DNA of 39,902 nucleotides from Eubacteriales bacterium (GCA_045536155.1 JAZSMZ010000100.1:1-39902), one strand, 5' to 3'; positions 1 through 39,902 are shown, numbered from the stretch's first letter. Program-made: numbers and translations. The notes: a model not told the origin generated them from the sequence alone.

Positions 1-6958: not shown

Positions 6959-8698
6959 ATGAAAAAACTGATTGAATTACTGAAACCCTATCGTAAAAAG
7001 CTTGCGGGAGTTGCCTTGATCGACGGAATAGGCATGATCTGCTCGCTTTTAATGCCCTTCGTTATGAGCGAGATCGTCGAAAAAGGCATCTCGGAGCAGA
7101 ATATACACCTTGTGTGGCAATACGCAATAATAATGGTATTTTTGGCAATCGTATCGGTTTCATCAAACGTTGTTAGCGCAAAGCTCAACACCGCTGTTTC
7201 TGCGGGCTATTCATCCGATCTCTGCCGCATAACCTTTGAAAAAATCAATTCCCTTTCCTACACGAATTACACGAAAATCGGCCCCTCTGGACTTTTGACG
7301 AGAGCTACCGATGATATTTGGCACGTCGAGGGCACTGTCACAAGCCTGCCTTACACCCTTTTTACCGTGCCCGTTATGTTTGTCGGGTCGGCAGTTTTGG
7401 CTTTTTTAGCAGATCCCGTTTTGTCGGCTGTATTTATGCTGTCGATCCCTCCGATTCTTATTTTGGTACTTGTTCTTATGCGCCCTCTTTATGATATGTG
7501 GGATAAATCGGACAAGTACGTTGATATGCAGAATAAAATCGTCAGAGAACGACTGTCGGGGCTCCGTGTGGTAAGAGCCTTCAACAACGAGGATCGCGAG
7601 CACGGCAGAGCGAAATTCGCAACCGAGGAAATGGCAAAGTATATGATACGCGCAAACACACGCGGAGGAATGGTGGATCCCTTTGCCATGCTGCTTTTAA
7701 ATCTTGCCACCGTTGCAGTAATATACTTTGGAGGTTTAAGAGCACAGACAGGCTCCGGAATCAGCACCGGCAGCATCATCGCCGTGCTTCAGTATATCGG
7801 CATGATATCAAACGCGCTCATCAACATCTCGTGGACCCTTGCGTGGCTGCCCAAGGTAAAGGTGTCCGCACGACGTCTCAATGAGATCCATTCAAGTCCC
7901 GATGAAGAAACGATACCCAAGGGTGAGGGCAAAAAGCCAAACGGCTTTGACATTGAAATCAAAAATCTTTCCTTTACGTATCCCGATTCTGCAAAAAATG
8001 TACTTGAAAATCTGTCCCTTACGATAAAGCAGGGCGAACATATTGCCCTCATCGGAGGTACGGGAAGCGGAAAAAGTACGCTGATAAAGCTGCTGTCGGG
8101 ACTTTTCGAACCGAGCGGAGGCAAAATAATTATAGGCGGCGCTTCTTATGGGGATATGCGGAAGGTTGACGTGCGCTCGCATTTCTCGGTAGCTTTGCAA
8201 AAAGCACAGATATTCGAAGGAAGTATACGCGATAACATCAAAATGGGAAAGCCCGATGCGACGGACGAAGAAATATACGAGGTGCTCAAGCTTTCCAAAA
8301 TGAGCGAATTCGTTGATTCTCACAATGAGGGGCTTGACTATGTTCTGGTCGGCAGCGGTCAGAACGTGAGCGGCGGTCAGCGTCAGCGGCTTAACATGGC
8401 AAGAACGGTGATCAAAGAAGCCGACGTGTACATCTTCGACGACAGCTTCAGTGCCCTGGACTTTCTTACGGAAAGCGAGATCAAAGAAAACTATGCCTCT
8501 CTCCTTCAAGGCAAAAGCAGAATCGTTGCTACCCAACGTATCAGTACGGCTATGAATGCTGACCGCATCTACGTATTGGATAAAGGACGAATAATCGGCG
8601 TCGGAACGCACACCGAGCTTCTTTCGTCTTGCCCCATATACCGTGAGATCGCCGATTCACAGCTTGGCATCGGAAAAGAGAGAGCAGATGAAGAATAA
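6959..8698 (+). CDS. ABC exporter, fused permease/ATPase, subunit 1 (degenerate site)
   Basis: 6-TM domain; Walker A GGTGSGKS; signature VSGGQRQR; Walker B YIFDDSFSALD (Asp for the catalytic Glu); ATQR switch. Confidence 0.93.
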   Translation: MKKLIELLKPYRKKLAGVALIDGIGMICSLLMPFVMSEIVEKGISEQNIHLVWQYAIIMVFLAIVSVSSNVVSAKLNTAVSAGYSSDLCRITFEKINSLSYTNYTKIGPSGLLTRATDDIWHVEGTVTSLPYTLFTVPVMFVGSAVLAFLADPVLSAVFMLSIPPILILVLVLMRPLYDMWDKSDKYVDMQNKIVRERLSGLRVVRAFNNEDREHGRAKFATEEMAKYMIRANTRGGMVDPFAMLLLNLATVAVIYFGGLRAQTGSGISTGSIIAVLQYIGMISNALINISWTLAWLPKVKVSARRLNEIHSSPDEETIPKGEGKKPNGFDIEIKNLSFTYPDSAKNVLENLSLTIKQGEHIALIGGTGSGKSTLIKLLSGLFEPSGGKIIIGGASYGDMRKVDVRSHFSVALQKAQIFEGSIRDNIKMGKPDATDEEIYEVLKLSKMSEFVDSHNEGLDYVLVGSGQNVSGGQRQRLNMARTVIKEADVYIFDDSFSALDFLTESEIKENYASLLQGKSRIVATQRISTAMNADRIYVLDKGRIIGVGTHTELLSSCPIYREIADSQLGIGKERADEE

Positions 8699-10472
8699 TA
8701 CCCAAACAAAAGAGCTGGGCTCTGCCGGAGTAATTTTGCGCATAATGAAAGATGCGCTCGGGATCATTCATTGGATTCTTCTTGCCACCGTGCTCAGCAT
8801 AGCTTCTGCATATCTTTCCATGAAAGCGCCCGAAATTCTCGGTGATCTGACAAATCAAATATACGACTTGTTGGATATTGGCGTTTCTATTGATACCTCA
8901 CTTTTCAATAACCGCATTATAATACTCGCCGCCGTTTATCTCTTATCCGCTCTTCTCGGGGCATTGACAAAAGCTGTCATGAACTATTCCGTGAGCAGCT
9001 TTTTCACCTGCAAAATAAGAGTAAAAATGAGTGAGAAAATCGCAAGGATCCCGATAAAAGCAGTTGACAGCACGCCGAACGGTGAATTTATTTCAAGAAT
9101 GACCAACGATGTTTCCATCATGGGTGGATCAATACACGACATATTTGGAGTTATTATCAACGGCGTTATTCAGCTTGTAATGATCTCTATAATCATTTTT
9201 ACAGAAGAACCCATTATGGCTCTTGCGGTAATCGTTTTCGTGCCGATCTCGCTTACTCTTTCTGCAATTCTTGCATCGAAAAGTGAGAAGCACTTTAACG
9301 ATTCTCGTACACAGGCGGGAAAGCTATACAGCATTTGCGAGGAAAATTTAGCCTGCTTTGACGCTGTTAAGATCTTCTCCGTCGAAAAGTCGCAGAATGA
9401 AAAATACAGAGAGGTTACGAAAAAATACGCCGACCATTCCGCAAAAGGATACTTTATTTCGGGGCTTGTAAGCCCTATCGTCGGACTTATCAACAACCTT
9501 TCTTATGTGGCTATTTGCGTGATAGGCGCGTATCTCGTCATAAACGGACGTGTCAACGTCGGTGCGCTTGTAGCGTTTATTATGTATACCAAGCTGTTTT
9601 CCGGACCGCTTGAGTCTATTGCAAACGGAATGTCTATGATACAATCGACTATCGCATCTGCGAGAAGAGTTTACGAATATCTTGACGGAGAGGAAATGGA
9701 CGAGATCGAACCCAAAGGAAACGTAACGGTCAGCGGTGCTGTTGATTTTCTGGACGTTTGTTTTTCATATACGGAAGACAAACCGCTTATCGAAAATCTT
9801 AATCTCCACGTCCGCCCCGGAGAGAAAGTGGCAATAGTCGGGCCCACGGGCGGCGGAAAGACAACTATCGTTAACATATTGATGCGTTTTTACGATGCTA
9901 AATCGGGAAAAGTGCTTGTTGACGGTAAGGATATAACCGCTATGAGCCGTACCGATGTAAGAGAAATGTTCGGTATGGTATTGCAGGATACAATGCTGTT
10001 TTCGGGAACCGTATACGATAATATCGCCTACGGAAAAGAGGGCGCAACGGCGGACGAGGTTATGGATGCCGCTAAAAAAGCTCACATTGATAGCTTTATC
10101 GATGCTCTCCCAAAAGGCTATGAAACCGAAATAAACGAGGACAGCACGAATATAAGTGCAGGACAAAAGCAGCTTCTGACCATTGCAAGAGCATATCTTT
10201 CAGATAGACCTATCCTTATTCTTGACGAAGCAACGAGTAACGTCGATACACGTACAGAGCTTTTGATACAGCAGACAATGGATGAGCTTATGAAGGGACG
10301 CACCGCTTTTGTAATCGCACATAGACTTTCCACTATTGAAAATGCAGATATTATCTTGGTCGTGGATAATGGTCATATCGTTGAGCAAGGAAAGCACGCC
10401 GAGCTGCTCAAACAAAACGGATTGTATTCAAAGATCTATAACAGCCAATATCCCAAGCTGCAAAGGACATGA
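8688..10472 (+). CDS. ABC exporter, fused permease/ATPase, subunit 2 (consensus site)
   Basis: GPTGGGKT, ISAGQKQ, ILILDEATSNVD, IAHRLST; TM287/288- or BmrCD-like heterodimer pattern. Confidence 0.93.
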   Translation: MKNNTQTKELGSAGVILRIMKDALGIIHWILLATVLSIASAYLSMKAPEILGDLTNQIYDLLDIGVSIDTSLFNNRIIILAAVYLLSALLGALTKAVMNYSVSSFFTCKIRVKMSEKIARIPIKAVDSTPNGEFISRMTNDVSIMGGSIHDIFGVIINGVIQLVMISIIIFTEEPIMALAVIVFVPISLTLSAILASKSEKHFNDSRTQAGKLYSICEENLACFDAVKIFSVEKSQNEKYREVTKKYADHSAKGYFISGLVSPIVGLINNLSYVAICVIGAYLVINGRVNVGALVAFIMYTKLFSGPLESIANGMSMIQSTIASARRVYEYLDGEEMDEIEPKGNVTVSGAVDFLDVCFSYTEDKPLIENLNLHVRPGEKVAIVGPTGGGKTTIVNILMRFYDAKSGKVLVDGKDITAMSRTDVREMFGMVLQDTMLFSGTVYDNIAYGKEGATADEVMDAAKKAHIDSFIDALPKGYETEINEDSTNISAGQKQLLTIARAYLSDRPILILDEATSNVDTRTELLIQQTMDELMKGRTAFVIAHRLSTIENADIILVVDNGHIVEQGKHAELLKQNGLYSKIYNSQYPKLQRT

Positions 10473-10483
10473 TGCATCCTACG

Positions 10484-10520
10484 CAAAAGCCGCGTACGCA
10501 AAAAGCGGGCGCGGCTTTTG
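10484..10520 (+). terminator. Rho-independent terminator
   Basis: AAAAGCCGCG...CGCGGCTTTT. Confidence 0.7.
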
Positions 10521-10657
10521 TATAATATACACCACTATATCCGTCGTTTTGCACATATACCGTGACTTTATACACAATTCGGTAATCTAATTTGCTTGAT
10601 TTTCAAGGCAAAATAAGATATAATATGTAGTAATATTTTTCAAAATGGGAACCTGTC

Positions 10658-11224
10658 ATGTCTAATTTAATCAATATACACGACTTCTTTTCGCTTCAGG
10701 TGAAAAGAAACGAGCAATATACCGCCGAGCTGATCTCGTTAAACGAACATACGGCCGAATACGGACTTATACTGTCAAAAGCGGATGCCGCCGAACTTAT
10801 CGACACACGTGCAAAAGCGTTGCGCGAAAACGGGCGCATAGAGACGGGTCTTGGGGCGCTATCGATGATAATCAAGGTCTTTTCCGTTTCGGAGTATATA
10901 AATCAGCAGAATTTCGCGCAAACGGTACACGAGCTTCTCGAGCTGTTTTACTACCTCAAAACGGAAAGCCGCGACCGCATCGGCGACCGCGAGCTGATCG
11001 AGATACTGTTTGACAAATTCGAAAACGAATGTCACGGATCTCTTGACCTTATGCCCGCCGACGAAATCCCTCTGCCGGGGATCGACCGCATGGGCAAAAA
11101 ATCGCAAAGAAGAGACACCACGTCAGACGACGAAATGCACGATCAAAGCAACAATGCATGGGACGAAGATAATTCGTCCGATGACGACGATTATTATTTG
11201 TGGGACTCAAAAAATGGCCAATAA
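10658..11224 (+). CDS. Conserved hypothetical protein (DUF6323-like)
   Basis: NEHTAEYGLILS...ALRENGRIE...FYYLKTE...FENECHGS resembles the clostridial DUF6323 family (from memory); acidic tail. Confidence 0.65.
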   Translation: MSNLINIHDFFSLQVKRNEQYTAELISLNEHTAEYGLILSKADAAELIDTRAKALRENGRIETGLGALSMIIKVFSVSEYINQQNFAQTVHELLELFYYLKTESRDRIGDRELIEILFDKFENECHGSLDLMPADEIPLPGIDRMGKKSQRRDTTSDDEMHDQSNNAWDEDNSSDDDDYYLWDSKNGQ

Positions 11225-12185
11225 TGAAATCTTGTCGTTCAGACAGACCGCACTAGAAAAAGCCAATATAAAATATAACGACTACACCCGTTCGCTCATT
11301 GCCGAGCTCGAACGGCTGGAGCTTATCACTCCCGCCGAAAGCGCATGCGTGCGCGCAAGCATCATGGACGCGCTGGGCGAGATAATCAACATCTGGACCG
11401 ACGGCGAGAGCAGCTCGATAATGACCGATACCGCGCACACGCTTATGCTTTCACTGCTATTCAATATCGATGCCTATCTCATCGGGCTCAACGATATTGA
11501 GCGCGCTGTTGACGAGCTTTTGACAAAGAGCGCAATGGAGCTCTATTTCAGCGGTCAAAGACGGTTAAAGCTTCACCTTTGCGAAGCGACCGGTCTGCTC
11601 GTCAAGGTAAAACACACGCGGCTGCATCTGCCCAACGTCTATTACAACCGCACAATAGAACATTCGCTTATCATGTCGCTCAAAAAGTACGATATACGCT
11701 TCGGCGCTCACCTTTCGAACAGCGATATCGACTATCCGCTTGCCGTAAACTCGAACTCTCTTCGCGGAATCCACTTTATACGCGGATATCTGCTCTCATT
11801 GGTCGCAGAAAACTCATTTTGCCGCGAGTATTCTCCCGATGAGGTCGCATATCTGTACAAGACCTTCTGCGACAATCACAGATACCCATACAGCGAGCCG
11901 CGCGTAAATATTTATCTGCTTGTCTTTGTCAATGCGCTGTTTTGCGACTATCTTCGCAAGGAGCCCGGATCGCTCATGCTCAGCGAGGACGAATGCGACA
12001 TCTGCGAGGAGCTGCTCGGATCGCTTGACGAAGAGGACCGCAAAAATCTGATCTGCAATACCGCATCAAAAATGCTTGGCGGAAATCAGGCGTATAATGT
12101 CAAAACGGCATCGAAGATCGTCGGCGAGATCAACAACGCCATAAAGAACCGCAAGCTCAAAAACTACGTTGTGTGTGAGCTGTAA
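11214..12185 (+). CDS. Conserved hypothetical protein (DUF6179-like)
   Basis: TDGESSSI...IDYPL...GIHFIRGYLLSLVAENSFC; paired with the DUF6323-like gene; ATG 11214 overlaps the upstream gene's end. Confidence 0.65.
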   Translation: MANNEILSFRQTALEKANIKYNDYTRSLIAELERLELITPAESACVRASIMDALGEIINIWTDGESSSIMTDTAHTLMLSLLFNIDAYLIGLNDIERAVDELLTKSAMELYFSGQRRLKLHLCEATGLLVKVKHTRLHLPNVYYNRTIEHSLIMSLKKYDIRFGAHLSNSDIDYPLAVNSNSLRGIHFIRGYLLSLVAENSFCREYSPDEVAYLYKTFCDNHRYPYSEPRVNIYLLVFVNALFCDYLRKEPGSLMLSEDECDICEELLGSLDEEDRKNLICNTASKMLGGNQAYNVKTASKIVGEINNAIKNRKLKNYVVCEL

Positions 12186-12262
12186 TGCGGTAATTTCAGC
12201 GTGACTATTTGACGGCAATATATAAAAATATTGATAAATGGCAAAATTATTTAAAAATCATC

Positions 12263-12291
12263 TTGACAATAAATTGATATCGTGGTATAAT
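12263..12291 (+). promoter_or_regulatory. Sigma-A promoter of tRNA-Ser
   Basis: Perfect TTGACA-17 nt-TATAAT. Confidence 0.8.
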
Positions 12292-12313
12292 ACCATCTGT
12301 TGAGCCGCCATAC

Positions 12314-12405
12314 GGAGAGATGGCTGAGCTGGTCTAAGGCGCACGACTGGAAATCGTGTGTCGGCTAATACCCGACCGAGGGTTCGAATCCCTCTCTCTC
12401 CGCCA
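12314..12405 (+). tRNA. tRNA-Ser (anticodon GGA)
   Basis: Acceptor GGAGAGA/TCTCTCC-GCCA; anticodon arm CACGA-CTGGAAA-TCGTG; long variable arm; T-loop GGTTCGAATCC. Confidence 0.96.
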
Positions 12406-12407
12406 AC

Positions 12408-12447
12408 AAAAAACGCACTTTTGTCTACCGACAAAGGTGCGTTTTTT
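12408..12447 (+). terminator. tRNA terminator hairpin
   Basis: AAAAAACGCACTTTTGTC-tacc-GACAAAGGTGCGTTTTTT. Confidence 0.75.
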
Positions 12448-12449
12448 GA

Positions 12450-12620
12450 ATGATGTTTGCCTACGGCAAATGATGTTGGCTCTGCCAATGATGTTCGCTT
12501 CGCGAATGATGTGTGGCTTCGCCACATTTTGAGGCAAACATCACATCATTGCGGAACGCAGTGGAGCAACATCATATTTGCAAAGCAAATGCATCATATC
12601 GCCGTAAGGCGATGCATCAT
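12450..12620. repeat. Hairpin-punctuated 7-mer ladder: 4x ATGATGT then 4x RCATCAT
   Basis: ATGATGT at 12450, 12470, 12488, 12506; (A/G)CATCAT at 12543, 12569, 12591, 12614; short GC hairpins between copies. Confidence 0.85.
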
Positions 12621-12649
12621 TTGACAAACAACCTATTTTATGGTATAAT
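12621..12649 (+). promoter_or_regulatory. Sigma-A promoter of the four-helix-bundle gene
   Basis: TTGACA-17 nt-TATAAT with TG extension, abutting the last CATCAT. Confidence 0.8.
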
Positions 12650-12671
12650 AGCGGTGATAGGAGGTGTAGCT

Positions 12672-13025
12672 ATGAAAGAAAACAAACTCGTTGAGCTTTC
12701 AATGGAATTTTCCGTTGACATTATAAATCTCGTTAAATTTCTAAAATCAAATCACGAAACTATTATCGCTAACCAAATCGGCAGAAGCGGCACCTCAATT
12801 GGCGCAAACATTCATGAAGCGCAGTATGCACAAGGAACAAAAGACTTTATCTCCAAATTTGAAATTGCTCTCAAAGAAGCAAGTGAAACGGGATATTGGC
12901 TTGAATTGCTTTATAGAACCAAGTATATTGATGAGCAGAATTTCAAAGCGTTATCCTCTAAGTGTACTTCTTTGAGAGTTATGTTAATCGCATCTTGTAA
13001 AACCGCAAAGGAGAACGTAAAATGA
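12672..13025 (+). CDS. Four helix bundle protein (TIGR02436 / 23S rRNA IVS-like, Avd-like fold)
   Basis: QIGRSGTSIGANIHEAQYAQGTKDFISKFEIALKEASETGYWLELL; RBS AGGAGGT. Confidence 0.9.
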   Translation: MKENKLVELSMEFSVDIINLVKFLKSNHETIIANQIGRSGTSIGANIHEAQYAQGTKDFISKFEIALKEASETGYWLELLYRTKYIDEQNFKALSSKCTSLRVMLIASCKTAKENVK

Positions 13026-13339
13026 AAAAGCTTGATAAAAATCAAAAAATCGGTATAATTGCGTTAGCAATATTTGTGATTTTTCTAATTGGTTTTTCTG
13101 CGCTAAGCAGTCTTGTTCAAAGTGGTTCCATCCCCGATTTTACTGCTAGCCAACGCGTACAAGGATTATTGGCTTTCGTAATGTTTTGTCCCCTTTGTAT
13201 TGCTATGTTTTTTCTTGGAAAGCATTTCAAATCCAAAAACAGTAAAATAGGCAGTAATTTACTCTTTGTTTCTGTAGCATTGTTTATATTCGGTATTATT
13301 CAAGCGCTATTGTCATTGTTAGGTGCATATGGATCATAA
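13022..13339 (+). CDS. Small 3-TM membrane protein
   Basis: Three hydrophobic segments; RBS AAGGAG; AT-rich. Confidence 0.7.
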   Translation: MKKLDKNQKIGIIALAIFVIFLIGFSALSSLVQSGSIPDFTASQRVQGLLAFVMFCPLCIAMFFLGKHFKSKNSKIGSNLLFVSVALFIFGIIQALLSLLGAYGS

Positions 13340-13450
13340 AATTACGCACCTTTTTTGCGTTTTTACCCCTGTTTACGCACCGCTTGCGCATTTAAGCCAA
13401 CGAAAAGGACACCATACGGTGTCCTTTTTTCGTTGGTGTAGAATTTTTAT

Positions 13451-13584
13451 AGGGATTCGAACAGGAGCGGTAGTGAATGACGTGCCGGTGGCACGTCAGA
13501 GCCGCGACTGACCGAGGAGCGTAGCAAAGCCGTATCGCAGGCGGCTTTCGGTGTCGCGACGAGACCGAATCCCTCTCTGAGCCA
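13451..13584. repeat. GC-rich multi-stem element ending in a tRNA-3'-end mimic
   Basis: AGGGATTCG (13451) pairs with CGAATCCCT (13566); inner hairpin TGACGTGCC-ggt-GGCACGTCA; terminus CGAATCCCTCTCT..GCCA matches tRNA-Ser 12385-12405. Confidence 0.7.
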
Positions 13585-13672
13585 AACATAAACCGCAATT
13601 CTAATACAAAGGGATTGCGTTTTTTGTAATTATATGGTATAATATACTTATCAAACGAAAGGAGCCTCCACT

Positions 13673-14098
13673 ATGAAATTTTCAGAACTCGATACCGCCG
13701 TACAAGAAAGCATAATTGATTTGCTGAACAATCATATTGCATCCAGCGCTGATATTTTGAAGCAAGACCGATGTTTGATTCCTATGCTTATGATTCCCGA
13801 CTCACATCAGCTTGTCAGCCTGCAATCAAGAGATGGCTCTGTCGATGTTGATAGGGCGTACGCTGCTGTCGTTGGAAAATTGAAAAACGAGGCTTTCACA
13901 TATGCTTTGTTTTCTTATAGCACACGAATTGGATTGGTGGCAGGCAGCGAAACGGATGCTTTGAAAACTTATATTTTTACACAAAATGGAATAGAGGTCT
14001 CCTTTTATACGCCTTTTACGGTCGAAGGGCTTTTCAAAAAAACGATCAATGTTGAAAAGTCGATTTTGGCAGAAATAAAAGAACATATTTTTGATTGA
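13673..14098 (+). CDS. Hypothetical protein (141 aa)
   Basis: RBS GAAAGGAG; extended -10 TGGTATAAT upstream. Confidence 0.75.
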   Translation: MKFSELDTAVQESIIDLLNNHIASSADILKQDRCLIPMLMIPDSHQLVSLQSRDGSVDVDRAYAAVVGKLKNEAFTYALFSYSTRIGLVAGSETDALKTYIFTQNGIEVSFYTPFTVEGLFKKTINVEKSILAEIKEHIFD

Positions 14099-14297
14099 AC
14101 CTTGTATCAAAATTACAGTCATTAGCCAACGAAAAGGACTCCTTTTGACAAAATTGTTCAGAAATATTATGGCATTGATATTTGTTATTATAAAGTAGTA
14201 GGCTATAACAGAATAAGGGACGAATATTTTAGTGTGTTTTCAGTGATTACTATAAAGAGCACTTAAGGTCGTACAGCCAACGAAAAGGAGAAACCGC

Positions 14298-14822
14298 ATG
14301 ACAGCAAAAATCACAAACCGCCTTATAGCTATAGTTACCCTTTCCCTTTTAGCGTTAAACATTCTCGCGGTAATTATATTTTCCGATAGCATAAGTATAA
14401 CTGCACATGATTTGTGCCCTGCAATATTTTTTGTAATACATGTTATAATTATTATATTAGCCTTTCACTATGAACACGAGCCAAATAAATTGCTCGTATT
14501 TTTACTTGATTTTGTTTTTTTTCATAGTACACGTGCCTTCTTTCCTAAAAGCAAAAATGAAATTTACAACAAAAAAACCTTTCGTCTGGCACTTCTTATA
14601 CACTGCGTATTGTTGCCATTTTACCTACCTGTCGCATTTTTCTCATTTGAACTGCAATGCCTTATTCCTACGGTAATACTCCATTTGTTGCCTGCAATTT
14701 TATTCATTATACAAACTCTCGCGCACACATTGTATTCGATGCATAAAATCAAGCAAAATGATACCATGGAAAAAGAGCGCCTCGAGCAGGAGCGCCGCGA
14801 AGAGCTCGGCAAGTGGAAATAA
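14298..14822 (+). CDS. Multi-pass membrane hypothetical protein
   Basis: About 4 hydrophobic segments, charged C-terminal tail; RBS supplied by the third 15-mer copy. Confidence 0.7.
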   Translation: MTAKITNRLIAIVTLSLLALNILAVIIFSDSISITAHDLCPAIFFVIHVIIIILAFHYEHEPNKLLVFLLDFVFFHSTRAFFPKSKNEIYNKKTFRLALLIHCVLLPFYLPVAFFSFELQCLIPTVILHLLPAILFIIQTLAHTLYSMHKIKQNDTMEKERLEQERREELGKWK

Positions 14823-14965
14823 AATCGCTATTACATACCGCGCATCCCAAAGCATTTGGGGTGCATTTCTTTTATTAATTAAAAAATACGGTTTGACACG
14901 TTCACAAAAATATGTTATACTGAATAGCGGTTTTACGAAAACACAATCCACACGGAGAAAAACAA

Positions 14966-15457
14966 ATGGATGCAATCGCTGTCTGGTTCGGCGAAACGCT
15001 TGGACAATATATATCGGCGGAGCTGGTGACCTTTTTGGTGTCGCTTCTCCCCTTGCTTGAATGCCGAGGCGGAATAATCGTCGGCCGACTTTTGGGGCTG
15101 CCCCTTGTCGAAACGGTTATTATCTCGATAATCGGCAACGTGCTTCCCATCCCCTTCATTCTGCTTTTTATAAAGAAAATATTCAAATGGCTAAAGCCCA
15201 CGAAGTTCTTCGGCGGCATTGTCACAAAGCTTGAAGAGCGTGCGATGCAAAAGAGCTCGAAGCTTGCCGAGGGCGAAATTTTGGGGCTTATGCTCTTTGT
15301 CGGAATCCCCCTGCCCGGTACCGGCGCATGGACGGGCGCACTCATCGCTTCTCTGCTCGGTCTTCGCATAAAAAAAGCGTCGATTGCCATTCTTGTCGGC
15401 GTTGCGATGGCAACCGTTATAGTTAGCTTGCTGATGTACGGAGTATTGGCTTTTTAA
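14966..15457 (+). CDS. Small multi-drug export family membrane protein (COG2426)
   Basis: SLLPLLECRGGI...GNVLPIPFI...LFVGIPLPGTGAWTG. Confidence 0.85.
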   Translation: MDAIAVWFGETLGQYISAELVTFLVSLLPLLECRGGIIVGRLLGLPLVETVIISIIGNVLPIPFILLFIKKIFKWLKPTKFFGGIVTKLEERAMQKSSKLAEGEILGLMLFVGIPLPGTGAWTGALIASLLGLRIKKASIAILVGVAMATVIVSLLMYGVLAF

Positions 15458-15459
15458 AA

Positions 15460-15493
15460 AAATAACGGACACCGTTTTCGGTGTCCGTTTTTT
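15460..15493. terminator. Bidirectional terminator
   Basis: AACGGACACCG-tttt-CGGTGTCCGTT between convergent genes. Confidence 0.75.
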
Positions 15494-15496
15494 CGT

Positions 15497-16519
15497 TTAT
15501 TTAAGTTCAATTATCTCGTATCCCGCCGCCTTTACCATTCGATTGAACACGGCAAGGCCTACGCCCTCACGCGAGGGCATTCTCGCATAAATCGTGCCAA
15601 CTCCGTCAAGATCGCGAAGGGCGGCGAAAAGGCGGTGCGCCTGGGTGAGGTGATCGTTCTTATCGCCGAGCGACATTGCGTGATCGCGGCAAAGAAGGCA
15701 TTTATCGCCGTCGTAACAGAGAATCGCGCAATCGGTCTTATCGGCAAGATATTCATACACGCTTTCGTCGTCACCGTCGAGCATGACCACCTTCGATTTC
15801 GGCGCATAGTGGCGGTATTTCATACCGGGAGCCAAGGGACGGGCGTCCGATTTTTGTGTAACAGAGGCATCAACGACAATATTGTCGCACACATCGCGCA
15901 GCATCTCGATCGTCACGGCACCGGGACGGAGCAGATATATCTTGTCCTCTTTGGGCATAACGATGGTCGATTCGAGCCCGATCTCGCTGTCCCCGCCGTC
16001 GATGATGCAGTCAACGCGGCCGTACATATCCTCGAGCACGTGGCGTAAAGTGGTCGGGCTGGGACTGCCCGATATATTTGCCGACGGAGCGGCGATGGGG
16101 AGTCCCGATTTTTCAATCAGCTTGCGGGCGATCCTGTTCGAGGGCACGCGCACCGCAACGCTGTCAAGTCCGCCCGTCGTTGTATCGGGGACTATCGGCT
16201 CGCCATTTTCGTTGTATTTTTTGGGAAGGATGACGGTGATCGGTCCCGGCATAAAGCGCGCGGCGAGCTTTTTGTACATCTCGTTTACGATGCAGTATTT
16301 TTCGACATCGTCGGCCGATGCAAGGTGGCAGATGAGCGGATTGTCCGACGGTCTGCCCTTGGCAGCGTAAATTTTCGCCGAAGCTGTCGAATCGAGGGCG
16401 TTTGCCCCAAGTCCGTACACCGTTTCGGTCGGGAAAATGACAAGGCCGCCCTGCCTTATGATCTCGGCGCCCGTTTCAATCTCTTTTTCACTGATGATCT
16501 TCGTATCTAAAGCTTCCAT
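15497..16519 (-). CDS. sua5: L-threonylcarbamoyladenylate synthase (Sua5/TsaC2)
   Basis: FPTETVYGLGA, KGRPSDNPLICH, AAPSANISG, APGMKYRHYAP (SUA5 domain). Confidence 0.95.
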   Translation of the reverse strand: MEALDTKIISEKEIETGAEIIRQGGLVIFPTETVYGLGANALDSTASAKIYAAKGRPSDNPLICHLASADDVEKYCIVNEMYKKLAARFMPGPITVILPKKYNENGEPIVPDTTTGGLDSVAVRVPSNRIARKLIEKSGLPIAAPSANISGSPSPTTLRHVLEDMYGRVDCIIDGGDSEIGLESTIVMPKEDKIYLLRPGAVTIEMLRDVCDNIVVDASVTQKSDARPLAPGMKYRHYAPKSKVVMLDGDDESVYEYLADKTDCAILCYDGDKCLLCRDHAMSLGDKNDHLTQAHRLFAALRDLDGVGTIYARMPSREGVGLAVFNRMVKAAGYEIIELK

Positions 16520-16708
16520 TGTAAAACATCACTTTTTAAAATTATTATACCGATTATATCACACAGTTTTTGCGATGTCAATATTGACCTCCCGCCGCCT
16601 TGACGGATATGGGTGAAAAAATTTACAAATATCGTTTGCATTAATCCTTCATTTGTAATATAATAACCTAAATGGCAAAAAAACAAGCTAAAATACTATC
16701 AGTAAGGA

Positions 16709-17056
16709 ATGTTTGAAAAAATGATCAATCTTTTATTGACCGCCACCACCGGCGATGCTACTACCACGCCTACCGCAGGTTCTCCCTGGATTACTCTTAT
16801 CATGCTCGGCGCGCTTCTTCTCTTCTTCTATTTCATCATCTACCGTCCCCAGAAGAAGCAGGAAAAGCAGGTAAACGAAATGCGCAACAGCCTTGCTGTC
16901 GGCGATGAGATCACTACCACCGGCGGCATTATCGGACGTGTTGTTTCCATCAAGGACGAGACTCTTGTTCTCGAAACCAGCGCAGAGCGCACCAAGATCC
17001 GCATTCTCCGCTCTTCCGTACGTTCTATCGACGTTAAGGCTGACGACGCTCAATAA
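16709..17056 (+). CDS. yajC: Preprotein translocase subunit YajC
   Basis: FFYFIIYRPQKKQEK...LAVGDEITTTGGIIGRV. Confidence 0.93.
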   Translation: MFEKMINLLLTATTGDATTTPTAGSPWITLIMLGALLLFFYFIIYRPQKKQEKQVNEMRNSLAVGDEITTTGGIIGRVVSIKDETLVLETSAERTKIRILRSSVRSIDVKADDAQ

Positions 17057-17131
17057 TCGGTAAAAAAGAGATAAAATTTCTCCCGCACGCATATATTTGT
17101 TTTAAGAATATATGTTGCGGGAGGATTTTTT

Positions 17132-17548
17132 ATGGATACCAAGGCCGTTCGTAATATTGTGACGGCAACCGCCCTTTCATACGGCGTACTGCTTATTATC
17201 CTGCTTATTTCGGGAATTTTTCTGCCATCAATGGCCGATCCCGACAAAGCAATTAAACTGATAGGGTCAGCTATGTTCTTTGGCGGCGCTTTTCTTGCCG
17301 GACTTGCCTCGTCAAAGCTCAATTCTTCTTTTCTGTCTTCTCTTTTTTCGGGCGCGCTCTATCTTTTGGTGATCTTTGCGATAGGCCTGTTTTTCAAAGG
17401 CGACAAAAGTGCTTCGGCACAGATTCTGTACAACATCATCGCCCTTGCCTTTTCCCTGCTCGGCGGTTTTGCGGCAAGCTTTAAAAGAAAAAAGCGTATT
17501 TCCCCGAAAAAGATACGGGACAAGGCCCGCCGACGCGTACAAAGATGA
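17132..17548 (+). CDS. 4-TM membrane protein (TIGR04086/YrzE-like)
   Basis: Four TM helices with GGxxAG motifs and a basic tail; position after yajC is typical of Clostridia. Confidence 0.65.
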   Translation: MDTKAVRNIVTATALSYGVLLIILLISGIFLPSMADPDKAIKLIGSAMFFGGAFLAGLASSKLNSSFLSSLFSGALYLLVIFAIGLFFKGDKSASAQILYNIIALAFSLLGGFAASFKRKKRISPKKIRDKARRRVQR

Positions 17549-17709
17549 TGCGGAGAAAACAGCCGACGAGAATCGGCTGTTTTTTTCATGCATTTGCACT
17601 CGTTTTATTGACTTTTTTTGCTTTGTGTGATACAATTAATTAAATATAATCACATGATTATTGCATTTTTTTCAAAATCAACACTTTATTTTAAAGAAGG
17701 AATATAAAA

Positions 17710-18969
17710 ATGATTCAAAAACCCCGTGGAACGATCGACATTCTTCCGTCCGAATCGCCCCTTTGGCGATATATTGAGGAAAGCGCGCGCCGCGTGTCCG
17801 CTCTTCGCGGATTCGGCGAGATCCGCTTCCCCACCTTTGAAGCAACCGAGCTTTTCAATCGCGGTGTGGGCGATACCACCGACGTCGTTCAAAAGGAAAT
17901 GTACACCTTCACCGACCGTGAAAACCGCTCGCTTACCCTCCGTCCCGAGGGTACTGCATGCGTGGCACGCAGCGTTGTTGAAAACAAGCTTTACGCCGAC
18001 GCTATGCCCTTAAAGCTTTACTATCTGACAAGCTGTTTCAGATACGAAAAGCCGCAGGCAGGACGCAGCCGCGAGTTCTATCAATTCGGTGCCGAAATGT
18101 TCGGCGCATCATCGCCTATGGCAGACGCCGAAATAATCGCACTGGCCGATGCGATACTGCGCGAGATCGGCATTGACAACACCTCGCTGCACATCAACTC
18201 GATCGGATGTCCCGAGTGCCGTCCGAAATACCGCGCCGCGCTCTACGATTATTTTGAAGGTCACAAGGAGGAGCTCTGCGACACCTGCCGCGGACGTCTT
18301 GACACTAATCCTCTCCGCATACTCGACTGCAAGAGTCCCGTCTGCTCGGAGATCGCAAAGAATGCTCCCAAGACTATCGACTATCTCTGCCCCGACTGCG
18401 CCGCTCATCTCGAGGCGCTCAAAAAGGCACTTGATAAGCTTGGCATTGCATATTCCATCGACACAAAGATCGTTCGCGGTCTTGACTATTATACTCGAAC
18501 CGTATTCGAATTTATCGCCGAGGACATCGGCGCGCAGAGCACCGTTTGCGGCGGCGGGCGCTACGACGGACTTATCGAGGAGGTTGGCGGTCCCGCAACG
18601 CCCGGTATCGGCTTTGCAATGGGCATTACCCGTCTTATCCTCGCCCTGCAGAACAAAAAGGATGCCGAATTGAAGGCCTGTCCCCCCCTGCTCTACGTTG
18701 CCCCTCTCGGCGAGAGTGCATCTGTTTACGCAATGGCAACGGTTGAGTCACTCCGCAACAGCGGAATCTATGCCGAATGCGACGTTGTCGGACGCTCGCT
18801 CAAGGCTCAGATGAAATATGCCGACAAGATCTCTGCCGCCTATACCCTTATCATCGGTGACGGCGAGCTTGAATGCGGCAAGGCCAAGCTCAAGAACATG
18901 AGCACAAGTGAGCAGACCGAGATCGATATAAACGATATCGATGCTCTCAAAGCGATCCTCGTTAAATAA
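17710..18969 (+). CDS. hisS: Histidine--tRNA ligase
   Basis: KPRGT, KEMYTF, LRPEGTA, FRYEKPQAGR, VRGLDYYT, GGGRYDGL. Confidence 0.97.
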   Translation: MIQKPRGTIDILPSESPLWRYIEESARRVSALRGFGEIRFPTFEATELFNRGVGDTTDVVQKEMYTFTDRENRSLTLRPEGTACVARSVVENKLYADAMPLKLYYLTSCFRYEKPQAGRSREFYQFGAEMFGASSPMADAEIIALADAILREIGIDNTSLHINSIGCPECRPKYRAALYDYFEGHKEELCDTCRGRLDTNPLRILDCKSPVCSEIAKNAPKTIDYLCPDCAAHLEALKKALDKLGIAYSIDTKIVRGLDYYTRTVFEFIAEDIGAQSTVCGGGRYDGLIEEVGGPATPGIGFAMGITRLILALQNKKDAELKACPPLLYVAPLGESASVYAMATVESLRNSGIYAECDVVGRSLKAQMKYADKISAAYTLIIGDGELECGKAKLKNMSTSEQTEIDINDIDALKAILVK

Positions 18970-19007
18970 TTACTGATAATACATCTTCATTTTAAGGAGT
19001 AACCGTC

Positions 19008-20801
19008 ATGGGTGAATTATATACTAACAATGACAGACGAACCGCATTTTGCGGTGAGTTCAGAAAAGAACACATCGGTCAGCGAGTCAATGTTGTCGGC
19101 TGGGCACAGCGTCAGCGCGACCTCGGCAGCCTTATTTCCATCGACCTGCGCGACCGCACGGGTATCGTACAGCTCGCATTCGACGACCAGACCGAAAAGT
19201 CTATCCACGATATGGCATTCAAGGTGCGCGCCGAGTTCGTTATCGCCGCCAAGGGTGTCGTTCGTATGCGCTCGTCTATTAACCCCAACATCCCCACCGG
19301 TGATATAGAGATCGCCGTTGACGAGATGAAGGTGCTTTCCGAATCGGAAACACCTCCCTTCGAGATCGTTGAAAACAGCGACGTTCGTCCCGAGCTTCGC
19401 TTAAAGCACCGCTACCTCGATCTTCGCCGTCCCGACTTGCAGGGCAACATTATCGCCCGCGCAAAGATCTCCAATCTTGCACGCAACTATTTTGCCGAAA
19501 ACGATTTTATCGATATCGAAACCCCCGATCTTATCAAGCCTACTCCCGAAGGCGCACGCGACTATCTCGTCCCTTCCCGAGTTCATCCCGGCAAGTTCTA
19601 TGCACTTCCCCAGTCTCCTCAGGTCTATAAGCAGCTTCTGATGCTCTCCGGCTTTGACCGCTATTTCCAGATCGCACGCTGCTTCAGAGATGAAGACCTT
19701 CGCGCAGACCGTCAGCCCGAATTTACCCAGATCGACCTTGAGATGTCCTTTGTAACCGAAGATCAGGTCATGGAGGTCGTTGAGGGATTCCTTGTTCGTC
19801 TGTTCAAGGAATTCAAGGGAATCGATCTTCCCACTCCTATACTCCGTATGCCCTACGTTGAAGCAATGAACCGTTTCGGTTCGGACAAGCCCGATATGCG
19901 TTTCGGTATGGAGCTGTGCGACCTTTCCGATATCGCCGCAAAGTGCGAATTCAAGGTATTCCGCGGCGCTGTTGAGGCAGGCGGAAGCGTTCGTGCCATC
20001 TGTGTTGAAGGCGGAGCCGACAAGTTCTCCCGCAAGGAGATCGATGCGCTTACCGAATGGGTAAAAACCTACCGCGCCAAGGGTATGGCATGGTACAAGT
20101 GCTCCGGCGGCACCGTTTCATCCTCCTATGCAAAATTCCTCACCGAGGAAGAGAATGCGGCAATACTCGAAAAGGTCGGATTCAAGGATGGCGATTTGCT
20201 TTGCATCATCGCTGACAAGAATCAGGTAGTATTCGACTCGCTCGGCGCTCTCCGCTGCGAGATTGCAAAGCGTCTCGGTCTTATCAAGAAGGACGACTAC
20301 AAGCTTCTCTGGGTGACCGAGTTCCCGCTTCTCGAATACAGCGAAGAGGAAGATCGCTACGTTTCAAAGCATCATCCCTTCACAATGCCTATGGCAGAAG
20401 ACCTTCAGTATCTTGACAGCGATCCCGGTCGCGTACGCTCCATCGCATACGATATCGTAATCAACGGCAGCGAAGCCGGCGGCGGATCGGTACGTATCCA
20501 CCGTCCCGACATTCAGGCCAAGATGTTTGAAGTTCTCGGTCTCAGCAAGGAAGAAACCGACCTCAAGTTCGGCTTCCTGCTTGAAGCTTTCAAATACGGC
20601 ACTCCTCCCCATGCAGGTCTTGCATTCGGTCTCGACCGTCTCGTTGCTCTCATGCTCGGCATTGAGGACATCCGCGAAGTAATCGCCTTCCCCAAGGTTC
20701 AGAACGCTTCCGAGCTTATGACAGCCTGCCCCGCGCCCGCCGACGAAAAGGCTCTTGCCGAGCTTTCCATATCGGTCGCCGCAACGGAAGAAAACGAATA
20801 A
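19008..20801 (+). CDS. aspS: Aspartate--tRNA ligase
   Basis: DLRDRTG, TPEGARDYLVP, ALPQSPQ, RDEDLRADRQPEFTQID, HHPFT, PPHAGLAFGLDR. Confidence 0.97.
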   Translation: MGELYTNNDRRTAFCGEFRKEHIGQRVNVVGWAQRQRDLGSLISIDLRDRTGIVQLAFDDQTEKSIHDMAFKVRAEFVIAAKGVVRMRSSINPNIPTGDIEIAVDEMKVLSESETPPFEIVENSDVRPELRLKHRYLDLRRPDLQGNIIARAKISNLARNYFAENDFIDIETPDLIKPTPEGARDYLVPSRVHPGKFYALPQSPQVYKQLLMLSGFDRYFQIARCFRDEDLRADRQPEFTQIDLEMSFVTEDQVMEVVEGFLVRLFKEFKGIDLPTPILRMPYVEAMNRFGSDKPDMRFGMELCDLSDIAAKCEFKVFRGAVEAGGSVRAICVEGGADKFSRKEIDALTEWVKTYRAKGMAWYKCSGGTVSSSYAKFLTEEENAAILEKVGFKDGDLLCIIADKNQVVFDSLGALRCEIAKRLGLIKKDDYKLLWVTEFPLLEYSEEEDRYVSKHHPFTMPMAEDLQYLDSDPGRVRSIAYDIVINGSEAGGGSVRIHRPDIQAKMFEVLGLSKEETDLKFGFLLEAFKYGTPPHAGLAFGLDRLVALMLGIEDIREVIAFPKVQNASELMTACPAPADEKALAELSISVAATEENE

Positions 20802-20816
20802 TCACATTATCACACG

Positions 20817-20862
20817 AAAGATGGCACAAAAAAGTGCCATCTTTTTTTGATGGCACTTTTTT
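20817..20862. terminator. Bidirectional terminator with overlapping alternative stems
   Basis: AAAGATGGCAC-aaaaaa-GTGCCATCTTTT; alternative stem AAAAAAGTGCCATC...GATGGCACTTTTTT. Confidence 0.7.
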
Positions 20863-20864
20863 AT

Positions 20865-21314
20865 TTATTCGATCTCCGTTACCGATATGCTGCCAATGAT
20901 CCTTTTGACACCCTCATCATCAAGCGATATTTTTCTGTCGCCGTTTTGAAGAAGTATCATCACCTGGATCGTGCATCCGTCCTGTTTTGTATCCAGAATA
21001 ATGTACGGATATCCCAGACTCGTGCAGGAAAAACCGTTCCATGTGTTTTTACCTACGGTAAATGGTTCTATATCGCAGACATCGTCGTAAAAGAATTTTG
21101 GTGAAAGATAGTATTCACTTTTGCCGTACATACAGACAGTAATACCTGCATGAGTGAAAATATCGACATCAACAGAGGCATCCTTATATACGTGCACCTT
21201 TTTCGGCGTTTTTTTACCATCGCTGTCAAGGCTTGAAAACACCTTCCAGCATTCGGGCACATCAAGCTCAATGCATCCGTTGGAAAATACGGTATCAGTC
21301 ATTATCATGACCAT
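20865..21314 (-). CDS. Hypothetical protein (PsbP/DUF1795-like size and pattern)
   Basis: ORF with ELDVPECWK start pattern; start codon uncertain. Confidence 0.6.
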   Translation of the reverse strand: MVMIMTDTVFSNGCIELDVPECWKVFSSLDSDGKKTPKKVHVYKDASVDVDIFTHAGITVCMYGKSEYYLSPKFFYDDVCDIEPFTVGKNTWNGFSCTSLGYPYIILDTKQDGCTIQVMILLQNGDRKISLDDEGVKRIIGSISVTEIE

Positions 21315-21412
21315 AGCTTTCGCCTCTCGAAAGCTTCCTTTCTCGCGGAATTTGGACCGTTTTTCGAAGTAAAGCCGCCGATTCAATGAGAAACGTCACA
21401 AAATATCGTTTC

Positions 21413-22174
21413 TTACTTCTGAACACTCGCCAAAGCGACGTCGGCCTTTTCTATCCAGCGTGTTCTGTCGCCGTACTGCATAACATCCAGTGCCTCAACG
21501 GTTTCCTCGGCGACGGTCTCGTCAACATTGCCCTCTTTAACGGCATTAATTGCGCCGGCAACCGCCTTTATGGCATTCATCTGTTTTTTGAATGTGTTGC
21601 CTATATTGCCAAGAGTCTTTTGGATTCCAAAGAGTGTATCAAAATATTTTGCAACCGAATTGTATGCTTTTTCACCGGCAACGCCTATACGGAATTCATA
21701 AAGTCCGGCAACGTTGTGGAAGAGCAAGCGGCAATAGTGCTTCGTTTCCTCTTTACCATCGGAATTCTTAACCGTTTCATATTCGTAGTCATATCCATAC
21801 AGGTCGGCAATACGATAAACGCAAGCATGCTGTGTTTTGCCGAATATGAAGATCTTATAACGGTTTTCAACGAGTGCTATAAGTCCGGTTGATTCCGAAA
21901 CGACAATTTCGGGAGTGGTTCCGATTCTCTTCAGCTTTTCTTCCTTATTCTTGGTCTTCTGAAGGGGCAAGAAAATCTGATTGAACACCTTGGTTCCGTA
22001 TTCAACTTGCTCGATATGGGATTTTACCGAATCGAGTGTTGCCGAAACCTTGTCAAAATACTTCAGACACCTTTTTGAACAAACCTTGCGGCATATATAA
22101 TTGCCGTCAGCTAATTTCTGTTCGGTGAGAAGATTGAGTTCTGCTCCGCAGATTGCACAAGTATGCTTTGCCAT
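21413..22174 (-). CDS. Zn-ribbon protein, DUF4428-like
   Basis: CAICGAELNLL...KLADGNYICRKVC; RBS AGGAGG. Confidence 0.75.
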   Translation of the reverse strand: MAKHTCAICGAELNLLTEQKLADGNYICRKVCSKRCLKYFDKVSATLDSVKSHIEQVEYGTKVFNQIFLPLQKTKNKEEKLKRIGTTPEIVVSESTGLIALVENRYKIFIFGKTQHACVYRIADLYGYDYEYETVKNSDGKEETKHYCRLLFHNVAGLYEFRIGVAGEKAYNSVAKYFDTLFGIQKTLGNIGNTFKKQMNAIKAVAGAINAVKEGNVDETVAEETVEALDVMQYGDRTRWIEKADVALASVQK

Positions 22175-22231
22175 AGTTTTTCCTCCTGTATTTATATTAA
22201 AATTGGGTTGACTATAATGATGTTCTATCGA

Positions 22232-22666
22232 TCACTCGGCTTTGGTATAGCGTGACAGCATAACGTTAAGATATCCATCCTCGCTTCCTTTTGTCCAATC
22301 GTCTTCGCCCATGCCCGTGCTATACCAGAATTCGCCGTCGCGTTCTTCCCAACCCATCTGTCCGCCGCTTATCATGCCTCGGCGCAAAACGATTCCGCCC
22401 GAGCTGACCGCTTCGTCTACTTCTTCTTTAGTTACCCCCTCCGGTAACGGAATGAGCATGTAAAGACTTCCGTCTTCGCAAATTTCTATTTTCGAGCCGA
22501 TTATCTGCTTTCTTTCCTTGATTTCATCGGCCACTGCCTCTTCATCCGATTCATCGATGTAGGGCATTGGAGATTTGAGATACTCCTCCGCATTGAGATA
22601 TACAAACTCGTCAGATTCGTTCATTGTTCTGATCGAATCAAAATTCCAAATTCCAACGTATTTCAT
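22232..22666 (-). CDS. Acidic hypothetical protein
   Basis: RBS AAGGAGAG; co-oriented within the cluster. Confidence 0.75.
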   Translation of the reverse strand: MKYVGIWNFDSIRTMNESDEFVYLNAEEYLKSPMPYIDESDEEAVADEIKERKQIIGSKIEICEDGSLYMLIPLPEGVTKEEVDEAVSSGGIVLRRGMISGGQMGWEERDGEFWYSTGMGEDDWTKGSEDGYLNVMLSRYTKAE

Positions 22667-22705
22667 ATTAGCTCTCCTTATGCTGTTTTGATATTAATTA
22701 TTTAC

Positions 22706-25700
22706 TTAATCTTCTTTTTTCTTTTTCGTCAAAACCGCAATAATCGCGATCAGGCAGCCAATGACAACAGCACCCGACGATCCGATCAGGTAAGGCGCCA
22801 GCTTCGACACATCTGACGTATTATCGCCGTCATCGGTTTCACTATCATCGGCAACATTGGTGGTATCCTTTACCGTAATGTATCCGCAATCATCGCACCT
22901 ATTATCTGAATCGGCATCTGTATGATTGCCATCGCCGCAATCCTTCCATACAGGCACAAGCTCGACATTTCCGGTAAGCTTATCGCCTCGTTTTACCGTT
23001 TCACCCGTTGCTTTGTCTACCCAACCCTCAAAGATATTTCCGTCTTCTTTTGGCGAAAGAGTGGGAAGCTCGGGAACCTTATTGTCTTTGCCCGAAGAAA
23101 GCATTTCCTTCACCGATGTATCTTTACCGTCCGACGGCGTATCGGGAGTATCACCGGTGTCGGGGGTTATAACGGGACGAGTGGGCAGCTTCGACACATC
23201 CTCGGGAATGGTAATTACAAACTTATCCTCAGGCTTTGTCAGCATGGGGATACTCTCTTTGAGCACATATCCGCATATCTTGCATTCTCTCTGCTTTTCG
23301 CCCTCAAAGGTATATCCGGCTTTTATAACAGTATTCCATTCGCCCATTTTGTGAGAGGACTGATCTTTTGTTTCGTGGCATCTCGAGCACTCTTTGTAGT
23401 GTCCGTCTGCGTCGCCGCTGTATACAAAATCATGACCCAAAGCGGCCTTTTCGGAATCGGTCCAGCTATGACCGCACGAACAGCTGTGAGTTGTATATCC
23501 GGCAGTAAGACAGTCGGGATTTACAACGGTGTCGGTATATTCGTGCTTATGTCCGCCGCTGAGACTGGGAATTGCTTCCTCTTTTTCATAGCCGCAATCA
23601 AGACATTCCTTGCTAATAATTCCTTCTTCACCGTCGGTCGCCTCTTTTACGACAACACCCGATCCGAAGATATGGACATCGGCATCGAGTCTTACTGAGC
23701 ATCCTTCGCTGCACACTCTCCAGTGCTCATTCTCGTCGTAATCAAATTCAAGCTCATCGGTGATGCAATGATTGCCCTCGGTGCAGTAGTGGCTCTTCCA
23801 TTCGTTACTTTCAATGCAAACTCCATGGTCGCATCCGTAATCGAGCGACAGCTCGGCACAGCAATCCTCGCACATATCACAGTCGGAGCAGGTATCGGCG
23901 CAGTTTTCGCATTTTCCGCATTCGGCACATACCGCAGCGCAGTCTGCGCACAGCTCACCGCAATCAGAGCAGAGATTGTCAATGCAATCGGAGCAATAAT
24001 GGCAGTCATCGCACATCTCATCGGCACAATCTATACACTTGCCGCAGTCGGGACAATATTCATTCGAGCAATCGCCGCATCTCTGGCAATCCTCGCACCA
24101 ATATTCGGCACAATCGTAGCAAATGAGTCCGCAGTCGGTGCAGATATCGGCACAGCTTACGCATTTCTGGCAATCCTCGCACCATGTATCCTCACCGGCG
24201 CATTCGCGGCAAAGTCCGCAGTCGGTGCAGAATTCGTCGGTACACGAGCTGCACTTTTCGCCGCAATCGGGACACATATCGGCGCAGTTTTCACATCCCT
24301 CGCCGCACACACAGGCAATTGCACAGTTTCCGCAAACTCCACATCCCGAGCAGAATCCATCTGCATCGGAGCAATCGCGGCAAAGTCCGCAATCGGAGCA
24401 GAACTCATCCGCACAGTTGGAGCACTTCTCGCCGCATTCCATACATACGTCCGCACAGTTTGTACATCCCTCGCCGCATGAGCAAACCATCTCGGCGCAG
24501 GAGTTACAGAGTGAACACTGTGCACAGAAGTTGCTTTCTCCCATACAGCTCATGCAAATGCCGCAGTCAACGCATATCTCCCCCTCCGAACACTGGTCAC
24601 AGTGCTCGCCGCATTCGGAACAAACAACAGAGCAAGAGGAGCATCCCATTCCGCAGTAGCATACCATTTCGGTGCAGTTTTTACAAAGCTGACAGTTGTC
24701 GCAGAAGTGTCCCTCGCCGCCCGCGCAGTCGCGGCAGATACCGCAATCGACGCAAAGCTCATCGGATGCACAGTTTGAACACTTTTCGCCGCATTCCGGG
24801 CAGATTTCTGCACAGTAGGAACAGCCATCACTGCACCCTACGCAGATATAATCTACACAGAACTTGCAAACACTGCAGTTGGAGCAGAAATCGTCTTCGC
24901 CGCCGACACAGTCACGGCACGTGCCACATTCTACACACAATTCGTCGGGTGCACAGTTAGAGCACTTTTCCCCGCACTCCTCGCATATTACCTCGGCGCA
25001 TTGATTACATCCGTTGCCGCAGGCACACAACACCTCAACGCATTCACCGCATTCGCCGCATTCGGCACAAAAATCACCGCCGGCACAGTCAAAACAGCGT
25101 TCGCACTCGTCGCAAAGTTCGTCGTCGGCACAATTTTCGCATTTTTCGCCGCAAGCAACACAGATAATCGAGCATTCCGAGCATCCATTGCCGCAGTAGC
25201 AGATTTGCTCAACACAGTTTTTGCAGTATCCGCAATCGGAACAATAATTACCCTCGCCGCCAACGCAGTCAAAGCAGGTTCCACACTCTATACAGATCGC
25301 ATCCTCTGCGCAGGCAGTGCATTTTTCACCGCATTCAGTACATACATATGAACATTCTGAGCATCCGTTGCCGCAGGCACAGACGTATTCCACGCACATT
25401 TTGCATAAGCCGCACTCGGCACAATAGTTTCCTTCGCCGCCTCGGCATTCGAAGCACACTTCACAGTCGCCGCAAAGCTGATCATCAGCGCAGTTTTCGC
25501 ACAGCGCACCGCACTCGGAGCATACAATGGCACACTCCGTACAGCCTTCACCGCATCCTACACAGACCTGATCTACGCAGAATTTACAAAGGTCGCAGTT
25601 AGCACAGTAATTTCCATCACCGCCCACGCAGTCAAAGCAGACTCCGCAGTCCTGGCAAATGCCACCGTCTGCGCACATTTCACATTTTTCACTGCACGAT

Positions 25701-26518
25701 TCACAGATAAGCACGCATTCGGTGCATCCCCTGCCGCATTCACATATGTAATCCGTACAGAATTTACACAGCAAGCATTCAGAGCAATAGTTTCCCTCGC
25801 CGCCGAGACAGTCAAAGCAGGTTCCGCAATCGGTGCAAAGCTCATCTTCCGCACAAACCATGCACTTTTCATTGCATTGCTCGCATCCTGTGGTACAATT
25901 TGAGCAGCCCTCGCCGCAGTAGCATATCCAGTCTGCACAGCCTATGCACAGCATACAGTCGGAGCAGTACAGCTCGTTACCCGCGCACTCAGCACAAATG
26001 CCGCAGTCGTCGCAGATAAAATCGACACACTCCGTGCATTTTTCGCCGCATACATCGCAGACATCGCCGCTTGTCGAATAACATCCGCGACATTTTTCGT
26101 CGCACTCGCAGCAGTCTTCAAGACAGTTGCCGCAGTCGTCGCACATCTCGTGATCGTCGTCACACGCGCCGCAATATCCGCAGTGATGCTCCTCGTAGCA
26201 GCTGCCTTCGGCTCCCTCACCGCAGTGATCGCCATTGTCGCATTTCCAGTCATCATAGCGATATCCGCCGCAGTACTCGCACTCAACTCCGTCTTCATAA
26301 TCGGCATAAACGGGAGTCGCGGTGGCTGTAAGCACTGCCGTGAGAATATCCTCAAGCACCGCTAAAAGGTCGATATTTTCATTTTCTTTGACCTGTTCTG
26401 CTTTGTCATGATCGATATCAAGATGCAAATGCTCGGCATTAAGGACATTTTGCATCGGGGCAATCATGAGTAATGCGCAGAGCACCAGGCTTAACAGTTT
26501 TTTTAATTGATAATTCAT
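22706..26518 (-). CDS. Giant cysteine-rich surface protein (signal peptide, ~60-aa Cys16 repeats, His/Cys repeats, InlB-B-like repeat, C-terminal TM anchor)
   Basis: MNYQLKKLLSLVLCALLMIAP signal; about 800 aa of CxxC arrays; C-terminal TM followed by KKKKED. Confidence 0.88.
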   Translation of the reverse strand: MNYQLKKLLSLVLCALLMIAPMQNVLNAEHLHLDIDHDKAEQVKENENIDLLAVLEDILTAVLTATATPVYADYEDGVECEYCGGYRYDDWKCDNGDHCGEGAEGSCYEEHHCGYCGACDDDHEMCDDCGNCLEDCCECDEKCRGCYSTSGDVCDVCGEKCTECVDFICDDCGICAECAGNELYCSDCMLCIGCADWICYCGEGCSNCTTGCEQCNEKCMVCAEDELCTDCGTCFDCLGGEGNYCSECLLCKFCTDYICECGRGCTECVLICESCSEKCEMCADGGICQDCGVCFDCVGGDGNYCANCDLCKFCVDQVCVGCGEGCTECAIVCSECGALCENCADDQLCGDCEVCFECRGGEGNYCAECGLCKMCVEYVCACGNGCSECSYVCTECGEKCTACAEDAICIECGTCFDCVGGEGNYCSDCGYCKNCVEQICYCGNGCSECSIICVACGEKCENCADDELCDECERCFDCAGGDFCAECGECGECVEVLCACGNGCNQCAEVICEECGEKCSNCAPDELCVECGTCRDCVGGEDDFCSNCSVCKFCVDYICVGCSDGCSYCAEICPECGEKCSNCASDELCVDCGICRDCAGGEGHFCDNCQLCKNCTEMVCYCGMGCSSCSVVCSECGEHCDQCSEGEICVDCGICMSCMGESNFCAQCSLCNSCAEMVCSCGEGCTNCADVCMECGEKCSNCADEFCSDCGLCRDCSDADGFCSGCGVCGNCAIACVCGEGCENCADMCPDCGEKCSSCTDEFCTDCGLCRECAGEDTWCEDCQKCVSCADICTDCGLICYDCAEYWCEDCQRCGDCSNEYCPDCGKCIDCADEMCDDCHYCSDCIDNLCSDCGELCADCAAVCAECGKCENCADTCSDCDMCEDCCAELSLDYGCDHGVCIESNEWKSHYCTEGNHCITDELEFDYDENEHWRVCSEGCSVRLDADVHIFGSGVVVKEATDGEEGIISKECLDCGYEKEEAIPSLSGGHKHEYTDTVVNPDCLTAGYTTHSCSCGHSWTDSEKAALGHDFVYSGDADGHYKECSRCHETKDQSSHKMGEWNTVIKAGYTFEGEKQRECKICGYVLKESIPMLTKPEDKFVITIPEDVSKLPTRPVITPDTGDTPDTPSDGKDTSVKEMLSSGKDNKVPELPTLSPKEDGNIFEGWVDKATGETVKRGDKLTGNVELVPVWKDCGDGNHTDADSDNRCDDCGYITVKDTTNVADDSETDDGDNTSDVSKLAPYLIGSSGAVVIGCLIAIIAVLTKKKKED
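23855..26285 (-). repeat. Coding tandem repeat, ~180-bp (60-aa) unit, about 11 copies plus degenerate flanks
   Basis: Unit e.g. NYCSECLLCKFCTDYICECGRGCTECVLICESCSEKCEMCADGGICQDCGVCFDCVGGDG. Confidence 0.85.
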
Positions 26519-26552
26519 AACGGTTGTTTTTCCTTTCATCAAGGCAAAAAAA

Positions 26553-27344
26553 TCAGAATTTGCCGCTGCGGCCTCCAACGGTCGTTCCCCGGCTTGTTTT
26601 ATGAGTAGACGATGACCCCGAGCTATCCGATCTTGCGCTTCGGTTCACCGTTCTGTAAAGGAAGAAGTCTTTGGAAAGATTAACATCAAAGCTTCCTTCC
26701 TTTGTGTAGTCTTTGGCATTCGCCTTATGTCTCACCGTTTTGAGCTTGGCTTTCTGCTTTGATACATAGATCCAGGCAGCCACAGCACCGATTATCAGAC
26801 AAATGATAAGATTTTGACCAAATGGAAAGGACTCTTTGGGAAGATCATCCTCATCGAAGGGATCTCCTGCTTTTGCCCGATTGATAAAGTTATCACAGCA
26901 ATCGACAAAAGCGCTGATTCCATTGAAGTAGTCATCGTTCGAAAGATAGGGCACAATCAGCTCGGATATATAATCAAATCCGACTTCTGTGACAGCGGTG
27001 ATACCGTAGCCCGCCGTTAAAATATGCCAATCACGTTCCTCCATGCTCAAAAACAGCATTATGCAGCTTCTGTCGACGCCAATGCCGTAGCCGTGGTACT
27101 CAAACAACTCTTCAGCATAGTCGGACGCAGAAGAATACCCGATTGAATCGACGGTATATACAACGACGTCAACGCCATGCACATTTCTTAACTCGTTTAA
27201 ATAGGCAAGAAGATAATTCTCCTCGGACATACTTAAAATATCGGCATCGTCGATAAGGCGAGGGCTTGTGCCGGATGCAAAAGAGGTAACAGATAGAGAA
27301 AGAAAAATGACAACGCAAAAAACAGCAATTAATACTCTTTTCAT
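26553..27344 (-). CDS. TPM domain membrane protein (YdjH-like)
   Basis: Signal peptide; RLIDDADILS...DVVVYTVDS...LSNDDYFNG; TM; Ser/Gly-rich tail ending GGRSGKF. Confidence 0.85.
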   Translation of the reverse strand: MKRVLIAVFCVVIFLSLSVTSFASGTSPRLIDDADILSMSEENYLLAYLNELRNVHGVDVVVYTVDSIGYSSASDYAEELFEYHGYGIGVDRSCIMLFLSMEERDWHILTAGYGITAVTEVGFDYISELIVPYLSNDDYFNGISAFVDCCDNFINRAKAGDPFDEDDLPKESFPFGQNLIICLIIGAVAAWIYVSKQKAKLKTVRHKANAKDYTKEGSFDVNLSKDFFLYRTVNRSARSDSSGSSSTHKTSRGTTVGGRSGKF

Positions 27345-27358
27345 TACATCCGCCTCCT

Positions 27359-28444
27359 TTATAAAAGCCACATTATCCATGATACCGCAAAGCAGGCGGC
27401 GGTTATTATTCCCGTCAGAGCAAGCTGAAAACGTCTCGCAGCGGCTTTATCGACCGGTAGATCACCTACAAATTTTCCGGTTTGACCGTTCATTGCAAAG
27501 GTGTATTTTTCACCGTTCCATGTTGTATTTAAAATCCACACCGGATAAAGGGCATATTTTGCATGACCGTTTTTCAACTGCAGAGCAGTGTTTTCGGCAA
27601 TTACCGTGTCATATCCGACAACACTTGACGCGAACGTCTCCTCGGTGCTCTTTTTGATTCGCTCGTTTGCCCTCTCAATGCTCTTTTCGGAATCGACATC
27701 ATATTTATCGGCAAGATATCCCGATAAATATGCGCTTTGGAAATCAAGAGCATCCGAAAAGCGATAGGGCTCGAGCGATTCCATCAGCGCATCGTCGATT
27801 TTCGACGAACCGTCAACGGGAACGTTTTCAAAGCTGACTTTACCACCTCGAACAACAGAATAAAATGATGTTTCGGTATAATTATATCTGCTGTCGCTCC
27901 AAAAACGTGTTTTCGATGCCTTATACCGAATCTGCGCCTCGGCATCGGTATCAAAAAGCCAAAACGGGACATAAATTCCCTTTACTTCTTCGATATGATT
28001 CTGATCTTTAAACGCCTGAGGCAAAAAACGCTTATTTCCGTAATGCTTTTTCAGCGCTTCGATTGCGGCCTTTTTATCCTGCTTGAACGGAATAACGTAG
28101 TCGGGCTTCAGTGCTCCCGAAAGCTGTCCTGTCATAATGATCGGATTGTCGCAATAAGGGCATCGGGAGGCGGCAGTGTTCACATCCGCAACTATTTCGC
28201 CGCCACACGACCGGCAACTGTATACCCGAAAATTCTCATTCTCCCCCTCGTCAAAGCGATTGCTTGTGTCCATCTCCCATTGCATATCATCGTCAATGGC
28301 TTCTTTTAACACATTATCATAAGAGGCGAGAGCTTCCATTTCAAATTCAGTGTCGCAATATGGGCACTTCATTTTCTGCAGATCGCTGTCGAAGGTTATC
28401 TCACCGCCGCAGCATGGGCATTTATATTCCAGCAGAGTTGACAA
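27359..28444 (-). CDS. Zn-ribbon membrane protein (YdjG-like)
   Basis: CPCCGG...CPYCD and CRSCGG...CPYCD ribbons; YVPFWLFD; FAMNGQTGKFVGDLP; C-terminal TM. Confidence 0.85.
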   Translation of the reverse strand: MSTLLEYKCPCCGGEITFDSDLQKMKCPYCDTEFEMEALASYDNVLKEAIDDDMQWEMDTSNRFDEGENENFRVYSCRSCGGEIVADVNTAASRCPYCDNPIIMTGQLSGALKPDYVIPFKQDKKAAIEALKKHYGNKRFLPQAFKDQNHIEEVKGIYVPFWLFDTDAEAQIRYKASKTRFWSDSRYNYTETSFYSVVRGGKVSFENVPVDGSSKIDDALMESLEPYRFSDALDFQSAYLSGYLADKYDVDSEKSIERANERIKKSTEETFASSVVGYDTVIAENTALQLKNGHAKYALYPVWILNTTWNGEKYTFAMNGQTGKFVGDLPVDKAAARRFQLALTGIITAACFAVSWIMWLL

Positions 28445-28467
28445 ACTCGCTCACTCCTTTTTATATA

Positions 28468-29346
28468 TTACTTTTTAAACTCAACAGCTTCATCAGTTGA
28501 AAACAGCTTGTATCCGCCACTGTTTTTGAGCAAAAGATTGCCGTTTGGCATAAAAGAGTATTCCAAACCGAACACCTCAGGCATATTCGACCAGCCCACA
28601 CGTTCAGACATGATGTTGATCGTTTTGCTTTGCAAATCTGCCGCACCCGCACCGATATATACCGATATTGGCTCGCCTCTATATTTGATGCACAGAACTG
28701 ACGTGCCGTTCTCGAAAAAACGTGCGCTTAGCTTTGCATCATCCGATTCGGCTTTCCACAATCCGACTATTTCCTCGGGGAAATTACCGTCAGACGTTTC
28801 CGATAAAACGCCTGTATACTGCGTCGGATCGTGGATAGGCCTGATACTCTCGTCGCGCATGTACCGTACAGCTTCGTTACCGTTTGCGATATATTCAAAT
28901 CCTTCGTCGTTGAGTGTTATGCTTACATCGGCGGTCTCTGGCCAATATTCACCGTCATACGAAAAGCCGGAAAAGGTTTTTACCGTAAAGTTCGCTCTGT
29001 CTGCCATTTCTTTTGCATTTTCGGCGCTTTCTTCAATCAGCTCGCAGGCGTAGTATGCGGCATATTGCTCTTTTACCTCGGCTATCAGCATTCCGCCGAT
29101 ATAATAAACTTGGCAAACTGTTTCGCCATTTTCTTCATCATATCTGCGGTATATTCCCTCGAGCCGCTCTGCAAATGAGGGGGTTTTTTCACTGCCTCCC
29201 GTCGTTTCGGCGATACTTTGTTCTTCATTTATATACGATTTTGTATCGTTTCCGACATCGTCGACATTGGGTACAGATTCTATGCATGAGGTAAGAAATA
29301 TCGCCGTCAGCAGCAAAATCAGTGCGATAAAGCGTTTGTTAATCAT
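28468..29346 (-). CDS. Putative lipoprotein
   Basis: MINKRFIALILLLTAIFLTSC lipobox. Confidence 0.75.
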   Translation of the reverse strand: MINKRFIALILLLTAIFLTSCIESVPNVDDVGNDTKSYINEEQSIAETTGGSEKTPSFAERLEGIYRRYDEENGETVCQVYYIGGMLIAEVKEQYAAYYACELIEESAENAKEMADRANFTVKTFSGFSYDGEYWPETADVSITLNDEGFEYIANGNEAVRYMRDESIRPIHDPTQYTGVLSETSDGNFPEEIVGLWKAESDDAKLSARFFENGTSVLCIKYRGEPISVYIGAGAADLQSKTINIMSERVGWSNMPEVFGLEYSFMPNGNLLLKNSGGYKLFSTDEAVEFKK

Positions 29347-30145
29347 TGTCGGTACGTGCATTTCCGCATTCAGTACAGAATTTACTCTTATTTACATTTC
29401 CGCATTCGCAAGTCCACTCATCATTTGGCAGCTGCTCATTTGAAGAAACGTCATCATTATTCTGCATTACGAAGGGAATTTGTCTTTTCTTCATCTGCTC
29501 AAAATAACCGGGGATAGGACCCATCTGTATTTCTTCGGGAGTCATTTTGTGCGTCCACTGACCAATGATAGATTTGAGCCCCAACATATCCATGTTTTGC
29601 TGAACATACAAATCTGAATCCTTGCTTTCGGGACGTTCACCGTTATTTAAATCGACACTTATCTCATCAAAATAAGGAGAATCGACCTTAAATGTAATAT
29701 GAAACTCGTATGCATAGCTGTATTTTGGAGGATCGTAGCTCTGCTCATTTCCGTCGCTGTCTTCGTAATACAGTTCTGTTTCGTTATCTTCGATTTCTGT
29801 TTCAAAGGAAAGTATCTGTGTGCAGTCGATAATGTCGGGATTATTTTCTTTGAAATCAGAACACGATGTAACGATCATTTTCTTTGCATTTGTATCCAAA
29901 TAGATCTTTTCATCTGTTCCAAAGCTGAGATCGGCATTGAAGAATTCAAGATTTTTGGCATTTTCTTCTCTGTATTGAAGCTGAGCACGTATTTCATCAA
30001 CAGTCGATGAGCGTCTTTCTGTGAAAAATGGAGAAAGCTTACGCGCGCAATTTTTGCAAAGATTGCCGTCCTCGAGCTTTTTGTTGCCTAAAAAGCCAAT
30101 TTTTTCACCGCATATATCGCAGTATTTCTTATCAAACAATCCCAT
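29339..30145 (-). CDS. DUF4428 domain protein with C-terminal Zn ribbon
   Basis: MGLFDKKYCDICGEKIGFLGNKKLEDGNLCKNC; tail WTCECGNVNKSKFCTECG. Confidence 0.82.
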   Translation of the reverse strand: MGLFDKKYCDICGEKIGFLGNKKLEDGNLCKNCARKLSPFFTERRSSTVDEIRAQLQYREENAKNLEFFNADLSFGTDEKIYLDTNAKKMIVTSCSDFKENNPDIIDCTQILSFETEIEDNETELYYEDSDGNEQSYDPPKYSYAYEFHITFKVDSPYFDEISVDLNNGERPESKDSDLYVQQNMDMLGLKSIIGQWTHKMTPEEIQMGPIPGYFEQMKKRQIPFVMQNNDDVSSNEQLPNDEWTCECGNVNKSKFCTECGNARTDND

Positions 30146-30159
30146 ATCTGTCTCCTTTG

Positions 30160-31548
30160 TTATTTAATGTCGTCGTTATCGAAAATATCGCCGCATTCGG
30201 GACAGAACTTCGGCGGCATTGACCCGCTTTCAACTTCCCATCCGCACTTATCGCATTTATACTGTGGAACGCCTGCCGGCTTTCTGGCACCGCATTCGGC
30301 ACAGAATTTACCCTTGTTTACATTTCCGCAGGCACAAGTCCAACCATCCTCGGGTCTCTTTGCTCCGCATTCGGGGCAGAATTTGCCTGTCGCTTTTGTA
30401 CCGCAGGCACAAGTCCATGCGTTGCTATCTTTGGCTTCGGGCTTCTTTGCTCCGCACTCAGGGCAGAACTTTCCTGTTGCCAAAGCACCGCAGGAACATT
30501 TCCAACCATTGCTCTGAACGGCAGAATTCTGCTGAGACTGCTGTTGCTGACCCATAGCAAAGAAATTCTGCGCGTTCGTGCCGCCTGCATTCATTGCCAT
30601 ACCCATTCCCATAAAGCCGGTCATAGCACCCGCTTCATTGGATGCCGCCGCACGCATTGCGTCTGCCTGCGCGCCGACAAGTGTTGCACCTGCCATTGTG
30701 GGATCGCGGTACATTGCGGTCTTCTGTGCAGTTTTGAGCATTTCCTGATCTTCTTCGGTGAGAGTAGGCGGATTGATTGCCACCTTTACATCACCGATAC
30801 CACGCTCGCCCCATTCGGAGCCGAGCTCATCGTTGAGATACTTTTCAAGCTCATTTGTATGTGCGGGAATCTGATTCGGACGGAGCTCCAGCTCGGAAAG
30901 TCTTGCAAGAGCCGGTCCGAGAGCGCTGACAAACTCGGTCTTCATTGTGTCGCGCAGCTCATCCTTGCTGTAAGAATGAGCAACGTTGCCCGTTACATTA
31001 GTGTAAAGCTTTATCGGGTCGGTTACACGGAAGGTATATGTACCGTTGCAGCGGAGAGAGACATCGACATCGAAGTTGATGCGCGAATCGACAACACGGA
31101 AGGAGATGGGTGTAGCTGTACCGAACTTATTGTCAAGAATCTCTTTGGTATTGAAGTAGTATACACGCTGATCCTTTCCGGTATCTCCGCCGTATGTAAA
31201 ACGCTTGCCAATTGCTTTAAAGCTTTCGAGAATACTCTTTCCCAAACTTCCTGCGAATATTGACGGCTCGCTCGAGCTGTTGTACGTATATTCGCCGCTT
31301 TCAGCGCAAAGCTCAACTACCTTGCCCTGCTCAACGATGATCATGCACTGTCCGTCTGCAACAGCGATGCCCGAACCGTTGGAGATGATATTGTCTTCGC
31401 CCTTTGTGTTCGAGGAACGTCCGCTTACTCTCTTCTGTCCCTTTACCACCAAAGTATCGTTTGCTATAGAATCACAATAGAAAAATTCCTTCCACTGGTC
31501 TGCCAATACTCCTCCGGCAGCCCCTGCAATTGCTTTAATAAGTCCCAT
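30160..31548 (-). CDS. SPFH/Band-7 domain protein with C-terminal Zn ribbons (YdjI / 'virion core protein'-like)
   Basis: MGLIKA...LADQWKEFFYC, NIISNGS, DQRVYYFNTKEI..NKFGT, AASNEAGAMTGFMGMG; four WxCxCG...GKFCxECG-type ribbons. Confidence 0.88.
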   Translation of the reverse strand: MGLIKAIAGAAGGVLADQWKEFFYCDSIANDTLVVKGQKRVSGRSSNTKGEDNIISNGSGIAVADGQCMIIVEQGKVVELCAESGEYTYNSSSEPSIFAGSLGKSILESFKAIGKRFTYGGDTGKDQRVYYFNTKEILDNKFGTATPISFRVVDSRINFDVDVSLRCNGTYTFRVTDPIKLYTNVTGNVAHSYSKDELRDTMKTEFVSALGPALARLSELELRPNQIPAHTNELEKYLNDELGSEWGERGIGDVKVAINPPTLTEEDQEMLKTAQKTAMYRDPTMAGATLVGAQADAMRAAASNEAGAMTGFMGMGMAMNAGGTNAQNFFAMGQQQQSQQNSAVQSNGWKCSCGALATGKFCPECGAKKPEAKDSNAWTCACGTKATGKFCPECGAKRPEDGWTCACGNVNKGKFCAECGARKPAGVPQYKCDKCGWEVESGSMPPKFCPECGDIFDNDDIK

Positions 31549-31580
31549 ATTTACCTCGCTAAATCTTTATTTCTGATAGT

Positions 31581-32063
31581 TTAGTCTGTTTTGCACTCTG
31601 CGAGCATTTCATTAAGAGCGCGCACAAATTCATGATAACCCTTCGGGAAATTGGCGGATCCGTCGGCACTGATCTTTTGACCGTTATTCACGCTCGCTGT
31701 GAAGTTGAACATAGTTCCGTCCAGTACATTCTTCGGATGCTTGCCGTGAAATCCGTCCCAACTGATAACTCCGCACAAGTTCATCAGATCAATGAATGTC
31801 TGAGTGTCGCAAGATGCGCTTTGTTCGGGAATAAGATCTGTTTTCTCACCCGAAAACACTTCGCGGTAACGCTCGATCTCCACCCTGCCCGCTTCGTTGG
31901 AGATTTCGTATACATAGCTGCCGCGCATAGTATGCAAAGTAAGTGTCACCGTTTCAAAAGAGGTAACTGTTTTTCCGGCGGCTTTTGCGCATCCGAATAT
32001 TCCCAATAATGTCGTTAGTATCATGGAGATTATCAGTATCCGTTTTTTATGCCCAAGGGTCAT
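31581..32063 (-). CDS. Putative lipoprotein/secreted protein
   Basis: KKRILIISMILTTLLGIFGC signal; start uncertain. Confidence 0.65.
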   Translation of the reverse strand: MTLGHKKRILIISMILTTLLGIFGCAKAAGKTVTSFETVTLTLHTMRGSYVYEISNEAGRVEIERYREVFSGEKTDLIPEQSASCDTQTFIDLMNLCGVISWDGFHGKHPKNVLDGTMFNFTASVNNGQKISADGSANFPKGYHEFVRALNEMLAECKTD

Positions 32064-32622
32064 CTTCTTTTGCCTTGCGAATTCCCACCATGAGGAACTG
32101 CTCCCACAAGAACCACTTTCCGTCGCCTCTTCTGCGCAAAACGATTTCGCGTGCATTATCTGCTCCGCCGCTCTTTATAAACAGCTTTTTATACCCTTCG
32201 TTTGCATCCGAATAAGGATTGGTTTCGATTGTGATGCTGAAGGGAGTGTCCGGAGTATAGTTGTTTTCGGGTACGGCACCCTTGAAATATGAAAAGGGAA
32301 CGTGATGTCCGTCGCGGAAGCGGTCATCAAGGAAGGAAATTGTCTGGTTGCTTAGCGGACTGGGACCGCTTAAATAGTTGAGCATCTCAATACCGATATT
32401 TTTGTCTGCCGCGTAAACGCAAAGTGCGCAAACGGTCAGAGCCGCAGTCTGAAAAGGTGTATCGAGAGCTGCCTCCGGCAATGCCTGAAGATCGGCAAGA
32501 CTTTCTGGAAGCGCTGTAAAAGTAAAGGTCTCTTTTTTCTGGGTAAGCGAATTCACCGCTCCGTTTGCTGTTGCTTTAAGTGCATCGTTAACACCTTTTT
32601 TTAGCTTATCAAAAATTGACAT
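32047..32622 (-). CDS. Conserved hypothetical protein (DUF6935-like)
   Basis: TFTFTALPESLADLQALPEA...TAALTVCAL...SYFKGAVPENNYTP...SGGADNAR (family recalled, not verified); RBS GGAGG. Confidence 0.7.
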   Translation of the reverse strand: MSIFDKLKKGVNDALKATANGAVNSLTQKKETFTFTALPESLADLQALPEAALDTPFQTAALTVCALCVYAADKNIGIEMLNYLSGPSPLSNQTISFLDDRFRDGHHVPFSYFKGAVPENNYTPDTPFSITIETNPYSDANEGYKKLFIKSGGADNAREIVLRRRGDGKWFLWEQFLMVGIRKAKEDDPWA

Positions 32623-32656
32623 ATCATTACCCTCCAAAATTAATTGTTGTTTATTT

Positions 32657-33208
32657 TTATTTCCATTCGTTGAACAGATCAAACACCGCTTTCATCGCAT
32701 CGAGCGTCAGAAATACGTGCTGATTGTTGTATGCGTATATTGACTCCGACGATGCATAACTGACATTGAGATAAGCACCGTACATATCGGGAAGTCCGCT
32801 GACAGAACAGCTGTATCCGTTATGCTGAGCCAGATCGTGTTTAATTACAATTTCATGAAGCTTTTTCATAAAACTGCCGTCGGCAACAAAGGAACGACTG
32901 TCTCCGTTTCCAAAGCGATCGCGCCATTTCATTTCGCAACCGACTTTGCCGTCTGAAATTTTGGCTTTGAAGCTGTACATTCCTTTCGCCAGATCGCCCG
33001 TATCGCCGAGAGCAAACAGCGAATAGGTCATGCAAAATTCTGTAACGTCGGTCGATTCGATCACTTTAGGAGCATCCTCGCCGCTGTTATAGTGCCTCAC
33101 ACCGCCGTCTATTACATCGCTTGGCCTTTTATCGCGGCGCTTTGCCGAGGCTATCAATATCGCACCGGCAATTCCCAAAATGCCGGCACCGACAATAAAC
33201 CATTTCAC
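32657..33208 (-). CDS. Membrane-anchored hypothetical protein
   Basis: GTG start after GGAGGCGGAGAG; N-terminal TM. Confidence 0.7.
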   Translation of the reverse strand: MKWFIVGAGILGIAGAILIASAKRRDKRPSDVIDGGVRHYNSGEDAPKVIESTDVTEFCMTYSLFALGDTGDLAKGMYSFKAKISDGKVGCEMKWRDRFGNGDSRSFVADGSFMKKLHEIVIKHDLAQHNGYSCSVSGLPDMYGAYLNVSYASSESIYAYNNQHVFLTLDAMKAVFDLFNEWK

Positions 33209-33237
33209 CTCTCCGCCTCCTTTATTTTTACCGTTGG

Positions 33238-39902: not shown

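What the first reader, a model, noticed from the sequence alone, without database searches (positions are those of the whole stretch)
12450..13025. Self-complementary 7-mer 'ladder' abutting the promoter of a four-helix-bundle (Avd-like) gene
Seen: 4x ATGATGT, each followed by a mini-hairpin (TTGCC-tac-GGCAA, TGGC-tct-GCCA, TCGC-ttc-GCGA, GTGGC-ttc-GCCAC), then 4x complementary RCATCAT with hairpins between them (TGCG-gaa-CGCA, ATTTGC-aaa-GCAAAT, ATCGCC-gtaa-GGCGAT). As single-stranded nucleic acid this could fold into a rod of 7-bp helices joined by four-way junctions. The spacers differ in sequence but keep their pairing, which implies selection on structure. Established: this protein fold resembles DGR Avd, a pentameric nucleic-acid-binding protein. 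Inference: a structured RNA/ssDNA plus cognate binding protein, forming a module of unknown function.
Basis: partly seen in the sequence, partly recalled or inferred. Interest (0 to 1): 0.75.

Follow-up and report, generated by a model that had tools for sequence, protein, structure and literature searches.

The report
Hairpin-and-word array behind tRNA gene
The odd "ladder" is real: it is a divergent copy of the catalogued but unexplained Gut-1 motif, and it forms the non-coding head of a small gene cassette that sits right after tRNA genes in gut Clostridia and usually carries an Avd-like four-helix-bundle gene.

Summary
The element is not unique to this gene. The genome holds 12 such arrays, at least 7 of them directly behind a tRNA gene.

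Each half of the array is a divergent relative of the orphan Rfam motif Gut-1 (RF01706). The window copy scores 24 bits against a cut-off of 50. Copies in relatives score 54-91 bits, always as two opposed hits.

The full unit is about 620 bp: terminator, two opposed word+hairpin arrays, a consensus promoter and a PF05635/TIGR02436 gene. It starts exactly at the tRNA 3' end. Among the PF05635 loci examined it lies behind tRNAs of 24 different anticodons.

Within one array the word is repeated exactly, while the hairpins differ. Between arrays the word changes, and it follows the protein tree. Loop sequences are mirror-polar: GNA on one strand, TNC on the other.

I read the words as recognition sites for the cassette's own protein on folded single strands, DNA more likely than RNA. 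This is inferred, at confidence 0.4. A rod of four-way junctions is possible but not favoured.

Function remains unproven. The scan has met this element before on other DNA.

The parts
12263..12291 (+). promoter of the tRNA gene (TTGACA-17-TATAAT, TG extended)
   Evidence: 12 of 12 consensus matches
12314..12405 (+). tRNA-Ser (anticodon GGA), CCA encoded; the cassette begins at the next base
   Evidence: 57.6 bits; the junction right after CCA is the same in relatives
12407..12448 (+). intrinsic terminator, 19-bp stem, A-tract before and T-tract after; part of the repeated unit
   Evidence: the same terminator follows tRNA-Gln on contig C122
12450..12525 (+). first half-array: 4 x [ATGATGT + mini-hairpin]; loops TAC, TCT, TTC, TTC
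   Evidence: weak Gut-1 matches 12411-12481 (24.2 bits) and 12490-12527 (18.3 bits)
12526..12542 (+). central segment; 12532-12543 is perfectly complementary to 12451-12462 (first word plus the 5' arm of hairpin 1)
   Evidence: 12-nt inverted repeat; the same relation holds with other letters in copies C18, C19 and C58 (read by eye)
12543..12620 (+). second half-array: 4 x [RCATCAT] with three hairpins between them (loops GAA, AAA, GTAA); a mirror image of the first half
12621..12649 (+). consensus sigma-70 promoter abutting the last word
   Evidence: 12 of 12, TG extended
12672..13025 (+). four-helix-bundle gene (PF05635 / TIGR02436), 117 aa; GGAGG at 12660-12664
13008..13025 (+). 3' end of the ORF carries AAGGAGAA and ATGA: ribosome site and start codon of the next gene, overlapping the stop; the right edge of the conserved cassette
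   Evidence: ATGA overlap with a following ORF in 29 of 100 PF05635 loci
13022..13339 (+). variable cargo: 105-aa predicted membrane protein, no family over cut-off
   Evidence: shared only with locus L085 among close relatives
13451..13584 (+). stretch bounded by an inverted copy (13451-13462) and a direct 13-nt copy (13566-13578) of the tRNA-Ser 3' end; a possible right border of a 1.18-kb islet
   Evidence: D2, I4; similar tRNA-end copies behind tRNA-Ser(GGA) in L204, L206, L223 and L224

Best explanation
The stretch is one copy of a polar, two-part intergenic element of gut Clostridia. The record titles of related loci name Oscillospiraceae, Ruminococcus, Acutalibacteraceae and Faecousia.

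Anatomy. Each half is an array of 3-5 units. A unit is a constant 7-base word with core RTGA, followed by a GC-rich mini-hairpin of free sequence. The second half is the mirror image of the first. One half corresponds to the orphan Rfam motif Gut-1. The element heads a cassette of about 620 bp (terminator, array, consensus promoter, PF05635 four-helix-bundle gene, built-in ribosome site and ATG for a variable next gene). The cassette starts at the base after the CCA end of a tRNA gene.

Shown: the anatomy, the family link, the tRNA context, the statistical tie to the gene, the constancy of the word inside an array, its co-divergence with the protein, and the mirror polarity of the loops.

Inferred:
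- The words are recognition sites for the cassette's own protein, an Avd-like oligomer (its closest solved relative, 2RLD, has five chains on record).
- The protein reads them on locally single-stranded, hairpin-folded nucleic acid. DNA is more likely than RNA. The strand that carries the TCA form of the word carries C-GNA-G hairpins, the sequence type of very stable DNA mini-hairpins.
- One oligomer would sit on each half.
- Binding next to the -35 box would then set the activity of the cassette promoter, or serve the keeping or placing of the cassette at tRNA ends, or both.
For: Family. The Gut-1 consensus is three hairpins separated by GUGAAAU (alignment). Relatives' arrays score 54-91 bits, with the two halves hitting opposite strands. 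One copy in this genome, C58, scores 59.4 bits.

Context. Of 25 tRNA genes found in the genome, 6 are followed by an array. The total is 12 array loci.

Tie to the gene.
- 61 of 99 PF05635 genes with at least 300 nt upstream carry a periodic inverted word array, against 2 of 600 control upstream regions of this genome.
- 63 of 96 have a same-strand tRNA ending within 450 nt upstream. These tRNAs cover 24 anticodons, and the median distance is 263 nt.
- Across 61 genomes, Gut-1 and PF05635 occur together in 30, Gut-1 alone in 7, PF05635 alone in 4 and neither in 20.

Cassette edges. Homology to close relatives runs from about 12381-12406 to 13015-13030 only.

Words.
- 76 distinct arrays carry 26 different 6-mers, each repeated exactly 5-9 times (commonly 6-8) in its array. 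The 11 nt beside each word are only 33% alike.
- First-half and second-half words are complementary at 1662 of 1750 positions.
- 18 word classes need 18 changes on the tree of 58 linked proteins, where 17 is the minimum. Shuffled labels need 40.9 on average, and 0 of 200 shuffles are as low.

Hairpins. 119 of 175 first-half spacers and 115 of 175 second-half spacers hold a perfect hairpin of at least 4 bp. Shuffled spacers give 10 and 18. There are 147 and 160 different spacer sequences. Seven pairs show changes on both sides in 13 close copies (3 of 500 shuffles reach this).

Polarity. In TGA-first arrays, half 1 has 76 TN(N)C loops, 1 GN(N)A and 23 other. Half 2 has 48 GN(N)A, 1 TN(N)C and 44 other. 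TCA-first arrays are reversed. The closing pair is C:G in 87 of 88 TN(N)C loops and 57 of 65 GN(N)A loops. Each loop type makes up about 5% of random hairpins.

Literature. GCGNAGC and GCGNNAGC are described as extraordinarily stable DNA mini-hairpins (abstract of PMC13037366). The stability of d(GNA) loops depends on the closing pair (abstract of PMC3201870) (listing).

Location. The array lies between a 19-bp terminator and a promoter, outside any evident transcription unit.
Against: - No binding was tested.
- Co-divergence of word and protein is also what plain linkage gives.
- Most arrays have no PF05635 gene beside them. In this 95%-complete genome only C55 has a gene and C104 a 30-aa fragment. 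Arrays of at least five other word classes have no matching protein here, yet their words are intact.
- In relative G003, none of about 15 listed arrays lies beside any of its 9 PF05635 genes (compared by eye).
- Four-helix-bundle proteins of this family are not known to read sequence.
- Weinberg et al. rated Gut-1 'RNA: Y'.
- Contigs from RNA libraries cover the array.
- The terminal pair of two of the word helices is U.G on the + strand (12 of 13 and 9 of 13 copies), which would be C.A on the other strand.
Confidence: 0.4

Rival explanations
1. A structured RNA. Transcripts that read through the tRNA terminator fold into hairpins joined by word-word helices. The fold would stop, process or stabilise read-through RNA, or act as a small RNA.
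For: - Table 1 of Weinberg 2010 rates Gut-1 as RNA 'Y', not cis-regulatory.
- The stretch folds at z -6.2 as RNA.
- 87.5% of cells are paired in the ladder structure, against 24-58% when the 3' partners are slid.
- The terminal pairs U.G, U-A and C-G are all standard on the + strand.
- Metatranscriptome contigs from three studies cover the array. One 316-nt contig runs from 12446 into the gene. In run X17 the summed depth falls from 405 on the tRNA to 0 across the array.
Against: - The array sits after a 19-bp terminator and before the promoter.
- Loop preferences are mirrored between the halves, so no single strand carries the same loops throughout.
- All helices of an array share one word, although pairing alone would let them drift.
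- G.T versus A.C at mismatched word pairs is 29 versus 19, so there is no clear strand signal.
- The RNA-library data are contigs. DNA carry-over and copies from other organisms are not excluded, and depth is one figure per contig.
Confidence: 0.2
2. A recombination site or hotspot. The folded or repeated array would mark the place where promoter-gene cassettes are swapped in and out behind tRNA genes. The swap could use an unidentified site-specific enzyme, with logic like integron attC. Or it could use homologous exchange between the many array copies.
For: - Rows of array-gene-array-gene are seen in relatives G018 and G009.
- Chimeric arrays exist. The first half of C122 matches the window copy, while its second half and promoter match the C13/C98 type. 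L013 joins ATGATGT words to ATATCAT words.
- Near-identical cassettes (82-95% protein identity) lie behind at least 8 different tRNAs.
- Behind tRNA-Ser(GGA), arrays of different word classes occur in 5 of 24 relatives, other short repeats in 2, and none in 17 (partly by eye).
- A 13-nt direct repeat of the tRNA 3' end lies 1181 nt downstream.
- RNA-library contigs show shorter array variants and another join.
Against: - No recombinase was identified or searched for, beyond the Y1 transposase and reverse transcriptase.
- The conserved cassette includes the whole array, with its left edge at the tRNA end, not inside the array.
- Word classes differ within one row of cassettes.
- The array was not found in the phage or plasmid collections.
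Confidence: 0.2
3. A selfish miniature repeat (MITE- or REP/BIME-like) that spreads by a transposase supplied in trans and has no role for the neighbouring gene.
For: - Many copies per genome: 12 loci here, and up to 51 Gut-1 matches in one relative.
- Copies often lie at contig ends.
- The build is palindromic.
Against: - No Y1 transposase is found in this genome.
- Across 61 genomes, Y1 and Gut-1 co-occur in 17, Y1 alone in 7, Gut-1 alone in 20 and neither in 17.
- Of 20 Y1 loci, none has a convincing array within 1.5 kb: two weak AT-rich hits (L186, score 6; L198, score 3) look unlike the element.
- The units are not copies of one palindrome (33% identity).
- Orientation is fixed relative to the flanking genes.
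- The same hairpins are kept across genera.
Confidence: 0.1

Closest known systems
Gut-1 RNA motif (Rfam RF01706; Weinberg et al. 2010, PMC2864571; I saw Table 1 and passages, not the supplements)
   Same: Three or four short GC hairpins separated by a constant 7-nt linker. It is found in uncultured gut bacteria and has no known function. Copies in relatives and one copy in this genome pass the curated threshold.
   Different: The window copy uses AUGAUGU instead of GUGAAAU and scores 24 bits against 50. The Rfam model covers one half only. The full element is two opposed halves, plus terminator and promoter, at tRNA 3' ends and tied to PF05635 genes. I found none of this in the text I could read; the supplements are closed.
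Avd of diversity-generating retroelements and the 23S rRNA intervening-sequence protein family (PF05635; PDB 4DWL, 2RLD, 2GSC)
   Same: The same four-helix-bundle fold (TM 0.77-0.95). The gene rides beside a stable-RNA gene and a strongly structured nucleic acid.
   Different: No reverse transcriptase is found in the genome. No template or variable repeat lies in 12300-13650. The element is not inside an rRNA helix.
REP/BIME clusters with RAYT transposases (own knowledge)
   Same: Extragenic palindromic units, each with a short conserved word, clustered in opposed orientation after terminators.
   Different: The stems are not conserved copies. No Y1 transposase is linked to them. A promoter and a gene belong to the unit.
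Repeated-word operator or centromere arrays, such as the omega-repressor heptads of Inc18 plasmids and parC/ParR of plasmid R1 (own knowledge)
   Same: Arrays of a short word in direct and inverted order next to the promoter of a small cognate gene. The word is specific to the system.
   Different: Here the words are separated by hairpin-forming spacers with polar loops. The spacing is irregular (18-26 nt). The protein is not a ribbon-helix-helix protein.
Integron attC sites (own knowledge)
   Same: Sequence-variable, structure-conserved sites with complementary 7-base cores, lying between small cassettes.
   Different: The build is multi-unit. Each cassette has its own promoter. No integrase was identified. 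The sites lie at tRNA ends.

Membership tests
Gut-1 (RF01706) | score at or above Rfam's gathering threshold of 50 bits | tested here: not met
   The window scores 24.2 and 18.3 bits. A copy on C58 of the same genome scores 59.4 bits, and relatives score 54-91 bits.
Gut-1 (RF01706) | three or more short hairpins separated by one constant 7-nt linker | tested here: met
   (alignment to the model).
Gut-1 (RF01706) | continuity with bona fide members (same context, intermediate word classes) | tested here: met
   Relatives share the layout of tRNA, terminator, two opposed arrays and promoter, with words GTGAAAT, ATGAAAT, GTGATGT and ATGATGT.
Diversity-generating retroelement | reverse transcriptase gene | tested here: not met
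   PF00078 was not found in the 95%-complete genome.
Diversity-generating retroelement | template and variable repeat pair | tested here: not met
   There are no long direct repeats in 12300-13650. The rest of the window was not examined for this.
Diversity-generating retroelement | Avd-type accessory protein | tested here: met
   Fold match to 4DWL at TM 0.77/0.82 and to 8UB7 chain E at 0.74/0.78, with 10% identity and Foldseek E 0.2-0.3.
REP/BIME with RAYT | Y1 (HUH) transposase in the genome or beside the repeats | tested here: not met
REP/BIME with RAYT | units are copies of one conserved palindrome | tested here: not met
   The sequence next to the words is 33% alike within an array.
Integron attC | integron integrase and attI next to the cassette row | not tested
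   No search for IntI was made. None is evident in the loci read.
Integron attC | a single imperfect hairpin with R''/L'' and L'/R' boxes | tested here: not met
   There are 6-9 units per element.
Type III toxin-antitoxin (ToxIN-like) | direct RNA repeats transcribed from the promoter upstream of the toxin gene | tested here: not met
   The array lies upstream of the promoter, and half of it is inverted.
23S rRNA intervening sequence | insertion inside an rRNA helix | tested here: not met
   The element lies after a tRNA gene. Only the ORF family is shared.
Known defence systems (PADLOC) | a protein match to a listed system | tested here: not met
   No match for the three ORFs at E up to 0.1.

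The most novel reading that the evidence does not exclude
The array and the PF05635 protein together form a self-contained, minimal mobile cassette that homes to the 3' ends of stable-RNA genes without any known transposase or integrase. In this reading the four-helix-bundle oligomer reads word-plus-hairpin arrays on folded DNA. It thereby places, keeps or copies the cassette, and it supplies a promoter and a start codon for swappable cargo genes. The same logic could explain why this protein family also sits in rRNA intervening sequences and in DGRs.
Probability: 0.15. Interest if true: 0.9.

Novelty: new variant of a known kind. Interest (0 to 1): 0.65.

Why it matters
Gut-1 has been catalogued since 2010 with no function and no organism attached. 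PF05635 is a large protein family that is understood only as the Avd accessory protein of DGRs.

Three results here turn two orphans into one testable pair:
- The motif is half of a polar two-part element.
- The element sits at tRNA ends.
- Its word changes together with an adjacent Avd-like gene.

If the protein reads the array, this would be a new kind of nucleic-acid recognition: a constant word plus a free hairpin, read by a helical-bundle oligomer. It could also reveal a new way of placing genes next to tRNA genes in abundant gut bacteria.

Tried and rejected
- Chance or low complexity: rejected.
- DGR: no reverse transcriptase.
- REP/RAYT: no Y1 transposase here, and no arrays beside the Y1 genes of relatives.
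- HEPN link of PF05635: this was my own recollection. The HEPN survey PMC3710099 has no passage with bAvd, S23, IVS or 'intervening'. Pfam shows no second family at E up to 10. Dropped.
- PADLOC: no match.
- Long perfect hairpin as the selected fold: changes in the hairpins are compensated locally, not across the halves (partly by eye).
- Strand test by G.T versus A.C: 29 versus 19 in word pairs and a handful either way in stems. Inconclusive.
- Empty-site comparison through the upstream DUF6179 gene: the neighbourhood is not conserved in the 3 relatives read (L167-L169) of 5 with a match.
- My hairpin-cluster detector did not discriminate well (39 of 99 loci against 43 of 600 controls). I used the word-array criterion instead.
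- Phage and plasmid collections: only the conserved core of the coding region matches, in 2 phage and 4 Nostoc plasmid records. The array does not match.
- RNA-library contigs: they show presence only, with no start, end, strand or level. Parts without cover say nothing.
- Remnants of the gene beside the solo arrays of this genome: none except on C104.
- Literature: no paper holds at least two of 'Avd-like', 'four-helix bundle protein', 'downstream of tRNA' and 'hairpin array'. Searches for 'Gut-1 RNA' and for TIGR02436, PF05635, 23S_rRNA_IVP or 'S23 ribosomal protein' gave nothing on this link.

Full report
**1. Observation**

ATGATGT occurs at 12450, 12470, 12488 and 12506. Each copy is followed by a 4-5-bp hairpin. 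After a 17-base centre come ACATCAT (12543, 12569) and GCATCAT (12591, 12614), with three hairpins between them.

The 7-mer occurs 14 times in the window, against 6.2 +/- 2.2 expected; 0 of 100 shuffles reach 14. The stretch folds much better than shuffles, at z -6.2 as RNA and z -5.1 as DNA.

Upstream lie tRNA-Ser(GGA) at 12314-12405 and a 19-bp terminator at 12407-12448. A 12-of-12 consensus promoter starts at 12621, the base after the last word. The ORF 12672-13025 is PF05635/TIGR02436. Its model (pLDDT 95) matches 2RLD at TM 0.91-0.95, 2GSC at 0.80-0.86 and Avd 4DWL at 0.77-0.82.

**2. The element is not private to this gene**

A profile built from six copies finds 12 loci in the 1.69-Mb, 161-contig genome.
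- Six of them follow six of the 25 tRNA genes that ARAGORN finds (Ser-GGA, Gln, Arg, Leu, Ala, Pro).
- C98 follows a tRNA 3' end, read by eye.
- C58 and C80 follow protein-coding genes with terminators.
- Several loci sit at contig ends.

The genes after the arrays differ. They include proteins with no family match, membrane proteins, a cytidine-deaminase-like protein and a PadR regulator. Only C55 has a full PF05635 gene, and C104 has a 30-residue fragment.

**3. A known family**

At gathering thresholds Rfam reports only the tRNA. At relaxed thresholds the best hit on the array is Gut-1 (RF01706), at 24.2 and 18.3 bits against a cut-off of 50. The alignment shows why: Gut-1 is three hairpins separated by GUGAAAU.

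Arrays of relatives that use GTGAAAT score 54-91 bits. The two halves hit opposite strands, side by side. Gut-1 matches occur as follows:

| Sample | E threshold | Genomes with a match | Over the curated cut-off |
|---|---|---|---|
| 61 genomes of the order sample | 1e-3 | 37 | 28 |
| 151 genomes of the class sample | 1e-6 | 28 | 21 |

The order-sample count includes copy C58 of this genome, at 59.4 bits. At class level the distribution is patchy.

Weinberg et al. 2010 list Gut-1 as RNA 'Y', not cis-regulatory, human gut only. I saw Table 1 and passages. Their discussion is in supplements that I could not open.

**4. The tie to the four-helix-bundle gene**

A pattern search (RTGAWRY three times, 10-16 nt apart) hits 39 of 61 genomes, and the reversed-pattern control gives almost none. 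Some single hits are chance or other tandem repeats. PF05635 occurs in 34 of 61 genomes.

| PF05635 | Gut-1 present | Gut-1 absent |
|---|---|---|
| present | 30 | 4 |
| absent | 7 | 20 |

The genomes are kin and so are not independent.

I examined 27 PF05635 loci of relatives (of 29; two gave no tblastn hit) plus 80 loci from named MAGs of Oscillospiraceae, Ruminococcus, Acutalibacteraceae, Faecousia and others.
- A periodic word array followed by its reverse complement lies upstream of 61 of 99 genes with at least 300 nt upstream. The same test hits 2 of 600 control upstream regions of this genome.
- A same-strand tRNA ends within 450 nt upstream in 63 of 96 loci. These tRNAs cover 24 different anticodons, and the median distance from tRNA end to start codon is 263 nt.
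- Other PF05635 genes carry contiguous heptad runs instead (by eye).

**5. The cassette**

Homology between the window and close relatives (protein identity 82-95%) begins at the tRNA 3' end or terminator (12381-12406). It stops at the stop codon (13015-13030). The exception is L085, which also shares the next gene.

These relatives sit behind Tyr, Ser-CGA, Arg-ACG, Ser-GCT, Leu-GAG, Arg-CCG, Leu-TAG and Ser-GGA tRNAs.

The last 18 bases of the ORF hold AAGGAGAA and ATGA, that is, a ribosome site and a start codon that overlaps the stop. The gene that begins there differs from locus to locus. Examples are a membrane protein here and, by my reading of the first residues only, nucleotidyltransferase-like, MazG-like and other genes elsewhere. 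Such an ATGA overlap with a following ORF occurs in 29 of 100 loci.

In G018 and G009, arrays and small genes alternate in rows, with different word classes in one row.

**6. Words and hairpins**

In 76 distinct arrays I found 26 different 6-mer words, most built around RTGA. Each word is repeated exactly within its array, most often 4+4 times. The 11 bases beside the copies are only 33% alike.

First-half and second-half words are complementary at 1662 of 1750 positions. The rest are G.T 29, A.C 19 and other 40.

On a tree of 58 array-linked proteins, the 18 word classes need 18 changes (17 is the least possible). Shuffled labels need 40.9 on average, and 0 of 200 shuffles are as low. The tree used the quick method and has few starred branches.

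Perfect hairpins of at least 4 bp occur as follows:

| Spacers | With hairpin | Shuffled (mean) | Distinct sequences |
|---|---|---|---|
| First half | 119 of 175 | 10 | 147 |
| Second half | 115 of 175 | 18 | 160 |

In 13 close copies the ladder-plus-hairpin structure pairs 87.5% of cells, against 24-58% when the 3' partners are slid. Seven pairs changed on both sides. The word helices themselves hardly vary within this class.

**7. Polarity**

Loop sequence is tied to word orientation:

| Array type | Half | TN(N)C | GN(N)A | Other |
|---|---|---|---|---|
| TGA-first | 1 | 76 | 1 | 23 |
| TGA-first | 2 | 1 | 48 | 44 |
| TCA-first | 1 | 0 | 10 | 7 |
| TCA-first | 2 | 7 | 0 | 6 |

The closing pair is C:G in 87 of 88 TN(N)C loops and 57 of 65 GN(N)A loops. 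Each loop type makes up about 5% of random hairpins.

So the strand that carries the TCA form of the word carries C-GNA-G hairpins. That is the sequence type described as extraordinarily stable DNA mini-hairpins (abstracts of PMC13037366 and PMC3201870). No single strand has the same loops in both halves.

**8. Reading**

Complementarity alone would allow each of the four helices to drift, as the hairpins do. Instead all words of an array are the same, and the word changes with the cassette's protein. The simplest factor that is specific to a cassette is that protein.

I therefore read the words as its recognition sites and the hairpins as structural spacers that must fold. This implies single strands. 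The mirror design, the DNA-type loops and the position between terminator and promoter favour DNA over RNA.

This reading is inference. No binding was tested, and linkage alone gives co-divergence. Most arrays stand without the gene, including intact arrays whose word class has no matching protein in this genome.

**9. Rivals**

*RNA.* Contigs from RNA libraries of three studies cover the array. One contig joins it to the gene. In one run the summed depth declines across the array. The terminal word pairs are U.G on the + strand. But these data are contigs, without strand or ends, and DNA carry-over is not excluded.

*Recombination hotspot.* Supporting points are:
- rows of cassettes;
- chimeric arrays such as C122 and L013;
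- variable occupancy behind tRNA-Ser(GGA): arrays in 5 of 24 relatives, other short repeats in 2, none in 17 (partly by eye);
- a 13-nt direct repeat of the tRNA 3' end 1181 nt downstream.

No enzyme is known for this.

*Selfish REP-like repeat.* No Y1 transposase is found here, none is linked to arrays in relatives, and the units are not copies of one palindrome.

**10. Earlier notes of this scan**

The scan has met this element at least ten times on other DNA. Those notes reach similar conclusions: a Gut-1 relative, a tRNA flank, a four-helix-bundle gene and folded DNA. I had reached the main points before reading them. One note's RAYT lead prompted, which did not support it here.

**11. Verdict**

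The finding is a real, strongly selected element. It is a divergent member of a catalogued motif, with a full architecture, a genomic address and a protein partner that I could not find in print. Its function is still open.

Noticed in passing
window 13451-13584: The stretch is bounded by an inverted copy (13451-13462) and a 13-nt direct copy (13566-13578) of the tRNA-Ser 3' end. A terminator and a near-copy of the cassette's -10 region (13629-13644) follow. Similar tRNA-end copies lie behind tRNA-Ser(GGA) in L204, L206, L223 and L224. A related stretch follows tRNA-Gly on C67. This could mark the right border of a 1.18-kb islet. There is no Rfam match.
   Followed up: partly
G000 C87 and C109 after the tRNA-Leu genes; C122 after tRNA-Thr (three tandem copies); C104 about 190-260: A second dispersed tRNA-flank repeat of about 80 nt ends in a terminator-like hairpin. 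One copy interrupts the PF05635 fragment on C104 after about 30 codons.
   Followed up: no
L161 and L162 (G018), upstream parts of L064 and L070: A conserved stretch of about 100 nt (containing CCCATCATCGCCAAGG) lies between gene ends and the next array. No Rfam family matches it at E up to 0.001.
   Followed up: no
L043, L046, L047, L053, L062; L218 behind tRNA-Ser(GGA): Other PF05635 genes, and one tRNA flank, carry runs of contiguous heptads without hairpins. L067, L069, L070 and L208 have complementary CT-rich and AG-rich tracts around one hairpin. These may be simpler versions of the same idea.
   Followed up: partly
G000 C24:1-113: An inverted copy of a first half-array lies on the other side of the shared terminator, at a contig start. 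It may be a real palindrome or an assembly artefact.
   Followed up: no
window 13367 joined to 12404 in RNA-library contigs of runs X16 and X18: In other strains the 3' flank of this cargo gene is followed, after 31 other letters, by the terminator and array. Contigs that skip 12479-12563 or 12493-12563 show shorter array variants.
   Followed up: no
window 10658-12185: A DUF6323 and DUF6179 gene pair lies just upstream of the tRNA. Its neighbourhood is not conserved in the relatives whose matching loci I read.
   Followed up: partly
L113, L120, L124, L126, L127, L125, L144, L145: Close relatives of the protein, some with arrays and tRNAs upstream, occur in MAGs labelled Victivallales, Bacteroidaceae, Bulleidia and Acholeplasmataceae. 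This may reflect transfer between gut phyla or binning errors.
   Followed up: no

Follow-up and report, generated by a model that had tools for sequence, protein, structure and literature searches.

What holds together an apparently surface-anchored protein in which 237 of 1270 residues are cysteine, and what is it for? The question arises from a minus-strand gene in a 39,902-nucleotide stretch of DNA from a Eubacteriales bacterium (GCA_045536155.1 JAZSMZ010000100.1:1-39902), hereafter the window. The host is an uncultured, strictly anaerobic gut Clostridia bacterium that is Oscillospiraceae-like. The original prediction described a protein of ~1270 aa with more than 200 cysteines, ~230 by hand count; translation bore this out, giving 1270 aa that include 237 Cys (18.7%), with 20.6% D+E and 10% G. 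On the plus strand, translation of 22706-26518 met stops throughout. The ATG at 26518 is preceded by a ribosome-binding-site-like motif that the upstream in-frame TTG and ATG codons lack. The gene, its parts and its nearest neighbour are laid out as follows.

22706-26518, minus strand: full coding sequence of the 1270-aa Cys-rich surface protein, from the ATG at 26518 to the stop codon at 22706-22708 (ORF list and translation)
26531-26534, minus strand: AGGA, resembling a ribosome-binding site, 12 nt before the start codon (ATG at 26518; read from the upstream sequence)
26435-26518, minus strand: signal-peptide-like N-terminus, ~aa 1-28, K-K followed by a hydrophobic run (sequence)
26297-26434, minus strand: His/Asp/Glu-rich stretch with an H-x-H motif, then a short hydrophobic segment, ~aa 29-74 (sequence)
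25967-26296, minus strand: N-terminal Cys/His/Trp cap (aa 75-122) and one degenerate repeat unit (aa 123-184) (homologue conservation; unit HMM)
23843-25966, minus strand: 12 tandem units (aa 185-892), 56-61 aa long, with four Cys4 modules and 16 Cys per unit (autocorrelation, unit HMM, Cys parsing)
23249-23842, minus strand: non-repeat region towards the C-terminus, ~aa 893-1090, with modules that contain His and CxxC (sequence; conserved in homologues)
22964-23089, minus strand: Flg_new-like segment (Listeria-Bacteroides repeat, PF09479), aa 1144-1185 (Pfam E 0.0086, 16.6 bits, below the cut-off of 27)
22727-22801, minus strand: C-terminal hydrophobic membrane anchor, ~aa 1240-1264 (sequence)
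22709-22726, minus strand: short basic cytoplasmic tail, KKKKED (sequence)
26553-27380, minus strand: gene for a TPM-domain membrane protein, the neighbour on the upstream side at a distance of 34 nt (Pfam TPM_phosphatase, E 2.5e-25; context only)

The cysteine density had been called extraordinary, and within the genome it is, the next Cys-richest ORF having 70. Exported proteins of Firmicutes are usually Cys-poor: the available part of PMC2823432 gives a mean of ~0.5 Cys for those of aerobic Firmicutes and finds 33% of those of anaerobic Firmicutes to be without any, which makes the ~235 ectodomain Cys an extreme outlier. CxxC occurs 130 times, compared with 44.0 ± 5.5 (maximum 65) in 1000 composition-preserving shuffles. 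Tandem Repeats Finder detected no long-period DNA repeat within the gene, which argues that the repeats are old and diverged and did not arise by collapse or expansion in the assembly. Orthologues carry their units in collinear order with those here, at a non-Cys identity of 0.67-0.89 across units 1-7, where the mean for paralogues is 0.31. The CxxC excess, this collinearity and the lack of a DNA-level repeat indicate that the array is neither a chance occurrence nor an assembly artefact. The same sequence was also found in pieces in independent metagenomes.

Anatomy of the cysteine repeat

Identity autocorrelation along the protein is maximal at a lag of 60. A unit HMM resolves 13 units, comprising one degenerate unit with a partial hit (aa 123-184) and 12 clear ones (aa 185-892); the tandem 60-aa Cys16 array of the original prediction therefore stands, the number of units having been estimated there at ~11. 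Successive cysteines within a unit are spaced 3,3,3,5,2,4,3,4,3,4,3,6,3,3,3,8, exactly reproducing the four quartets first read from the sequence, CxxCxxCxxC, CxCxxxCxxC, CxxCxxxCxxC and CxxCxxCxxC. In aa 80-905, we parsed 52 such quartets. Their common form is hydrophobic-C-x(1,2)-C-G-x(1,2)-C-x-x-C, a module of 14-15 residues that occurs four times per 60-aa unit with linkers of 3-8 residues; motif counts are 36 for CxxCG, nine for CxCG and 27 for modules that are exactly CxxCxxCxxC.

Residues 80-905, hereafter the rod, include 147 LIVFMWY among 826 positions and 174 D+E versus 30 K+R, in keeping with the earlier description of an acidic chain with almost no hydrophobic core. The ectodomain holds ~235 thiols; its net charge, leaving thiolates aside, is -189. 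Across 113 three-unit segments, each of the 48 Cys columns is either invariant or conserved to 90% or more, and all 16 Cys are kept in 461 of 520 unique units. A survey of repeat number, as had been proposed, found 7 to 16 units across the family by the unit HMM.

Export, anchoring and distribution

The protein is predicted to be exported and surface-anchored. A signal peptide and a C-terminal TM anchor had been proposed, and both are recognizable, the first as K-K with a hydrophobic run and the second as aa 1240-1264 followed by KKKKED. The N-terminal segment is Sec-type, with the twin arginine absent, and TatC had no match in the genome. In 13 related loci the frame extends to the C-terminus, and 12 of these likewise end in a hydrophobic segment with a Lys/Arg-rich tail. 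SLH wall-binding domains (PF00395), a second and independent kind of surface anchor, occur in 98 of 120 homologues among the matches listed; the Pfam scan of the window protein returned no SLH domain, the TM anchor standing in its place. The swap of membrane anchor for SLH domains in some family members supports a surface location.

The Cys/His/Trp cap is conserved across TM-type and SLH-type homologues alike and, with the degenerate unit, is the membrane-distal end. An H-x-H stretch lies at the equivalent position in all five homologues fetched. The C-terminal non-repeat region is conserved in both anchor types and had no PDB sequence match; a neighbouring surface protein, o919, holds modules similar to those of this region. 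For aa 895-1215, the ESM Atlas look-alikes were Flg_new clusters (score 0.92).

The family is small, unnamed and undescribed, with all members from uncultured gut Clostridia. Its closest homologues reach 64% identity over the full length. The 18 related genome records are without exception MAGs of gut Clostridia, and near-identical DNA occurs in 18 runs from 13 studies of animal gut or faeces. The gene is single-copy in its genome, accessory and patchy, with the repeat in 14 of 300 same-family genomes. A TPM-domain gene lies directly upstream in nine of 18 related loci, and this neighbour is present in 196 of the 300 genomes; because the neighbours are uncharacterised and widespread without the Cys-rich gene, the context offers no functional handle.

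Predicted fold and the case for metal

Pfam and NCBIfam gave no significant match, Flg_new being the sole Pfam row at E ≤ 1 for the complete protein. Against the PDB, the best phmmer hit had an E of 0.01, and a profile search placed a disulfide-rich Bowman-Birk inhibitor first (E 0.022), with the best zinc-ribbon row at E 0.22 and Csp3 rows at E 1.3 or more, all non-significant. By AlphaFold2, with a 113-row repeat alignment, aa 185-365 were modelled with a pLDDT of 95.0 and a pTM of 0.73; three of the five models in that run scored 84.6, 65.8 and 57.9, and an earlier run with 29 full-length rows reached a pLDDT of only 55. The model has almost no regular secondary structure, with no β-sheets and no β-helix; by DSSP, the pLDDT-95 model has isolated bridges only, from the residue before the first Cys to the third Cys of each module. 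In this prediction, each module is a knuckle hairpin with CxxC(G) at the hairpin turn.

A Foldseek search with the model returned 30 weak rows, all non-significant (E 1.3-9.5), which were zinc-finger-type domains or chains of complexes holding them (PHD, RING, LIM, FYVE, U-box, KAP1 RBCC, Pirh2 and GATOR2/SEA), with disulfide-rich proteins in none of the 30. VIA-align gave Z ≥ 2 for none of 48,161 chains, and none of the 30 Foldseek rows reached Z 2 on re-alignment. The structural check that the original prediction called for thus produced a confident fold that, as far as these searches show, appears to have no solved counterpart. Zinc knuckle, ribbon and cross-brace fingers (PHD, RING, LIM, FYVE, Pirh2 and the DnaJ Cys-rich domain) share with the repeat CxxC(G) hairpin knuckles, four-Cys groups and His/Asp as alternative ligands; whereas they are separate nucleic-acid- or protein-binding units, the ~52 modules here are contiguous within one putative extracellular, Sec-exported rod. 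Assignment to a known zinc-finger family was rejected (PDB phmmer E at least 0.01, Foldseek E at least 1.3, VIA Z below 2), the paired CxxC knuckles being present all the same.

Furin-like repeats are CxxC-rich. So are the Giardia VSPs, according to the portion of PMC2996952 consulted, and a CxxC-rich sequence alone therefore leaves disulfides possible. We nonetheless favour a metal-thiolate rod, most likely Zn(Cys)4, over a disulfide rod, on the indirect evidence of the Dsb/VKOR proteins not found, ligand swaps, Cys parity and the knuckle model. DSBA, DsbB, VKOR and Thioredoxin_4 had no match in the 95.15% complete genome, with hits in control genomes, an absence that rests on an incomplete MAG and is compatible with unrecognised oxidases or oxidation outside the gut. 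In module 1, the fourth Cys is His in five proteins. In module 2, 12 of 159 proteins have Asn for the second Cys, and in every one of them Asp occupies the G-x-G position, as it does in only 17 of 276 normal modules. In module 4, the second Cys is Ile in 104 proteins, with Asp-His ahead of the next Cys. These 15-Cys units are kept across species and carry a metal-ligand residue at or beside the lost Cys, and they probably trace back to just three or four events in evolution, passed down to many sequences. Ectodomain Cys counts are odd in 13 and even in 12 of 25 proteins, with no even-number bias in what is a crude count, its ectodomain limits coming from a regex plus a trim fixed at 45 aa. Of the two possibilities first raised, a metal-thiolate rod or a VSP-like stalk, the first is strengthened by the swaps, the parity and the missing Dsb/VKOR, and membership of the VSP family falls away.

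Possible roles of the rod

Read jointly, these observations suggest a Sec-exported, membrane-anchored, acidic metal-thiolate rod that works as a stalk or coat, a reading to which we give roughly even chances. The protein would leave the cell by Sec, and its C-terminal segment would anchor the ectodomain in the membrane. Some 52 consecutive Cys4 knuckle modules would build a strongly acidic rod that makes up most of the ectodomain, held by tetrahedral metal-thiolate sites, with Zn(Cys)4 as the default, instead of a hydrophobic core or disulfides. Metal would be loaded after export, at roughly 50 ions per molecule, and the rod would hold the conserved His-rich/Cys-rich cap away from the cell. 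The outcome would be a stalk or coat that is stiff, polyanionic and probably resistant to proteases, and that is likely to buffer metal and thiols as a side property.

We speculate that such a role is akin to that of the Giardia VSPs. In VSPs and high-cysteine membrane proteins too, a signal peptide is combined with an ectodomain dense in CXXC, one C-terminal TM segment and a basic cytoplasmic tail that is very short; they likewise come from an anoxic gut habitat and vary in repeat number. The motif CxxCxxxCxxC, discussed for VSP zinc binding in the available part of PMC2996952, is that of module 3. In the same source, VSPs have a conserved C-terminal ~38 aa ending CRGKA, whereas the protein here ends KKKKED, and their mean CXXC density is 12.6 per kb (range 3.6-18.6), compared with 34 here. 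Unlike VSPs, the protein is bacterial and single-copy, with a strictly periodic Cys16 unit and no sign of antigenic switching seen. Membership of the VSP family (Pfam PF03302) was rejected, there being no Pfam hit at E ≤ 1 and no CRGKA end; the likeness is one of architecture only.

The same metal-thiolate architecture could instead have a chemical role first, binding thiophilic metals such as Zn, Cu, Cd and Fe at the surface with high capacity or serving a strict anaerobe as a sacrificial thiol or zinc-thiolate oxidant shield, like an extracellular metallothionein, which we consider possible but unlikely. Metallothioneins act as metal and oxidant buffers, and both they and Csp proteins combine very high Cys content, CxC and CxxC motifs and no hydrophobic core with metal-dependent folding; the protein here shares the first three and is expected to share the last. 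The thiols, quartets and negative charge of the ectodomain would suit a sink or shield, as would the His-rich H-x-H stretch found after the signal peptide both here and in the five fetched homologues, and patchiness is expected of a niche-specific protective trait. Yet a sponge could do without a conserved distal cap and without conservation of each unit by position, both of which are observed, the window showed no recognisable genes for metal homeostasis or redox functions, and no Pfam metallothionein matched at E ≤ 1. In contrast to metallothioneins and Csp, the protein is 1270 aa long, is anchored, has a periodic unit and conserves residues other than Cys; Csp proteins, moreover, are helical bundles, unlike the knuckle-hairpin model. 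Identity as a metallothionein (small, under about 10 kDa) was rejected on length and the lack of a Pfam family hit.

A metal-free, protease-resistant stalk stapled by two disulfides per four-Cys module, as in furin-like or TNFR-like repeats, VSP models and the beetle antifreeze β-helix, seems to us improbable. Disulfide-held, CxxC-rich extracellular rods are a known design, and furin-like repeats, TNFR Cys-rich repeats and the Tenebrio antifreeze β-helix each stack a short-period Cys-rich repeat into an elongated form without a normal core, as would the array here. The top PDB profile row, though non-significant, is the disulfide-rich inhibitor; zinc binding by VSPs, with their frequent CXXC, is reported as only substoichiometric in the available part of PMC2996952; and some Clostridia encode DsbA or VKOR homologues, as stated in the section of PMC12453122 consulted. 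Against this stand the disulfide machinery not found in the 95% complete genome, relatives all from anoxic gut habitats, Cys counts that are often odd, and 15-Cys units kept across species with His/Asp replacing or flanking the lost Cys. The confident model lacks β-sheets or a β-helix, and disulfide-rich folds are absent from the Foldseek rows and from VIA matches at Z ≥ 2.

Clostridial ferredoxins are acidic and Cys-rich with little secondary structure, and CxxCG knuckles are the rubredoxin motif too. To our knowledge, known exported cofactor-bearing proteins use Tat, and cluster self-assembly outside the cell is without precedent. An extracellular iron electron conduit, a chain of ~50 redox centres of Fe(Cys)4 (rubredoxin-like) or [4Fe-4S] assembled outside from gut Fe(II) and sulfide, would match that composition, those knuckles and the 27 exact CxxCxxCxxC modules, but we hold it very unlikely: CxxCxxCxxxCP is absent, no Fer4 or rubredoxin Pfam hit appeared at E ≤ 1 and neither fold is among the structural rows, the Sec-type signal and missing TatC would require clusters to self-assemble outside, no respiratory or electron-transfer genes lie nearby, and His/Asp swaps suit Zn sites better than cubane sites. 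Clostridial 2[4Fe-4S] ferredoxins and polyferredoxins are comparable to the protein here in acidity, Cys density and scant secondary structure. A designed 12-residue peptide with CxxCxxCxxC was reconstituted with a redox-stable [4Fe-4S] cluster, per the available part of the review PMC9933472, and CX2CX2CX2C is one half-site in a rare ferredoxin subtype in the portion of PMC8928951 consulted. The original prediction had set aside both ferredoxin-type spacing and a multihaem c-type cytochrome, and our counts agree: CxxCxxCxxxC occurs only five times, with no Fer4 hit and no structural match, and only two of the 130 CxxC are CxxCH (aa 836 and 1044). If true, the iron reading would equip a Gram-positive gut anaerobe with an extracellular electron wire that needs neither haem nor Tat.

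Should the quartets of the proposed stalk or coat bind metal, this would be, as far as our searches show, the first bacterial extracellular poly-metal-thiolate rod. It would offer a concrete system for the folding of metal sites after Sec export in anoxic habitats and for the surface handling of zinc, iron and oxidants by gut anaerobes. The compact, regular Cys4 module may also interest designers of metal-binding or conductive protein scaffolds. Metagenome assemblies from the human gut commonly contain SLH-anchored relatives, which takes the biology beyond a single MAG, and the likeness to Giardia raises the question of whether bacteria and this parasite have converged on CXXC-dense gut coats.

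The cysteine-rich gene and its repeat array

The cysteine-rich gene is one long open reading frame on the minus strand (22706-26518), with the plus-strand reading of the same coordinates ridden with stops in the ORF list and translation. It starts at an ATG at 26518, with AGGA 12 nt upstream, and encodes a protein of 1270 residues that includes 237 Cys (18.7%), 130 Asp, 131 Glu, 127 Gly, 55 Lys and 17 Arg and carries a net charge of -189. The N-terminus resembles a Sec signal, comprising K-K and a hydrophobic run without a twin arginine, and the C-terminus consists of a hydrophobic segment (aa ~1240-1264) followed by a KKKKED tail. The cysteines follow a spacing period of 3,3,3,5,2,4,3,4,3,4,3,6,3,3,3,8, and the identity autocorrelation of the protein peaks at lag 60, the length of a unit of four Cys4 modules. 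A unit HMM placed one degenerate unit at aa 123-184 and 12 full units at aa 185-892, with 52 four-cysteine quartets parsed in aa 80-905. The protein has 130 CxxC motifs, whereas 1000 composition-preserving shuffles average 44.0 ± 5.5 and reach 65 at most. The original prediction of an anchored protein built of such units was borne out in all its elements, save that it left the strand unstated and set the unit count slightly too low, at about 11 against 12 plus 1. It also rightly kept the protein apart from ferredoxins, as CxxCxxCxxxCP occurs nowhere in it, and from multiheme cytochromes, as CxxCH occurs only twice among the 130 CxxC motifs.

A module consensus was drawn from 113 segments of three units each, taken from the window and from related loci. 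In these segments, each quarter-unit opens with a hydrophobic residue, in the pattern hydrophobic-C-x(1,2)-C-G-x(1,2)-C-x-x-C, and the modules are joined by linkers of 3-8 residues, mostly Asp, Glu, Gly or Asn. All 48 cysteine columns of the three-unit alignment are invariant or at least 90% conserved, and in three of the four modules a glycine follows the second cysteine, with 59-88% conservation.

Tandem Repeats Finder detected only micro-repeats of 7-9 nt in the gene, and the units have therefore diverged at the DNA level; compared with one another, they show a mean non-Cys identity of 0.31. For each of units 1-7, the best match is the unit with the same number in the orthologues L006, L014 and L009, with a non-Cys identity of 0.67-0.89, which makes the array old and position-specific. 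Near-identical DNA is present in 18 public sequencing runs, which belong to 13 animal gut or faecal studies, and contigs from two DNA runs (two studies) tile the gene with few differences in pieces of 600-1600 bp, none of which spans the whole gene. An assembly artefact or recent repeat expansion is ruled out by the lack of DNA tandem repeats, the collinearity with orthologues and the independent contigs. One DNA run, X9, has an in-frame 18-nt insertion behind 23138, at a Pro/Thr/Asp-rich linker near the C-terminus, seen in one contig at a depth of 6.5.

By a crude ORF census of the organism's own genome (a MAG of 1.69 Mb, 95.15% complete), the gene ranks first with its 237 Cys, the next ORF having 70. 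Within this genome, the repeat is confined to the gene. The same census, which includes shadow ORFs, also lists long ORFs of 892-1190 aa with 53-70 Cys (~6%), all on the plus strand, at places C57 (from 20384), C99 (from 40554 and 37233) and C58 (from 9789).

Family, distribution and gene neighbourhood

A word-indexed protein search returned 266 proteins at E ≤ 0.001. The closest relatives share 50-61% identity over their full length and have no Pfam domain, and the only two of them with a source name are labelled as hypothetical proteins of Ruminococcaceae/Oscillospiraceae and Clostridia MAGs. Wall-binding SLH domains (PF00395), which replace the transmembrane (TM) anchor, occur in 98 of the 120 matches listed among the 266; the listed SLH-type relatives align at 40-46% identity over 68-80% of the query. 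The N-terminal Cys/His/Trp cap (aa 75-122), the repeats and the C-terminal His/CxxC modules (aa ~893-1090) are all retained in SLH-type sequences, and many contigs labelled human gut metagenome carry such relatives. An exhaustive phmmer search with three units against 1.84 billion cluster representatives gave only 13 matches at E ≤ 0.001, six of which also pass E ≤ 1e-10. P0129 and P0131 (~2% Cys), both among the 13, look spurious.

When 185,579 genomes, each standing for one species, were scanned for the pattern, at least 18 proved to carry a relative. Every one of the 18 is a gut MAG of an uncultured organism, filed under Oscillospiraceae, Eubacteriales, Clostridia, Anaerotruncus sp. or Candidatus Flemingiibacterium; the hosts are human, sheep, goat, roe deer and buffalo. 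Within the organism's GTDB family, the repeat profile matched 14 of 300 other genomes; at the level of genera, 12 of 97 had it, the organism's own included. Scanned in full against Pfam and NCBIfam, the protein yielded only a sub-threshold Flg_new; PDB sequence searches with the whole protein, its C-terminal 391 aa and the repeat profile returned nothing significant, the ESM Atlas offered no usable match for the repeats, and a description of the family was not found in the literature searched.

Repeat number, a survey of which had been proposed with the original prediction, runs from 7 to 16 units, and cysteine content from 145 to 289, in family proteins of at least 1000 aa. The SLH-type loci L024, L031, L034, L058 and others are 80-98% identical to one another yet hundreds of residues apart in length, their unit number varying from 7 to 12 and their cysteine count from 145 to 221. 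These differences indicate that whole units have recently been gained or lost among SLH-type relatives in human-gut populations. Truncated reading frames were seen in the metagenome copies L072, L074, L077 and L078.

In all 18 related loci, members of a single cluster are found upstream of the cysteine-rich gene. The cluster comprises o919, o194, DUF6935, o191, SPFH with double zinc ribbons, DUF4428, o144/o173, o361 and a TPM gene, the last being directly upstream in nine of the 18.

Features of the window (o-numbers denote neighbouring ORFs)
2362-3069, plus strand: Mob_Pre plasmid recombination enzyme
4005-5765, minus strand: large serine recombinase (Resolvase and Recombinase domains)
12513-13025, plus strand: 23S rRNA intervening-sequence family protein (PF05635), in a non-rRNA context
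26553-32682, minus strand: uncharacterised envelope-type cluster (DUF6935, o191, SPFH/Band_7_1, DUF4428, o297, o361 and a TPM-domain protein)
33238-35997, minus strand: o919, 919 aa, signal-peptide-like start, C-terminal TM segment and KKKK, 28 Cys
36193-37323, plus strand: HisKA_7TM-like 7TM region fused to a LuxR/GerE DNA-binding domain, divergent from the surface-protein cluster

Neighbour o361 was detected in 196 of 300 same-family genomes, the repeat in 14 of 300. Being so much less widespread, the cysteine-rich gene is an accessory addition, and gene context was rejected on these counts as a guide to function; the neighbours, all uncharacterised, say little about its role. At the head of the conserved cluster in most related loci stands o919, likewise a surface protein by its signal-peptide-like start, TM segment and KKKK, which belongs to no Pfam family and whose C-terminal third holds repeated His/CxxC modules resembling aa 893-1090 of the cysteine-rich protein. 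Judging by such sequences, the organism seems more generally tolerant of CxxC modules outside the cell. The SPFH/Band_7_1 protein ends in tandem zinc-ribbon repeats (20 Cys), and o361 combines N-terminal zinc ribbons with a C-terminal TM segment. Near the contig start, Mob_Pre and the serine recombinase suggest a mobile element.

About a fifth of the sampled sequence words are present in two metatranscriptome libraries from one study. Contigs from these RNA libraries show 0-3 differences inside the gene, and one (26366-26570) crosses the TPM stop and the start of the cysteine-rich gene; possibly DNA-derived, they are only a hint of transcription.

Predicted structure of the repeat

A first AF2 run, on an alignment of 29 full-length homologues, was weak (pLDDT 55.4), and the 113 three-unit segments then took the place of the full-length rows. 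With the segment alignment, the best model reached a pLDDT of 95.0 and a pTM of 0.73, and 172 of its 181 residues scored at least 90. Across the five models, the pLDDT was 95.0, 93.7, 84.6, 65.8 and 57.9. By DSSP, the best model has hardly any regular secondary structure, with isolated bridges every 6-8 residues that join the residue before the first cysteine to the third cysteine, module by module. In the model, this pattern is the predicted geometry of a CxxCG knuckle hairpin.

A Foldseek search, suggested for one repeat alongside the original prediction, was carried out with this three-unit model and produced no significant match, returning no rows from the PDB at E ≤ 0.001. The 30 weak rows (E 1.3-9.5) consist throughout of zinc-finger-type domains or of chains from complexes holding such domains, an identity that is no more than a hint. 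VIA-align placed none of 48,161 representative chains at Z ≥ 2, nor any of the 30 Foldseek rows upon re-alignment. A pLDDT-95 model with no structural match at all is unusual; as modelled, the repeat fold is apparently new, an absent match not amounting to proof of a new fold.

Proposed metal sites, competing readings and known systems

Of the 520 unique full-length units collected from 159 family proteins, 461 keep all 16 cysteines. Those Cys-loss variants that are kept across species leave 15-Cys units, and in them a residue of ligand type occupies the position of the missing cysteine or one next to it. In module 1, the fourth cysteine is replaced by His in five proteins (L011, L013, L019, L020 and P0021). 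In module 2, Asn replaces the second cysteine in 12 proteins, all 12 of which have Asp at the G-x-G position, a residue found there in 17 of 276 normal modules. In module 4, the second cysteine is Ile in 104 SLH-type proteins, with Asp-His right before the third. The variants are probably the product of three or four events rather than hundreds.

Only 147 of the 826 rod residues are hydrophobic, and something other than a core must therefore hold the rod together. Models for DSBA, DsbB, VKOR, Thioredoxin_4 and TatC match nothing in the 95%-complete own genome; the same models match 3-11 of 14 control genomes. A crude count of ectodomain cysteines in 25 proteins gave 13 odd and 12 even numbers, and the habitat of every relative found is the anoxic gut. 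Together, the absent Dsb-type genes, ligand swaps, parity, few hydrophobic residues and anoxic habitat favour putative metal-thiolate sites. Zinc is the default metal of structural Cys4 and Cys3His sites, and metal could plausibly be taken up after Sec export as a free ion but, to our knowledge, not as a pre-assembled cofactor.

We propose, with confidence that is about evenly balanced, that the protein would be exported by Sec and then anchored at the surface as a strongly acidic rod of ~52 Zn-type Cys4 knuckles. Tipped distally by the conserved cap rich in His and Cys, the rod would have the role of a stiff stalk or coat. Either a TM segment or SLH domains would provide the anchor, and rod length would be set by unit number. 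The same metal-thiolate chemistry would serve a metal or oxidant sink, which we consider unlikely as the main use. A rod stapled by disulfides, in the face of the observations that favour metal, is a decidedly doubtful proposition. An iron or iron-sulfur conduit could draw on the CxxCxxCxxC dodecapeptide that, in a passage of one review, holds a redox-stable [4Fe-4S] cluster (PMC9933472), but is highly improbable in view of the predicted Sec export, the TatC not found in the own genome, and the lack of ferredoxin motifs and of redox genes nearby.

Among known systems, zinc-finger, metallothionein, ferredoxin, cytochrome and disulfide-rod memberships each fail the tests run. A spore-coat-type cysteine-rich protein is ruled out by the signal peptide together with TM or SLH anchors, and a RiPP precursor with Cys-x-x repeats (PMC2674419) by size and architecture. 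For the proposed anchored rod, the closest analogy, and an analogy only, is with the Giardia VSPs, which in the passages on them in PMC2996952 have the same signal peptide, CXXC-dense ectodomain, C-terminal TM segment, tiny basic tail and gut habitat, and for which zinc binding is reported there as substoichiometric. The cysteine-rich protein differs in lacking the CRGKA tail and in having a CXXC density ~2.7 times the VSP mean in that source (PMC2996952); for these reasons, and with no family match, VSP membership fails. Structural Cys4 metal modules are already known, as are CXXC surface coats; what would be new, on sequence and model, is their occurrence in bacteria and, as predicted, outside the cell, within a new family whose fold is apparently new too.
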